DNA of 64,000 nt from an uncultured Desulfobulbaceae bacterium (lineage in GTDB: Bacteria > Desulfobacterota > Desulfobulbia > Desulfobulbales > Desulfocapsaceae), in assembly GCA_947311315.1 (NCBI GenBank), contig CAMZKN010000065.1:2648-66647 (forward strand). The letters run 5' to 3'. The position numbers and the translations under genes are program-made. This document shows, piece after piece, positions 1 through 64,000 of this stretch; positions within the stretch are counted from its first letter, which is position 1, and every line of letters starts with the position of its first letter. The notes beneath the pieces are model-generated. The model made no database searches. It had not been told where the DNA came from and was given only the letters and a program-made list of their open reading frames with translations.

Positions 1-343
1 CTTCTTCTAAAGAGATACGATAGCTCTCCTTTAAGGTGTCAAAAGTCATGATGTGCTGAAAATTGTATGCAGTTATCTGTTCATCAGGCCAGTTTTTAGC
101 TGTTTTATAAAGATTAATAAAAAAGGAAAAACGTAAAGGGATACCGCTGTGGAGGATTTCGACCATTTCAGAGGTAAAACTGTTCTCAAGGGTACCAAAG
201 ACAATGAGATGGGTCTCCGATGTGGTGGCGGTAAGTTCTTTAATAGTTGCCTTTCTACCCTGATTTGCTATGGAATAAGGGATTGAGGTCAGAAAGGAGA
301 AGAGACAAAAAAGAGTTGCTGCTATGAGTATTTTACGATTCAT
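1..343 (-). CDS. Exported DUF4390-like protein, 3' end truncated by window edge
   Basis: Not in ORF track. Translated by hand from ATG at 343: MNRKILIAATLFCLFSFLTSIPYSIANQGRKATIK...LHSGIPLRFSFFINLYKTAKNWPDEQI..., open to position 1. Signal-peptide-like N-terminus. Family call from remembered resemblance. Confidence 0.65.
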   Translation of the reverse strand, partial: MNRKILIAATLFCLFSFLTSIPYSIANQGRKATIKELTATTSETHLIVFGTLENSFTSEMVEILHSGIPLRFSFFINLYKTAKNWPDEQITAYNFQHIMTFDTLKESYRISLEE

Positions 344-562
344 TGTATATATATGAAAAGAAGGGCTGGAAGCCCATCGTTGTGATGAATTTTCAAGGTA
401 GCCGTAATGCATTCTCAGACAAACTCCTAGTTTACCTGATATCAGCCTGGTTGTCTATTGCTTGTTCCTGTTGATTTTTTTGTCTGTAGCCTGTATATAA
501 AACGGTCTGTTGCTGCAATTTTTTTATATAAAAGACCCTGTCCAGGGAATATTGAGTGATTT

Positions 563-856
563 ATGTCTCCACGACCCAAAAAAGCACGAAAATGTAAAGG
601 GAAATTGTGTGGAAGAGCTTTTAAGCCCACCGGAACTCCTCTTGTTGATCTCAAGCAGGTTGAAATGCACCGTGATGAGCTGGAAGCCCTGAAATTATGC
701 GATGGAGAGGGGATGACCCAGGAAGAAGCCGGACGCTGCATGGGTGTCTCCCGTGGTACTGTTCAACGTATAATTACCGTTGCCAGAAAAAAGACAGCCC
801 TGGCGCTGACCCAGGGACATGTTCTTGTCTTTGTTGACGCAGAGGAGCGATTGTAG
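563..856 (+). CDS. DUF134 (UPF0251) family predicted DNA-binding protein
   Basis: MSPRPKKxR..FKPxG..DELEALKLCD..GMTQEEAG..MGVSRGTVQRI HTH pattern typical of DUF134. Confidence 0.85.
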   Translation: MSPRPKKARKCKGKLCGRAFKPTGTPLVDLKQVEMHRDELEALKLCDGEGMTQEEAGRCMGVSRGTVQRIITVARKKTALALTQGHVLVFVDAEERL

Positions 857-878
857 GGTTCGTAGCTCGACCATGATG

Positions 879-2465
879 TCAAACGTTTTCTCTTGTCTTG
901 TCAAAGGTGATGTTCGGCCATTTTTCCATAAAATAATTCAGCATCCATTCACTTTCCGCAAGGTAGGTAAGAAAACCCTCCGAATCCTTGGCCAGAGAGC
1001 TCTGGTTTTTACGTTCAAAATCCGCCAGATCTGTTTTGTTCTCACAGCGAATCCACCTGGCTGCATTGAAGTTAATCGGTTCATAAATGGCCTTTACGCT
1101 GTATTCGTTCTGCAGTCGTGCCATTGTCACTTCAAACTGTAAAACACCCACCGCACCCATTATATAATCGGCACCTATGAGTGGGCGAAATACCTGTATT
1201 GCTCCCTCTTCCGCCAGTTGCAGTAAACCTTTTTGCAACTGTTTCATCTTAAGTGGATCTTTCAGGAGCACTCTGCGAAAATGTTCCGGGGCAAAATTTG
1301 GTACGCCTACAAATTTCAGAGGTTCTTTGGGGGTGAAGGTGTCACCGATTTTAATGGTTCCGTGATTATGCAGACCGATTATATCGCCCGGCCAGGCCTC
1401 ATCAACATTTGAACGCTCCTGGGCAAGGAATATCGTGGCATTGGCAAGGGTGATATCTTTTCCAAGTCTGTGGTGGTACACCTTCATACCACGGGTGAAT
1501 TTACCTGAACAGACGCGGAAAAAAGCAATACGATCCCTGTGGGCAGGGTTCATATTGGCTTGAATTTTAAAAACAAAACCTGAAAACTGTTCTTCGGATG
1601 GTGCAACTTCACGGCTGACGGTCATTCTCGGGCCGGGAGGTGGAGCCATTTCCACAAAAGAGTCGAGCATCTCTTGGACGCCAAAATTATTTATGGCGCT
1701 GCCGAAGAAGACAGGGGTCTGGCTGGCGTTTAAATACTCATCGTATTCAAAAGGATTGGCTGCTCCGTCTAATAGTTCAATATCTTCACGCAGATCATCT
1801 GCCTGATCTCCAAGTAATTCATCAACCTTGGGGTCATTCAGGTCGTCAATCATTATCCCCCCGATGTCCCGGGTCGTCCCACCGGACGTGAAGAGGTGGA
1901 GTGTTTTGTGGTAGAGATTGTATACACCTTTAAACGTTTTGCCCATGCCGATTGGCCATGAAAGAGGGGTGCATTCGATCTGTAATTTATCTTCAATTTC
2001 AGCCATGAGATCGAGAGGCGACAGCCCTTCTCTATCAAGTTTATTGATAAAAGTTATGATAGGCGTGTTGCGCATCCGGCATACTTCCATCAGCTTTTCC
2101 GTCTGGGCTTCAACGCCTTTGGCGCTGTCTATGACCATGACCGCAGAATCCACGGCGGTCAATACCCGGTAGGTATCTTCGGAAAAATCCTGATGGCCGG
2201 GGGTGTCAAGGAGATTAATCTCAAAGTCCCGGTATGTAAACTTCATCACCGAAGTGGTAACGGAAATGCCACGTTCCTGCTCAATGGCCATCCAGTCACT
2301 TGTCGCGTGCTTCTCAATCCGTTTGGATTTGACTGCGCCGGCCATGTTGATGGCGCCACCAAAGAGAAGAAGCTTCTCGGTAAGTGTGGTTTTACCGGCA
2401 TCCGGATGGCTGATGATGCCAAATGTACGTCGTTTGGCTATTTCCTTGTCGAGTTGTTTGCCCAT
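879..2465 (-). CDS. prfC: Peptide chain release factor 3
   Basis: [41 protein letters not shown]; 528 aa. Confidence 0.98.
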
Positions 2466-2575
2466 GATAGTGAAAAAATGACTTTGATTTAAAGGATGAA
2501 GTTATTATAAGAACAGGCAGAAAAATATCGTAACATATGTCCTTTTTACAATAATGCAAAGAGAAAAAAATTATC

Positions 2576-3649
2576 ATGAAAAATAAACGAACTGTTCTTG
2601 TCACAGGTGGGTGTGGTTTTATCGGGGCAAATTTTGTTCGCCTGTTAAGAGAAGAATATGGTGACTGGCGTATTATAAACCTCGATAAGTTGACGTATGC
2701 CGGCAACCTGAAAAAACTTCAAGGCATCAGCGAAGGTGAGATGTATCGCTTTGTTAAAGGAGATATTTGCGATGGTGCTCTGGTCGCGGAACTTTTTGTA
2801 GCAGAGCAAATTGATACAGTTGTTCATTTTGCAGCAGAATCACATGTTGATCGTTCGATAACAGGTCCCGCTGATTTTATTCAGACCAATATTGTTGGCA
2901 CGTTTACCTTACTTGAAGCGGCCAGGAAGAGTTGGGATAAGGGCGGGACAGGAGAGGAGAATAACTGTTTCCTCCATGTCAGCACGGATGAAGTCTATGG
3001 TAGTCTCGGTAGCACAGGTTTTTTTACAGAGACGACTGCTTTTGATCCGCGTTCACCATATTCCGCCTCCAAAGCGTCATCTGACCATCTTGTAAATGCC
3101 TATTTTCATACGTATGGTCTGCCGGTTCGATTGACAAATTGCTCCAATAACTATGGCCCGTATCAATTCCCGGAAAAATTGATACCACTTGTCTTTAATA
3201 ACAGTATGCACGGTAAATCCCTACCGGTATATGGTGATGGAAAGAATGTTCGTGACTGGCTCTATGTGAAAGATCATTGTGAGGCTATTGTTGCAGTGTT
3301 GCAAAAGGGACAAAACGGGCAGTGTTATAATATTGGAGGTAATAACGAAAAAGAAAACCTCGAAGTGGTGACTGTTATTTGTGATATTCTTGATCGCAAA
3401 CTTGGATTGCCGGAATCCGGTCAGCCGCGCAGATCGCTGATTACTTTTGTTGAAGACAGGCTTGGTCATGATCGCCGGTATGCAATTGATGCATCAAAAA
3501 TCAAAGATCAGCTTGACTGGGAGCCCCAGGTGACTTTTGAGGCTGGTATGGAAAAAACAGTGGACTGGTATCTTGAAAATCAGGATTGGGTTCGAGAGAT
3601 TGTCGACGGTTCCTATACAAAGTATTATAAACAGATGTATACTGTTTGA
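2576..3649 (+). CDS. rfbB: dTDP-glucose 4,6-dehydratase
   Basis: VTGGCGFIG, DKLTYAGN, HFAAESHVDRSI, STDEVYG, YSASKASSD, RLGHDRRYAID. Confidence 0.97.
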   Translation: MKNKRTVLVTGGCGFIGANFVRLLREEYGDWRIINLDKLTYAGNLKKLQGISEGEMYRFVKGDICDGALVAELFVAEQIDTVVHFAAESHVDRSITGPADFIQTNIVGTFTLLEAARKSWDKGGTGEENNCFLHVSTDEVYGSLGSTGFFTETTAFDPRSPYSASKASSDHLVNAYFHTYGLPVRLTNCSNNYGPYQFPEKLIPLVFNNSMHGKSLPVYGDGKNVRDWLYVKDHCEAIVAVLQKGQNGQCYNIGGNNEKENLEVVTVICDILDRKLGLPESGQPRRSLITFVEDRLGHDRRYAIDASKIKDQLDWEPQVTFEAGMEKTVDWYLENQDWVREIVDGSYTKYYKQMYTV

Positions 3650-3678
3650 GCCCCTGTGTGGCGGAGAATTTTAAACTT

Positions 3679-4224
3679 ATGAACGTTATACCTACAGCTA
3701 TACCCGATGTCCTTAGTCTTGAACCTGAAGTCTTTGGCGATGATCGAGGGTTTTTCTTTGAAAGTTTTAATCAAAAAAAATGGCAGGCCGAAACAGGCCT
3801 TGAGAGAACATTTGTTCAGGATAATCATTCCAGATCGGCCAAAGGTGTTTTGCGTGGTTTGCATTATCAGATAGAGCAAACCCAGGGTAAACTGGTTCGG
3901 GTTGCGGTAGGAGAGGTCTTTGATGTCGCAGTGGATTTGAGGAGACAGTCACCAACCTTTGGCAGATGGGTGGGGGAAGTGCTCAGTGCTGACAACAGAA
4001 AACAACTCTGGATCCCTGAAGGTTTTGGTCATGGTTTTCTGGTGTTGTCCGATAGTGCTGACTTTTTATACAGAACAACCGATTATTGGGCACCAGAGTA
4101 TGAGCGATGCATTGTCTGGAATGATTCTGATCTCGGTATTGACTGGTCTGTCGATTATTTACCTTCCCTTTCACCAAAGGACGCTGAAGGTGTTTTGTTC
4201 AGGGATGCAGAAGTTTTTACTTAA
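3679..4224 (+). CDS. rfbC: dTDP-4-dehydrorhamnose 3,5-epimerase
   Basis: FGDDRGFFFESF, QDNHSRS..GVLRGLHYQ, GFGHGF. Start moved to ATG 3679, which follows GGAG at 3663. Confidence 0.96.
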   Translation: MNVIPTAIPDVLSLEPEVFGDDRGFFFESFNQKKWQAETGLERTFVQDNHSRSAKGVLRGLHYQIEQTQGKLVRVAVGEVFDVAVDLRRQSPTFGRWVGEVLSADNRKQLWIPEGFGHGFLVLSDSADFLYRTTDYWAPEYERCIVWNDSDLGIDWSVDYLPSLSPKDAEGVLFRDAEVFT

Positions 4225-4414
4225 GAGTAACTACTCAAAGGGTACCGCATCTACACACGATCAGGCTGGCTCGCATAGGGTTTATTGTCCCCCCAGTCTG
4301 TTTGTGTACTTATACGGCACCCTGCACGCAGTTACGTTTACGAAGTATGGCGAAGTTAAGATGATTATTGTGTGAGTAGTTACACTTAAGATTCTTTTGC
4401 CGGGGAGGCATTGA

Positions 4415-4639
4415 ATGAAATCGATTTTTCTAACATCTCTGATTCTTTTAACACTGTTGTGTTGTGGTTGTGCAAAGTATTACGGCAAACCCAAGAAGGT
4501 TATTCTGCAGCATCCTGAAACGCAGGAATTTGTCGACTGCCAGGTGGATAAATGGGAAACAGCAAAAGCGTTTGCTGAAAACGATAAATGTATCGAAGAG
4601 TATAAAAAGAAAGGATTTGTCGTGTGGGCTGAGCGTTGA
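4415..4639 (+). CDS. Small putative lipoprotein
   Basis: GGGGAGG RBS; MKS + hydrophobic stretch + LLCCGC lipobox-like motif; 74 aa. Confidence 0.7.
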   Translation: MKSIFLTSLILLTLLCCGCAKYYGKPKKVILQHPETQEFVDCQVDKWETAKAFAENDKCIEEYKKKGFVVWAER

Positions 4640-5091
4640 TTGCCTGTCATTTCTTTTCCTCTATGCTGAATTTCTAACCAGTGTTATACTTACTATCTTT
4701 GTTACCGTCCAGTCTTCGTCCTGCCACTACCTATGGCAGTTGACATAGTCCCTCCTTGCTTAGCCATGGTGGTTAGGAAAGTTTGGAAGAGTTTTTTCCG
4801 ATCCATCAACTGTGTTTTGGCCTTCCCTTCAAAGAACTCAAAAAAAGTTCCGATAAACAGATACCTGTGAAGAAAAATTGATATGCATGTTTTTGCAGGC
4901 GCAATATTTGGTAAATGTGTTCTGCTCGTTGGCTGGTGATTTTAAGATGTTGGAGGTTGAATGTGTAAAAAAGTTATTAAATTAGCATGTTATGATCTGA
5001 TATTTATTGTTTCCTGATCGGAGTTGCTCCTGTATAGTCATAAAAAGTATTGAAGAACTGAATAAGGCTAACTAGACTTTTTCGTCTACGT

Positions 5092-5104
5092 GTAACAATG
5101 TTCT
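5092..5104. promoter_or_regulatory. Candidate TetR operator GTAACAATGTTCT
   Basis: Matches the 13-bp palindromic consensus GTAAC(A/G)ATGTTAC found at 7 sites in this cluster; upstream of prpE. Confidence 0.6.
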
Positions 5105-5178
5105 TTTTTTTAGAAAAATGAACAGTAGTCTTTCAATATAGAACCATAAAAACAGATATATAGTGTATTTAAGGTTAA

Positions 5179-5191
5179 ATAACGATGTCAT
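5179..5191. promoter_or_regulatory. Candidate TetR operator ATAACGATGTCAT (weaker)
   Basis: Degenerate match to the same palindrome; upstream of prpE. Confidence 0.45.
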
Positions 5192-5308
5192 TTTTTGGAT
5201 AAATTAAACAAAAGATATTCATTTGTCTCGCTAGAGGATAAAACTAATCAACAGCTTGATAATATAAGGTAATTGGTTAAAACCCTATGTAGTGGTCGCT
5301 GGGTGAGT

Positions 5309-5321
5309 GTAACGATGTTAA
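5309..5321. promoter_or_regulatory. Candidate TetR operator GTAACGATGTTAA
   Basis: Strong match to the palindrome about 90 bp upstream of the prpE start. Confidence 0.65.
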
Positions 5322-5411
5322 ATTTAATACTTGAAGTATATACTGTGATGCTGTATACCATGCTATGGAGACTGGTGGATGGACTTAAAATTCAGACCAA
5401 AAGGAGTGATT

Positions 5412-7307
5412 ATGACTAGTTTTGATGAAGTGTTTCAAAGTAGTGTTGAAAATCCTGAGGCGTTTTGGGCGGAAGCTGCCAAGAGTATCACATGGTACAA
5501 AGAGTATGATAAGATCTTAGACGATTCCAACCCTCCTTTTTATAAATGGTTTCCAGGTGGTAAAATGAACACCTGTTACAATGCTATTGATCGTCACGTC
5601 GAGAATGGTCGCGCGGATCAGGTTGCAATAATTTATGACAGTCCTGTGACTGACACACTCCTTAAGATCACCTACAAAGAACTGCTCGAAAAAGTTTCTA
5701 CTTTTGCAGGAGCACTTGCCAGCCAAGGCGTTGGTAAAGGTGATACTGTTGTTATATACATGCCTATGATTCCCGAGGCGGCTGTTGCCATGCTGGCATG
5801 TGCTCGACTCGGTGCTATTCATTCTGTTGTTTTTGGTGGTTTTGCTCCCCACGAGCTTGCCATCAGGATCGATCATGCACAACCAAAGGTTATCGTAACC
5901 GCCTCGGGAGCTATTGAGGGTGTAAAGACTCTTGAATATAAACCTCTCGTTGACAGTGCCATAGAGCAATCTACCCATGAAGTGAGCAAAGTTATCCTCT
6001 TTCAACGTGATTTTGTGAAGTCTACTATGATTGATGGTCGCGATCTGGATTGGGTTGAACTGGTAAGCAACAGTCAGCCTGCTGACTGTGTGGAAGTTGA
6101 CGCAACAGATCCTCTTTATATTTTGTATACATCCGGTACAACAGGAATGCCTAAAGGTGTTTTAAGAGATAATGGCGGACATGCTGTTGCACTCCACTGG
6201 AGCATGAAGAACCTGTACGATATAGATCCTGGTGATGTGTGGTGGTCAGCTTCTGATGTTGGCTGGGTTGTGGGTCACTCTTATATTGTTTACGCTCCTT
6301 TGTTGCAGGGGTCTACGACAGTTTTTTATGAAGGAAAACCAATTGGCACACCTGATGCCGGTGCTTTCTGGAGAGTAATATCTGAGCATAAAGTAAAAGC
6401 ACTTTTTACTGCTCCAACTGCGTTCAGGGCAATTAAAAAAGAAGATCCTGAAGGTAAATTTTTTGAAAAGTATGATACTTCCTGTTTTGAATGTCTCTAT
6501 CTCGCAGGTGAGCGTCTGGATCCTGATACACTGCACTGGGCAGAAGACCTGCTAAAAGTTCCTGTTATTGATCACTGGTGGCAGACAGAGACAGGATGGG
6601 CTATTGTTGGTAACTGTCGTGGTATTGAAGAACTGCCTGTTAAAGAAGGCTCTCCGACTAAGGCCCTGCCTGGATATGATGTGCGTATTGTTGATGACGA
6701 TGGCGAGGTTGTACCAAAAGGTACTGAAGGGAATATCGTCTGTAAACTGCCGTTGCCTCCAGGAACACTAACTACCCTGTGGCGTAATGATGACAGATAT
6801 ATTCAGTCTTACATGACGAAGTTTCCTGGGTACTATGAAACCAGTGACGGTGGGTTTATAGATGAAGACGGTTATGTCTTTGTAATGGGCCGTATGGATG
6901 ATGTTATTAATATTGCTGGTCATAGGCTGTCGACGGGAGCAATGGAAGAGATTATTTCCAACCACCCGGATGTTGCTGAATGTGCAGTTTTTGGTGCTGA
7001 TGATCAATTGAAGGGACAGTTGCCGGTCGGACTGTTTGTTGTAAAGGCTGGCGTTACCAGAGATGGTGATGAGATTAAGAAGGAGCTGGTCAAAATGGTA
7101 CGTGAAGCGATTGGCCCGATTGCATGTTTCCGCGATGCGTGTCAGGTAGTGCGTTTGCCAAAGACACGTTCAGGTAAAATCCTGCGTGGTACAATGCGAT
7201 CAATTGCTAACAGCAAAGAGTACAGAATGCCTTCAACCATCGATGATCCGTCGATTCTTGATGAGATTACAGAATATCTGACCAAGATGGGTTACGGCAA
7301 GAAGTAA
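5412..7307 (+). CDS. prpE: Propionyl-CoA synthetase (acetate/propionate-CoA ligase)
   Basis: YTSGTTGMPKG AMP-binding motif, DHWWQTETG, PKTRSGKILR (acylatable Lys). Start at ATG 5412 after AAGGAG. Heads the methylmalonyl-CoA cluster. Confidence 0.9.
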   Translation: MTSFDEVFQSSVENPEAFWAEAAKSITWYKEYDKILDDSNPPFYKWFPGGKMNTCYNAIDRHVENGRADQVAIIYDSPVTDTLLKITYKELLEKVSTFAGALASQGVGKGDTVVIYMPMIPEAAVAMLACARLGAIHSVVFGGFAPHELAIRIDHAQPKVIVTASGAIEGVKTLEYKPLVDSAIEQSTHEVSKVILFQRDFVKSTMIDGRDLDWVELVSNSQPADCVEVDATDPLYILYTSGTTGMPKGVLRDNGGHAVALHWSMKNLYDIDPGDVWWSASDVGWVVGHSYIVYAPLLQGSTTVFYEGKPIGTPDAGAFWRVISEHKVKALFTAPTAFRAIKKEDPEGKFFEKYDTSCFECLYLAGERLDPDTLHWAEDLLKVPVIDHWWQTETGWAIVGNCRGIEELPVKEGSPTKALPGYDVRIVDDDGEVVPKGTEGNIVCKLPLPPGTLTTLWRNDDRYIQSYMTKFPGYYETSDGGFIDEDGYVFVMGRMDDVINIAGHRLSTGAMEEIISNHPDVAECAVFGADDQLKGQLPVGLFVVKAGVTRDGDEIKKELVKMVREAIGPIACFRDACQVVRLPKTRSGKILRGTMRSIANSKEYRMPSTIDDPSILDEITEYLTKMGYGKK

Positions 7308-7321
7308 ATTACGTTGATGTG

Positions 7322-7353
7322 GGCAGCTGTCTGAATTGACAGCTGCCTTTTTT
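7322..7353 (+). terminator. Intrinsic terminator after prpE
   Basis: GGCAGCTGTC-tgaatt-GACAGCTGCC followed by a T run. Confidence 0.8.
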
Positions 7354-7409
7354 CATGGAAAAACGGGATCGAATACTACTCCGGTTCCACTAACAAGGAC
7401 AATTTTTTT

Positions 7410-8567
7410 ATGAAGATCCACGAGTATCAAGCGAAAGAACTGTTTCGCAAGTATAATGTGCCGACTCCCGAAGGTGGTGTGAGCACCACTATAGAAGGCA
7501 TTTCTGAAACTGCTGCTCAACTGGGATTACCGGTTGCGGTAAAAGCTCAGATTCATGCCGGTGGGCGAGGCAAGGGTGGTGGCGTTAAAATTGCCAGGAC
7601 CAGTGAGGAAGTTTCACAGGCTGCAAACGCGATTCTTGGTATGACCCTTGTCACTAAACAGACCGGGCCTGAAGGAAGACTTGTTAAGACTGTCCTGGTC
7701 GAAAAAGGAGTGGGTATAAAGAAAGAATTGTACCTTTCGATGATTCCGGATAGAAGCACCGCGACGGTGACCATTGTTGCCAGTCAGGATGGTGGTATGG
7801 ACATTGAAGAAGTTGCCGCATCAACACCGGAACGAATTATAAAAGTACAGGTTAATCCTCTTATCGGAATTCGTGGTTATCACGTTCAGCAGGTGATCTT
7901 TGGACTGGAACTTGAAAAACCGGTGATGAAGGAATTTGGCGCTCTTTTAAGAAATTTGTATAATCTCTTTGTCGATTATGATTGTTCGATGCTTGAGATT
8001 AATCCGCTGATTATTACCGATGACGACCAAATAATAGCGCTGGATGCCAAGGTTGATGTCGATTCCAATGCACTCTTCAGACATCCTGATGTAGTTGCAA
8101 TGCATGATCCAAATGAGGATGATCCGGCCGAAGCTGAGGCTGCAAAATATAACCTCAACTATATCAACCTCGATGGAAATGTCGGCAATATGGTGAATGG
8201 CGCGGGACTTGCCATGGCGACAATGGATATTATCAAACAGGCTGGAGCCGATCCAGCTAATTTCCTGGATGTCGGAGGCGGTGCCGATGCTGAGATGGTT
8301 GAAAATGGTTTTCGTATCATTCTCAGCGATCCAAAAGTGAAGGGAATTTTGATTAATATTTTTGGTGGTATACTCAGGTGTGACATTCTAGCACAAGGAG
8401 TAGTGCAAGCTGCCGAAAAAATAAAACTGTCAGTTCCGGTGGTTGTTCGTATGGAAGGAACAAACGTCGAAGAAGGCAGAAAGATTTTGAGTGAATCTGG
8501 ATTGAAGCTGATAAACGCAGCCGATTTGTCCGATGCTGCTAAAAAGGTCGCCGAAATAGTCGCTTAA
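7410..8567 (+). CDS. sucC: Succinyl-CoA synthetase beta subunit
   Basis: MKIHEYQAKELF, KAQIHAGGRGKGGGV, NGAGLAMATMD, ANFLDVGGGA. Confidence 0.98.
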   Translation: MKIHEYQAKELFRKYNVPTPEGGVSTTIEGISETAAQLGLPVAVKAQIHAGGRGKGGGVKIARTSEEVSQAANAILGMTLVTKQTGPEGRLVKTVLVEKGVGIKKELYLSMIPDRSTATVTIVASQDGGMDIEEVAASTPERIIKVQVNPLIGIRGYHVQQVIFGLELEKPVMKEFGALLRNLYNLFVDYDCSMLEINPLIITDDDQIIALDAKVDVDSNALFRHPDVVAMHDPNEDDPAEAEAAKYNLNYINLDGNVGNMVNGAGLAMATMDIIKQAGADPANFLDVGGGADAEMVENGFRIILSDPKVKGILINIFGGILRCDILAQGVVQAAEKIKLSVPVVVRMEGTNVEEGRKILSESGLKLINAADLSDAAKKVAEIVA

Positions 8568-8613
8568 TTTCAATGTGTAGTTGGTCAGCGGTTCATAAGG
8601 TCACAATTAATAC

Positions 8614-8727
8614 CCTAACGCAAACAAGCTGCAAGTAAGTGCCTTGGAGGTATCTATTTATTTTTGTGGTCAAATACCCTTCTTCATTTTCTTTTTTTTA
8701 GCAGTAATTATGGAGTAAGGCACTAAA
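8614..8727 (+). repeat. Dispersed intergenic repeat, copy A
   Basis: CCTAACGCAAACAAGCTGCAAGTAAGTGCCTTGG...GGAGTAAGGCACTAAA. Differs from the reverse complement of 29717-29832 by 4 substitutions and a 2-nt indel. Confidence 0.92.
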
Positions 8728-8944
8728 CATAAGGTCAAATAATAAGGAGCAAGTCATGAGGGGCGTGCAACTATACGTTATTTGAGTTGTGTTGGTGAAG
8801 TTTGAGCAGGGTGGCTAATTGATCATCAAAAGCACTGTATTGGCGAAGAAGTTAAATTGATATGACGAATGCTGATCCGGTTGGGGTGGAATTTTGCCTG
8901 ACCTGATTGAGGAGCATGAGTAATTTTACTTTCAAAGGAAAACA

Positions 8945-9817
8945 ATGAGTATTTTAGTGAATTCCCAGACGCGTGTCCTCGTTCAGGGCATTACAGGTAA
9001 GGAAGGTAAGTTTCATACACAGCAGTGTATTGCTTACGGCACAAATGTGGTTGCAGGTGTTACCCCCGGTAAAGGTGGTCAGTCGATGGATTCAGTTCCT
9101 GTCTTCAATACGGTTCAGGAAGCGAGAAAAGAGACAGGGGCAAATGCCTCAATGATCCTTGTGCCGCCACCTTTTGCAGCAGATGCCATTCTTGAGGCGG
9201 TTGATGCCGGCATAGAGTTGGTCGTGTGCATTACGGAAGGTGTCCCTGTCGTTGATATGATGAAAGTCAAAAACTATCTTGAACAAAATAATACCAGACT
9301 CATTGGGCCAAACTGCCCAGGCATTATAACGCCGGGTGAGTGCAAGATCGGTATTATGCCAGGCCCTATCCATACACCAGGTGGGCCGGTGGGTGTAGTG
9401 TCACGTTCTGGTACCCTCACCTATGAAGTTGTCCATCAGTTGACGGAAGTTGGCCTTGGTCAGACAACGTGTATTGGTATTGGTGGTGATCCTGTAAATG
9501 GAACAGGTTTTATTGATTGCTTGAAAGAATTTAATGACGATCCTGCAACAGAAGCCGTTGTAATGGTTGGAGAGATAGGTGGGAATGCAGAGGAAGAAGC
9601 TTCTGCCTGGATCAAAGAAAACATGAAAAAACCGGTTGTAGGTTTTATTGCCGGACTGACTGCTCCTCCAGGGAGAAGGATGGGCCATGCTGGTGCCATA
9701 GTCAGTGGCGGTCAGGGAACAGCTGCAGCGAAAATTGAAGCAATGCAGAAGGCTGGTCTCTATGTTTGTGAGGATTTGGGTGCTCTTGGAAAGCTCTGTA
9801 AAGAAGCATTTTCGTGA
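8945..9817 (+). CDS. sucD: Succinyl-CoA synthetase alpha subunit
   Basis: [35 protein letters not shown] (phospho-His). Confidence 0.98.
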
Positions 9818-9891
9818 GAAAATGTTGGTGCACTATTGATCACGGATAGCGACTGCGTTACGTGCCGGGAATTATGATCCAAGGAGATGGA

Positions 9892-11442
9892 ATGAATACG
9901 AATGACCAGCTGGACCACCTGAAGACACTCAGAGCTGAAGCAAAGCTCGGAGGCGGTCAGGCCAGGATTGACAAGCAGCATGCAAAGGGTGCAATGACTG
10001 CAAGAGAACGGATAGATTTGCTCTTAGATAAAGGGTCTTTTGAAGAGTTTGACATGTTCAAAACCCATAGATGTACTGATTTTGGCATGGAAAAGCAGGT
10101 GTTTCCAGGAGATGGTGTTGTCACCGGACACGGTACAGTGGATGGTCGCATTGTCTATGTCTATGCACAGGACTTTACTGTACTTGGCGGATCTCTTTCA
10201 GAAACTGTTTCAGAAAAAATCTGTAAGATTCTTGATCATGGTATGAAAAATGGGGCTCCTGTTATCGGACTCAATGACTCCGGTGGAGCAAGAATCCAGG
10301 AGGGAATTGAAAGCCTTGCCGGATATTCTGAAATTTTTCAGCGAAATGTAATGGCTTCTGGAGTTGTTCCGCAGATTTCAACCATTTTTGGACCATGTGC
10401 CGGTGGCGCAGTCTATTCACCGGCTTTAACTGATTTTATAGTTATGGTTCAGAATCAGTCCTATATGTTTCTCACCGGCCCTAAAGTTGTGAAATCAGTT
10501 ACCCATGAAGATGTTACAACAGAAGCTCTCGGTGGTGCGGAAATGCATGCAAGCAGGAGCGGCGTGAGTGACTATGCTGCATCTTCGGGTGCGGAGGCGG
10601 TTGAATATGTACGAAAACTGCTCTCATTTCTGCCGCAGAACAATATGGAGAATCCACCATCCATTCCATGTGAAGATCCTAAGACGCGTGAAGCCGCAGA
10701 ACTTAACGCTATTGTTCCTGATAATCCGAATGCGGCTTATGATATGATGGAGGTTATTCTTCAAACAGTGGATAACAGGGATTTTCATGAGGTTAAAGAA
10801 AAATTTGCCCCGAACATCATTGTTGGTTTTGCACGATATAATGGAATGAGTGTAGGTATAGTTGCTAATCAACCTAAATACCTGTCAGGTGTCCTCGATA
10901 TTGATTCCTCTGTTAAAGGTGCACGGTTCGTGCGATTCTGTGACTGTTTCAATATTCCCGTAGTCACTTTTGTAGATGTACCTGGTTTTTTACCGGGAAC
11001 TGCTCAGGAATATGGTGGAGTCATCAGAAATGGCGCTAAAATACTCTATGCCTATGCAGAAGCAACAGTGCCAAAAGTAACTGTTATTACCCGAAAAGCA
11101 TACGGCGGCGCTTATTGTGTCATGTCTTCAAAACATCTTAGAGGTGATATGAATTATGCATGGCCATCTGCTGAAATTGCTGTAATGGGAGCCAAAGGGG
11201 CGTCCGGGGTTCTTTATGGAAGAGCGGCCGCTAAAGCTGAAGATCCTGCTGCATTTCTTGCTCAAAAAGAAAAGGAATACCAGGATAAGGTTGCAAATCC
11301 ATATGTAGCCGCACAGCGTGGTTATATAGACGATATTATAGAACCAGCTCGAACCAGAACCAGAATTATCAAAGCTCTTGGTCTGCTGCAGAATAAGCGG
11401 GATACCAACCCGATGAAAAAGCATGGGAATATTCCTTTGTAG
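9892..11442 (+). CDS. Acyl-CoA carboxyltransferase (PccB / transcarboxylase 12S-like)
   Basis: [50 protein letters not shown]. Start ATG 9892 after AAGGAG. Confidence 0.93.
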
Positions 11443-11510
11443 TAGCGCTGATACTGGCACTGGCAAAGAGCAAAGATTCTGATAAGCTGAAATTGCATTG
11501 AGGAGATAAA

Positions 11511-11795
11511 ATGACAGTAAAAATAATTATCCAGAGAAAAGTAGAGAGTGAAAATTTTGCAGAACTTGCTCTTTTGCTAAAAAAATTACGTGCACTTACT
11601 CTTGAGCAACCTGGTTATATTTCAGGTGAGACTCTCAACAGGATTGACAGAAAAAACGAATCAATGGTGATTAGTACCTGGCGCTCTGTCGAAGATTGGA
11701 ACACGTGGGTAAATAATCCGAAACGTACCGAAATTCAAAAACAGATTGACACGCTTTTAGGTCAGCAGACGGAATACGCAATGTACAACGTCTGA
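11511..11795 (+). CDS. ABM (antibiotic biosynthesis monooxygenase) domain protein
   Basis: QPGYISGETL, VISTWRSVEDWNTW pattern; GAGGAG RBS. Confidence 0.8.
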   Translation: MTVKIIIQRKVESENFAELALLLKKLRALTLEQPGYISGETLNRIDRKNESMVISTWRSVEDWNTWVNNPKRTEIQKQIDTLLGQQTEYAMYNV

Positions 11796-11865
11796 TCCTG
11801 TTTTCATTGGAGTTATCCGCCTGTTTTACTACAGGCATTACAATTTTAATCAGTGGGTGAGTTTG

Positions 11866-12069
11866 ATGGCAGGTAAAGGGAAGAAAGTTGCAGCTGCGCT
11901 TGCTGCGGTAAGTCTCTATCTGCAGGAAGAAGAGGCAATGGCTCAGGAACAGCAGAACATTCAAGTTAACAAGAGAGTTCCTGAGTTCAGCCAGTGGGGA
12001 CAGAGTGGTCGACAGGATATGATGACCATGCGTAGATTAGTGCAATTGAGAACATTCACACGTTTTTAA
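11866..12069 (+). CDS. Small carboxyltransferase accessory (epsilon-like) subunit
   Basis: VAAALAAVSLYL...SQWGQSGR pattern resembles acyl-CoA carboxylase epsilon subunits. Lies between the carboxyltransferase and the biotin subunit. Confidence 0.55.
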   Translation: MAGKGKKVAAALAAVSLYLQEEEAMAQEQQNIQVNKRVPEFSQWGQSGRQDMMTMRRLVQLRTFTRF

Positions 12070-12123
12070 ACAGATTTTTATATAAATTATAACGGTTACA
12101 GACCAGGCGATAGGAGAAATAGG

Positions 12124-14100
12124 ATGAGTGATCAAGTGAAGATGACCCCATTGGATTATTCCGCAGAGCGGCCGGCGGCAAAGAATCCGGTTAAAATTAT
12201 GGATTTGTCCCTGCGAGATGGACATCAGTCTTTATTTGCGACCAGGGGCCGTACAGAAGATATGATTCCGGTTGCCGAAATGATGGATGAAGTTGGTTTC
12301 TGGGCGATAGAAACCTGGGGTGGTGCAACCTTTGACACCATGCACCGATTTCTCAATGAGGATCCCTGGGAGCGACTGAGAACGTTAAAGCGTTATATTA
12401 AAAAGACACCATTTTCCATGCTTCTTCGAGCGCAAAATCTCGTTGGATACAGGAATTATGCCGATGATCTTGCGTATGCTTTTGTAGAAAGGGCCGCTGA
12501 AAACGGTATGGATGTTTTTAGAACATTTGATGCGTTGAACGATTATAGAAATTTTGAAACTGTAGTCGAGCAGATCAAAAAATGTGGTAAACATTTTCAG
12601 GGCTGTATCTGCTACACTTTAACTGAACCTCGGCTTGGTGGTGAAGTATACAATCTTGAGTACTATACGGATCGTGCAAAATCGCTTGAAGATATGGGTG
12701 CTGATTCTGTATGTATTAAGGATATGGCCGGTCTGCTTGCTCCTTATGATGCGTATCCGCTGATTAAGGCTCTTAAAGAAGTTGTGAAGATACCTATTCA
12801 TCTGCATAGCCACTTTACTTCAGGGATGTCACCGATGACCCATCTTAAGGCTATTGAAGCTGGTGTGGATATTATCGATACATGTATGACACCCTATGCC
12901 TACAGAACATCCCATGCCGCAGTGGAGCCACTTGTAATGGCGCTTCTTGGTACGAATCGTGATACCGGTTTTGATATTAAGAAACTCGCTGCAATTAACG
13001 AGATATTTGAAAAAGAAATTCTACCCAAATATAAGCATCTGCTGGATGATTCAAAAGTTTCAATTATTGATATTAATGTGTTGTTGCATCAGACACCTGG
13101 TGGGATGTTGTCCAATCTTGTTAATCAGTTAAGAGAGATGGATGCCCTTGATAAAATTGACGAAGTATATAAGGAGCTGCCGAAAGTTCGTAAAGATCTT
13201 GGACAGATTCCGCTGGTAACACCGACAAGTCAGATCGTAGGTGTGCAGACTGTTAACAACGTGTTGCATGATACTCCGGATGAGCGATATAAAATGATCA
13301 CCGGGCAGGTAAAAGATCTCTGTTATGGTTTGTATGGTAAAACCGCAGTACCTATTGATGCGGAACTGCAGAAAAAAGCTCTAAAGGGCTATCCAAGGGG
13401 CGAAGAACCTATAACCTGTAAGCCTGCAGATGTACTCGAACCCGAGTTGGAAAAGGCCAAGGCAGAGATTGGAGATCTTGCTGTAGATCTCGACGATCTT
13501 ATCCTGTATGCTCAATTTCCCGTTACAGGCAAAAAATTTCTGGAATGGAAATATGGCAAATCCGAGCCACCTGAAAGTGTTAAGGCTATAACACTTGATG
13601 ATGTAAAGAAAAAAGATGAGATCCTTAAAAAGGCCAAAGAAGGAAAACTTATTGAAGCAAAAGGTGACGAACCTGCAAAATCAGGTAATGTCAGGACCTT
13701 TAATGTTTTTGTAGACAATGAATATTACAACGTTGAAGTTGATCCTACCGGAGATGCTCCCGTATTGTCTGTTGCGCCACCTGCAGCTGCGGTTGTATCG
13801 TCGGCACCAGCTGCTACAGTTCCTGCTAGCGCTGCACCTGCAGCACAAACAGCAGCCCCCTCTGAACCTTCTTCTGCTCCAGTAGATGGAACCGTATTGC
13901 TCGCTCCCATGCCTGGAATGATAATTAAATATGAAAGAGCTGAAGGTGATCAGGTAAAATCCGGTGATACTATTGTTGTCCTCGAGGCAATGAAGATGGA
14001 AAATTCTCTTACTGCTCCCTGTGATGGCACAGTGCAGGGTATTAAATTTGCTAGTGGAGACACAGTGTCCAAAGGTGCAGTGCTGTGTATAATCAGCTAA
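12124..14100 (+). CDS. Pyruvate carboxyltransferase (5S/OadA-like) fused to a C-terminal biotin carrier
   Basis: DLSLRDGHQSLFATR, ETWGGATFD, IKDMAG, HLHSH, PLVTPTSQIVG; Ala/Pro linker; LEAMKME biotinylation motif. Confidence 0.93.
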   Translation: MSDQVKMTPLDYSAERPAAKNPVKIMDLSLRDGHQSLFATRGRTEDMIPVAEMMDEVGFWAIETWGGATFDTMHRFLNEDPWERLRTLKRYIKKTPFSMLLRAQNLVGYRNYADDLAYAFVERAAENGMDVFRTFDALNDYRNFETVVEQIKKCGKHFQGCICYTLTEPRLGGEVYNLEYYTDRAKSLEDMGADSVCIKDMAGLLAPYDAYPLIKALKEVVKIPIHLHSHFTSGMSPMTHLKAIEAGVDIIDTCMTPYAYRTSHAAVEPLVMALLGTNRDTGFDIKKLAAINEIFEKEILPKYKHLLDDSKVSIIDINVLLHQTPGGMLSNLVNQLREMDALDKIDEVYKELPKVRKDLGQIPLVTPTSQIVGVQTVNNVLHDTPDERYKMITGQVKDLCYGLYGKTAVPIDAELQKKALKGYPRGEEPITCKPADVLEPELEKAKAEIGDLAVDLDDLILYAQFPVTGKKFLEWKYGKSEPPESVKAITLDDVKKKDEILKKAKEGKLIEAKGDEPAKSGNVRTFNVFVDNEYYNVEVDPTGDAPVLSVAPPAAAVVSSAPAATVPASAAPAAQTAAPSEPSSAPVDGTVLLAPMPGMIIKYERAEGDQVKSGDTIVVLEAMKMENSLTAPCDGTVQGIKFASGDTVSKGAVLCIIS

Positions 14101-14252
14101 GGATATAATATCTGCTTTCTCATCAGACCGAGTGTGAAATGGTACTTTTCCCTCCCTGTACCTTTCATGCTCTGTCTGTTTCTTCTGATAACTTCCTCTG
14201 TGTCTGTAGGTTTTCGTACGATAGAAATGGTCTTGAGTATCGGAGATGATTT

Positions 14253-14762
14253 ATGATTCTTAAAGAGCTTAATGGATGTACTCCCCAATATGGCGAAGAT
14301 TGTTTTTTTGCCGAGAATGCTGTGCTTGTCGGTGATGTGGAAATGGGGAATGAGTGTTCCATCTGGTATAACGCTGTTCTTCGTGGTGACGTGCACTATA
14401 TACGTATGGGTGACAGGGTGAATATTCAGGATGGTGCTGTTGTTCACTGTACATACAAGAAATATCCGGTGAATATTGGCAACAATGTTTCGGTTGGGCA
14501 TAATGCAATAGTACATGGATGTACTATTCATGATAATGTACTCATTGGAATGGGTGCGATCGTGATGGACGATTGTGTGGTGGAGAGTAATACGATTATT
14601 GCTGCTGGTGCTGTAGTAACCCAGGGGAAAAGAGTAGAATCGGGGACGATTTATGCTGGTGTTCCTGCGAAAAAAGTTAAAGATATCAGTACTGAGCTTA
14701 TCTCTGGTGAAATCGAAAGAATTGCGCAGAACTACGTTAAGTATGCAGGTTGGTACAAATAA
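14253..14762 (+). CDS. Gamma-class carbonic anhydrase family (hexapeptide repeat) protein
   Basis: WYNAVLRGD, NIQDGAVVH, VGHNAIVHGCTI. Confidence 0.92.
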   Translation: MILKELNGCTPQYGEDCFFAENAVLVGDVEMGNECSIWYNAVLRGDVHYIRMGDRVNIQDGAVVHCTYKKYPVNIGNNVSVGHNAIVHGCTIHDNVLIGMGAIVMDDCVVESNTIIAAGAVVTQGKRVESGTIYAGVPAKKVKDISTELISGEIERIAQNYVKYAGWYK

Positions 14763-14771
14763 AACGATGTG

Positions 14772-15767
14772 TTAATCTGTAGTACTGCCTATTGTCGGAA
14801 GGAATCTAAGCAGCATATCAGCTGCCGCAGTCGGGGATGTGTTTTTTGATTCTACATCCTTTTGTAGTTCGTTGAGTGCTTTTTTAACATCTGGAGTATT
14901 GTAAAACCACTGACGCAGACCATCGTCCAGTAGAAAAGACATCCAGTCAAGTGCCTGTGTTTTCCTTTTGCTTGCCATTTCGCCACAGTCCGTCAATTTT
15001 GTTCTGTGTTCTTTTATAGTTTCCCAGATTTTGTCTATACCGTTTCCGTTGATGGAGCTGCATGTGAGGACAGGTGGTGTCCAGTTTGGACTGTTGGGCA
15101 TAAGCATATGCAGTGCAGTTTCATACTCTCTTTGAGCAATTTCAGCGCGAGTCACATTGTCTCCATCGGCCTTGTTGATGACGATGGCATCGGCAACTTC
15201 TAAAACACCCTTTTTAATACCCTGCAACTCATCTCCGGCACCGGCTATCATAAGCACCAGAAAAAAATCGACCATGGAAGAAACTGTGGTTTCCGATTGG
15301 CCTACGCCAACGGTCTCAATAATGGCCACATCATAGCCAGCTGCTTCACAAACGAGCATCGTTTCTCTTGTTTTACGGCCAACACCGCCAAGAGTACCAC
15401 TTGATGGCGATGGACGAATAAAGGCTTTAGGGTTAACTGCAAGTTTTTCCATGCGTGTTTTGTCGCCAAGAATTGAGCCGCCACTTCTACTGCTGCTGGG
15501 GTCAATCGCCAGCACGGCAACCTTGTGACCAATTTCTGTCAACATGGTGCCAAAGGTTTCGATATAGGTGCTTTTTCCTGCACCGGGAACACCGGTAATG
15601 CCAATACGAATACCTTTTCCAGTGTGTGGCAGCAGCTGGTTGACTATGATCCTTGCACGTTCCTGGTGGGCGGGGAGGGTGCTCTCGATAAGCGTTATTG
15701 TCCTGGCGAGAGCGAGTCGATCATGGCTGAGGATGCCTTCTACGTATTCTTCTGGGCTTTTTAGCAT
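14772..15767 (-). CDS. meaB: Methylmalonyl-CoA mutase-associated GTPase
   Basis: LARTITLIES, GITGVPGAGKST, DPSSSRSGGSILGDKTRM, ETVGVGQSE, GDELQGIKKG. Confidence 0.97.
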   Translation of the reverse strand: MLKSPEEYVEGILSHDRLALARTITLIESTLPAHQERARIIVNQLLPHTGKGIRIGITGVPGAGKSTYIETFGTMLTEIGHKVAVLAIDPSSSRSGGSILGDKTRMEKLAVNPKAFIRPSPSSGTLGGVGRKTRETMLVCEAAGYDVAIIETVGVGQSETTVSSMVDFFLVLMIAGAGDELQGIKKGVLEVADAIVINKADGDNVTRAEIAQREYETALHMLMPNSPNWTPPVLTCSSINGNGIDKIWETIKEHRTKLTDCGEMASKRKTQALDWMSFLLDDGLRQWFYNTPDVKKALNELQKDVESKNTSPTAAADMLLRFLPTIGSTTD

Positions 15768-15936
15768 GGCTGGGAATTTTTGATGAATTATGTACGTATA
15801 ACACTATGAATGTAACAGTTTAGCAGTGCCTTGCATGTTCACGATTGGTCCAATTAGCAGATAAGCGACAGACTTCGATACATTTGTATGCTGATTGGAC
15901 TAATCGTGGGCAGGTGAGGTGCTGATGAATTGTTAT

Positions 15937-15991
15937 AAAAAACGCAACAGATCCAGTTGCAAAGCGAGGGAGAACAACCGGATCCGTTGCG
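15937..15991 (-). terminator. Intrinsic terminator after the mutase gene
   Basis: 17-bp stem (15943-15959 / 15975-15991). The two mismatches are G.U on the minus-strand RNA, and a U6 tract follows. Confidence 0.7.
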
Positions 15992-16006
15992 GTACTACAG
16001 GAGACG

Positions 16007-18151
16007 CTATCCCAGATACTTCTCTTCCAGGAGAGTAAGTGTTTTTCCGGCGGATTCCGGAATAGGTGTTCCGGGTCCAAAAACTGCCTTAACGCCGCTG
16101 TCAAAAAGGAAGTCATAGTCACCTGGTGGAATGACTCCTCCGGCTACAACGAGAATTTCCTCCCCGCCTGCTTTTTTAAGTTCTTCAATCAGTGCCGGGA
16201 TAAGTGATTTGTGCCCGGCTGCAAGACTTGAAGCGCCAACAACATGGACATCATTCTCAATGGCCATTTTTGCGGCTTCCTCCGGAGTTTGGAACATCGG
16301 ACTGATATCAACATCAAATCCAAGATCAGCATAAGCGCTGGCAACAATTTTAAAGCCACGGTCGTGACCATCCTGCCCCATCTTCGTGACGAGCAGGCGT
16401 GGGCGTCTACCCTGTTTTTCAAGAAAAGTTGTAGTTCTCTTTTTAATTTCATCAATGGCACCACTGTCTCCTTTATATTCAGAAGAGTAGGCACCTGAAA
16501 TGCAGCGGGTAGTCGCAACAAAACGACCAAAGACACTTTCCATGGCATCGGATATCTCACCCACGGTAGCTCTTGCTCGAACTGCAGGAAGGGCTGCTTC
16601 AAGGAGGTTGCCGTCGTTTTGTGCAGCAGCTGTAAGGTCAGCAAGTGCTTTCTCAACAGCTGTCTGGTCGCGAGTGGCTTTGATTTCTTTTAATCTGGCC
16701 ACTTGCTCATCCCGAACAGTGCCAGGAACTTCACGTACATCAAAATCAATTTTTTCATCTTCAAGCTTGTATTTATTCACTCCAACTATGACGTCAAGGC
16801 CCTGATCAATAAGAGCCTGTTTTCTTGCAGCGGATTCTTCGATACGCATTTTGGGCATACCGGTTTCAATAGCCTTTGCCATGCCGCCCAGTTCTTCGAT
16901 TTCGTCTATAATTTTCTGTGCTTCACTGATTATGCTGTCGGTGAGAGATTCAACGTAGTAGGATCCTCCCAACGGGTCTATGACATGACAAATTTGCGAT
17001 TCTTCCTGAACGATAATTTGCGTGTTTCTTGCAATTCGGGCAGAAAAATCAGTTGGTAGTCCAATAGCTTCGTCAAAGGAGTTGGTGTGCAGAGACTGGG
17101 TGCCACCAAGAACTGCGGTCATTGCCTCCATCGTTGTACGGATCACATTGTTGTATGGATCCTGTTCGGTGAGGCTCCAGCCGGAAGTTTGGCAATGGGT
17201 TCGCAACATCGATGATTTCGGGTTTTTGGGATTAAACTGACTCATCAGGCGGTACCAGAGGAATCGTGCAGCCCGAAGCATGGAGATATCCATGAAAAAA
17301 TTCATGCCAATGCCAAAAAAGAAAGAAAGTCTCGGTGCAAATGTATCGATATCCATGCCACTCTTTAGGGCAGCTTTGACGTATTCAACACCGTCGGCCA
17401 GGGTAAATGCCGTTTGCAGAACGCTGTTTGCCCCCGCCTCCATCATGTGATACCCACTGATACTGATGGTGTTGTATTTGGGCATGGTGGTGGAGCAGAA
17501 TTCCATGATGTCTGAGATAATCCGCATGGATGGACCTGGTGGATAGATGTAGGTGTTTCGTGTGAGGTATTCTTTGAGGATGTCGTTCTGGATTGTTCCT
17601 GAAAGTTGATCGTGGCTGACACCCTGTTCTTCTGCGGCAACAATATATCCGGCGAGGATCGGAATAACCGCACCGTTCATGGTCATTGAGACAGACATCT
17701 TGTCAAGGGGAATACCGTCGAACAATATTTTCATGTCTTCCACGGAATCGATAGCAACGCCAGCTTTGCCAATATCGCCCGCGACTCTAGGGTGATCTGA
17801 ATCGTATCCGCGATGTGTTGCCAGGTCAAAAGCTACAGAAAGGCCTTTTTGGCCTGCCGCAAGAGCCTTGTGGTAAAAGGCGTTTGATTCCTTGGCGGTG
17901 GAGAATCCCGCATATTGTCTGATAGTCCACGGCCGACCTGCATACATTGTAGCCATGGGGCCACGCACGTAGGGAGCCATTCCCGGTAGCGTGTTTGCTG
18001 ATTCCATGCCCTCAAGATCTTCAGCAGTATACAAAGGTTTAACGTTTATACCTTCCGGGGTCATCCAGTCGAGTTTATCGACGGCTTTACCCTTCATTTG
18101 CTTGGAGGCGAGTTCCGCCCATTTTTGATATTCAGGATGTTTTGACATCAT
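16007..18151 (-). CDS. scpA: Methylmalonyl-CoA mutase (B12-dependent, full-length catalytic subunit)
   Basis: [49 protein letters not shown]12-binding motif; 714 aa. Confidence 0.98.
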
Positions 18152-18227
18152 CTACTCCTCGGTTGCAGAGAACAAAAAAAATAAAAAACATCACATCATC
18201 CCCTGGCAGGGGGAAATGGTGGTAATG

Positions 18228-18632
18228 TTATGAACGTTCACAAAGTTCTACGAGAACTCCGCCTGTAGCTTTCGGGTGCAAAAAGGCAATTTTAGCACCA
18301 CCCGCACCGATTCTGGGTTTCTGGTCGATAAGTTGAATGCCTTTTTCTTTCAGTTCCTCAAGTGCGGCTTCTATATCGGCGACACGAAAGGCAACATGCT
18401 GAAAACCTGTGCCTTTTTTATCAATAAACTTTGCAACAGGGCCGTCAGGAGAAGTTGATTCCAGCAACTCTACTTCGCTCTCTCCAACTGGGAAAAATGC
18501 TGTTGTAACTTTTTGTGCTTCCACTGTTTCTGACCCTTCGAACTGTAGCCCAAGAACTTCTGTCCAGAAATTTTTGCCATCTTCTATATTGTTCACGGCA
18601 ATGCCCAAATGATCAATCTTCAGTATTTCCAT
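18228..18632 (-). CDS. mce: Methylmalonyl-CoA epimerase
   Basis: IDHLGIAV, EVELLE, GFQHVAFRV, AFLHPKATGGVLVELCE. Start at ATG 18632 after GGAGG. Confidence 0.96.
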   Translation of the reverse strand: MEILKIDHLGIAVNNIEDGKNFWTEVLGLQFEGSETVEAQKVTTAFFPVGESEVELLESTSPDGPVAKFIDKKGTGFQHVAFRVADIEAALEELKEKGIQLIDQKPRIGAGGAKIAFLHPKATGGVLVELCERS

Positions 18633-18685
18633 ATCATCCTCCAAAATCTTAATCAGAATTTTACCAAATTCGGTATGTTTATGGT

Positions 18686-19318
18686 TTATGTTTCACGGTT
18701 ATTGGAATCAGTACGAGAGTTTTGTGTTGAATTTTCAGGGTTGGCCATACCCTGCCATACCATTTCAAACATGATGTTGGCCTGTTCGGACAGACTTTCC
18801 TGTTTGCCGCGAAGTATCCACATAAAAAAGCTCCGCTGGACAAATCCCATCAGGAAGTCGAGAAGAACAGCTGCTCGGACGTGTGGATTAAAAACTCCTT
18901 CTTTTTGCCCCTGCCTCAGAACATCAATCATGAGAGACATCATTCGAGGCTGGGCAAATGTTTCATCAACCATCCAGGTTTTCATGGGAAGTGTCATGAA
19001 GACAATTCTGCCTAATCCTTCGTGTTTCTCGTAGTAATCGAGTTGTAGCCAGAAAACTTTTCGGAGTTTTTCTTTCAGATTCTCAATGCCCTGGAGGTGA
19101 TCGATAATGCGATCAGTAAGTTTTCCCATCCAGATGTCAACAAAAGCGAAAACCAGACGTTCTTTGCTGCCGTAATGTTTGTAAATAGTGGTAAAACTAA
19201 CTCCGGCTTTGTTGGCAATTTCCCGAATGGAAGCTTTGTGAAAATCTGAATGTGAAAAGACTTCGAGAACAGCTCGTTCAAGTCTTTGATGGATATCTTC
19301 GTTTAGGTCATCTAACAT
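18686..19318 (-). CDS. TetR/AcrR family regulator (paralog 1)
   Basis: FHKASIREIANKAGVSFTTIYKHYGSKERL HTH; closely similar to 23333-23941. Confidence 0.93.
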   Translation of the reverse strand: MLDDLNEDIHQRLERAVLEVFSHSDFHKASIREIANKAGVSFTTIYKHYGSKERLVFAFVDIWMGKLTDRIIDHLQGIENLKEKLRKVFWLQLDYYEKHEGLGRIVFMTLPMKTWMVDETFAQPRMMSLMIDVLRQGQKEGVFNPHVRAAVLLDFLMGFVQRSFFMWILRGKQESLSEQANIMFEMVWQGMANPENSTQNSRTDSNNRET

Positions 19319-19324
19319 TGTTAC
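19312..19324. promoter_or_regulatory. Candidate TetR operator overlapping the TetR-1 start codon
   Basis: CTAACATTGTTAC (reverse complement GTAACAATGTTAG). Confidence 0.6.
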
Positions 19325-19503
19325 TGTTGTATGTTCTCTGTGGATAATTAAAGAATTGTAGAAAAGTTATGTCGTTGAAAAAACGATATTATTAAGTTTG
19401 CAATTCGTGTAAGTGTATACTTGTTATTGGCGCGATTGTGTTTGTAACTAACTGAAAAGTAATGTTAAAAATAAAAAGCAAGCCAATAAATAATAGTTAT
19501 TGG

Positions 19504-19516
19504 ATAACATCGTTAC
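19504..19516. promoter_or_regulatory. Candidate TetR operator upstream of TetR-1/mce/mutase
   Basis: ATAACATCGTTAC (reverse complement GTAACGATGTTAT); 12 of 13 nt identical to the site at 5309. Confidence 0.65.
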
Positions 19517-19680
19517 GCATATGTTGTAATGCATTGCGTATTTCTTTTCAAGTAAAAAGCGGTTTCTGCATGTTTTATGGAGTATTTAACTGGCGAAAAG
19601 AACATTGTCTGGAAAATGCAGGTGAGGGTTGGAAGAGCAGTAAACAATGATTCATTTGGGCTCTTCCAACCTTCTGGATA

Positions 19681-20844
19681 TTATTTTCCGAAAAGAGACA
19701 AGAGTACGCCCGCTGAAACAGCAGAGCCTATAACGCCTGCAACGTTGGGGCCCATGGCATGCATAAGCAGAAAGTTTGATGGATCTTCTTTCTGTCCAAC
19801 CACCTGGGAGACTCTTGCCGCCATGGGGACTGCCGAAACTCCAGCCGAACCAATAAGCGGATTGATGTTGAGATTGAGAAATTTATTCATCACTTTTGCC
19901 AGGAGAACACCGGAAGCGGTGCCTATGGCAAAAGCTGTTACCCCAAGAGTTAGAATCGCAAGTGTTTCAACGCGTAAAAATTGTTCTGCTGTAGCCGTTG
20001 CGCCAACTGTAACACCAAGAAAAATGGTGATAATGTTGATAAGGGTATTTTTGGCTGTATCTTCGAGTCGTGCGACAACGCCACATTCCCTGAAGAGATT
20101 GCCTAGCATTAACATACCAATAAGTGTCGCAGCTGGTGGTACCATAAGTGAAACAATAATTGTTACAATTATGGGGAAGATGATTTTTTCACGTTTACTG
20201 ACATCTCTGAGCTGGGTCATTTTAATGGTCCGCTCGCTTTTTGTTGTCAATAATCGCATGATAGGCGGTTGTATGATTGGTACCAAAGCCATATAGGAAT
20301 AGGCGGCAATGGCTATGGGGCCGAGGAGGTGGGGTGCAAGTTTTGAAGAAAGAAAAATTGCAGTTGGACCGTCTGCGCCGCCTATTATTCCTATTGACGC
20401 GGCTTCTTGGGCAGTGAACAGTCCGGATGCGATTGCACCGATAAAGGTGATAAATATACCAAATTGAGCAGCAGCTCCGAGTAAAAGTGATTTTGGATTT
20501 GCGATTAGCGGGCCAAAATCAGTCATTGCACCAACACCCATGAAAATCAGTGGAGGAAAGATACCCAGATGGTCACCCTGAAAGAGATAATACAACAGGC
20601 CGCCGGGTTCGATTGTGTGGATTACGTTGCCTGTGATTTTCATCACCGGTTCTGTCATGAGCCCTGCATAAGGGAGGTTGGTCAGTAGGACGCCAAATGC
20701 TATGGGAACAAGAAGTAAGGGCTCGAATTTCTTAACAATGGCCAGGTACAGCAAAAGGAAAGAAACGCAGAGCATTAGAACCGCTCCTGTAGTTAAGCCA
20801 TAAAAACCTGTGGATCTGAAGAAGTCGAGAAGAGCTTCCAGCAT
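19681..20844 (-). CDS. mmdB: Na+-translocating decarboxylase beta subunit (MmdB/OadB)
   Basis: [63 protein letters not shown]. Confidence 0.96.
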
Positions 20845-20859
20845 GGTAAGTGTCTCCTT

Positions 20860-21258
20860 TTAAGATGACAGCACGATGAGGGTATCACCTGCGTTAACGG
20901 ATGCGTCTTTGGTGACGTTGATTTCCTTGACAGTGCCGTCAGTTGTGGCCATGATTTCATTTTCCATTTTCATAGCCTCCAGCACAAGGAGAGGTTGCCC
21001 TTTGGTTACTTTGTCACCAACACTTACCATTATATTGAGCACAGTACCGGGGATGGGAGCAACGAGTGCGCCACCGGTCGGGGCTGAATCAGCTGCAGCT
21101 TGAGGCTGCGTTGCTTTGGGGGTGGCTGGTTTAGGTGCTGCTGGTTTTGGAGCGGGGGTAGCGGTATTCTGGACAGGGGCGGGGCTGTGTCCCTCTGTCA
21201 ATTCTTCAATTTCAACTGTGTATTCACTGCCGTTGACGATAACTCTGAACTTTTTCAT
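20860..21258 (-). CDS. mmdC: Biotin carboxyl carrier (gamma) subunit
   Basis: MKKFRVIVNGSEYTVEIEE, Ala/Pro linker, LEAMKMENEI. Confidence 0.92.
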   Translation of the reverse strand: MKKFRVIVNGSEYTVEIEELTEGHSPAPVQNTATPAPKPAAPKPATPKATQPQAAADSAPTGGALVAPIPGTVLNIMVSVGDKVTKGQPLLVLEAMKMENEIMATTDGTVKEINVTKDASVNAGDTLIVLSS

Positions 21259-21276
21259 ATCTTTCCTCTGTCGTAA

Positions 21277-21687
21277 TTATAATCTGTTGTTCATCAGGTC
21301 GGTGATACCTGCCTGACTCCATACCGAAGTCGAAGGTTTGCTCTTCTTGATGTTTCTGATGACAATATTGTCCACGGATGTTGCCATCTTCATGGCAATA
21401 ACACTACTCATTACTGCTATTAGCTCTTTGTCGTCCTCGATGTTCTCTGGCCTGGCCTCAGGTTCTGTTTTCTCTGGAATGCTTGATGCAATTTCTGCTT
21501 TGTTTGCAGGTCTATTGAGAAGTTTATCCATCCATGAAATAACAAACTGCAAAACGATGAGGGCTGAAAAGGTGATTCCCATTCCGAGGCAAACGGTGAC
21601 AAGCCCTGCCATCATTTTGTCTGACATAGAGAGAGACTGAATGATTTCCGGGTCACTAAATTTGGTCAGGAGTTCACTGATAGTCAT
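21277..21687 (-). CDS. mmdD: OadG/MmdD family membrane-anchor (delta) subunit
   Basis: One TM segment LGMGITFSALIVL, IAVMSSVIA, C-terminal SVWSQAG. Confidence 0.85.
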   Translation of the reverse strand: MTISELLTKFSDPEIIQSLSMSDKMMAGLVTVCLGMGITFSALIVLQFVISWMDKLLNRPANKAEIASSIPEKTEPEARPENIEDDKELIAVMSSVIAMKMATSVDNIVIRNIKKSKPSTSVWSQAGITDLMNNRL

Positions 21688-21702
21688 GTTGTCTCCATGG
21701 TG

Positions 21703-23250
21703 TTAAAGTGGAAGGTTTCCATGTTTTTTGGCGGGTCGTTTTTCGCGTTTTCCCTTGAGCATCATAAAGGCATCAATGATTCTTTGGCGACTCGTCTGCG
21801 GCTCGATAACGTCGTCGACAAAACCACGTTCGGCAGCTTTGTAAGGTGTTGCAAATTCAGCAGCGTATTCGTTGATAATTTTTTGTTTGGTAGCTGCTTT
21901 ATCTTCGGCTTTGGCGATATCATTTTTGAAAATAATGTTAACCGCTCCCTCTGATCCCATGACGGCAACTTCTGCAGTCGGCCAGGCAAAAACCATGTCG
22001 GCACCTAAAGATTTTGAGCACATGGCAACATAGGCACCACCGTATGCCTTGCGGGTGATAAGGGTTACTTTCGGGACAGTGGCTTCACTGTAAGCATAAA
22101 GGATTTTTGCCCCGTGCCTGATGATGCCATTATATTCCTGGTTTGTGCCAGGGAGAAATCCAGGAACATCGACAAGGGTGAGAAGTGGGATGTTGAAAGC
22201 GTCACAGGTTCTGATAAATCGTGCAGCTTTGTCCCCGGCATTCATATCAAGACACCCGGCCATAACATTTGGTTGATTGGCGACTATACCAACTGATTTA
22301 CTGTTTATTCGTGCATAGCCGGTAATAAGATTTGTGGCAAAATATGGCAGATATTGCAGGAAATAACCATCGTCGACCAGGGGAACAATGACGTCGAGGA
22401 TGTCGTATGGTTTGTTCGGGTTGTCTGGGATTATGTCGTTGAGTTCAGAAATCTGTCTGTTTGGGTCGTCAGTACAGGGGGTGTCCGGTGCAGTTTCCAT
22501 GCTGTTTGAAGGTAGAAACTGCAATAATTCTCTAATGCTGGCCAGACAGTGCAGTTCTGATTCTGCAAGAAAATGAACATTGCCACTGACGCTGTTGTGG
22601 GTCATTGCTCCACCAAGATCTTCAGCGGAGACGATTTCACCGGTTACTGTTTTAATGACCTGTGGGCCGGTGATGAACATCTGTGATGTCTTGTCGACCA
22701 TTATAATGAAATCAGTTAAAGCAGGGGAATAAACAGCTCCGCCGGCGCAAGGACCCATAATTGCAGAGATCTGTGGGATAACGCCGGAATAGATAGAATT
22801 TCTGAAAAAGATATCTCCAAAACCGTTTAGAGCGTCGACGGCCTCTTGGATTCTTGCACCTCCAGAGTCGTTGAGGCCAACCATTGGGGCCCCGATTTTG
22901 GCAGCGGCATCCATTGCTTTGACGATTTTTCTGGAGTGCATTTCACCCAACGCTCCACCGGTAATGGTGAAATCCTGAGAATATGCGTAAACGATTCGCC
23001 CCTCAATCCGCCCGTAACCTGTGACCACAGATTCACCTTCGACATCAAGGTTTTCCAGGCCAAATCGGTTGCACCTGTTTTTAATAAAGGCATCTGTCTC
23101 GATGAATGTTCCTTCGTCAAAAAGATGGTGAAGGCGTTCCCTTGCCGTCATTTTCCCTTTTGCGTGTTGTTTTTTTATTCTGTCCTGGCCACCTCCAAGA
23201 GCAAGTTTTTCCTTTTTCTTAATTAAAAGATCTTTTTTATCCAAAGACAT
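21703..23250 (-). CDS. mmdA: Methylmalonyl-CoA decarboxylase alpha (carboxyltransferase) subunit
   Basis: [42 protein letters not shown]. Start ATG 23250 after AAGGAG. Followed by the delta, gamma and beta subunits. Confidence 0.9.
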   Translation of the reverse strand: MSLDKKDLLIKKKEKLALGGGQDRIKKQHAKGKMTARERLHHLFDEGTFIETDAFIKNRCNRFGLENLDVEGESVVTGYGRIEGRIVYAYSQDFTITGGALGEMHSRKIVKAMDAAAKIGAPMVGLNDSGGARIQEAVDALNGFGDIFFRNSIYSGVIPQISAIMGPCAGGAVYSPALTDFIIMVDKTSQMFITGPQVIKTVTGEIVSAEDLGGAMTHNSVSGNVHFLAESELHCLASIRELLQFLPSNSMETAPDTPCTDDPNRQISELNDIIPDNPNKPYDILDVIVPLVDDGYFLQYLPYFATNLITGYARINSKSVGIVANQPNVMAGCLDMNAGDKAARFIRTCDAFNIPLLTLVDVPGFLPGTNQEYNGIIRHGAKILYAYSEATVPKVTLITRKAYGGAYVAMCSKSLGADMVFAWPTAEVAVMGSEGAVNIIFKNDIAKAEDKAATKQKIINEYAAEFATPYKAAERGFVDDVIEPQTSRQRIIDAFMMLKGKREKRPAKKHGNLPL

Positions 23251-23332
23251 GTATTCTGCTCCTTGATAAATGTTTATCAGTATTACGGCGGACATATTCA
23301 GCCGCGCTTTTTAAATTACCGATCGAGGTATT

Positions 23333-23941
23333 TTACTGGTCGATATATTGAAGAGTTGTGGGGTTGACCATTCCCTGCCATACCATCTCAAAAAGACCAT
23401 TTGCCTCTTTTGCCAGATGTTCCTGCTTGCCACGAATTATCCACATAAAAAATGTACGCTGAATAAATCCAAGCATAAAATCAAGCAGAGATCCGGCCCG
23501 CATATGAGGATTGATTACCCCCTGTTGCTGTCCGGTTTTGAGTACATCTATGATGAGGTTGACCCGTCTTCGCTGGTCAAAACTTTCATCTGCCATCCAG
23601 GTTTTCATAGGCAGGGTCATAAAAAGAATCCTGCCTAATGCTTCGTTTTTTTCATAATAATCGAGATGGAGCCAGAAAACTTTTCTGAGTTTTTCCTTTA
23701 AGTCTTCTATTCCTTTCAGGTGGTCTTCGATGCGATCGGTTAGTTCGCTCATCCATATATTGACAAAGGCAAAAAGTAATCGTTCCTTGCTGCCATAATG
23801 TTTGTAAATGGTTGTGAAACTAACGCTTGCACGTTCAGCTACATTGCGGATACTTGCTTTGTGAAAATCGGAGGTGGAGAAGATTTCCAGTACCGCTTTT
23901 TCAAGTCGTTGTCTGACTTCGGGGTTAAGTTCGTCTAGCAT
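23333..23941 (-). CDS. TetR/AcrR family regulator (paralog 2)
   Basis: FHKASIRNVAERASVSFTTIYKHYGSKERL; paralog of 18686-19318. Confidence 0.93.
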   Translation of the reverse strand: MLDELNPEVRQRLEKAVLEIFSTSDFHKASIRNVAERASVSFTTIYKHYGSKERLLFAFVNIWMSELTDRIEDHLKGIEDLKEKLRKVFWLHLDYYEKNEALGRILFMTLPMKTWMADESFDQRRRVNLIIDVLKTGQQQGVINPHMRAGSLLDFMLGFIQRTFFMWIIRGKQEHLAKEANGLFEMVWQGMVNPTTLQYIDQ

Positions 23942-24016
23942 TGTTCGTTTGATTTGATGAGAGATCTGAGTGGCATAGCATCAACATAGCGTGTAGCGTT
24001 GAATATGTTATTGTTT

Positions 24017-24029
24017 GTAACAATGTGAA
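24017..24029. promoter_or_regulatory. Candidate TetR operator GTAACAATGTGAA
   Basis: Match to the palindrome upstream of TetR-2/mmdA. Confidence 0.55.
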
Positions 24030-24075
24030 AAAATAGAACTAAGTAGTGGACAAGGAAAAACTTGGCAAGGCAAGC

Positions 24076-24088
24076 GTAACATTGTTAC
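24076..24088. promoter_or_regulatory. Candidate TetR operator, perfect palindrome GTAACATTGTTAC
   Basis: Perfect 6-1-6 inverted repeat upstream of TetR-2/mmdA. Confidence 0.7.
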
Positions 24089-24339
24089 TGTCCATTTACC
24101 GTGAAAATGATTTCTTTGTCAAGGGAAATAATAATCATTTGTCCAGGCGGTGATTACCGATAATCTGGTGCAGGCGCGATTTAGGGCGATAAGAGAGTGA
24201 CTTTTTGCGTTTTAAATGTAGTGAGGAGATTTTGTTTTAAGAAAAGATGTTGAAAATTGTGTTTTAAAAATGCTAGGCTGTATTTCTTGCATGAAATGTA
24301 TCTGACAATTTTCAAGGCAGTCTCAAGGAGAACTTTATT

Positions 24340-25205
24340 GTGAGTAACATTCCTTTTACCCTTGGTGATATTGAAATATACTGGTTGGGAGGCGGTGACT
24401 TCAGGCTTGATGGTGGTGCTATGTTTGGGGCAGTATCAAAGGCGTTATGGAAAAAGGTATACCCTGCAGATAGTGAGAATACTATACCTCTTTGTAATGA
24501 TCCTCTTTTGCTGAAAAGCAAAGAAGATCTTATCGTTATCGATACCGGTCTTGGCAATAAACTCAGCAAAAAACTGCAGAATATTTACAAGGTGGGCAGA
24601 CAATGGAATCTGCCTGCCTTGAATCCCTTGGCTATTGCAGAGAAGATGTGACGCAGGTTATCCTTACTCATTGTGATTTTGACCATGCTGGAGGAATTGA
24701 GATGTTTGAGGAAAACGGCACTACAGGCTTGACTTTTCCGGCGGCAACCCATTTCATACAGGAAAAAGAATGGCAGGATGTGGAGAAACCACATCGACGT
24801 GCGGAATCAACGTATTTTTCTGAAAATTTTGCGCTTTTGCGTAAAAAAGGTAAACTGGAACTGATAAATGGTAACAAAGAGGTTAGTTCTGGGGTGATGT
24901 TGTTCTATACCGGCGGGCATACAAGAGGGCATCAAATAGTGGAAATTCGTTCGAAAGGTAGTACTGGCGTACACCTTGGTGATCTGCTACCTACCCACGT
25001 ACACAATCATCCGTTGTGGACAATGTCCTACGATAATTTTCCGTTGGAGGTCATTGATCGTAAAAGTGAATTGCTTAAAAAATATACAGATATGGAGAGT
25101 TGGTTTCTTCTCTATCATGATCCTTTTGTCAGGGCGTGTCGTTTCGCCAGGGATTTTAAGGTAAAAGAGAAGTGGCAGGCAGGAAGATTGAAGAGTTTTA
25201 TTTAA
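24340..25205 (+). pseudogene. MBL-fold metallo-hydrolase (YtnP-like), frameshifted
   Basis: N-half (GDFRLDGGAMFGAV, VIDTGLG) in one frame and C-half (THCDFDHAGG, GGHTRGHQ, GDLLPT, YHDP) in another. Junction near 24611-24618 (TGCCTGCC). May be a sequencing error. Confidence 0.85.
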
Positions 25206-25264
25206 GGAGCGTTAAAAGAAGAAAAGGGAAAGGCAATTTTAAACCGAGAAACAGGGAATGGCAT

Positions 25265-26218
25265 ATGAAAAAAACAGGTTTAGTTTATGATGACAGATAC
25301 CTGATGCACGTTACTGGAGGGTATCATCCAGAGTCTCCTGAGAGATTGAAAGCAATTCATAAAAGGCTTTCTGAGTCCGGGTTAATCGAGAAACTGATTC
25401 CGATTGAGGCTGAGAAAGCTAATCAGAGATGGATTGAAACTGTTCATAATATCCATTATATAATGCAATTTGAAGAAGCATGTATTTCTGGATTTCCCGA
25501 ATTTGAACATCCGGATAATGCTATCTGCAGGGACACATATGCGATTGCATTTCTTGCCGTTGGTGGTGTGTTAAAAGCAATCGATGCCGTTATGAATGGT
25601 GATGTGGATAACGCGTTTTGTGCCGTTCGCCCACCTGGCCACCATGCAGAAGTGGATAAGCCCATGGGGTTCTGTTATTTCAACAATGTTGCTATTGGTG
25701 CCAGATATCTTCAGGAACAATATGGAATAGAGCGGGTTGGAATCATCGATTTTGATGTACATCATGGCAATGGAACGCAACATATTTTTGACAAGGATCC
25801 GTCAGTTTTTTACTACTCGATACATGAACACCCGTCATTTGCTTATCCAGGGACTGGAAGGGAATTTGAGGTCGGCGTTGCCGATGGGAATGGGTATACA
25901 GTAAACTCACCTGTTCTTCCAGGAAAAGGGGATGATGAGTACAGAAAAATGATTATGCAGGATCTGGTACCGGCTTTTAAAAAATTTGATCCTGAATTTA
26001 TTTTATTGTCAGCAGGTTTTGATGCTCACATAGACGACCTGATGTCTGGCACCAATCTTACAACCGACGGATATGATTTTGTGTCTGAGGTTATAATGAA
26101 TCTGGTGAACAGATGTTCAAAAGGACGAGTAGTTTCTGTACTGGAAGGCGGCTATAACCTTGATGTACTTCCATTACTTGTAGAAAATCATATTAAGATT
26201 ATGGCAGGTATGCGCTAA
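25265..26218 (+). CDS. Zn-dependent histone deacetylase-like protein (AcuC/amidohydrolase family)
   Basis: HPESPERL, RPPGHHA, GFCYFNNVA, DFDVHHGNGTQ, SAGFDAH, VLEGGY. Start at ATG 25265. Confidence 0.93.
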   Translation: MKKTGLVYDDRYLMHVTGGYHPESPERLKAIHKRLSESGLIEKLIPIEAEKANQRWIETVHNIHYIMQFEEACISGFPEFEHPDNAICRDTYAIAFLAVGGVLKAIDAVMNGDVDNAFCAVRPPGHHAEVDKPMGFCYFNNVAIGARYLQEQYGIERVGIIDFDVHHGNGTQHIFDKDPSVFYYSIHEHPSFAYPGTGREFEVGVADGNGYTVNSPVLPGKGDDEYRKMIMQDLVPAFKKFDPEFILLSAGFDAHIDDLMSGTNLTTDGYDFVSEVIMNLVNRCSKGRVVSVLEGGYNLDVLPLLVENHIKIMAGMR

Positions 26219-26268
26219 TTATTTTTTTGGTATTTTTTAATAGTTTAAGATGAATTTTTGGAGGAGCC

Positions 26269-26949
26269 ATGTTTGTAAGTGAAAGGATGTCGACGGATCT
26301 GATTACAGTCGAGCCGGATATAACGATTTTCGAGGCAAAGTCTCTTATGACCGATAAAAATATTCGTCATTTGCCGGTAGTTGACTCGCAGGGTAAACTG
26401 ATAGGTATTGTTACTGACAGGGATATGCGTGACGCAATGCCTTCGACTTTATTGAAAAAAGTGGATTATGAGATAACACTGGGCAAGATTATGAATTATC
26501 CAATCAGTGATATCATGACCAAAGATCCCATGACGATTTACGCCTATTTTACTCTGCAGGACACCCTGTTGGTTATGCAGCAGAAAAAAGTGGGAGCTTT
26601 GCCGGTAATTGATGACCAAGGTTACCTCAAAGGTATTTTGTCGACTCGTGATCTACTTTCTGCCTTTGTTAATGTTATGAATATCGATGAACCCGGTAGC
26701 TTGTTGTGTATAATTGCAAAGGCTCAGACCGGAGAAATGAAAAAAATTGTTGATATTATTACTGAAGAAAATATATCTCTTGGATCCATGCTTGTGGCAA
26801 GATTTTGGGATAAGGAAAAGCGTGCAATTTTCCCCTATTTGCTGACTAATAATGTTATTTCGGTGAAACGGAAATTGTTGGATAAAGGATTTGAATTGAT
26901 TGATCCCATGAAATGGTATCTTGATCAGGTACCTCAAAAAAGCGATTGA
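26269..26949 (+). CDS. CBS-pair + ACT domain protein (AcuB-like)
   Basis: MFVSERMS, IRHLPVVD, GIVTDRD, VGALPVID, C-terminal ACT-like domain; directly after the deacetylase. Confidence 0.85.
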   Translation: MFVSERMSTDLITVEPDITIFEAKSLMTDKNIRHLPVVDSQGKLIGIVTDRDMRDAMPSTLLKKVDYEITLGKIMNYPISDIMTKDPMTIYAYFTLQDTLLVMQQKKVGALPVIDDQGYLKGILSTRDLLSAFVNVMNIDEPGSLLCIIAKAQTGEMKKIVDIITEENISLGSMLVARFWDKEKRAIFPYLLTNNVISVKRKLLDKGFELIDPMKWYLDQVPQKSD

Positions 26950-26998
26950 AAAATAGGACGATCAATGGAAATGGTGATGCTCATTTCAGGGGTTTATT

Positions 26999-27878
26999 TT
27001 GGATATTGTGATAAAAAGATTCATATTTTTACTGTTTATTCTCGTAGTTGGAGGAATGTGGTTTTTTGTTGGAAATATAGAGGCCCAGGCACAAAAAATA
27101 GGCTCTGAAAATGCGGCATACTGGCACAAAAAACTCAAAGAAAATGGAGATGCCGAATCTCTGGTTCAATTGGGTTGGGTCTATTATCGTGGAGATGGAG
27201 TTCTTTCAGATAAGGTCAAGTCGTATAGTTATTTTATCAGGGCAGCTCGAAAAGGTAATGTGGAAGCACAGAAAAAGATTTCCAATATGTATTACCTTGG
27301 TGAGGGCGTTGGCAAGAATGAGAAAAAGGCTTTGTACTGGGCAGAAAAAGCAGCACTCCTGGGAGATGCGGATGCCCAGTATAATCTTGGTCTGATGTAT
27401 GATAATGGAACAGGAACAGAAAAGTCAGCAGCACTTGCGGCTAAGTGGTATGAAAAAGCATCAAAGCAGGGCCATGTCCTTGCGCAAAATACTCTTGCGT
27501 GGAAATACAGTAAAGGGGATTGGTGTCAAAGAAGATAGTGTTAAGGCAGCATTCTGGTATGCAAAATCTGCGGAAAATGGTGATCCTTTCGGCCAGTATA
27601 ACCTGGGCCGGGTTCTCTTGAAAGGTGACGGTGTTGAACAGGATGAACAGCAGGCTTTTTCCTGGTGGGAAAAATCAGCACTGCAGGGGATTGTGCTGGC
27701 GGAAAGTCGCCTTGGCTTTTGTTACGTCAAGGGGGTGGGCGTGGAGCCTGACCTTTCCCAGGCTGTCTATTGGTGGTCTAAAGCTTCGGAAGGTGGTAGC
27801 GCCATAGCCAAAAGGAACCTGGAATTGCTTTGCCAACAAAATGCAAAACTCTGTGTGCCCCCACCTGCCGTACCTTGA
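26999..27878 (+). pseudogene. Sel1-like repeat protein, frameshifted
   Basis: Sel1 repeats (AQYNLGLMYDNGTGT..., GQYNLGRVLLKGDGV...) in two frames. Removing one G from GGGG at 27515-27518 gives AWKYSKG-IGVKEDSVKAAFWY. Confidence 0.85.
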
Positions 27879-28055
27879 TTGTTACATAGTGTCTGAACGA
27901 AAACCTGCAAATTTTTTCAAGTTCAAGGCGGGTGATAATTTTAACCGCAGGAATACATTAGGTATTTTGAGGATTAAAATTTGAGCCCAACGAAGAAATT
28001 GGGAAAATTGGTGGTTTTCGGTCGGGCACTACATAGAAAAGTGTGCTCTGAACAG

Positions 28056-28541
28056 TTAATTTTTATGTTTGGCCATCTCTTCAGGACTCATTGTCCAGAA
28101 TGGAGTACCATCTTTTGTCAGGCGCACTTTAAATTCAAAATTTTCCCCCTGTTGAACTTTTGCGGCAATAAAAATGTCTTCATCGTTTATAAGTGCCCAG
28201 GAACCTTTGACTGTTGTTTTGATACCTTTGCGAATGCCAGTCTCCTTTGGTGTTGCAAAAGCTGTTGGGCAAAGATGAATGAGGAATTTTTCTCCACCGT
28301 CATCAAAAATGAAAGCTGTGCCCGAGGCCATTCCTGGCAGAGGGGTAACTTTTTTAAATTTTAATATCTTACCCTTAATTTTATCTCTTTCTTTATAGTT
28401 ATAAAATTGATTATAGGGTGAGCCTATCTCCCAGCCGGTCATCCCATCTGTATCTGCTGCCTGGGCAGAAGAACAGAGGCAAACGGTAGTGAGAAAAATG
28501 GTAATTATCAGGAATTGTAAACTGGTTTGTCTTGTGTGCAT
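28056..28541 (-). CDS. Exported hypothetical protein, probable OB-fold-like beta barrel
   Basis: Signal peptide ending SAQA; GKILKFKKVTPLPGM..IHLCP..VKGS..IAAKV..GTPFW pattern. Confidence 0.6.
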   Translation of the reverse strand: MHTRQTSLQFLIITIFLTTVCLCSSAQAADTDGMTGWEIGSPYNQFYNYKERDKIKGKILKFKKVTPLPGMASGTAFIFDDGGEKFLIHLCPTAFATPKETGIRKGIKTTVKGSWALINDEDIFIAAKVQQGENFEFKVRLTKDGTPFWTMSPEEMAKHKN

Positions 28542-28555
28542 GATCCCTCCGTTCC

Positions 28556-29695
28556 CTATTGTCTTAAAAATTCTTTCCTGAAAAAGTCATCCAGGAAGCT
28601 TTTTCTCCATCCTTCTGTTTGCCGCAACTGCCGGGGCGTATCATCGTTTCGAAGGCTGAGTGTTCTGGTAAGCATTTTCAGCTCAGATGCATTTCCGACG
28701 AGGGCAGGATCGATTCCCAGCATCTCACTTTTTAAGGAGATGAGGTTTTTAAGCTTTTTCAACGTTGTTTTTTCATCATTGTTCAGTTTTGTTGTCTGTT
28801 GAAGTGCAGGGTAGCTCGTCTCTTTCTGGTCGAGCGTTGTTGTAATGATAGCGCACACGGTTGTGCCGTATCTGGCGACCGCCTTTTCAGAAAGGCCACA
28901 TTTGGGACGCAGGTTTTCTGTGGATTGTACCTTTTGTTTTGCTATTTCCACGAGTAAACCGTCCTTAATGATATGCCCCCGAGGACGATCGAGTTTGCGA
29001 GCCATTCCTTCTCTCCAGGTAGTCAGGTTTTTGAGCACCGCCAGACTTTGCCTGCCGAGTGTTCCGCAGCCTTTTATTTTCAGATATCGTTCATTATCTG
29101 CAGGGCCGGAATATGTGGCAGGATTATTGAGCAGGTTCAATTCCTCCTGAAGCCAGGATTTGATCTTTGGGCCGATTATTCTGCTGAGCAGGATGACTCG
29201 TATGGCTCTCAGATAACGAACATCATCGAGGCCATATCTGATCTGGTCTTTACTCAGAGGTCGTTGTAGCCAGTTGGTACGGGTTTCTGTTTTTGACAGT
29301 TCAATATCAAGAAGTTCCTTGATCAGGTTGGCAAGAGAGAGAATTGCAGGTAGGTTTGAAAAACCTGCGGCAAGCCTGGTGTCGAAAATATTCTGTGGCG
29401 TAGCACCCGTTGCCCTTCGCAGGATAGCAAGATCCTGCGGAGCGTCATGGAGTATTTTGACGACGCTGCGATCGTAGAGCAGCTGGCCTAGAGGTGTTAA
29501 ATCCTTAATGGCTCCAGGATCGATTAAATAGCACTCTTCGTCGGAAAGAGCTATCTGAATAAGACCGAGCCTGGGGTAGTATGTACGCTCCCAGACAAAT
29601 TCAGTGTCAAGAGCCACAGCGTCGGTTTTTCTGGCTGATCGAATAAGAGTTACCAGATCCTGTGTGTTTTCTATAAGAGTATTCAGTTTGTCCAT
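28556..29695 (-). CDS. rnd: Ribonuclease D
   Basis: VALDTEFVWERTYYPRLGLIQIA, KILHDAPQD, FDTRLA, TNWLQRPL, YGLDDV; HRDC-like WREGMARKLDRPRGHI. Confidence 0.94.
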   Translation of the reverse strand: MDKLNTLIENTQDLVTLIRSARKTDAVALDTEFVWERTYYPRLGLIQIALSDEECYLIDPGAIKDLTPLGQLLYDRSVVKILHDAPQDLAILRRATGATPQNIFDTRLAAGFSNLPAILSLANLIKELLDIELSKTETRTNWLQRPLSKDQIRYGLDDVRYLRAIRVILLSRIIGPKIKSWLQEELNLLNNPATYSGPADNERYLKIKGCGTLGRQSLAVLKNLTTWREGMARKLDRPRGHIIKDGLLVEIAKQKVQSTENLRPKCGLSEKAVARYGTTVCAIITTTLDQKETSYPALQQTTKLNNDEKTTLKKLKNLISLKSEMLGIDPALVGNASELKMLTRTLSLRNDDTPRQLRQTEGWRKSFLDDFFRKEFLRQ

Positions 29696-29716
29696 TCTGT
29701 TCGCGGATAGTTAATA

Positions 29717-29832
29717 TTTAGTGCCTTACTCCATAATTACTGCTAAAAAAACAAGAAAATGAAGAAGGGTATTTAACTACAAAAATTAATAGATACCTCC
29801 AAGGCACTTACTTGCAGCTTGTCTGCGTTAGG
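29717..29832 (-). repeat. Dispersed intergenic repeat, copy B
   Basis: Reverse complement nearly identical to copy A (8614-8727). Confidence 0.92.
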
Positions 29833-30056
29833 TAAATTCTTTGTATGGTATTAGTGCAATACAACTGGAAAGCAACCATAAAAAACAAGAAACTGAAAGG
29901 TGTTTTTTGAAATTATGTGGTAAATCTTAATTCGAAAGTATGCATATTGCCAGACAACCCCCCAAGGGCTACTGGCTGAGTCTCAGTTTATCTGTGTCGT
30001 TTTGTATTACTATCGAGCAAAACAACATTGCACAAAATACTCCTTCTGGAAAGAGA

Positions 30057-31109
30057 ATGCTATATTACATTTTAAAACGGATTGTATTGATGATTCCCAC
30101 ACTTTTTGGAGTGATGGTCATTACATTTACTATAACTCAGTTTGTTCCTGGCGGGCCTGTTGAAAAGTTGATTGCAGATATAGAAGGATATGGTGGAGCG
30201 GGTGGCGAAATTTCTTCAGGAAAATCCTCGTATCGTGGAAGTTCTGGTTTTGATACAGAACGAGTTGAAGAACTTAAAAAATTATATGGGTTTGATCAGC
30301 CACCTGTCACCCGATTTTTTAAGATGATGAAAAGCTATCTGGTGTTTGATTTTGGAACATCATATTATCATCACCAAAGTGTTTTCCAGCTCGTCGTTTC
30401 CAGGATGCCGGTTTCCATGTCACTTGGGCTCTGGACGTTTCTCATTGTTTATGGAGTCTGTATACCGTTGGGGATTAAAAAAGCTGTAATGGAGGGGAGT
30501 CGTTTTGACATACTAACCTCAACCATAATCCTGGTGGGATACGCTATCCCAGGCTTTGTACTTGGCGTTGTTCTTGTTGTTCTTTTTGGTGGCGGCAGCT
30601 TCTGGTCTGTTTTTCCTCTAAGGGGAATTGTTTCTGATAACTGGAGCGAGCTTGGTTTGTCAATGAAGATACTTGACTATCTTTGGCATATGGTCTTGCC
30701 CATCATTGCCAGCAGTGTTGGCAGTCTTGCTGTTATGACAATGCTCACAAAAAATTCTTTTCTGGAAGAAATCCGAAAGCAGTATGTGCTCACTGCCAGG
30801 GCCAAAGGCTTGTCGGAGTCTCAGGTGTTGTATAAACATGTGTTTAAAAATGCTATAATTCCTATTATCACCGGCTTTCCTGGTTATTTCATTGCTTCAT
30901 TTTTTACTGGCAGCCTTCTTATTGAAACTATTTTTTCACTTAACGGTATGGGCTTGCTTGCCTATGAATCCGTTCTTAACCGGGATTATCCCGTTGTTCT
31001 CGGTACGCTCTATTTTTTTACCATTATTGGTCTTGTTTCTCGTTTACTGTCGGATTTAAGCTACGTGGCCGTTGATCCCCGGATCAGTTTTGGAGGCTTT
31101 GATGGTTGA
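30057..31109 (+). CDS. yejB: Oligopeptide/microcin C ABC transporter permease
   Basis: LKRIVLMIPTLFG, QFVPGGPVE, LYGFDQP, EAARAKG-like LTARAKGLSE, RDYPVVLG. Start ATG 30057. Confidence 0.9.
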   Translation: MLYYILKRIVLMIPTLFGVMVITFTITQFVPGGPVEKLIADIEGYGGAGGEISSGKSSYRGSSGFDTERVEELKKLYGFDQPPVTRFFKMMKSYLVFDFGTSYYHHQSVFQLVVSRMPVSMSLGLWTFLIVYGVCIPLGIKKAVMEGSRFDILTSTIILVGYAIPGFVLGVVLVVLFGGGSFWSVFPLRGIVSDNWSELGLSMKILDYLWHMVLPIIASSVGSLAVMTMLTKNSFLEEIRKQYVLTARAKGLSESQVLYKHVFKNAIIPIITGFPGYFIASFFTGSLLIETIFSLNGMGLLAYESVLNRDYPVVLGTLYFFTIIGLVSRLLSDLSYVAVDPRISFGGFDG

Positions 31110-32157
31110 TTCCAGTACTTCGGGAAACGGCAGATTGACAACGGTTAGTATACGGGCAAAAAGCTGGCAGAGATTCAAAAGAAACAGGCGTGGCTATTAC
31201 AGCCTGATTCTCTTTGCGATTCTTTTTGGTATAAGTCTGCCTGCGGAAATAATTAGCAATGACGTTCCTCTGCTGGTGAAATATGAAGGTCAGTATTACT
31301 ATCCAATAATTTTTGAATATCCCGAAACCATCTTTGGTGGAGATTTTGAAACGGAGACTGATTATAAGGATCCTTTTATTTTAGATCGTTTGCAGGAGTC
31401 AGGAAATTTTGTGATTTTTCCACCAAACGACCATAGCTTCAACAGTATTAACGAGGAAATTGATGGGCCTGTTCCCTCCCCACCATCTAAGGATAATCTG
31501 TTGGGCACGGATGATCGCGGACGTGATGTTCTGGCAAGGATCATTTACGGATTCAGGCTCAGTGTCCTTTTCGGATTAATATTGACTTTTGTCGGGACGG
31601 TAGCAGGTATAGTCGCTGGAGCTGTGCAGGGTTACTTTGGCGGGCGAACGGATCTCATTTGTCAAAGATTTATTGAAATATGGGGTGCGATGCCTGAGCT
31701 TTACCTGCTTATTATTTTTGCTTCAATTTTTCAGCCAAGTATTTTTCTTCTTCTTTTATTACTTTCTCTTTTCAGTTGGATGGGGTTGTCGGACTACGTA
31801 CGGGCAGAATTTTTAAAAGGAAGAAACCTTGAATATGTTAAAGCAGCAAGAGCCCTGGGCGTCGGCAATATTGTTATTATGTGGAGGCATCTGTTACCGA
31901 ATGGTTTTACCCCTGTCATTACCTTTTTGCCATTTCGGGTTTCTGCCGCCATACTTGCTCTGACGAGTCTGGATTTTTTGGGACTTGGTGTTCCGCCGTC
32001 CACACCGAGCCTTGGGGAATTATTGGCCCAAGGCAAGGCGAACATAGATGCCTGGTGGTTGTCTTTGTCAGCATTTTTTATTCTTGTGATGACTCTTGTC
32101 CTGCTGATTTTTATTGGTGAAGCACTGAGGGAAACCCTCGATCCTCGAAAAAGATAA
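31102..32157 (+). CDS. yejE: Oligopeptide/microcin C ABC transporter permease
   Basis: WQRFKRNRRGYYSL, LGTDDRGRDVLARIIYGFRLS, RAEFL..RNLEYVKAARALG, PSLGELLAQG. Confidence 0.9.
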   Translation: MVDSSTSGNGRLTTVSIRAKSWQRFKRNRRGYYSLILFAILFGISLPAEIISNDVPLLVKYEGQYYYPIIFEYPETIFGGDFETETDYKDPFILDRLQESGNFVIFPPNDHSFNSINEEIDGPVPSPPSKDNLLGTDDRGRDVLARIIYGFRLSVLFGLILTFVGTVAGIVAGAVQGYFGGRTDLICQRFIEIWGAMPELYLLIIFASIFQPSIFLLLLLLSLFSWMGLSDYVRAEFLKGRNLEYVKAARALGVGNIVIMWRHLLPNGFTPVITFLPFRVSAAILALTSLDFLGLGVPPSTPSLGELLAQGKANIDAWWLSLSAFFILVMTLVLLIFIGEALRETLDPRKR

Positions 32158-32311
32158 TTGGATCAGTCCGTTGATGGTCATTTGTGGTTATTAAGTGTTT
32201 TCTGAAATTGACTTATTGGTGAACTGATTATATGGTAGTCAGTTAAATTGATTTGACCTCTTTTTGAAAAACGACTTTTTCAAAACTTAGAAAGAATACG
32301 TATTGAAATTA

Positions 32312-33103
32312 ATGGAAAAAAACTTTCTTGCCCGTCTTGGAGATTCCGGGCTCTATATTTTGACCGATCTTGGCAGGATGGCAATCTTTCTTCTAAAAGC
32401 GTTGAGAGGTGTGTTCAGACGCCCTTTTAGGTTGAAAGAGCTACTGCGACAGATTCATTTCACCGGGGTCGGTTCTTTGGCTGTTATTTTTTTTACAGCC
32501 ATATCAACGGGAATGGTACTTGGTTTGCAAGGATATTATTCCCTGAGCAAATTTGGGGCCGAGGGGATGCTTGGTTCTGCTGTCTCGCTCACACTTGTTA
32601 TGGAACTGGGCCCTGTTCTTACTGCGCTGATGGTGACTGGTCGAGCGGGTTCGGCCATGTGTGCAGAATTGGGAATCATGAGAATATCCGAACAGATTGA
32701 TGCTCTGGACTGTATGGCAATCGATCCTTTTAGATATTTTATCACCCCAAAATTTCTGGCTATGCTCGTTTCGGTACCACTGCTCACCGCTGTTTTTGAT
32801 GTGGTTGGTATTACTGGTGGTTATATTGCGGGCGTTGGTTTGATGGGTGTGAATCCTGGTAGTTACTTTGCGGGAATGCAAAATAGTGTGACAAATCACG
32901 ATATTTGGCTGGGTATTGTGAAATCATTTGTTTTTGCCCTGCTCATTGTCTGGATCTGCACAGGCAGAGGATATTTTGTCCAGATGATACGGGGGGCCGG
33001 ATTTGGTGCTGAAAGTGTGAGCCGTGTGACGACCCAGGCGGTTGTGCTTTCTTCCATATCAATTCTTGTTTTCGATTATCTAATAACAGCGGTGCTTCTG
33101 TGA
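32312..33103 (+). CDS. mlaE: MlaE lipid-asymmetry ABC permease
   Basis: ELGPVLTALMVTGRAGSAMCAELG.M..SEQIDAL, GAESVSRVTTQAVV. Confidence 0.93.
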   Translation: MEKNFLARLGDSGLYILTDLGRMAIFLLKALRGVFRRPFRLKELLRQIHFTGVGSLAVIFFTAISTGMVLGLQGYYSLSKFGAEGMLGSAVSLTLVMELGPVLTALMVTGRAGSAMCAELGIMRISEQIDALDCMAIDPFRYFITPKFLAMLVSVPLLTAVFDVVGITGGYIAGVGLMGVNPGSYFAGMQNSVTNHDIWLGIVKSFVFALLIVWICTGRGYFVQMIRGAGFGAESVSRVTTQAVVLSSISILVFDYLITAVLL

Positions 33104-33885
33104 TGACCCCTGCGATAGAGTTTAAATCGGTTACGAAAACGTTTTCGAAAAGAGATGGAACTGTACAATCCGTTCTTGATGATGTGGATTTTTCTATTCC
33201 TGCGGGTAAAACGACCGTTATTGCCGGTGGCAGCGGGCAGGGGAAAAGCGTTACACTCAAGCTTGTTCTTGGTTTAATGCAGGCTGATTCAGGTCAGATC
33301 CTTATCGATGGTAAGGATGTGACGAGGGCGCGTGGAAGAGTGCTTGAGGAGCTTCGCATGCAGTTTGGTGTATTGTTTCAGGGGGCAGCGCTTTTTGATT
33401 CTCTTACTGTTTTTGAAAATGTAGCCTTACCACTCAGGGAGAGAACCCGCAAAACTGAGGCTCAAATTAAGGAAATGGTGGGCTATTCTCTGGAGCAGTT
33501 TGAGCTTGCAGGTCACGAAGAGAAATATCCGGCACAGCTTAGCGGTGGTATGCAGAAAAGGGTTGGACTCGCAAGGGCCATGCAACTGGAACCTGCCATT
33601 ATGCTCTTTGACGAGCCCACCACAGGACTTGATCCCGTGATGACGCAGGAGATATATCACCTTTTTGCCAGAACCCAGGCAAATTTTGGTTTTACCTCTG
33701 TTATCGTTAGCCATGATATTCCTAAAATTTTTAATCTTGCCGATCAGGTGATAATTCTGGATAATGGGAAAATGGATGTGTTTGGTAGCCCTGAGGCGAT
33801 TCAATGGTCAGAAAAGCCACACATTCAGGAATTTGTAAAAACAACAATGGGCGATATTTATCAAAGTCATCTGGTGGAAAAATGA
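33100..33885 (+). CDS. mlaF: MlaF ABC ATPase
   Basis: GGSGQGKS, GVLFQGAALFDSLTV, LSGGMQKRVGLARA, FDEPTTGLDP. Confidence 0.93.
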   Translation: MMTPAIEFKSVTKTFSKRDGTVQSVLDDVDFSIPAGKTTVIAGGSGQGKSVTLKLVLGLMQADSGQILIDGKDVTRARGRVLEELRMQFGVLFQGAALFDSLTVFENVALPLRERTRKTEAQIKEMVGYSLEQFELAGHEEKYPAQLSGGMQKRVGLARAMQLEPAIMLFDEPTTGLDPVMTQEIYHLFARTQANFGFTSVIVSHDIPKIFNLADQVIILDNGKMDVFGSPEAIQWSEKPHIQEFVKTTMGDIYQSHLVEK

Positions 33886-34331
33886 AAAAAAATACTCTTG
33901 AAATAACCGTTGGCCTGTTTATGCTGATTGGCTTTGGCGCCTTTGTCTATCTTGCTTTGCAGTTAGGAGAAGTCTCTCTATTTGGCAATGGCAATACATA
34001 TGTCATCAAGGCAGAATTTGATAATGTGGCGGGGATTAAAAAAGGTGCTGCGGTTCAGGTTGCCGGTGTTGTTGTGGGAAATGTTGTTGGTATTGAATTG
34101 GGTGAAGACGATATTGCACTGTTATCACTGAAAATTAACAATACATTAAAATTACCAGTTGATTCTATTGCATCGGTGAAATCCCAGGGGATAATTGGAG
34201 ATAAGTATATTCAACTGAGTGTAGGTGGTGATGAACAACTTTTTAAGCCAGGGGATCATCTGGTAGATACGGAATCATCTGTGGATATAGAATCACTTAT
34301 CAGTAAATTTGCATTTGGCAGTGCCGAGTAG
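33882..34331 (+). CDS. mlaD: MlaD MCE-domain protein
   Basis: N-terminal TM, AEFDNVAGIKKGAAVQVAGVVVG, IKSQGIIGDKY-type motif. Start ATG 33882. Confidence 0.92.
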   Translation: MKKNTLEITVGLFMLIGFGAFVYLALQLGEVSLFGNGNTYVIKAEFDNVAGIKKGAAVQVAGVVVGNVVGIELGEDDIALLSLKINNTLKLPVDSIASVKSQGIIGDKYIQLSVGGDEQLFKPGDHLVDTESSVDIESLISKFAFGSAE

Positions 34332-34387
34332 TATTGAAAAATCAGATGTGTAACTTTTCTCGGTACAACATAATTTTCGCGGAAATA

Positions 34388-35026
34388 ATGATGAAAAATA
34401 GAGTTTGTTTTGCTGTCCTCTTTGTAATGCTGTCTGTCTCTGGTGTTTTTGCTGCTGATAGAGGGCCTACTGCTCAACTGAAACCGGTTATGGATGAATT
34501 ATTAAACGTTCTTTCTGATGAAAGTCTGATGGGCAGGCAACACTTTGAAGAACGACGTGCCAAGATAATGTTGAACATCAAAAAAGGATTTGACTTCAAA
34601 GAGATGTCAAAACGTATTCTTGGTAAAACATGGCGTAAATTGAGTGATGCTGAAAGAGACTCATTTACTGAACTAATGACTAAGCTTCTTGGAAATGTAT
34701 ATATCGGCAAACTTGAAAGCTATTCAGGGGAAGCAATTACTTTTGATGCCGAAAGAATAAAAGGGAAACGTGCTCAGGTAACCACCATTTTTGAGGGGAG
34801 CGGTGGTAAGATTCCCATTCACTACATAATGAGAAAAAAAGGAGAGTCCTGGCTGGTATATGACATTAATATAGAAGGTGCAAGTTTAGTGAGGAATTAT
34901 CAGGAACACTTCAAAAGTATACTTCGGCAGAAAAAATATGCCGGACTTGTTAAAGTAATTGAAGAAAAGAATTGGGCCTTTGAGCAGGAACAAAAACTTA
35001 ACTCAACCGAAAAAGAGAGTAAATAG
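34388..35026 (+). CDS. mlaC: MlaC/ttg2D periplasmic lipid-binding protein
   Basis: Signal peptide, FDFKEMSKRILGKTWR, WLVYDINIEGASLVRNYQEHF. Confidence 0.9.
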   Translation: MMKNRVCFAVLFVMLSVSGVFAADRGPTAQLKPVMDELLNVLSDESLMGRQHFEERRAKIMLNIKKGFDFKEMSKRILGKTWRKLSDAERDSFTELMTKLLGNVYIGKLESYSGEAITFDAERIKGKRAQVTTIFEGSGGKIPIHYIMRKKGESWLVYDINIEGASLVRNYQEHFKSILRQKKYAGLVKVIEEKNWAFEQEQKLNSTEKESK

Positions 35027-35033
35027 AAATACA

Positions 35034-35483
35034 ATGGTTTCGTACGATACTCATGTGAAGGAACGTTGTTTCTCTTTCTTGCAGGAAGATGAGGCTCAAG
35101 TTCTTTTGAGTTTGATGGATGAACGGATTTGTAAAGCTGGTACGCATCTCTTTGAGAAAGGCGATCCTGCCAACTGTTTGTATCTAGTAGTCAGTGGGAA
35201 AATTGCGGTTCAAAAACGAACCGGTTTCGGAGAGAGGACCCAGGTGGTTGCGCTATTGGGGGCCGGTGCTCCTGTTGGTGAAGGTGGATTGCTCGAAAAA
35301 AAAGAAAGAGGATCGACTCTGCTGGTGGTTCAGGATTCTAAACTTCTTGTGTTTAAAAGATCTGCTTTTTTGCAGTTGTGTTGCGAGAATAACAGCCTTG
35401 CGGTCAAGATCCTGCAATGGTTGCTCGAAAGAGTTGTGGTACGCTTGCAAAAAAACTCTGAACGGCTGGCACATATATTATAG
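35034..35483 (+). CDS. Stand-alone cyclic nucleotide-binding domain protein
   Basis: LFEKGDPANCLYLVVSGKI, GAPVGEGGLL..ERGSTL; no HTH. Confidence 0.85.
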   Translation: MVSYDTHVKERCFSFLQEDEAQVLLSLMDERICKAGTHLFEKGDPANCLYLVVSGKIAVQKRTGFGERTQVVALLGAGAPVGEGGLLEKKERGSTLLVVQDSKLLVFKRSAFLQLCCENNSLAVKILQWLLERVVVRLQKNSERLAHIL

Positions 35484-35721
35484 TTACCTTATTTGTATAG
35501 AATGGATGAATTTGAGGGCGAAAATTTCTGGTTTTCGTGATCTCAAAAAATAGTTTTTTATGTCAAATGTGTTTTTTCCTAGCCAATCTGATATAAATTG
35601 ATTATTTTTGTTTCTTTTTGTTTTTTGACTTTAGACCATGTTGGTTAAATTTTGCGGGGATAAGGCGTTTTATCCCGTTGAAATAGTTTGCAGTTAATTT
35701 GTACTTAATTTGGAGGATACA

Positions 35722-35910
35722 ATGGCATTACCTAAAAGAAGACACTCTCATTCACGTACCCGAAAGAGAAGATCACATGACAGTTTGACAGCTCCGGGAC
35801 TTTCAGTTTGTCAGGAATGTGGAGAGCCTAAAGAACCCCATCGCCTCTGTGGCGGTTGTGGAAAATATAAAGGCAGGTCTGTTTACGTTTTTGATACTGA
35901 GATTGATTAA
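35722..35910 (+). CDS. rpmF: 50S ribosomal protein L32 (Zn-binding form)
   Basis: MALPKRRHSHSRTRKRRSH, CQECG..HRLCGGCGKYKGR. Confidence 0.97.
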   Translation: MALPKRRHSHSRTRKRRSHDSLTAPGLSVCQECGEPKEPHRLCGGCGKYKGRSVYVFDTEID

Positions 35911-36050
35911 TACCTCCTGGAAGTTCCTTTCTTGTCTGTTAAGGAGGAATTTAATAACAGTATGTATTTCATACGATAATTGATGAATTCGGGCAAATTT
36001 ACCTGAATTGAGTTCGTATTTCTCCCCGATTACGGGGTTAGGAGATTGTT

Positions 36051-37070
36051 GTGCAAATAGCCCTGGATGCTATGGCAGGGGACCATGGCCCTGAGGAACT
36101 GATTGCCGGGGCACTGCTTGCTGTCGAAGAGACAGGTGTGAATATCAGCCTGGTCGGAGATGAAAAGATCATTGCTGCGCATCTGGAAAAACTGGATCCC
36201 GGTTCGAAAATGTCGTCCCGGGTGTCGGTCGTTCATTCGTCACAGGTTATCGAGATGAACGAACATCCTGTCGATGCCATTCGGAAGAAAAAAGATTCTT
36301 CTGTAATGGTAGCTTTTGAGCTTGTTCGGCAGGGACAGGCGGGAGCGGCCGTAAGTGCCGGCAATTCCGGTGCCACTATGGCCGCAGGAGTGCGCAAACT
36401 TGGAAGGTTGAAAGGAATTTCACGTCCCGGGATTGCTTCGTTGTTTCCAACTCTGAAAAAACCTGTTGTTCTGATGGATATTGGTGCAAACGTAGATTGT
36501 CGTGCCCAGCACCTTTTTCAGTTTGCAGTGATGGCCTCGGCGTTTTCCGGTATCCTTGATAATAAATATCCACGGGTGGGTTTGTTGACCATCGGCGAAG
36601 AGATTGGCAAAGGTAATAGCCTTATCAAGGAAACGTATCCGCTGCTGAAAGACAGTTCCATGAACTTTATTGGCAATGTCGAAGGTCGGGATATTTATCA
36701 GGGAAATGTTGATGTAATAATATGTGATGGTTTTGTTGGGAATGTTTGCCTGAAGGTCAGTGAAGGTTTGGCTGAGGCGGCAATGATGATGCTAAAAGAT
36801 GAAATAGTTAAATCATTTATGGCAAAGATCGGTTATTTGCTTGCCCGGCAGGCTTTTAAATCGTTTAAAAAGCGGGTCGATTACGCTGAATACGGCGGTG
36901 CACCTCTACTTGGGATTAATGGTACAGGCATCATCTGCCATGGCAAGTCGAGTTCTCATGCAATTAAAAATGCAATTATTGAAGCGGCGAAGATGGTTAA
37001 AAGGAATTTAAACCAGAATATTCTTGAGAGTCTTTCTGCTGAAAAAAAAGTTGAACATATGGAGACATGA
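36051..37070 (+). CDS. plsX: Phosphate acyltransferase
   Basis: IALDAMAGDHGP, SAGNSGA, DIGANVD, GNVEGRD, CDGFVGN, CHGKS. Confidence 0.97.
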   Translation: MQIALDAMAGDHGPEELIAGALLAVEETGVNISLVGDEKIIAAHLEKLDPGSKMSSRVSVVHSSQVIEMNEHPVDAIRKKKDSSVMVAFELVRQGQAGAAVSAGNSGATMAAGVRKLGRLKGISRPGIASLFPTLKKPVVLMDIGANVDCRAQHLFQFAVMASAFSGILDNKYPRVGLLTIGEEIGKGNSLIKETYPLLKDSSMNFIGNVEGRDIYQGNVDVIICDGFVGNVCLKVSEGLAEAAMMMLKDEIVKSFMAKIGYLLARQAFKSFKKRVDYAEYGGAPLLGINGTGIICHGKSSSHAIKNAIIEAAKMVKRNLNQNILESLSAEKKVEHMET

Positions 37071-38044
37071 TGGGAACTGTTGTGTTAGGGACGGGGTCTT
37101 GTTTACCCGGTAAAATCCTCACCAATGTAGATCTGGAATCCATAGTTGAAACAAATGATGAATGGATACGGAGCAGAACCGGAATAGAAGAACGTAGAAT
37201 CGCCGGGAAAGGGGAATATACCTACAAAATTGCAGCGGATGCAGCAAAAAAAGCACTAGCTGCTGCGGGTGTTTCTGCCAGCGAAATCGGGCTTGTTGTA
37301 CTCGGAACGATTAGTTCACATATGCTCATGCCTTCGAGTGCGTGTTTTGTGCAGAATGAAATAGGCGCAGTAAACGCATTTTCTTATGACCTCAATGCAG
37401 CATGCTCTGGTTTTTTGTATGGCCTTGATCTTGCTGATAAATATATTAAAGATGATCACTCAATGAAAGTGCTGGTTATAGGCGCTGAAACGTTGTCTGG
37501 TCGTTTGGACTGGAAAGATAGAAATACCTGTATTCTTTTTGCAGATGGTGCAGGAGCTGCCGTTTGTGGATATTCGGAATCCGATCGAGGTGTAATTGGC
37601 TCTAAGTTACTCTCTGATGGTTCTCTCTGGAAACTTCTGCATATGCATGCCCCAAAGAGTTACAATCCCGATCTGCTCGTTGAAGAAAATGACGGAACCT
37701 TCATTCAGATGGAGGGAAAAGAGGTCTTTAAGCATGCAGTCAGAGCAATGGAAGACTCTGTACGGGGGCTCTTAAAAAAAGAAAATGTTGATTTGGATTC
37801 AATAGATATTTTTATTCCGCATCAGGCCAATATTCGTATCCTTAATAATTTAATTGATCGCTTGAAAGTACCACGGAGTAAAGTATTTATAAACGTTTCT
37901 AAATATGGTAATACATCCGCTGCGTCAATTCCGATAGCACTCGATGAAGCAAACAGCAGTGGTATGATTTCAAAAGGCGATACAGTGTTATTTTGTTCCT
38001 TTGGTGGGGGATTTACCTGGGGCGCAACACTGATTAAGTGGTAA
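37067..38044 (+). CDS. fabH: 3-oxoacyl-ACP synthase III
   Basis: DLNAACSGF, FIPHQANIRI, YGNTSAAS, FGGGFTWG. Confidence 0.96.
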   Translation: MMGTVVLGTGSCLPGKILTNVDLESIVETNDEWIRSRTGIEERRIAGKGEYTYKIAADAAKKALAAAGVSASEIGLVVLGTISSHMLMPSSACFVQNEIGAVNAFSYDLNAACSGFLYGLDLADKYIKDDHSMKVLVIGAETLSGRLDWKDRNTCILFADGAGAAVCGYSESDRGVIGSKLLSDGSLWKLLHMHAPKSYNPDLLVEENDGTFIQMEGKEVFKHAVRAMEDSVRGLLKKENVDLDSIDIFIPHQANIRILNNLIDRLKVPRSKVFINVSKYGNTSAASIPIALDEANSSGMISKGDTVLFCSFGGGFTWGATLIKW

Positions 38045-38059
38045 ACAGGAGAAATACGT

Positions 38060-39208
38060 ATGGATTATTTTTTATCTGAAGAACAACAGATGATCGTTGA
38101 CATCGCAAAGCAGATTACAGACGAAAGAATTATACCCAGTCGTGCTGAACTTGATGAAAAAAACGAGTTCCCGCGGCAGATTTTAAACGAGATGGCCCAG
38201 GCGGATCTTTTTGGTGTACCAATTCCAGAAGAATACGGTGGGTTTGGAGGCGGCTGCCTCGATATAGTTTTAACGCTTGAGCAGTTTGGGCGTGGGTGTC
38301 TTGGCGTAGGCACTGCCTTTGCCGCTAATTTTCTTGGCGTTTACCCGATTATCATTGCCGGTTCTGATGAGATGAAGCAGAAGTATCTCCCTGATGTAGC
38401 ATCCGGAAAACGATTTGGAGCCTTTGGCTTGACTGAAGCGAATGCCGGATCGGATGCTTCAGGTATACAAACAACTGCAGTTCTAGATGGAGATGAGTGG
38501 GTTCTCAATGGTACAAAGCAATGGATAACCAACGGTGGTGAAGCGCAAATTTATTCCATCGTGGCTATTACTGATCGCAGTCGTGGGCCAAGGGGAGCGT
38601 CTCTTTTTGTTGTTGAAGATGGCGACCCCGGTTTTTCTTATGGTGTAAAAGAGAAAAAGATGGGTATTCGTGCTTCATCGACCACTGAGTTGATTTTTAA
38701 AGATTGCCGAATTCCCAAAGATCGGCTTATCGGTAGGAAAGGTACCGGCTTTATAACAGTTATGAAAACGCTTGATCTCTCACGTCCCGGCATTGCAGCA
38801 CTTGGTGTTGGCGTAGCTCAGGGGGCTCTGGATGAAGCGGTCAGGTATGCAAAACAGAGGAACCAGTTTGGCAAACCGATTATTGCCTTTCAGGCAGTAC
38901 AACATATGCTGGCAGATATGGCCATGGGTATTGAATCGGCCAGAGCGCTCGTATACAGTGCCGCAAAACATATTCAGGAGCATCCTAAAAAAATGACAAA
39001 AGCATCGGCAATGTGCAAAGCATATGCCACCGATGTTGCCATGAAGGTTACAACTGATGCAGTACAGGTTATGGGTGGTTACGGATATATGTGTGAATAT
39101 CCGGTGGAAAAAATGATGAGAGATGCCAAAATCCTGCAGATCTATGAAGGAACAAACCAGATACAGCGTAATGTTATAGGTCAGGAACTGAACAAAGAAT
39201 ACTTATAA
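38060..39208 (+). CDS. Acyl-CoA dehydrogenase (Bcd/short-chain type)
   Basis: FGLTEANAGSDA, LNGTKQWITNG, KKMGIRASST, RNQFGKPI, IYEGTNQIQR (catalytic Glu). Confidence 0.95.
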   Translation: MDYFLSEEQQMIVDIAKQITDERIIPSRAELDEKNEFPRQILNEMAQADLFGVPIPEEYGGFGGGCLDIVLTLEQFGRGCLGVGTAFAANFLGVYPIIIAGSDEMKQKYLPDVASGKRFGAFGLTEANAGSDASGIQTTAVLDGDEWVLNGTKQWITNGGEAQIYSIVAITDRSRGPRGASLFVVEDGDPGFSYGVKEKKMGIRASSTTELIFKDCRIPKDRLIGRKGTGFITVMKTLDLSRPGIAALGVGVAQGALDEAVRYAKQRNQFGKPIIAFQAVQHMLADMAMGIESARALVYSAAKHIQEHPKKMTKASAMCKAYATDVAMKVTTDAVQVMGGYGYMCEYPVEKMMRDAKILQIYEGTNQIQRNVIGQELNKEYL

Positions 39209-39242
39209 TGGCCGACTTGGCTAACCAGATATAGGTTGTTGA

Positions 39243-40022
39243 ATGAAAATAATAGTTTGTGTAAAACAAGTTCCTGACGCTAAAGATGTTCGTCTTGACC
39301 CCGAAACAAATACCCTCGCACGGGAAGGCGTGGAATCGATAATGAATCCTTATGATCAGCATGCTCTTGAAGAAGCTGTTCGACTTAAGGAGGAACTGGG
39401 TGGTGAGGTTGTTGTTTTGACCATGGGACCACCACAGGCTGAGGATGTTCTCAGGCAGGCTATCAGTTGTGGTGCAGATAGAGCAGTGCTTGTTTCGGAC
39501 AGAGCATTTGCCGGAGCGGATACCTGGGCTACCGCATATACTCTTGAGCATGCGGTTAAAACGATTGGTGATTTTGACTTGATCATGTGTGGTAAGCAGG
39601 CAATCGATGGTGATACTGCTCAGGTTGGCCCTGGGCTTGCTACCCGATTGGATGTACCTTATCTGACCTGTATTCAAAAAATACGCGAAGCAAAAGAGAG
39701 TGGGTTGGTTGTTGAGCGCATGATGGATGACGGGTTTGATGTTCTTGGTGTAAATCTTCCTGCATTGCTTACAGTTGTGAAAAATATAAATGAGCCGAGG
39801 GTGCCTTCATTAAAAGGAAAAATGAAAGCCAAGAAAGCTGATATTCTTACGTTAAGCAGTGAAGATATTGGTGCAGATGCCGCATGTATTGGCCTTCCCG
39901 GTTCTCCTACGAAGGTTGTAGATGTGTTTCCGCCTCCCCCGCGTGGTGAGCGTGCGGTGCTGCAGGGAACCCTTGACGAGCAGATAGATCAGCTAGTTGA
40001 TAAATTAATTCCATATTTGTAA
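39243..40022 (+). CDS. etfB: Electron transfer flavoprotein beta subunit
   Basis: IVCVKQVPD, MNPYDQHALE, GADTWATA, CGKQAIDGDTAQVGPG. Confidence 0.96.
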   Translation: MKIIVCVKQVPDAKDVRLDPETNTLAREGVESIMNPYDQHALEEAVRLKEELGGEVVVLTMGPPQAEDVLRQAISCGADRAVLVSDRAFAGADTWATAYTLEHAVKTIGDFDLIMCGKQAIDGDTAQVGPGLATRLDVPYLTCIQKIREAKESGLVVERMMDDGFDVLGVNLPALLTVVKNINEPRVPSLKGKMKAKKADILTLSSEDIGADAACIGLPGSPTKVVDVFPPPPRGERAVLQGTLDEQIDQLVDKLIPYL

Positions 40023-40042
40023 CAAAGCGGAGAATTCTTGAT

Positions 40043-41230
40043 ATGTTGAAGGTGAGTGAAGAACTTTGCATTGGATGTGGAATTTGCGAAGAGAGTTGCC
40101 CTTTTGGTGCAATTCAGGTTGAAGATGGCCTCGCAATTGTCGGGGAGAGTTGTACGCTGTGTGGTGCATGTGTAGAGAGTTGTGAAGTTGAAGCTCTCAG
40201 TCTCGATATTACCGAGCGAAAAGTCCAGGATGATATTTCAAGCTGGAATGGTGTCTGGGTCTTTTGTGAATACAGACTTGGTGAACTTGCTTCTGTTTCA
40301 CTTGAGTTGCTTGGAATTGGTCGGGAACTTGCCGATAAACGTGGTGTACAACTTAGTGCTGTGCTACTTGGTCATGAAACCGGGGATACTGCAAAAACAC
40401 TTATAGGTCATGGTGCCGACAGGGTTTTTGTTGCAGATCATGAAGAACTCAAGGGATTCAGGGATGATTGCTATGGCGCTGTAGTAACTGATCTTATTAC
40501 CACCCATAAACCTGAGATTGTTCTGGCCGGTGCTACTGCAATTGGCAGGTCTTTTATTCCAGGGGTGGCGACATCTCTTAATGCAGGACTTACAGCAGAT
40601 TGCACTAAACTTGAAATTCGCGAAGAAGACGGGGCCTTGCTGCAAACACGTCCTGCTTTTGGTGGAAATATAATGGCCACTATTGTCTGTGAGTCTTCGC
40701 GACCGCAAATGGCAACGGTCAGGCCCAAGGTGATGAAAGAGCTTGAATTTGACCCCGATCGCACAGGTGAGACCGTGGCTGTTGAATTGACACAAAAACA
40801 ATTACAAAGTCGCGTTACCCTTATAGATTCAGTAGTAGCTGGAGCTGCACAGGTAAATATACAGGAAGCCGATATTCTTGTATCCGGTGGCAGAGGACTT
40901 GAGAGCGAAAAAGGTTTTGTTCTGATAGAAGAGCTTGCCGGGGCCCTGGGTGCAAAAGTTTCTGCATCGAGAGCTGTTGTTGACGCTGGTTGGATACCAT
41001 ATCCGCACCAGGTAGGGCAGACAGGAAAAACAGTTGCCCCTCAGCTCTACATAGCCTGCGGTATTTCCGGGGCTGTCCAGCATGTGGCTGGTATGCAGTC
41101 TGCGGAAACCATTGTTGCGATAAATAGAGATGAGAATGCAACAATCTTTGATGTTGCCGATTATGGTATTGTTGGTAATTTGTTTGAGGTAATACCAAAA
41201 TTGATTAAAAAGATCGAGGAGCGACGGTAA
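40043..41230 (+). CDS. etfA: Electron transfer flavoprotein alpha subunit with N-terminal 2x[4Fe-4S] ferredoxin domain
   Basis: CIGCGICEESC and CTLCGACVESC; GLTADCT, RPAFGG, QVGQTGKTV, GISGAVQH. Confidence 0.95.
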   Translation: MLKVSEELCIGCGICEESCPFGAIQVEDGLAIVGESCTLCGACVESCEVEALSLDITERKVQDDISSWNGVWVFCEYRLGELASVSLELLGIGRELADKRGVQLSAVLLGHETGDTAKTLIGHGADRVFVADHEELKGFRDDCYGAVVTDLITTHKPEIVLAGATAIGRSFIPGVATSLNAGLTADCTKLEIREEDGALLQTRPAFGGNIMATIVCESSRPQMATVRPKVMKELEFDPDRTGETVAVELTQKQLQSRVTLIDSVVAGAAQVNIQEADILVSGGRGLESEKGFVLIEELAGALGAKVSASRAVVDAGWIPYPHQVGQTGKTVAPQLYIACGISGAVQHVAGMQSAETIVAINRDENATIFDVADYGIVGNLFEVIPKLIKKIEERR

Positions 41231-41233
41231 AAT

Positions 41234-41977
41234 ATGAGTCTTGAAGGAAAGGTTGCTGTTGTCACTGGCGGGAGTCGTGGGATAGGAAGAGGAATTTGTT
41301 TAAGACTCGCGTCCATGGGCGCACTGGTGTATATCAATTATGTCAGTCGGTCTGAAGCAGCTGAAGAAACCCGAAAACTCATTTTAGATGCTGGCGGAAA
41401 AGCAGAGATTCTCTGTTTTGACGTGGCTGATATATCTGCTGTGCAGAGCAGCATGAAAAAAATAGTTGCTGAGGCCGGATCAATCCATATTTTGATAAAT
41501 AATGCCGGAATAACAAGGGATGGTCTTATGGCAAGAATGAAAGAGTTAGATTGGGATGCAGTGCTCGACACTAATCTCAAAGGTGCTTTTGCATGCGCTA
41601 AGGCTGTTTCACGTGTGATGATGAAAAATAAATGGGGCAGGATTGTTAATATTTCTTCTGTTTCGGGATATGCCGGGAATGCTGGTCAGGTAAATTATTC
41701 TGCAGCTAAAGCAGGGCTGAACGGCCTTACCAAGGCAATGGCTCGTGAGTATGCATCACGTAATATTACGGTAAATTGTGTTGCTCCCGGATATATTGAA
41801 ACAGAAATGACCGAACTTCTTGCAGAAGAGGTTCAGCAGCAGATAAAAGAAGAAATTCCGCTTGCAGTTTTTGGACAGGTTGAAGATATAGCCAGTGCAG
41901 TGGCCTATTTTGTTTCAGAAAATGGGCGATATGTTACAGGACAGACTCTTCATGTTAATGGCGGTATGTACATGTAA
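41234..41977 (+). CDS. fabG: 3-oxoacyl-ACP reductase
   Basis: TGGSRGIG, NNAGITRD, NYSAAKAG, VAPGYIET. Confidence 0.96.
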   Translation: MSLEGKVAVVTGGSRGIGRGICLRLASMGALVYINYVSRSEAAEETRKLILDAGGKAEILCFDVADISAVQSSMKKIVAEAGSIHILINNAGITRDGLMARMKELDWDAVLDTNLKGAFACAKAVSRVMMKNKWGRIVNISSVSGYAGNAGQVNYSAAKAGLNGLTKAMAREYASRNITVNCVAPGYIETEMTELLAEEVQQQIKEEIPLAVFGQVEDIASAVAYFVSENGRYVTGQTLHVNGGMYM

Positions 41978-42045
41978 TAGAAGTATTTTTAGTGCGGCGC
42001 TGAGAACATTTTTGCGTTTAATTTTAAAGTTAAGGGAGACCTCTA

Positions 42046-42276
42046 ATGGCAATCGAACAGGAAATGATCGATATAATTGTTGAGCAGTTAAGTGTTGAAA
42101 AAGAAAAAGTTGTTGCAAATGCGTCTTTTGTTGATGATCTCGGGGCAGATTCACTTGATCTCGTTGAGTTGATTATGGCGATGGAAGAAGGTTTTGACAT
42201 TGAAATTCCTGATGAAGATGCAGAAGGGATCAGTACTGTTCAGGATGCTATTGATTACGTAAAAAAACAGAACTAA
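42046..42276 (+). CDS. acpP: Acyl carrier protein
   Basis: [21 protein letters not shown]. Confidence 0.98.
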
Positions 42277-42378
42277 CTGTTGGCAGGTTAGCCCCCCGGT
42301 TTATATAAACATACTGGGGGGAGTGTACCTTTAATTCTTGAATTAAAGGTACGTCGACAGCAACTTTAATACCCCCCG

Positions 42379-42396
42379 TTAGTGCCTTACTCCATA
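42379..42396 (-). repeat. Partial copy (right end) of the dispersed repeat
   Basis: TTAGTGCCTTACTCCATA, the reverse complement of TATGGAGTAAGGCACTAA in copy A. Confidence 0.7.
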
Positions 42397-42502
42397 GAAC
42401 TTGTGAAAGACTGTTCCATATCGGCGACAAGGCACCTATACCCGGTTTAATTACTGGTATTGGCTTGTGTGAAAGACAAATAGTGAAAAAGGAGCAGCTA
42501 TT

Positions 42503-43744
42503 GTGAAACGAAGGGTAGTGATTACCGGTGTAGGCCTTGTGACGCCAGTTGGAATAGGCGTGGAAACGAGTTGGAAGAATATTTGTTCCGGTGTGAGTGG
42601 AATTGATCATATAACTCGCTTTGACACCAGTAATTTTATGGTAAAAATTGCTGCTGAAATAAAGGGTTTTTCGTCAGATGACCATTTTGAAAAGAAGGCT
42701 GCCAAACGCCTCGATTTGTTTGTTCAATATGGAATGGTTGCTGCTCGTATGGCTATGGAAGATAGTGGCCTGGTAGTAAACGATGAGAATTGTGAAAGGA
42801 TTGGCGTAATAACCGGCTGTGGTATGGGTGGTTTACCGACCATTGAAAAATATCACAAGGTCTCTCTTGAGAGGGGGCCTAAAAAAGTAACGCCATTTTT
42901 TATTCCAATGGTTATTCCTAATATGCCTTCGGGACATATTTCAATGGATCATAACACCAAAGGGCCAAATCTTACCTTGACCACAGCCTGTTCTGCCGGT
43001 ACACATGCCATTGGAGAAGCGTACAGGCATATTCAATATGGTATGTGTGATGCTGTTCTCAGTGGTGGTACGGAAGCTGTGATTTGTTCTTTGGGGGTTG
43101 CAGGATTTTCTGCCATGAAGGCACTTTCCACTCGTAATGATGATCCACAGGCAGCCTCAAGGCCTTTTGATAAAGATCGCGATGGGTTTATTATGTCCGA
43201 AGGTTCGGGCATACTCATTGTGGAAGAACTTGAGCATGCGCTGGCAAGAGGCGCTAAAATTTACGCTGAGGTTGTTGGCTACGGACTAAGCAGTGATGCC
43301 TATCATATTGCAGCTCCACCTGAAAATGGTGAGGGAGCGGCAAGAGCCATGAAAATGGCCCTTCAGGATGCAGAATTTGCACCTGAAGACATTGATTATA
43401 TTAATGCACATGGAACGTCAACTCCGCTCAATGATAAGTGTGAAACTCAGGCTATCAAAAGCGTTTTTGGTGAGCATGCGAAGAAACTTGCAATAAGTTC
43501 CACGAAATCGATGACAGGTCACATGCTTGGAGCAGCAGGTGGCATTGAAGGGGTGTTTACAGCGTTGGCTATCAAAGATCAGATTGCGCCGCCAACTGTT
43601 AATCTGGCAGAACCCAGCCCTGAATGCGATCTGGATTATGTACCAAATTTTTCAAGAGAGATGAAAATAGATGCTGCAATTTCCAACTCTTTTGGTTTTG
43701 GGGGAACGAACGCAGTCGTAGCTATGAAAAAGTATTCCGACTGA
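42503..43744 (+). CDS. fabF: 3-oxoacyl-ACP synthase II
   Basis: RRVVITGVG, TTACSAG, NAHGTST, STKSMTGHMLGAAG, NSFGFGG. Confidence 0.97.
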   Translation: MKRRVVITGVGLVTPVGIGVETSWKNICSGVSGIDHITRFDTSNFMVKIAAEIKGFSSDDHFEKKAAKRLDLFVQYGMVAARMAMEDSGLVVNDENCERIGVITGCGMGGLPTIEKYHKVSLERGPKKVTPFFIPMVIPNMPSGHISMDHNTKGPNLTLTTACSAGTHAIGEAYRHIQYGMCDAVLSGGTEAVICSLGVAGFSAMKALSTRNDDPQAASRPFDKDRDGFIMSEGSGILIVEELEHALARGAKIYAEVVGYGLSSDAYHIAAPPENGEGAARAMKMALQDAEFAPEDIDYINAHGTSTPLNDKCETQAIKSVFGEHAKKLAISSTKSMTGHMLGAAGGIEGVFTALAIKDQIAPPTVNLAEPSPECDLDYVPNFSREMKIDAAISNSFGFGGTNAVVAMKKYSD

Positions 43745-43763
43745 TTATGCGTGGGGGAAGATT

Positions 43764-44192
43764 GTGAAAATTGTCATTGGGTCTGACCATGGTGGCTTTG
43801 AATTAAAAGAGACAATCAAAGATAGATTGTTGCAACGAGATTATAGTATTATTGACGTCGGGTGTTCTTCTGTTGATTCTGTAGATTATCCTGATTTTTC
43901 TGACCAGGTAGTGTCACATATTGTCAATGGTACCTGTAATAAGGGAATTCTTATTTGTGGAACTGGTATTGGCATGAGCATTGCTGCAAATAGGGACAGG
44001 AGGATAAGGGCCGCAAATGTGCACAATCTTTTCACTGCCCGGATGAGCCGTGAACATAATAATGCCAATATTCTCTGTCTGGGAGCACGTGTTATAGAAA
44101 CTGACCTTGCTCTTGAAATTGTTTCGGTCTGGCTGGATACAGAATTTACCGGTGGCAGGCACCAAATAAGAATTGATAAATTTAGTGAGTGA
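43764..44192 (+). CDS. rpiB: Ribose 5-phosphate isomerase B
   Basis: GSDHGGFELK, DYPD, ICGTGIGMSIAAN, HNNANILCLGAR, GGRHQ.R. Confidence 0.96.
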   Translation: MKIVIGSDHGGFELKETIKDRLLQRDYSIIDVGCSSVDSVDYPDFSDQVVSHIVNGTCNKGILICGTGIGMSIAANRDRRIRAANVHNLFTARMSREHNNANILCLGARVIETDLALEIVSVWLDTEFTGGRHQIRIDKFSE

Positions 44193-44214
44193 TTTATCAG
44201 AAGTCAATTGAATA

Positions 44215-44256
44215 GCAATAAAGCCGATTTTGCGTAAGCAGAATCGGCTTTATTGC
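44215..44256. terminator. Long hairpin after rpiB (probable terminator)
   Basis: GCAATAAAGCCGATT / AATCGGCTTTATTGC, perfect 15-bp stem. Confidence 0.7.
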
Positions 44257-44344
44257 GTTTCAGTTGTATTACTTTTTGTGTACTATTAAATGGCATCAAT
44301 AAAGAAACTTGAAATAACATGTATAATTTTTCTGGAGGTGACAA

Positions 44345-44815
44345 ATGAAATGTCCGTATTGCGAACATCTCGATAATAAGGTGATCGATTCTCGCCTGAA
44401 CAAAGATGCGACAATAACCAGGAGAAGAAGAGAATGTATGGCATGTACTCAGCGTTTTACAACCTATGAACGCCTTGAAGTTATGCTTCCAGTACTTGAG
44501 AAAAAAGATGGAAGGAGAGAATCCTGGGATAGGCGTAAGCTGATATCAGGTTTGGAGAAAGCGTGTGAGAAGAGAGATGTCAGTCGAGATAAAATTGATG
44601 AGTTTGCAGATGAAATCGAACATAAACTTCAAGATTATGGTGCGAAAGAGATCCCATCTGGTGTCGTTGGAGAATGGGTTATGGAAGGGTTGCCCTTACT
44701 TGATGAGGTAGCATATGTTCGCTTTGCATCCGTGTACAGGCAGTTTAAAGATGTGAATGAGTTTATGCATGAATTGAAAACACTTTTGGATTCCAGGGGC
44801 AACGATGACGGTTAA
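44345..44815 (+). CDS. nrdR: Transcriptional repressor NrdR
   Basis: MKCPYC..KVIDSR..RRRRECMAC..RFTTYER, DEVAYVRFASVYRQF. Confidence 0.98.
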   Translation: MKCPYCEHLDNKVIDSRLNKDATITRRRRECMACTQRFTTYERLEVMLPVLEKKDGRRESWDRRKLISGLEKACEKRDVSRDKIDEFADEIEHKLQDYGAKEIPSGVVGEWVMEGLPLLDEVAYVRFASVYRQFKDVNEFMHELKTLLDSRGNDDG

Positions 44816-45911
44816 ACCTGATGAACATTTTATGCGCGTGGCTCTTAAGGAGGCAAAAAAAGGTATCGGGCGTACATCTCCGAATCCAGCAGTCGGTGCG
44901 GTTATTGTCAGTGATGGCAATATTATTTCCAAAGGGTACCACAAAAAAGCCGGCATGCCTCATGCAGAGATAAATGCAATTAATGGCGCTAAAAAGTCGC
45001 TTTTCGGTACGACTATCTACGTCACACTAGAACCTTGTAATCATACGGGCAAAACACCTCCCTGCACCCAGGCTATTATCGAAAATGGAATTTCACGGGT
45101 TGTTGTCGGTATGAAAGATCCAAATCCTCTTGTTTCAGGCAGTGGCATAGACTGTCTCAGACAAAAAGGTATTATTGTCGACAGCGGCATTCTAGAAAAA
45201 AAATGTAGAGATATTAATAGGCCATTCATTAAATTTATTACCCATGGTCTTCCCTGGGTAATTATGAAAGCGGGAGTTAGTCTGGATGGCCGGTTGAACT
45301 ATCAGAAAGGGCAAAGTGGTTGGATTACCGGTGAGCAGTCGGTGCGAGAAGTGCATAAGCTTCGGGATCAAGTGGATGCTATTCTTGTTGGTCGAGGAAC
45401 TGTTGAAATTGACAACCCTTCTCTGACTACCAGGCTTGCAGGGAAAAAGACAGAAGACCCTGTCAGAATAGTTGTTGATAGTGAACTTTCTCTACCTCTT
45501 TCGTCCAAGGTTCTTCATCTTGATTCAAAGGCTCCGACATGGATTTTTTGTCGAGATGGCCTTTCAAGTGAAAGAAAGGCTCAATATGAAAAACCTGGTG
45601 TAAGGATTTTTCAGGTTCCCGGTATGGGGGATGGTCTCGATTTGAAAAAAATCATGACTATCCTTGGACGCGAAAATATCTGTTCTGTTTTAGTTGAGGG
45701 TGGTGGGAAACTGCATAGCAGTTTTTTGCGTGAGAGAATATACGACTATGCTCATATTTTCCATGCACCAGTCCTGGCAGGGGATAGGGGGGTATCGTTG
45801 CTTGACGGCTATAGTGTCACAGACCGCTCCCGCTCTCCCGGGTTGTCGGATGTGCGATATAAAAGGTTGGGCGACGACATGATGGTCTCGGGGCAGCTGG
45901 TCTATTCTTGA
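44805..45911 (+). CDS. ribD: Bifunctional riboflavin deaminase/reductase
   Basis: PNPAVGAV, HAEINA, TLEPCNHTGKTPPC, SLDG, DNPSLT, VEGGG. Confidence 0.96.
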   Translation: MTVKPDEHFMRVALKEAKKGIGRTSPNPAVGAVIVSDGNIISKGYHKKAGMPHAEINAINGAKKSLFGTTIYVTLEPCNHTGKTPPCTQAIIENGISRVVVGMKDPNPLVSGSGIDCLRQKGIIVDSGILEKKCRDINRPFIKFITHGLPWVIMKAGVSLDGRLNYQKGQSGWITGEQSVREVHKLRDQVDAILVGRGTVEIDNPSLTTRLAGKKTEDPVRIVVDSELSLPLSSKVLHLDSKAPTWIFCRDGLSSERKAQYEKPGVRIFQVPGMGDGLDLKKIMTILGRENICSVLVEGGGKLHSSFLRERIYDYAHIFHAPVLAGDRGVSLLDGYSVTDRSRSPGLSDVRYKRLGDDMMVSGQLVYS

Positions 45912-46861
45912 TGTGATTTGGTGTCTAGCGTACGTTTAAGAATTGCCCATTTTTCTTTGCATTCAGACATGTTTTTGAATGTGATGGATAGTGTGACTTG
46001 ATCTCTTTCGAAAGATTTGGAGTGGGAGATTGAGCAGTGAGCAGGAAGGTGTAGAGATTTAATGAGTTCGTTGAACTCCTCTTCTGCTTGAGTCGATGAA
46101 GGCGTGTGTCGATTTCCCAACAAAACACCAAGGTGCTGGGTTTTTTGTGGAATATTCATATTCTTATGGTTGAGTATTTGTTGTATCTCTTTTTCGTTGA
46201 GATACTCTTCGATGGTACTTTCCTGCCGAAAAGCCAGGTCTCTCAATAGAATAAAAATTTTCCTTTGTTTGCCATCGCCAAGCGCGAGTTGTTTAAAGAG
46301 AAGAACCAGGGCAAGTCGGTCTGATGGGTACCGGAGTTTTAGTAATTCTGCAACCATTTTTTCTCTTAGTTCACCCGCGTGGATAGCATGTATTATTTCT
46401 TTATCCTGCTCCAAGATTTCCAGTGCATTGTGGTACGTTGACTTTCTTTGTTTGAGTTTCAGTCTGGGCAGAAATTTTTCGATAATGGTGTCGGTATCCA
46501 AATATTGGTTGGCAACTTTTAGAAACTGTGCTTTTTCTGCAAGAGTAAGTTGTGTAGCATTCGGTTGATCGGTAAGAAGGAGATCGAGTATAAAAACGTG
46601 TGAAGAATTCTGTGCGATATTCAAGCACACCGGAGTTAAATTATGATCGCATTCTTTGAGAAAAAGTAATCGTTTAAAGCCATGGACGATTGAAAATCGG
46701 TTCCTTGTTGTCTGCATAACTATGGGAGGCTGGATAACACCTGTTTGAGAAAATGATTCCTTCAATGTTTCTGGAATTTGGTGAAGCTCCCAGGGGTGAA
46801 GGTTCCAGTCGTTACTGAAATCAATAGACTTTAAGGGAATTTGGTCGTAGGTAAAAGACAT
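45902..46861 (-). CDS. ParB/Srx N-terminal domain protein
   Basis: IPLKSID, LKESFSQTGVIQPPIV, IVHGFKRL resemble the ParB-N motif; no parA in the window. Confidence 0.65.
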   Translation of the reverse strand: MSFTYDQIPLKSIDFSNDWNLHPWELHQIPETLKESFSQTGVIQPPIVMQTTRNRFSIVHGFKRLLFLKECDHNLTPVCLNIAQNSSHVFILDLLLTDQPNATQLTLAEKAQFLKVANQYLDTDTIIEKFLPRLKLKQRKSTYHNALEILEQDKEIIHAIHAGELREKMVAELLKLRYPSDRLALVLLFKQLALGDGKQRKIFILLRDLAFRQESTIEEYLNEKEIQQILNHKNMNIPQKTQHLGVLLGNRHTPSSTQAEEEFNELIKSLHLPAHCSISHSKSFERDQVTLSITFKNMSECKEKWAILKRTLDTKSHQE

Positions 46862-46920
46862 GGTTGCCGGTTTTCAGTTTTAGGAGAGTAGATAACTATC
46901 GGGGAATATACGGAATAAGT

Positions 46921-46966
46921 AAAAAGAATAGCTTAGTGTCACTGAACACACCGACACTAAGCTATT
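46921..46966 (-). terminator. Intrinsic terminator after ihfA
   Basis: AATAGCTTAGTGTC (46927-46940) / GACACTAAGCTATT (46953-46966), with a U tract on the minus strand. Confidence 0.75.
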
Positions 46967-47007
46967 ACTTGTTTTTCACTACAGCTTTTTTGGAGTAAGG
47001 CACTAAA
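46965..47007 (+). repeat. Partial copy (right third) of the dispersed repeat
   Basis: TTACTTGTTTTTCACTACAGCTTTTTTGGAGTAAGGCACTAAA aligns with the right ends of copies A, B and C. Confidence 0.8.
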
Positions 47008-47013
47008 TGATTT

Positions 47014-47301
47014 TCACGAAGCGTTGATTTTATCCCTTAAAATTCCCGATGGTTTAAAAGTAACCACTCGCCTTGCGTCAAGAGTAAGTTCATCACCCGT
47101 TTGCGGATTACGACCCCTTCTTGCATTTTTATGCTTAACGTTGAACTTGCCAAAACCGCTGAGGAGGAGGTCTGAGCCATCGATAAGAGATGTTTTTGAG
47201 ATACGCAAAAAGGCTTCTACTGAATCAGTGGCCTGAGCTTTTGTTAAGTTTTCATGGTTCTTATATACCTGCTGAACCAGATCCGCTTTGGTAAGTGTCA
47301 T
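47014..47301 (-). CDS. ihfA: Integration host factor alpha subunit
   Basis: MTLTKADL, LSGFGKF, RRGRNPQTG, RRVVTFKPS. Confidence 0.88.
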   Translation of the reverse strand: MTLTKADLVQQVYKNHENLTKAQATDSVEAFLRISKTSLIDGSDLLLSGFGKFNVKHKNARRGRNPQTGDELTLDARRVVTFKPSGILRDKINAS

Positions 47302-47705
47302 GTTTCCTCCTTAATTATCTGTATGAGTAATGCAACCTTTTAGTATGATATACTTTCACAGGAGAATGTCAAATCTAAATGGAGGAAAATTTAGTACCGT
47401 ACTTCGTAAAAGCTGTAAAGAAAAACAAGAAGAGGGCTATTGTTATTTACTCACGAACCGAGTCAATATCTCAAAGGTACTTATCTCGGTTAATATTCAA
47501 GTTCTCAGGGGGCAGATTGTTGTATGTTTAAAAGTAGGCAGATATACATTTAATGTGGACACTATGGGGGTACTTTGCAAATTTAAATTTTTGCTTAAAA
47601 GTTAGGTGCCTGAAAATTTTCACCACAGGTATATGATTGATATTCTTGGGATAAAAAATCAGACAACGCTAGGGTTGCGTGAAAAGGCAATTATGCAAGG
47701 TAGCC

Positions 47706-48911
47706 TTATACAACACTTGCAATCTTAAATATGGGTAGGTACATGGCAACGACAATGCCACCGATCATTCCACCAAGAAATACGATCATAAAAGGTTCTA
47801 TCATTGCTGTAAGATTATCTACTGCCTGATCAACTTCTTCATCATAGAAAACAGCAATTTTTTCAAGCATGGCATCGAGTGCACCAACTGATTCGCCAAC
47901 ATTTATCATCTGAACCACCATATTTGGAAAGACGCCACTTTCCTCGAGAGGTTCAGCAATAGGACGTCCTTCAGCAATAGAATCACTCACACGAAAAATG
48001 GCATTTTCAATTACTTTATTTCCAGCTGTTTTAGCCACAACGTGTAATGCTTCAAGGATAGGAACACCGGCACCAAGCATTGTGCTGAGAGTTCTTGTGA
48101 ATTTTGCAACAGCAACTTTTCTTAATAAATTCCCAAAAACTGGAGATCTGAGAACAGCCCTGTCGATTAATAATTCACCTTTTTTAGTACTGTAAATCTT
48201 TTTGAATAGAAACACAGCTATAAAGAAAACAATAAAAATATAGATAAAATAGGCTTGGAATGTCTCGCTGAGCGTTACGACGATCTGTGTTGGTATGGGA
48301 AGGCTCGCACCAAAATCTTCAAACATTGATTTAAAGACAGGAATGACGAAAACCAGAATAACAACAAGTATGAGGAGAGAAATGGCGAGACAGACTGCTG
48401 GGTATGTCATGGCGCCTTTGATTTTTTTCTTGAGGGCCATCGATTTTTCCATGAAGGTCGCAAGTCTGGAGAGGATTGTATCTAAGATACCACCTGTCTC
48501 TCCTGCTTCAATCATATTTGTAAAGAGAGTATCAAATATTTTTGGTTGTTTTCGCATTGAATCGGCAAGAGTTGAACCTGCCTCAACGTCAGAACGAATT
48601 TCATGCAAACTTTTTTTGAAAGTAGAATTAGTCTGTTGTTTCTCTAGAATTTCAAGCCCTTGAACCAGTGGAAGGCCAGCATCAATCATTGTTGAAAGTT
48701 GTCTGGTAAAAACCACAACATCCTTCCCTGTGACTTTGGGCTGGAAAAACGATATATTCTCGAGCAGATCTTTTGGTTTTTCTTTTACAACGGGATTAAC
48801 TATCCGTAATCGTCGAACGTGGGCCAAAGCACCTGCCTGATCAGGAGCTTCTACCTCTCCCTTTCGTTTTTCACCTTGAGCGTTTTTACCTTTCCAAACG
48901 TATACAGGCAT
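47706..48911 (-). CDS. pilC: Type IV pilus inner-membrane platform protein (T2SS F family)
   Basis: FTRQLSTMIDAGLPL, AGETGGILD, KGAMTYP, FTRTLSTMLGAGVPIL, GESVGALDAML, AMYLPIF. Confidence 0.95.
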   Translation of the reverse strand: MPVYVWKGKNAQGEKRKGEVEAPDQAGALAHVRRLRIVNPVVKEKPKDLLENISFFQPKVTGKDVVVFTRQLSTMIDAGLPLVQGLEILEKQQTNSTFKKSLHEIRSDVEAGSTLADSMRKQPKIFDTLFTNMIEAGETGGILDTILSRLATFMEKSMALKKKIKGAMTYPAVCLAISLLILVVILVFVIPVFKSMFEDFGASLPIPTQIVVTLSETFQAYFIYIFIVFFIAVFLFKKIYSTKKGELLIDRAVLRSPVFGNLLRKVAVAKFTRTLSTMLGAGVPILEALHVVAKTAGNKVIENAIFRVSDSIAEGRPIAEPLEESGVFPNMVVQMINVGESVGALDAMLEKIAVFYDEEVDQAVDNLTAMIEPFMIVFLGGMIGGIVVAMYLPIFKIASVV

Positions 48912-49262
48912 CGTAGCCTCCTCTTTTACTGATCATACTTTATAAAAATATCAAAAATTTGTTTATTAGTTAAAGAATTAGTAATAACGATTATATACCA
49001 AGTAGTTAGTAATTACAAGCCCTGGGAAAACCAGCCCCCAATAATCATGGAGAGTTGCACCTGAGATTAGTGGAGTTGTGTATTTGCTCCATTTTTTTCC
49101 TGTAGTGAACAAAAGAAATAATACTTGTTTACTGTTGATTACCTTGGTATACTGAGAAGTTCTTGGTTAATTGGTTATGTCGGCTGCTATACTAGTGGCT
49201 GTTTGCATGATGTGAGTATGAATCACATCAGTAAGTGTTTAGACGTGTCGGAGGATGAGAAC

Positions 49263-49508
49263 ATGAAAAATCAGTCCATAGAAAATATAATTGATGGTCG
49301 ATTTCAGCCTATTGTTGATAAATGTGAGGGTTGTGGCCGTGTCGTTGAGCAGGAAGGCGCTCAATATTGTAAAAGTTATCTGATGCCTGCAGCAAAATGG
49401 AGGTTGGGTTACTGTAATTTTGCTACCCATGCAAAACCAGAGATTAATATTGTTACCGTGAGAATTAATCCACTTAAGGCTGCCAAAAGAGCATCTAAAA
49501 GAAAGTAG
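49263..49508 (+). CDS. PxxKW family cysteine-rich protein
   Basis: CEGC..YC..Y..PAAKWRLGYCNFATH..INPLKAAKR. Start ATG 49263 after GGAGG. Confidence 0.85.
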   Translation: MKNQSIENIIDGRFQPIVDKCEGCGRVVEQEGAQYCKSYLMPAAKWRLGYCNFATHAKPEINIVTVRINPLKAAKRASKRK

Positions 49509-49529
49509 TAGTAGAATTTGTAAAGATCA

Positions 49530-49560
49530 GGGATCTGTCTATTGGGCAGATCCTTTTTTT
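49530..49560 (+). terminator. Intrinsic terminator
   Basis: GGATCTGTC-tattg-GGCAGATCC followed by T7. Confidence 0.75.
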
Positions 49561-50257
49561 ATGTCAACGTTGCTGGACGGTTACCGAAAATAGCTGTCCC
49601 TATTCGTACTATTGTGGCTCCTTCCTCAATGGCGATATGGAAATCACTGGACATTCCCATGGAAAGTTCCGGGTTATCTATATTGGGAAAAAGTCCTTTT
49701 GCTTTCATTTTTAGACAGAGTGTATTGAGTTTAGAAAAATTTGGTCTTGAAAGTTCAGGGTCATTTACAAAAGGTGGAATGGTCATGAGTCCACACACTC
49801 GAATATTATTTAGCTCGTTTAACTGAATAAGCAAATCTTCAGTCTCATCTTCATTAATTCCTGACTTGGCGGGATCGTTCCCAATATTTACCTGGATGAG
49901 GATGTCCAGTGTTTTGTTGATCCTGGCAAGATGTTTATTAAGCGTCTTGCCGAGTTTGATCCTGTCGACTGTTTCGACCATGTTGCATGTCTCGGCAGCA
50001 ATTTTTGCCTTATTGGTCTGCAAATGGCCGATAAAATGAATAACTGCTTTGCTTGGAATTCTCTCTTTTTTATTTTGAACTTCCTGGATGTAGTTTTCAC
50101 CAAAAAAGAGTTGGCCAGCTGAATATGCTTCGAGAATTGCACTGGCTGGAAAACGTTTTGAAACGGCAACCAGTTTGATATCAGAAGGGTTTCTGCCTGC
50201 ACGCTGTGCTGCCACGGTTATACTGGTTTGTAATTTTTGAATATTTTCAGCAATCAT
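49559..50257 (-). CDS. yggS: PLP homeostasis protein (YggS family)
   Basis: LVAVSK, FGENYIQE, HFIGHLQTNK, GLMTIPP, LSMGMSSDF. Confidence 0.96.
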   Translation of the reverse strand: MIAENIQKLQTSITVAAQRAGRNPSDIKLVAVSKRFPASAILEAYSAGQLFFGENYIQEVQNKKERIPSKAVIHFIGHLQTNKAKIAAETCNMVETVDRIKLGKTLNKHLARINKTLDILIQVNIGNDPAKSGINEDETEDLLIQLNELNNIRVCGLMTIPPFVNDPELSRPNFSKLNTLCLKMKAKGLFPNIDNPELSMGMSSDFHIAIEEGATIVRIGTAIFGNRPATLT

Positions 50258-50282
50258 AGTTTTTAAAAGATTAAAGGATTTT

Positions 50283-50344
50283 TAACGCGGTAAACCGTAA
50301 GTAAGTACCTTGGATGTATATATCTATTTCTCTGGCTAAATACT
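50283..50344 (+). repeat. Degenerate partial copy (left half) of the dispersed repeat
   Basis: TAACGCGG..GTAAGTAAGTACCTTGGATGTATATATCTATTTCTCTGGCTAAATAC aligns with the left halves of copies A and C. Confidence 0.65.
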
Positions 50345-50357
50345 CCATTTAATTTAG

Positions 50358-51200
50358 TTATTTTTTGTTACAGTTTTTACAAAGTAAGGTACTGAAAAGG
50401 TTTTCGGCGTTAGTTGTAGTCTGCCTGGCTATCTGCTCAATGCTGACACCTTGAATTTGTGCAATTTTATCTGCAATATAAGGGATGTAAGCCGGTTCAT
50501 TTCGTTTTCCTCTAAACGGATGGGGTGACAGAAATGGCCCGTCGGTTTCCAGAACAAGAGACGTGAGTGGCACTTTTTTGACGACATCGTGAAGTATTGC
50601 AGCGTTTTTGAAAGTGACTACTCCTGGGATTGATATCAAAAGTCCCAGATCCATAATTTTACGTGCGAAATCATAATCTCCTGAAAAACAGTGGAGAATT
50701 CCACCATTTGTGAAGGGCTTGGCCTCTCGCAGAATTTTGAGGGTGTCGTCGTCTGCTTGTCGATTGTGTATGATTATTGGCAATTCCAACTCATGGGCCA
50801 AGCTCAACTGTTTTGTGAAATGCTTTCTTTGGGTTCCTGGATCAGAATAATTCTTGAAATAGTCCAAACCTATTTCACCAAATCCTGCAATGTGATCAGA
50901 ATATAGAGAAAATAGTTTTATTAACGAAGCGTATGTGCTGTCATTAACATTGTCTATATCGTGAGGATGGATGCCAATCGTGGCGAAAATATGCTTTTGT
51001 GCACGGGCAATTTCTATTGCTGCCTTTGAACTCTTCAGATCAATACCGATGGAAATAATTTTACGGACATTATTTTTATTGGCATTGAATAGTACTTGGT
51101 CGAAGTCTTCGGCAAAAGCTGACATATCCAAATGACAGTGCGTATCTACGAAATAATAGTCTTTGGAGATAGTTGGTGGTGGCTGGTGTTTTTTTGTCAC
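50358..51200 (-). CDS. tatD: TatD family hydrolase
   Basis: DTHCHLD, GIHPH, GEIGLDY, IIHNR, LHCFSG, LETDGPFL. Confidence 0.96.
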   Translation of the reverse strand: MTKKHQPPPTISKDYYFVDTHCHLDMSAFAEDFDQVLFNANKNNVRKIISIGIDLKSSKAAIEIARAQKHIFATIGIHPHDIDNVNDSTYASLIKLFSLYSDHIAGFGEIGLDYFKNYSDPGTQRKHFTKQLSLAHELELPIIIHNRQADDDTLKILREAKPFTNGGILHCFSGDYDFARKIMDLGLLISIPGVVTFKNAAILHDVVKKVPLTSLVLETDGPFLSPHPFRGKRNEPAYIPYIADKIAQIQGVSIEQIARQTTTNAENLFSTLLCKNCNKK

Positions 51201-51658
51201 GAGTTGCTCATGGTAGAGGGCTAAAAATACATTTTTAATAGAGCAATAAACACTATAATTACCAGAAAAGAAGCATTTTTTTTCTAGCGAGCTTTAATTC
51301 TGTTCTTTTTGATCGGGGATTATGTAGAGTAGCTGCAGGCACATTACTTGGCAGAAACCCCAATTGATAAATATAAAATATGTCTTCTTTTCGGCTGAAA
51401 ACTATCGTATATTGGTAAGAGTTACATTTTGTTGCACTTTTTTCATTTTTAGGGCAGTATATGGTTTGCTCGTTTTTAACGAGAGGAATACAGGTGGTGA
51501 TTCAGGATATTGTTTTGCTTTATCTGGTTTGATATTCTTTAATACCAGTATGATACGTAGTGGCTTGTTTTTGGTGTTATGTTAACAAGCTGAAAAAAAT
51601 ATAGAAGTATGCTAATGAGCTGGTACCAGCAACCAACATTTACAATGAGGTTTGTGGC

Positions 51659-52057
51659 ATGAATTATGGGATTGTCAGTCAAGAACAACTCGAGAAAATA
51701 GATGAGATTTTGTCGGATAAGTTAATAAAACTCGGAGTTGATTGCGTCATTATTATTGACATGGCTGGAAATATTATTACTGCCAAAGATAATGGTGAAA
51801 GTAAATACGATGTCTATTCTTTTGCTGCACTGGCTGCCGGAAATTTTGCAACGGTTGATGCTATGGCGAAACTGGTTGGTGAGCAGGAGTTTTCGCTGTT
51901 GTTCCACAAAGGGCAGGAATCAAACATCCATTTTAGTAAAATTGATGACGAACTACTGTTGATTTCAATGTTCGGTAGAGATATTTCTTTGGGTTTTCTA
52001 AGACTTAATGTCGTGGATGTTATAGAAAAAATTAGAAATGTCTGGGGTAGTAAGTAG
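51659..52057 (+). CDS. mglB: Roadblock/LC7 protein, MglB-like GAP
   Basis: IIIDMAGNII, SFAALAAGNFA, LVGEQEFSLLFHKG; directly upstream of mglA. Confidence 0.88.
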   Translation: MNYGIVSQEQLEKIDEILSDKLIKLGVDCVIIIDMAGNIITAKDNGESKYDVYSFAALAAGNFATVDAMAKLVGEQEFSLLFHKGQESNIHFSKIDDELLLISMFGRDISLGFLRLNVVDVIEKIRNVWGSK

Positions 52058-52147
52058 GAGCAGTGGATATCTTTTGCTTTGAAAGTTCAGAGTGAGGAAT
52101 TTATGGTAGAGCTGTTTCAGTAAAGAATACCTATTTGGAGTGGAACG

Positions 52148-52753
52148 TTGAGTTTTATCAACTTAAAAGACAAGGTAGTTCAGGTTAAAATAGTATATTA
52201 TGGGCCTGGGCGATGTGGGAAGACCACAAATCTCGAGTATATCAATCGGACATACAGAAAACAGATTGTTTCGGAGATGGTTAGTCTTAAAACCCATGGA
52301 GATCGAACACTGTTTTTTGATTTTTTGCCTTTCGATATGGGTCAAATTAAAGGTTATGATATTAAGATCCAACTCTATACCGTACCCGGTCAAGTAAAAT
52401 ATAATGCTACGAGAAAACTCGTATTAAGAGGTGTTGACGGGATTGTTTTTGTTGCCGATGCCATGGAAAAGCAAAGGGAAAAAAATATAAGATCATTAAA
52501 TCAGCTTCATGAAAATCTTCAATCGTATAAAGAATCTATTTTCAAGATACCTTTAGTGATGCAGTACAATAAAGTTGATTTGAAGGAACACGGTATTCCT
52601 ATTCTTCCGATTTCGGTTCTGCAAAAAGATTTGAACAGCCGTCTGAAAGTTCCATATTACGAAGCAAGTGCAATTACTGGATATAATGTTGCGGCAACAT
52701 TGAAGAAAATTATTTCTTCGTCGGTGATTTCAATTCAGAAAAAATTACTCTAG
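52148..52753 (+). CDS. mglA: MglA-like small Ras-superfamily GTPase
   Basis: KIVYYGPGRCGKTTNL, RTLFFDFLP, YTVPGQV.YNATRKLVLRGVDG, NKVD. Confidence 0.95.
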   Translation: MSFINLKDKVVQVKIVYYGPGRCGKTTNLEYINRTYRKQIVSEMVSLKTHGDRTLFFDFLPFDMGQIKGYDIKIQLYTVPGQVKYNATRKLVLRGVDGIVFVADAMEKQREKNIRSLNQLHENLQSYKESIFKIPLVMQYNKVDLKEHGIPILPISVLQKDLNSRLKVPYYEASAITGYNVAATLKKIISSSVISIQKKLL

Positions 52754-52761
52754 AGAGATCT

Positions 52762-55746
52762 GTGGTGAAACAGTCTACTGAAAACCAATATGATGATGAT
52801 TTAACAGTCGGAACTGATAGTTATGACGATTCTTACTATACGGATGAAGTTGATCTCTTTGAGTTCTCAACCAGTGATGAATCTCCTATCAGCAGGCTGA
52901 AGAGCCTCATACTATCAATTGACTGGGAAATCACCGATGAGGTGCTTCAACAGTTTAATGAAGAGTTAATTGATTTAAAAGTAATATGGGCAGGAGAAAA
53001 AATTAATCTTGTCTATGTACAGGCTCTTGAAAAAATAAGCAAATATATCTACCAGTTTAAGGCAGATTCACATCCCAATTCCATCAAGTTGTTGCTTACT
53101 TTGTACTATAATCTGGAAAAGATTGTTTCTTCTGATGATTTGGCTGAGTCCGACAAGAAAAAATTATTACTGGCTGATGTTAAGAAATTTGAAAAGCTGA
53201 AACGTCATATATCATTACAAAAAGAGGAAGTCGTTTCTCAGGCGGCAGTGAAACCTGATTTAAAAATTGAAAAACCTGTCGACAGTAACGAGAAGTTGCT
53301 CAACTTGAAGGCAATAGTTTTAGGAATTGACTGGGAAATTACTGATCAAGATTTGAATGATTTGCGCCAGGAGGTTATAAATCTTGAGGAAAAATTTTCT
53401 GATAGTCGGCCAAAGCTTATCTTTTTGCAAGGGATTGGAACTCTAGGTGCATATATAAAATTAAAAAAGAGCAATGCTCATGCCGATGCCTTTAAAGTTT
53501 TACACCTCTTTTTTGAGAGCCTGGAGAAAATAGTTACTACGCCAATGAGTCTTGAGGAAGAAAAGGCTATTCTTTTTCCAGCAGTAGAAAAGTTTAACGC
53601 ATTTAAATCGTTGCTTGGATCGACAATTTCACAGGAAGCTGTGAAGCAAGTAGAAATAGAGGAAGAGGCAGAAGTAGTATCTGAACCTCCTGTTACTGCA
53701 TCGGCAGCAATTGCGCCTGCATTTGCTGGTATATCTGAAGATGAAACTCATGGGTTTCAGGCAGATGAAGAAGCGGAAGCGCTTGGTTCTGAAAATGTTG
53801 GTAATGTATCTTCTCATATTAATGACTTTTTTGGAGAATCTTCTGACTCCACTGTGGAGAGCCAGACTGAGGGTGCGGAAGAAAGTGTAGAGAAATCTGA
53901 AGAAGTTGAAGACGCCAATTTTGTCTCAAAACTTGAAGAGAGCTTCAGTGACAATATCGAATCGGTTGGAGCGGTAGATAAACAAACCGCACTGCAGGGA
54001 GTTGATGTTGAAACTGATGATGATATTGAAGATGATCTCGAGCAGAAGGATCGTTTATCTACAGGTGTTGCTGCCATATTTGATGAGCAGCCTACTGACG
54101 AGCAGGAACCTGCTTTGATGGATGTTGCAGGGGAAGAGGTCGAAAACCTAGAGGTGGTTTCGAACCAATTAGAAGAGCAGGAAGTTGCACATGAAGGCGT
54201 GGAGTCAGAATCAGTTCTGCAGGGGGTTGATGTAGAGTCTGATGCTGATGATGAATCAGGAGAACTTGCTTTACCAACTATTGATGGAGAGGTCGCTCCG
54301 GCACTTGTTGACAATGAGGAAGAGAGCATTTTCAGTGCTGATGAATTGGAAAACATCCCCCTGGAACCGTCAATTGAGGATGAAATATTTGGTAAACTTG
54401 ATGGTTTTTTTGGGGGAGATGAAGCGTCCCCATCTGACATTTCTCCTTCAGCAGACGGTCTTTCTGAAATTCCAGAGCCATCGACATCAAATGAACCCGC
54501 ACCTTTATTAACTGAAACAGAAGTGGAGAGTGATGAGGCTCTCGAGGAAGATTTTGATCTTGAAGAGTCTTTTAGTGCATTGTTTGATGATACTGACACT
54601 GAGGAGAGTATAGAAAGCGGTTCCGAGGTTGAGGCACTTTTTGATAGTTTTGATGATGATGAAGAAGATAAAAAGAGTGAGATTCCTGAGGAAGTAGAGG
54701 CTGAAGAAATTGATGCCCATGGAGATGATTTCTTTTCTCTCGAGGAAAGTGTTGAAACACCGGAAGATGATGCGTTGCTTTTTTCTTTACAAGAGGTTGC
54801 TGGTGTTGAATCTGTTGAATCTGAAGCAAAGTCAGAAAGAGAAAGTGACTTGGATAATATTGATTCATCTACTGTTGACGAAGAGGTTGAACTTGAGTTT
54901 GTTGAACAAGACGAGTTCGAGGATTTTGATGAAGAAATTTTACTTTTAGATGAATCTCCTGATCCAGATTTTGTCGAAGAAGTTGAGGACGAAGATGTCG
55001 TTTTTGAACTGGTTGATGAAGTTGAAGCTGAATCCCTACCAGACGTAGATGGATCACCGGAAGAAGTTATTGAAAGTGCTGAGCAGGGACAAATCATCGC
55101 GGAAACTGAGCATCATGAAGAACTGTCTGCTACCCTGAAAACTGACTCCTTGCAGGTATGTATTCAGTCGCTTGAACTCGATCTTAATGACGAAATACTT
55201 GTGGCCTTGTTAAAAGAGATTGATGGTTTACGTCAAAATTGTGAGGAGCAGCCTCAAAAGAAATTGCTTCTTCAGCTTCTTGCAATAGTTGCTCAACATA
55301 TTGATCAATATCGGTATGAAGCGAGTGCTGAAGCGTATGGGCTGCTGCAGTCTGTAAACAATGCCTTTCTTGGATTGAATGAAGAAAATGTGCAGGAAAA
55401 TGAGGCCGTTGTTGCAGATGAAACAATGAAGATATTGCAATGGCAACAAGAGATGCTTGCCAGGCAAGCTGTTCGACAGGGCGAAAATTTACTGTTCGCT
55501 GATCCTCTTCGAACTGACACAGGCCTGATGAGTGACGAAGACTTTGATATTTCACAATCCTCTGGCGAACAAGTATCATCTTGTGATGATTTAGAGGATG
55601 TTGAGAGTAGCAGAGAAGATATCGAAGAAGAGATGGAGGCAGTTGATTTTACTGATGGCATCAGAAGCGAAATATCTAATTTAAGGCAGACACTGCAAAA
55701 AGAAATTGCTGAATTGAGAAAAGAGATAAGAGATGATCTGACTTAG
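52762..55746 (+). CDS. Large acidic protein with repeated helical (SIDWEIT) domains, long D/E-rich linker and C-terminal coiled coil
   Basis: 994-aa ORF, GTG start 8 bp after mglA. Two clear repeats (LKSLILSIDWEITD / LKAIVLGIDWEITD) and a third diverged copy near the C-terminus. Confidence 0.85.
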   Translation: MVKQSTENQYDDDLTVGTDSYDDSYYTDEVDLFEFSTSDESPISRLKSLILSIDWEITDEVLQQFNEELIDLKVIWAGEKINLVYVQALEKISKYIYQFKADSHPNSIKLLLTLYYNLEKIVSSDDLAESDKKKLLLADVKKFEKLKRHISLQKEEVVSQAAVKPDLKIEKPVDSNEKLLNLKAIVLGIDWEITDQDLNDLRQEVINLEEKFSDSRPKLIFLQGIGTLGAYIKLKKSNAHADAFKVLHLFFESLEKIVTTPMSLEEEKAILFPAVEKFNAFKSLLGSTISQEAVKQVEIEEEAEVVSEPPVTASAAIAPAFAGISEDETHGFQADEEAEALGSENVGNVSSHINDFFGESSDSTVESQTEGAEESVEKSEEVEDANFVSKLEESFSDNIESVGAVDKQTALQGVDVETDDDIEDDLEQKDRLSTGVAAIFDEQPTDEQEPALMDVAGEEVENLEVVSNQLEEQEVAHEGVESESVLQGVDVESDADDESGELALPTIDGEVAPALVDNEEESIFSADELENIPLEPSIEDEIFGKLDGFFGGDEASPSDISPSADGLSEIPEPSTSNEPAPLLTETEVESDEALEEDFDLEESFSALFDDTDTEESIESGSEVEALFDSFDDDEEDKKSEIPEEVEAEEIDAHGDDFFSLEESVETPEDDALLFSLQEVAGVESVESEAKSERESDLDNIDSSTVDEEVELEFVEQDEFEDFDEEILLLDESPDPDFVEEVEDEDVVFELVDEVEAESLPDVDGSPEEVIESAEQGQIIAETEHHEELSATLKTDSLQVCIQSLELDLNDEILVALLKEIDGLRQNCEEQPQKKLLLQLLAIVAQHIDQYRYEASAEAYGLLQSVNNAFLGLNEENVQENEAVVADETMKILQWQQEMLARQAVRQGENLLFADPLRTDTGLMSDEDFDISQSSGEQVSSCDDLEDVESSREDIEEEMEAVDFTDGIRSEISNLRQTLQKEIAELRKEIRDDLT

Positions 55747-55773
55747 CGAAAAACAGATATCATCAGCATTTTT

Positions 55774-55809
55774 AAGGCCATCCTCCTTTTGTGAGGTTGG
55801 CCTTTTTTT
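55774..55809 (+). terminator. Intrinsic terminator after the acidic protein gene
   Basis: AAGGCCATCCTC..GAGGTTGGCCTT followed by a T run. Confidence 0.7.
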
Positions 55810-55823
55810 GGTGCTTTTATACG

Positions 55824-56809
55824 CTAACGATTCCAGGCAATGAGAGTTAAAATAGAATAGAGAAAAAGCAATCCTCCACCTAAAAAGAGCCAGCGCCGTG
55901 AATGTTTGTATCCGGGTTGTGAAAAGAAGAGAGTAATAATGAAAAGAAGTGGTGTAATTACACCTGCAATGAATGGGTGGATGTAACGAAGTAGCTCCTG
56001 GAGCCCAAGAAAAAACCATGGGCCGGATATATAAGAGGTTCCAGCATGGTCTGGTTCGAGTGGTGCGGGAATAAACATTGAGAAGAGTAGAACACCTGCT
56101 AAGACCAACTGGTAGTCATTTAACTTTACACGATAAAGGCGAATGTGACTGAGGGCCGTAATGAGTAGAAGAAGATCGAGTCCGATTACATGGTGGAGGT
56201 ATATTTTTCTGAGTCCGGTACTTGATATTGAAAAAAAGAGTTCATTGAGAAAAGAGCCGGCAAAGGGGATTGTCTGGATAATATTTTCGGCTATCATTCC
56301 GGCAGCAGCACCGGTACTATCGCCTCGAAGAACATATCCTGTAAAGAGGAGCAGTACAATTATCGGCAGGTTTGTTGTTAATTGGATCCATGTGAAAATA
56401 TCATATCGCTCCGACTTGCTGTATACAGCAATCATGTGAATACAGCAAAGTAGAAAAAAGAACTGGCTCGAAAAAAAATGGAGTGATCTGAAGTATTCAC
56501 CGTAAGGTACCAGAATGTCAATGGATGTTGTCGAATAAAAGGGGGTGGCATAATCGTACTGCAGGCCGATTATAACTCCGGAAACAAGAGAAATATAGAG
56601 ACAAATGAGCGCACAGGCTCCCCATTTATAGTCTTTCCATGAGAATAGTTGGGCTAGGAGCTTGTCCGAGAATGCCAATTTGTCCAAACTCTTCGTTATT
56701 ATCATAAAAATATGCTCGTAATATCAACTATATGACTGTGCGTATTTTTCTGAAAAACCTCGATTTTAACCAAAATGTCTATTCTCGGACAAGCTCCTAG
56801 AGTCTTCAT
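55824..56809 (-). CDS. Compact cytochrome b (b6 + subunit IV-like) with a MITE inserted after codon 4
   Basis: RSLH, IHM, LFTGYVL, LHH heme ligands, GPWFFLGLQELL (PEWY-equivalent). Native start inferred at 56809 (MKTL); the current ORF starts at 56705 inside the MITE. Confidence 0.85.
56658..56796. mobile_element. 139-bp MITE (non-autonomous IS derivative) with 16-bp perfect TIRs and CTAG target duplication
   Basis: CTAG|GAGCTTGTCCGAGAAT ... ATTCTCGGACAAGCTC|CTAG. Removing it restores an in-frame MKTLAQLFSWKDY. Confidence 0.9.
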
Positions 56810-56833
56810 ATAATTATACGGCCTGGCATGTTA

Positions 56834-57247
56834 TTAAATGGTGACTGTGTAAAATGGGTCGTGGTCACGTTTTTCAACCTCGTAAAAAGGTAGAGGTTTG
56901 TTGGCTGGACCGTGTATTACCTTTCCACTTTCGGCCAGGAACTGGCTCTGGTGACAGGGACATTCGAGTATATCTTTGTCTTCATGGTACGTAAGTTTGC
57001 AGCCCAAGTGGGTGCATTTGCGGGATAATGCCCAACACTTCTGGTTTCGATCAAACAAAATAAAGTCGGGAGTCGTGATAAAGCCTGTGGCGGGTGCCGC
57101 TTTACTGATAGTTATAATTCGTGGTTGCCTGGGGACGTTGAAACCGATAAACCGGTAGAGTGGATATAGAAATGTTAACGTGCCAAGAAGGAGACAATAT
57201 GTTCTTCGAGTTATGCCTTCTTTTTTTTTGTGCGAAATTGCAACCAT
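56834..57247 (-). CDS. Rieske [2Fe-2S] protein
   Basis: ITRR twin-arginine-like motif + TM; CTHLGC and CPCHQSQF boxes. ATG 57247 lies 1 nt after the coaD stop. Confidence 0.92.
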   Translation of the reverse strand: MVAISHKKKEGITRRTYCLLLGTLTFLYPLYRFIGFNVPRQPRIITISKAAPATGFITTPDFILFDRNQKCWALSRKCTHLGCKLTYHEDKDILECPCHQSQFLAESGKVIHGPANKPLPFYEVEKRDHDPFYTVTI

Positions 57248-57248
57248 T

Positions 57249-57755
57249 TTATGGTCTTGAGAATTTTTCAATCAACATTTCATTGACATGATACGGTACC
57301 AGGTCGCCAACATCACCACCATTTCTGGCTGCATCTTTGATTATTGATGAGCTGATAAATATCCACCTGAAACCAGGCATAAGAAACACGGAATCAACTT
57401 CTCTTTTGAGCTTTCGGTTCATCAGAGCCAGCTGGAATTCATAGTCAAAATCAGATACCGCACGAATTCCACGAACAATTGCCTTTGCTTTTTGCTGATA
57501 GGCAAATTCAACCGTCAGTCCCGAAACACCCTTTACTTCAATACGGCTGCGGCCCAGGAAAGAATCTTCAATCATTTTGATTCGCTCTTTAAGAGTGAAA
57601 ACAGGATCTTTTGAAGAGTTCACCGCAACGGCCACAATAACCTTGTCGAAGAGGTTTAGTGCCCTGTCGATAATGTCAACGTGACCCATGGTGATGGGAT
57701 CAAAAGTTCCAGGGTAGATGGCAATAGATGGTTCAGTGACTATGTTTTCGTTCAT
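57249..57755 (-). CDS. coaD: Pantetheine-phosphate adenylyltransferase
   Basis: YPGTFDPITMGH, RGIRAVSDFDYE, ISSSIIK. Confidence 0.97.
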   Translation of the reverse strand: MNENIVTEPSIAIYPGTFDPITMGHVDIIDRALNLFDKVIVAVAVNSSKDPVFTLKERIKMIEDSFLGRSRIEVKGVSGLTVEFAYQQKAKAIVRGIRAVSDFDYEFQLALMNRKLKREVDSVFLMPGFRWIFISSSIIKDAARNGGDVGDLVPYHVNEMLIEKFSRP

Positions 57756-57799
57756 TTGACTTGCAATCCTCTGTATAAGATTGAGGGATGAATTGTTAG

Positions 57800-58414
57800 T
57801 TATTTACTCTTCATGGGAATATCAGTCATATTTTCAGCTCTTTTCTGATATATCCAGAAAGCGGTTTCACCGTATAATCGTTTGTCCGTAAGGATAAGAT
57901 GTGGAAATTCAGATGGTAAATCCACGTTATATCTCTCTTCGACTATTAGTAGGCCATTATGCGTCAGAAGGCTACTTTTGTTTAGTGCTTTGAGTGTGGC
58001 GCTGGAAATATTTTTGGAATAGGGCGGGTCTGTGAAGATGAGATCAAATCCTTGAGGGTATTCTTTGCAGAGTCTTTTAAGTGGAGCCCCCTTAATTAGA
58101 TCCTGTTTAATGATTCTAAAATCGCTTTTTCCTGAAAAACCTTTAAGACAGATTACTATGTTTTTTTGAATAAGTTTGATTGCCAAATGATTGTTGTCTA
58201 CAAAAACGACACAATTGGCGTTTCTGCTGAATGATTCAAGGCCAAGAGCCCCTGTTCCGGCAAACAGGTCAAGAACGTTTGCGCCAGCTACGCGTTTACC
58301 AAGAATATTAAAGAGGGCTTCCCTGGCTCTGTCGGAGGTCGGGCGAATGGACTTTTCCTGTGCTGGTGGTGGGGCGAGTTTTCTGCCTCTGGCTAATCCG
58401 CTTATAATTCTCAA
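57800..58414 (-). CDS. rsmD: 16S rRNA m2G966 methyltransferase
   Basis: MRIISG..RGRKL, RPTSDRAREALFNIL, LDLFAGTGALGLE, DPPY. Confidence 0.95.
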   Translation of the reverse strand: MRIISGLARGRKLAPPPAQEKSIRPTSDRAREALFNILGKRVAGANVLDLFAGTGALGLESFSRNANCVVFVDNNHLAIKLIQKNIVICLKGFSGKSDFRIIKQDLIKGAPLKRLCKEYPQGFDLIFTDPPYSKNISSATLKALNKSSLLTHNGLLIVEERYNVDLPSEFPHLILTDKRLYGETAFWIYQKRAENMTDIPMKSK

Positions 58415-58433
58415 AACAGTTTACTGTGGTTTC

Positions 58434-59078
58434 TCATTCAAGATAGCCAATTGTTGTCTCACCAGCGCTTACTTTTTGACCTTGCTCAACAATAAGGCTG
58501 GTCTCTGGTGGCAGAAAAAGGTCAACCCTTGAACCGAATCTTATCAGCCCAAATCGACGACCTTTCACTGCTTTATCCCCTGGTTCATGCCAGCATATAA
58601 TTCTACGGGCAATAAGGCCGGCAATTTGGACATAAGCGAGTTTTTTGCCATTGTCTGTTGTGAGAACTGTTGCACAGTATTCGTTTTTCAGTTCGGCTTT
58701 TTCGCTGTCAGCGGAGTAGAACTTACCAGGAGTATAAATGATTTTTTCTACAGTGCCGCTGAAAGGTACTCTGTTTACGTGAACATTAAAAACATTCATA
58801 AAGATGGAAACTTTCAGAGCCTCACCACCGGTAAAACGATCATCGGTTACATTTTCGATAAGAATTACTTTTCCGTCTGCCGGAGAGACAACTGCGTTTT
58901 CGTTCTGTGGTATAAATCTCTCAGGATCTCTAAAAAAGCAGAGTATAAAAGTTGTACAGATAAAAGCGATTCCAGTTAAAACCAGTTGTCCGAGAAGGGT
59001 GAAAATCAGAGTGATGAAAGCGGCGTATATGATAAATGGATATCCCTCTTTTGCGACAGGGATTTGTGGCTTGAGCAT
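58434..59078 (-). CDS. psd: Phosphatidylserine decarboxylase proenzyme (short type)
   Basis: FFRDPER, SPADGKV, IFMNVFNVHVNRVP, QIAGLIARRI, FGSRVD cleavage motif. Confidence 0.95.
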   Translation of the reverse strand: MLKPQIPVAKEGYPFIIYAAFITLIFTLLGQLVLTGIAFICTTFILCFFRDPERFIPQNENAVVSPADGKVILIENVTDDRFTGGEALKVSIFMNVFNVHVNRVPFSGTVEKIIYTPGKFYSADSEKAELKNEYCATVLTTDNGKKLAYVQIAGLIARRIICWHEPGDKAVKGRRFGLIRFGSRVDLFLPPETSLIVEQGQKVSAGETTIGYLE

Positions 59079-59102
59079 TGGTTTGATTTCCCAGGTGTTG
59101 TC

Positions 59103-59588
59103 TTATTTTGTTTTGGCGGCACGGGACATGGCGATTATCCCGGTTCTAACAATTTCTTTAATTCCAATGGGTCGAAGTATATCGATGACAGCCTTGATTT
59201 TAGATGCCGATCCAGTAATTTCAACGGCGTAACTTTTCGCACTCACATCGACTACCTTGCCACGGAATATATCTATTACGCGCAAAACTTCAGCCCTGGT
59301 ATGTGCTTCCGCATTTATGCGGATGAGTACCATTTCACGTTCCACATATTCTTTTTCTGTTATATCAACTACTTTTATGACGTCGATAAGCTTGTGTAGC
59401 TGTTTGGTGATCTGCTCGATCACATTGTCATCACCTCGGGAAACGACAGTAAGATTAGAAACGTCGGGATCCAGAGTTTGAGCGACACAAAGGCTTTCAA
59501 TATTAAACCCACGTCCACTGAAGAGGCCAGTCACACGGGAAAGAACCCCTGGCTTATTTTGAAGAAGTACAGAAATTGTATGTTTCAT
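59103..59588 (-). CDS. ilvN: Acetolactate synthase small subunit
   Basis: SVLLQNKPGVLSRVTGLFSGRGFNIESL, KQLHKLIDVIKV, EIVRTG. Confidence 0.97.
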   Translation of the reverse strand: MKHTISVLLQNKPGVLSRVTGLFSGRGFNIESLCVAQTLDPDVSNLTVVSRGDDNVIEQITKQLHKLIDVIKVVDITEKEYVEREMVLIRINAEAHTRAEVLRVIDIFRGKVVDVSAKSYAVEITGSASKIKAVIDILRPIGIKEIVRTGIIAMSRAAKTK

Positions 59589-59662
59589 CTATAATGTCCT
59601 GCGTCTGATATTTTGAACAGTAAAAATCACAATTGACAGGTATCTGGGGAGCACAAATGCTG

Positions 59663-61363
59663 TTACACCAGCAGCATTTCAGTTGTTGCCTTACCCGCCG
59701 GTACCATCGGATATACACCTTCTTCTTTTTCAATTTTAAAATCCATGATAACTGTATTGTCTGTTGCCAGTGCTTCCTTTATAACGGGAATCACTTCATC
59801 TTTTTTGGTTGCCCGTAATCCGACAGCACCAAAAGCTTTGGCAAGATCAACAAAATCAGGGGTAACATCCATGGTTGTAGACGCATACCTGCGGTCGTAG
59901 AAGAGTTCCTGCCACTGTCTGACCATTCCAAGAAAACTATTGTTGAGAATAGCAATCTTGACTGGACATCCGTATTGCTTGGCAGTGGCCAGTTCCTGAA
60001 TATTCATTTGAATGGAGCCATCGCCTGCTATGTCTATGACGGTTTTATCGGGAAAGGCCATCTGGGCACCAATTGCGGCGGGAAGACCATAGCCCATGGT
60101 ACCCAATCCACCGGAAGTGACAAAATGACGCGGTTGATTGAACTTATAAAACTGAGCGGCCCACATCTGGTTTTGTCCAACCTCAGTGGTAATTATCGCC
60201 TCACCTTTTGTGAATTCAAGGAGCTTTTCAATGACGTACTGCGGTTTGATGATAGTATCGCTATCTGTATATGAGAGTGGATGTTTGGCTGTCCAGTCGC
60301 TGATGGTATCAAACCAGGGCTTATGTCGTGCTGCTTCTTCCGACAAGTCAAAGTTTGATTCTTTGTCAAACCATAAATTCATTGAGGTCAGTGCATTTTT
60401 ACAATCGGCGACAATGGGGATATCCACCTTCACGTTTTTGCTTATGGATGTGGGGTCAATATCGATATGGATGATTTTTGACTTACTGGCAAAGTCTTCA
60501 AGTTTGCCGGTCACCCGATCATCAAATCGGGATCCAACCGCGATGAGAAGATCACATTCCGCAACTGCCATATTGGCCGTATAGGTGCCGTGCATTCCCA
60601 ACATTCCCATGGACAGTTCGTGGGTGCCGGGAAAAGCGCCAAGACCCATCAGTGTCATGGTTACCGGGATATTGAGTTTTTGCGCGAGTTCGGTCAGTTC
60701 AGCGTTGGCATCTGAGAGTATAACGCCGCCACCAACGTAAAGGACTGGCCTTTTAGCAGCCATAATCAATCGGCAGGCCTTGGCAATCTGAACTGGATGG
60801 GGAACGTATGTCGGTTGGTAACTCGGCATCTGTACTGGTGTTTTAACAGGGTAATTCAGGCTGCTGGCCACAAGATCTTTTGGGAGATCGACGAGAACCG
60901 GACCTGGTCGCCCTGTTTTGGCGATATGGAAGGCTTCTCGTATCGTTGGTACCAGATCCTCAAGTTTGCTTACCAGATAATTATGTTTTGTACATGGCCT
61001 GGTGATACCGACAATATCGACTTCCTGAAAGGCGTCATTGCCAATAAGCGGTTGTGGCACCTGTCCGGTCAGTATAACAAGGGGGATTGAGTCCATATAT
61101 GCAGTGGCAATACCGGTGACACCGTTGGTTGCACCGGGGCCTGACGTGAGCAGGGCCACCCCAACTTCTCCAGTTACCCTTGAAAAACCGTCAGCAGCGT
61201 GAACAGCACCCTGTTCATGACGCACAAGCACATTTTTAATATCCGAGCTCATCAAGGCATCGTATAGGTCAAGTACTGCACCTCCTGGATAGCCGAAAAT
61301 TGTTTTAACGCCCTCTTCCTGGAGGCACTTGACAATTGCCTGGGATCCGGTGATTTTCCCCAT
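59663..61363 (-). CDS. ilvB: Acetolactate synthase large subunit
   Basis: FGYPGGAVL, RHEQGA, TSGPGATN, GMLGMHG, SGGLGTMGYGLP, GDGSIQMN, GMVRQWQ. Confidence 0.97.
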   Translation of the reverse strand: MGKITGSQAIVKCLQEEGVKTIFGYPGGAVLDLYDALMSSDIKNVLVRHEQGAVHAADGFSRVTGEVGVALLTSGPGATNGVTGIATAYMDSIPLVILTGQVPQPLIGNDAFQEVDIVGITRPCTKHNYLVSKLEDLVPTIREAFHIAKTGRPGPVLVDLPKDLVASSLNYPVKTPVQMPSYQPTYVPHPVQIAKACRLIMAAKRPVLYVGGGVILSDANAELTELAQKLNIPVTMTLMGLGAFPGTHELSMGMLGMHGTYTANMAVAECDLLIAVGSRFDDRVTGKLEDFASKSKIIHIDIDPTSISKNVKVDIPIVADCKNALTSMNLWFDKESNFDLSEEAARHKPWFDTISDWTAKHPLSYTDSDTIIKPQYVIEKLLEFTKGEAIITTEVGQNQMWAAQFYKFNQPRHFVTSGGLGTMGYGLPAAIGAQMAFPDKTVIDIAGDGSIQMNIQELATAKQYGCPVKIAILNNSFLGMVRQWQELFYDRRYASTTMDVTPDFVDLAKAFGAVGLRATKKDEVIPVIKEALATDNTVIMDFKIEKEEGVYPMVPAGKATTEMLLV

Positions 61364-61511
61364 AAATCTATTCCTTTAGACAGAGTTTTGAAATTGTTTT
61401 GTTCTGGTAACTCGTCTTTTAATTTTAAAGTGAGTTTGACCAGACCATTCTTCGGCACATGAATCCTGCCGGGATCACTATTATGTGAAGAGTATATAGA
61501 AGAATTTTATA

Positions 61512-61651
61512 CTAACGCAGACAAGCTGCAAGTAAGTGCCTCGAAGATCTCTATACTTTCGCTATCTGGAGGTATATACTTATTTCCCCAGTTAAATACT
61601 TCACTCATTTTCTTGTTGTTTATTATAGCTTTTATGTAGTAAGGCACTAAA
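61512..61651 (+). repeat. Dispersed intergenic repeat, copy C (with an internal insertion of about 24 nt)
   Basis: CTAACGCAGACAAGCTGCAAGTAAGTGCCT...GTAGTAAGGCACTAAA. Confidence 0.88.
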
Positions 61652-61762
61652 CAGAAAAATATATCTGTGAATATACGTAATGTCAACCGGCAAAACTGTA
61701 ACCACCTGAGATTTGCGAAAAGAAAACTGTTTGCGAAAAAACGTAAGAATTCAAAAACCGGC

Positions 61763-61792
61763 TTGACAGGAGCGGGGTGGGGTGAGTATCTT
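61763..61792 (+). promoter_or_regulatory. Candidate sigma70 promoter for the leu leader
   Basis: TTGACA (61763-61768), 18-nt spacer, TATCTT (61787-61792). Confidence 0.45.
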
Positions 61793-61829
61793 CTGGGAAT
61801 CAAGAGCATATTTATATGGTGACAATATT

Positions 61830-61904
61830 ATGAAACGCAGCCTCCTCTCTCTACTACTTGAGCTTCTACTAAGTGAAGCCGTGGCTGATGCGGGGAAGAT
61901 GTAG
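61830..61904 (+). CDS. leuL: Leu-rich leader peptide MKRSLLSLLLELLLSEAVADAGKM
   Basis: 24 codons, 8 of them Leu (4 CTA), upstream of leuA and followed by a terminator. Confidence 0.85.
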   Translation: MKRSLLSLLLELLLSEAVADAGKM

Positions 61905-61966
61905 GTTACTAGTTAAACTATATAAACCCTTCAAGGCCACGGTTTAAAACCGTGGCCTTTTTTTTT
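61879..61966 (+). promoter_or_regulatory. Leucine transcription attenuator (antiterminator + terminator)
   Basis: Terminator AAGGCCACGGTT / AACCGTGGCCTT + T run (61933-61966). CCGTGGC at 61879-61885 can alternatively pair with GCCACGG at 61936-61942. Confidence 0.85.
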
Positions 61967-62000
61967 GCTTTTTTAACGCGGGAAAACCAAAGGAGAAAAC

Positions 62001-63674
62001 ATGAATCCGGATTTAGTAAAAAAGTACAGCCCCCAACCACCAGTCGACTTGCCAGATCGTACATGGCCTGGAAAAACTATTTTGAACCCACCTACCTGGT
62101 GCAGTGTAGATCTTCGTGATGGGAACCAGGCGCTTATTCATCCCATGAATCATGAAAAAAAACTAGAGATGTTCAGGTTGCTGCTGGATATCGGATTTAA
62201 AGAAATTGAAGTTGGTTTCCCTTCTGCCTCCCTTGTCGAATACCAGTTTATTCGTACCCTGATAGAAGACAACCTGATTCCTGAAGACGTGGTTATACAG
62301 GTGTTGACTCCGGCCAGGGAAGCGCTGATAAAAGAAACATTTGCCTCGGTGCGCGGAGCACGTGAGGTTATTATGCATTTGTATAATTCAACCTCAACCC
62401 TGCAGCGACGAACCGTTTTTAATATGAGTCGCAAAGAGATTATTACTCTTGCTATAACAGGTGCAAAAATTGTACGGGATCAGGTCGAAAAATATCCGGC
62501 CACAAAATTCAGATATGAGTATTCACCCGAGAGCTTTACCGGTACCGAGCTTGATTTTGCTCTGGAAATCTGTGAAGCGGTAAAAGAAATATGGCAACCT
62601 GAGCCTGATAATAAGATGATAATCAATCTACCTGCCACGGTTGAGATGACGTCACCCAATATATATGCAGATCAGATAGAGTGGTTTAGTAATAATGTTT
62701 CCGATCGTGATTCTGTCATTATAAGTCTACATGCCCATAATGATAGGGGATGTGCGGTTGCAGCAACTGAGCTTGCCATGATGGCAGGCGGTGAAAGGGT
62801 GGAAGGTACTCTTTTTGGTAATGGTGAGCGCACTGGAAATGTCGATATCATAACGCTTGCTCTGAATATGTTTACGCAAGGAGTTGATCCAGAGCTTAAT
62901 TTTGAGGATATTAATCATTTGATAGACGTGTATGAGAAAGTCTGTCGAATGGATATCCATCAGCGGCAACCCTATGCCGGAGAACTGGTGTACACCGCCT
63001 TTTCCGGTTCCCATCAGGATGCAATCAATAAGGGGATGACCAGACACAAAGAATCTGACACTAACCTCTGGGAAGTTCCGTACCTGCCAATTGACCCGGC
63101 AGATGTAGGCCGAACATATGAAGAAGTGATTCGTATAAACAGCCAGTCCGGTAAAGGCGGTGTTGCCTATATCATGGAAGAATTTGGTTTCAAAATGCCC
63201 AAAAGCATGCATCCCGAATTTGGTACAATTATCCAGAGTGTTACAGATAGGGAAGGGCGGGAACTTCTGCATGATGAAATATTCAACGCATTCTCTGAAG
63301 AATACCTTGTTTCAGAAACACCCTATGAAATTAAATCATTCCACGTCCATAAACGACACGTTGCCGCAAGCGAGGATGATTCCTTTGCCGATGTGGATGC
63401 CACGCTGCTTATTAATGGTGAGGAGAAAACAATTGCAGCCTCCGGTAACGGCCCGCTTGATGCATTTTGTTCTGCGCTAAAGGCAGATGTGACCGGCGAT
63501 TTTCGTCTGCGTAATTACCACGAGCACGCACTTAACAGTGGCTCAAGTTCCAAGGCTGCAGCCTATATCGAGATAGAACATCCGGATGGTACTGTAACGT
63601 GGGGTGTTGCGGTTGATACTGATATTATCATTGCCTCTGTTAAGGCTGTGTTGAGTAGTTTGAACAGGGCTTGA
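62001..63674 (+). CDS. leuA: 2-isopropylmalate synthase (yeast/actinobacterial-like long type)
   Basis: WCSVDLRDGNQAL, YSPESF, NLPATVEM, SLHAHNDRG, FGNGERTGNVD, TAFSGSHQDAI, GNGPLDAF. Confidence 0.97.
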   Translation: MNPDLVKKYSPQPPVDLPDRTWPGKTILNPPTWCSVDLRDGNQALIHPMNHEKKLEMFRLLLDIGFKEIEVGFPSASLVEYQFIRTLIEDNLIPEDVVIQVLTPAREALIKETFASVRGAREVIMHLYNSTSTLQRRTVFNMSRKEIITLAITGAKIVRDQVEKYPATKFRYEYSPESFTGTELDFALEICEAVKEIWQPEPDNKMIINLPATVEMTSPNIYADQIEWFSNNVSDRDSVIISLHAHNDRGCAVAATELAMMAGGERVEGTLFGNGERTGNVDIITLALNMFTQGVDPELNFEDINHLIDVYEKVCRMDIHQRQPYAGELVYTAFSGSHQDAINKGMTRHKESDTNLWEVPYLPIDPADVGRTYEEVIRINSQSGKGGVAYIMEEFGFKMPKSMHPEFGTIIQSVTDREGRELLHDEIFNAFSEEYLVSETPYEIKSFHVHKRHVAASEDDSFADVDATLLINGEEKTIAASGNGPLDAFCSALKADVTGDFRLRNYHEHALNSGSSSKAAAYIEIEHPDGTVTWGVAVDTDIIIASVKAVLSSLNRA

Positions 63675-63700
63675 TGGATTTTTTTTACCCTTGATACTTT

Positions 63701-64000
63701 TTACACAAATTGTATGCTCTTCGTAATCTGTTGAAAGAAATCCTTCGACCAAATTTCAATCGCATCGTTGTTTTTGATAAATAAGGCTGCATCCGTACGG
63801 GCCTGGCGGATGTCAAGATGATCAATCGACTGCATAAGTATTGTAAAAAACAGATTTTTGTCCAGTGTGGTCTTCTCGGGTAAATGTCCACTTTGGAGCA
63901 TACGTTGTTCCAGGTGGGCAAGGTGCAATTGCGGGTGATTGCTGATGTGTGGCTTTTTTCCCGTTGCTCCACCTGTATGTCAAATCCGAACCCATACACT
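63701..64000 (-). pseudogene. AbiEii/AbiGii-type nucleotidyltransferase remnant with an apparent internal deletion
   Basis: One frame reads FGFDIQVEQREKSHTSAI (mid-protein segment). It switches directly to NHPQLHLAHLEQRMLQSGH...WSKDFF (C-terminal segment) in another frame. Family call is from remembered resemblance; truncated by the window edge. Confidence 0.6.

Follow-up and report, generated by a model that had tools for sequence, protein, structure and literature searches.

A frame-breaking MITE at codon 4 of a cytochrome b gene in uncultured Desulfobulbales, and the candidate start codon that it carries

Can a core respiratory gene go on working after a mobile element has landed at its fourth codon and broken its reading frame, and from which start codon would the protein then be made? 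The question is raised by a cytochrome b gene in a 64,000-nucleotide stretch of contig CAMZKN010000065.1 (assembly GCA_947311315.1) from an uncultured Desulfobulbaceae bacterium, which we refer to as the window and which has a GC content of 42.8%. An earlier note, made from the sequence of the window alone, had read the 139 bp between two CTAGs near the start of this gene as a MITE with its target duplication. It had reconstructed MKTLAQ as the native N-terminus, had pointed to an in-frame ATG at 56705 inside the element, and had supposed that the gene was not killed by the insertion. All four of these readings are upheld by the comparisons with empty alleles, dispersed copies of the element and a second, diverged occupied allele that are described below; its views on the ancestry of the element and on a promoter within it fared less well and are taken up where the evidence bears on them.

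The insertion and its empty alleles

The arrangement of the locus in the window, from the upstream gene to the end of cytochrome b, is as follows:

56834 to 57247, minus strand: gene for a Rieske [2Fe-2S] protein (PF00355; motifs CTHLGC and CPCH), directly upstream of cytochrome b and in the same operon
56797 to 56800: CTAG, the upstream target copy, made of native codon 4 (CTA) plus G; the single CTAG at this place in L165 and L166
56658 to 56796, minus strand: the MITE, 139 bp, a near-palindrome with no coding capacity of its own
56781 to 56796, minus strand: left TIR in gene orientation, GAGCTTGTCCGAGAAT, 16 nt, perfect
56658 to 56673, minus strand: right TIR on the gene strand, ATTCTCGGACAAGCTC, now encoding FSDKL of the extended N-terminus
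56654 to 56657: CTAG, the downstream target copy, which provides the Leu codon at which the native frame resumes
55824 to 56705, minus strand: the present cytochrome b ORF of 293 aa, opened by ATG 56705-56703 inside the MITE; its first 16 residues, MIITKSLDKLAFSDKL, are MITE-encoded

Read along the minus strand, the order is the Rieske stop, 24 nt, ATG (56809) AAG ACT CTAG, the element, and then CTAG CC CAA CTA TTC TCA TGG, with the target CTAG spanning codons 4-5 of the cytochrome b gene. The two 16-nt ends (GAGCTTGTCCGAGAAT at 56658-56673 on the plus strand and its reverse complement at 56781-56796) enclose 107 nt, and with the adjoining CTAGs they make an inverted repeat of 20 nt and 100% complementarity (56654-56673 / 56781-56800), the sole one reported by the repeat finder. 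Given that CTAG is avoided in the window (31 sites where base composition would predict 235, a 7.6-fold under-representation), a pair of CTAGs placed around a perfect inverted repeat is not a product of chance. The insertion added 143 bp (139 plus the second CTAG), a length that is not a multiple of 3 and that shifts the native frame; excising the element and one CTAG in silico restores MKTLAQLFSWKDY. Self-complementarity of the element reaches 71%, and as RNA it is predicted to form a hairpin of -56.1 kcal/mol (z = -5.9) that stands on a 20-bp perfect basal stem. An Rfam search with the element returned sub-threshold chance matches only, to plant miRNA and snoRNA.

The state of the gene before the insertion can be read from its close relatives. 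The window cytochrome b protein shares a 90% cluster with five other proteins, three of which are 280 aa long and start with MKTLAQLFSWKDYKWG (P0123), MKTLPQLFSWKEYKWG (P0121) and MKNLPQLFSWKEYKWG (P0125), the latter two similar to the first. P0123 is encoded both on L165, from a JGI metagenome, and on L166, from an ENA assembly, and in these the junction reads ...GCCGTATAATATGAAGACT-CTAG-CCCAACT (...ATGAAGACT-CTAG-CCCAAC), with a single CTAG and without the element, which makes it an empty site. Gene order on both is that of the window, namely a coaD-like gene, Rieske, cytochrome b and a convergent gene of 997 aa, and the succession of Rieske and cytochrome b is also kept across L165-L167. 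Among the more distant orthologues (43 loci, 42-65% identity) none carries the element and none starts with MIITKSLDK, the N-terminus that had been singled out beforehand as the one to look for in orthologues lacking the element.

The occupied state recurs outside the window. A second assembly from ENA, L164, holds the same insertion and encodes P0122, which starts with MAFSDKLLAQLFSW. It is also present in Logan contigs of runs from two studies. Of these contigs, one of 415 nt from an epibiont-metagenome run (X1) equals 56366-56780 with 0 differences and joins cytochrome b to the element, another (X2) also links unique cytochrome b sequence to the element, and those of a hydrothermal-vent run (X5) span both element junctions, including that on the Rieske side. 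The insertion is thus kept in at least three data sets, and the host of the occupied alleles belongs to uncultured Desulfobulbales that live in hydrothermal-vent and epibiont communities. This host is unlikely to be 'Ca. Desulfobulbus rimicarensis' DR15, whose GC content is 47.3% as against 42.8% in the window (PMC7117923). Runs X6 and X11 contain related alleles that lack the element. A scan of JGI metagenomes with the element/cytochrome b junction gave 5 matches, none of them at the cytochrome b locus.

It is scarcely credible that the insertion is an artefact in which the assembler misplaced a repeat into the gene. The element is certainly of a kind that could cause such errors, being highly repeated in these metagenomes (depth over its end is 100-1000 times the flank depth in the vent and epibiont runs), and contigs frequently break at it, as does L164, which begins inside the element. 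However, unique joins of cytochrome b to the element are found in X1, X2, X5 and L164, the Rieske-side join is found in X5, and the perfect target duplication agrees with the empty site. Since the site is the same and the element near-identical in the window and L164, a single shared insertion event is the simple reading; assuming inheritance by descent in both, the insertion is older than the divergence of two or more strains (dS 0.12).

Selection on cytochrome b after the insertion

The ORF that starts inside the element encodes a recognizable cytochrome b, scoring 55.6 bits against PF00033 (cutoff 27.2) and 37.7 against PF13631 (cutoff 27). It is matched by cytochrome b6/b chains in the PDB with E = 6e-8, the alignment running from residue 26 on. 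In the orthologue alignment H76, H90, H172 and H187 are invariant, along with other core residues; we take the two histidine pairs to be the ligands of the two b haems on helices B and D, with a b6-like spacing of 14 (B) and 15 (D). The start of the neighboring Rieske gene is ATG 57247 in the relatives, and the longest-ORF call reaches TTG 57271.

A comparison of the window with L164 bears directly on whether the gene stayed in use. Among 834 coding positions there are 30 differences, of which 22 are synonymous and 8 non-synonymous; they are scattered between positions 45 and 814, each lineage carries some derived states, and neither stops nor indels are present. By the Nei-Gojobori method dS is 0.120, dN 0.013 and omega 0.106, with a binomial P of 1.6e-8 against neutrality, and omega against the MITE-less alleles is 0.09, matching the value of the occupied pair. 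A low omega between two occupied alleles implies that the gene remained functional post-insertion, provided that the insertion was inherited from one event. On this footing the comparison shows strong purifying selection on cytochrome b since the insertion, and it indicates that a working protein is still made.

The opposite reading, that the insertion inactivated cytochrome b and left a pseudogene in which the frame from 56705 merely happens to be open, appears very improbable to us. It would accord with the 143-bp insertion putting the native start out of frame, and with the change W15C in the window allele, an unusual replacement in the otherwise conserved KWGAW motif. Yet it has to contend with the omega of 0.106 across substitutions that fell on both lineages and left no stop or indel, with the retention of every haem ligand, and with the persistence of the insertion across the data sets described above. 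If there was one shared insertion event, dN/dS largely refutes it.

Candidate starts and routes to the protein

Several sequence features between the old start and the native frame could have a part in expression of the interrupted gene:

56702 to 56809, minus strand: upstream ORF made by the insertion, 35 codons, MKTLGACPRIDILVKIEVFQKNTHSHIVDITSIFL, from the native ATG 56809-56807 to TGA 56704-56702
56685 to 56687, minus strand: further in-frame TTG inside the MITE, from direct reading of the sequence
56676 to 56678, minus strand: alternative in-frame start TTG, which is ATG in L164 and is the gene caller's start there (P0122, MAFSDKL...)
56698 to 56727, minus strand: sigma-70-like match TTGATA-18-GATAAT, pointing into the gene and matching at 10/12 positions, with its -10 overlapping ATG 56705

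The insertion left the old ATG intact and at the head of a new frame, in which MKTL is followed by 31 element-encoded residues and the terminal TGA overlaps the MITE ATG in the tetranucleotide ATGA (56705-56702). From ATG 56705 the frame passes through the right TIR and the second CTAG into native Leu4, reading MIITKSLDKLAFSDKL-LAQLFSW, and the two in-frame TTG codons that lie downstream of this ATG compete with it as candidate starts. A good Shine-Dalgarno sequence is absent at both the old ATG and ATG 56705; a survey of the window, in which 32 of 51 genes had one against a background of ~48%, is too crude to discriminate. Overlaps of 4 nt of the form ATGA support termination-reinitiation in bacterial operons, where translational coupling most often takes this shape.

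In light of these features, we propose that coupling through the upstream ORF, with re-initiation at the ATGA, is the most likely route to cytochrome b from the MITE start, and we hold it with a reasonable though far from complete degree of confidence. The operon mRNA would still be transcribed from the upstream promoter, and ribosomes would begin at the old ATG (56809) and translate the 35-codon chimeric upstream ORF. Given that the 5' arm of the hairpin lies within this ORF, the translating ribosomes would melt the 20-bp basal stem, open the structure and reach the new AUG; they would then stop at the UGA within AUGA (56705-56702) and re-initiate at the MITE AUG. In the predicted product the native MKT would be swapped for MIITKSLDKLAFSDKL, which would lengthen the tail before helix A by 13 residues net; we take this tail to be cytoplasmic from the homology to b6/b structures and from their established topology. 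The tail of the window protein before the conserved KWG motif has 26 residues, within the annotated orthologue range of 13-27, and as tail length varies from 13 to ~27 residues among the orthologues we propose that the extension is harmless. In most copies of the family the upstream frame would likewise run open to roughly this point, so that the upstream ORF is better regarded as a by-product of the sequence than as evidence of design.

Two other routes to the protein have to be set against this one. Ribosomes might load directly at ATG 56705 or at one of the TTG codons on the operon mRNA, the old ATG being irrelevant. Such loading would be favored by the location of ATG 56705 inside the hairpin, where pairing is weak and the perfect stem is 30 nt away, and by the lack of a strong Shine-Dalgarno sequence at the native start, which suggests that the gene may never have needed one. 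Nevertheless, a fold of -56 kcal/mol with a 20-bp perfect stem would impede the 30S subunit unless it were melted, and the exact ATGA overlap makes coupling the simpler route; we therefore consider direct loading improbable. The second route follows the earlier note, which had seen in the element a promoter-like sequence pointing into the gene and had suggested that the insertion might uncouple cytochrome b from Rieske expression. The sequence is indeed there, but it neither stands out from background, with 10 such matches in 2.2 kb where shuffled sequence gives 5.4 +/- 2.6, nor is compatible with a start at ATG 56705 on one and the same mRNA. The candidate -10 GATAAT occupies 56703-56698 and the ATG 56705-56703; a transcript from this promoter would start further downstream, at ~56690, and thus the promoter and ATG 56705 exclude each other on any one mRNA.

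Were the MITE a portable promoter nonetheless, transcription would start at ~56690 and translation at TTG 56687 or TTG 56678, and cytochrome b would be uncoupled from the Rieske gene. The hairpin would then be avoided, as the 5' arm would be missing from the transcript. The hexamers agree with the consensus at 10/12 positions, the 139-bp family conserves the -35-like TTGATAT, and the TTG at 56678 is an ATG in L164, the sole difference in 84 nt of the MITE; furthermore, MITE-borne sigma-70 promoters are documented for Correia elements and others (PMC10969869). On the other side, hexamer matches show no enrichment in this AT-rich stretch, the -10 falls where the stem varies and covaries among family copies, copies of the family show no bias of orientation toward gene starts (~12 versus 11), and TTG starts on leaders of 4-13 nt would be weak. 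Judged from these sequence features, the portable promoter is a rather unlikely explanation, and coupling at the ATGA continues to be the reading that we prefer.

The family alignment bears on the origin of the new start codon. The stem segment that contains ATG 56705 is the most variable one and covaries; in the window copy the helix would be continuous but for one mismatch, the A of this ATG, and the opposite arm of the hairpin predicts CTG in its place. Among ~35 copies, L171 is the only one besides the window with an ATG at the corresponding place, and a scan of JGI metagenomes for the ATG-bearing variant of the element gave 0 matches. We considered a birth of the ATG by a C-to-A change after the insertion and did not adopt it, since L171 also has ATG; the ATG variant is rare and may predate the insertion.

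In the 84 nt of the MITE that are common to the window and L164, the one difference, TTG versus ATG at position 56678, compares with ~9 differences expected at the synonymous rate and ~6 expected if only the newly coding part were constrained. The test uses 84 nt from a single contig end and gives P of ~0.001 to 0.02 depending on the null. This low divergence is suggestive of constraint now acting on part of the element or on the new 5' region. It also invites a stronger reading, in which the element has been domesticated and its 3' half is a selected module for translation initiation of cytochrome b, which would set the ratio of cytochrome b to Rieske protein and would comprise the hairpin, the upstream ORF, the ATGA overlap and the redundant in-frame starts. 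Leading toward it are the 1 change in 84 MITE bases against the 12% synonymous divergence between the strains, the fact that this sole change converts an in-frame start between TTG and ATG, and the placement of the ATG at the only mismatch in a stem that otherwise covaries. We regard domestication in this sense as doubtful.

The MITE family, its ancestry and its likeness to known elements

Copies of the element are widely dispersed. Its 16-mer end is present in at least 120 loci of a species-representative genome collection, where ~280 matches are expected by chance for a 16-mer in 596 Gb; end matches without CTAG flanks inside unrelated genes were accordingly set aside as chance noise and not counted as family copies. 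Among the matches listed there are 64 end pairs, with CTAG on both sides in 39 of the 64, and the family comprises more than 100 copies. Two size modes are seen among the copies listed: 23 copies of 138-142 bp in Desulfobulbales (Desulfocapsa, Desulforhopalus, Desulfopila and others) and 27 copies of 156-163 bp (the ~159-bp type) in marine Gammaproteobacteria and one Polaribacter, the hosts of the latter type including Thiotrichaceae, Granulosicoccaceae, Alcanivoracaceae and lucinid symbionts. Over its full length the window copy is 72-86% identical to ~30 copies of 139 bp in other Desulfobulbales genomes, and the gammaproteobacterial type has in common with it only the ~19-nt end. As ~28 of the 30 family copies examined are intergenic, the intragenic copy in the window is exceptional. 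The family copies have no orientation bias toward downstream gene starts. A long hairpin is preserved among them, an alignment of 24 copies showing compensatory double changes in 16 of 45 predicted stem pairs.

Descent from the IS5 family, which the earlier note had linked to the CTAG duplication, could not be established. No ORF of the at least 120 loci listed was matched by E. coli InsH in a phmmer search, and the ends of E. coli IS5A (GGAAGGTGCGAA...) give no meaningful alignment with the end of the element (GGAGCTTGTCCGAGAATAG). The footprint does not discriminate either: CTAG being palindromic, a 4-bp duplication of the IS5-like kind and a TA duplication within CTAG of the IS630-like kind leave the same trace. 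According to the part of PMC2170065 that cites Tenzen & Ohtsubo 1991, IS630 inserts at the TA within 5'-CTAG-3' and duplicates the TA only. The base adjoining the element end is G in 97 of 103 copies listed, and the outermost base is more variable (TTAG in 4 copies, ATAG in 2 and CTAA in 1). Among the 64 flank pairs listed one is CTGG/CTGG, and neither CTAA/CTAA nor TTAG/TTAG occurs. These flank statistics fit the TA-duplication (IS630-type) model slightly better than the 4-bp model.

The search for the TIR and for a parent IS, which had been recommended at the outset, succeeded for the TIR alone. No exact or approximate pair of ends 600-2600 bp apart was found among the matches listed. The ORFs beside unpaired ends and the interior sequence after every listed end contained no transposase, the neighbors being housekeeping genes as judged by eye, and clustering of 990 ORFs from the listed loci also gave none, the CTAG-flanked matches all being MITE subfamilies. 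No autonomous IS with these ends was detected in plasmids (by blastn) or in viral contigs, and a literature search for the end sequence returned unrelated primer matches only. The MITE family is apparently undescribed. One possibility is that it represents an orphan, structure-constrained class of mobile element, given its identical ends in several phyla, its 16 compensated stem pairs and the lack of a transposase partner in the searches above.

The individual properties of the element have counterparts in known systems. An IS5-type MITE with CTAG on both sides is documented in MITEPsy1 of Pseudomonas syringae (PMC3189936), a non-autonomous element of 100 nt that derives from ISPsy2 and has 18-nt TIRs and a CTAG (or YTAA) target on both sides. 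The end of MITEPsy1, GGAAGGTCTGAAAAAGCC, is unrelated to that of the present element and its parent IS is known, whereas the present element yielded no parent, resides in marine Desulfobulbales and Gammaproteobacteria, and has its window copy within a gene. In the IS630/Tc1-mariner elements and their MITEs, TA duplication in CTAG would give the footprint seen here, C-TA-[G...C]-TA-G; an IS630-type transposase with the present ends did not come to light in the searches above. Partly translated intragenic copies are already documented for MITEs such as the Rickettsia palindromic elements, ERIC and BOX, as are MITE-borne promoters in Correia and other elements and co-transcribed hairpins (PMC10969869, PMC2229807). 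The Rickettsia palindromic elements and other intragenic MITEs (PMC10969869, PMC2229807) resemble the present case in that a small palindrome lies within a gene and is partly translated while the protein is functional. However, the Rickettsia elements insert in frame as an internal peptide and the present one breaks the frame; what lets the gene survive such an insertion is the position of the element at codon 4, together with the new in-frame start that it supplies. Correia elements of Neisseria (PMC10969869) are likewise small (~100-160 bp) with inverted ends, form an RNA hairpin, are often co-transcribed and can carry outward sigma-70 promoters. Their promoter activity and RNase III/IHF effects are experimental, whereas the promoter here is a consensus match overlapping a candidate start. 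With ATGA-coupled operons, in which terminating ribosomes can re-initiate and open up nearby structure, the locus has in common an upstream stop overlapping the next start, but the upstream frame here is an accidental chimera and not a gene.

Thus, the kind of event is already known, and the present case differs from earlier ones in detail, namely in the frame break, the position at codon 4, and an element-borne start that overlaps the stop of the truncated frame. What is new beyond the earlier note is the 35-codon upstream ORF with its ATGA overlap and the conflict between the -10 and the ATG. The case opens no new biological principle. Its value is that of a natural case in which occupied alleles, empty alleles and a post-insertion test of selection come together, and it shows that a core respiratory gene can survive a frame-breaking mobile-element insertion at its extreme 5' end. 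It documents the remodelling by a MITE of gene starts and operon coupling in uncultured bacteria, and it cautions annotators that the 5' extension of a gene may be mobile DNA. The family itself is very abundant, targets CTAG and is common to Desulfobulbales of vents and sediments and to sulfur-oxidising Gammaproteobacteria including symbionts, and it could mark horizontal exchange in these communities. In the window, the cytochrome b copy is the one full copy, and the 16-mer end occurs elsewhere only in a solo remnant of a second element end:

409 to 430, plus strand: ATTCTCAGACAAACTC followed by CTAG, with a 2-mismatch match to the 16-mer at 411-426

Hairpin conservation and shared ends

An alignment of 24 copies of the 139-bp MITE family (alignment A2), comprising the insertion in the cytochrome b gene (window 56658-56796) and copies from other loci, revealed compensatory changes in 16 of the 45 hairpin pairs. 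For instance, columns 47/95 pair as UA in 7 copies, CG in 5 and GC in 4, and columns 63/79 as GC in 9, CG in 9 and UA in 3. The family keeps its hairpin through this covariation, which suggests that selection acts on the stem-loop, as DNA or as RNA, or that the two arms are copied symmetrically.

The ends of the family (~19 nt) recur, identical and with CTAG flanks, on elements of ~159 bp in marine Gammaproteobacteria, the interiors of which are unrelated to that of the 139-bp family. Among the matches listed, the carriers include Thiotrichaceae, Granulosicoccaceae and lucinid symbionts, with example copies in three loci matching the element end:

L015, 7686-7844, ~159-bp copy
L049, 703-861, ~159-bp copy
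L062, 720-878, ~159-bp copy

A Polaribacter MAG additionally contains one 161-bp copy with these ends. Given that identical ends bound unrelated interiors in different phyla, one end type serves several MITE subfamilies; no transposase partner for these ends was seen among the matches listed (L001-L120).

Abundance, target site and further ends

In three metagenome runs (X1, X8 and X11) from epibiont and vent communities, contig depth at the element ends (window 56640-56810) is 100-1000x that of the unique flanks. Therefore, the element family is extremely abundant in these communities, with many contigs broken by it. Its preferred target, CTAG, is scarce: the whole window contains 31 occurrences versus 235 expected from base composition, a 7.6-fold under-representation.

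The window also contains a solo end of the same family, which adjoins the start of a minus-strand gene and has no partner in the window's first 430 bases:

409-430, solo element end, ATTCTCAGACAAACTC followed by CTAG

At another matching locus (L071, 131-2196), two inverted ends, each with a CTAG flank, enclose ~2 kb with genes for a protein carrying a cobalamin-binding domain and for a methyltransferase that is uroporphyrinogen-decarboxylase-like (MtaA-like). Either the whole stretch is a composite mobile unit, or the two ends belong to separate, unrelated copies.

Surroundings of the cytochrome b insertion

The left element end and its flank form a second sigma-70-like match, on the strand opposite to the cytochrome b gene and directed antisense into the Rieske gene; its TATAAT is native sequence immediately upstream of the old ATG:

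56786-56814, plus strand, CGGACA-17-TATAAT, 10/12

In the KWGAW motif, which lies where helix A begins, the window allele has a cysteine at native codon 15 (56614 region), where the second insertion-bearing allele (L164) and all aligned relatives but one (P0002, phenylalanine) have tryptophan. The change to cysteine is non-synonymous and derived, and only the window allele carries it.

Convergent with the cytochrome b gene lies a gene set that is kept in relatives L165 (empty site) and L167 (same Rieske-cytochrome b order):

51659-55746, plus strand, three-gene set

Its products are proteins of 132 aa, 201 aa (a small Ras/Arf-like GTPase) and 994 aa (extremely acidic and D/E-rich), the last of which gave no match in a Pfam search. 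The set resembles an MglB/MglA-type pair plus a giant acidic partner.
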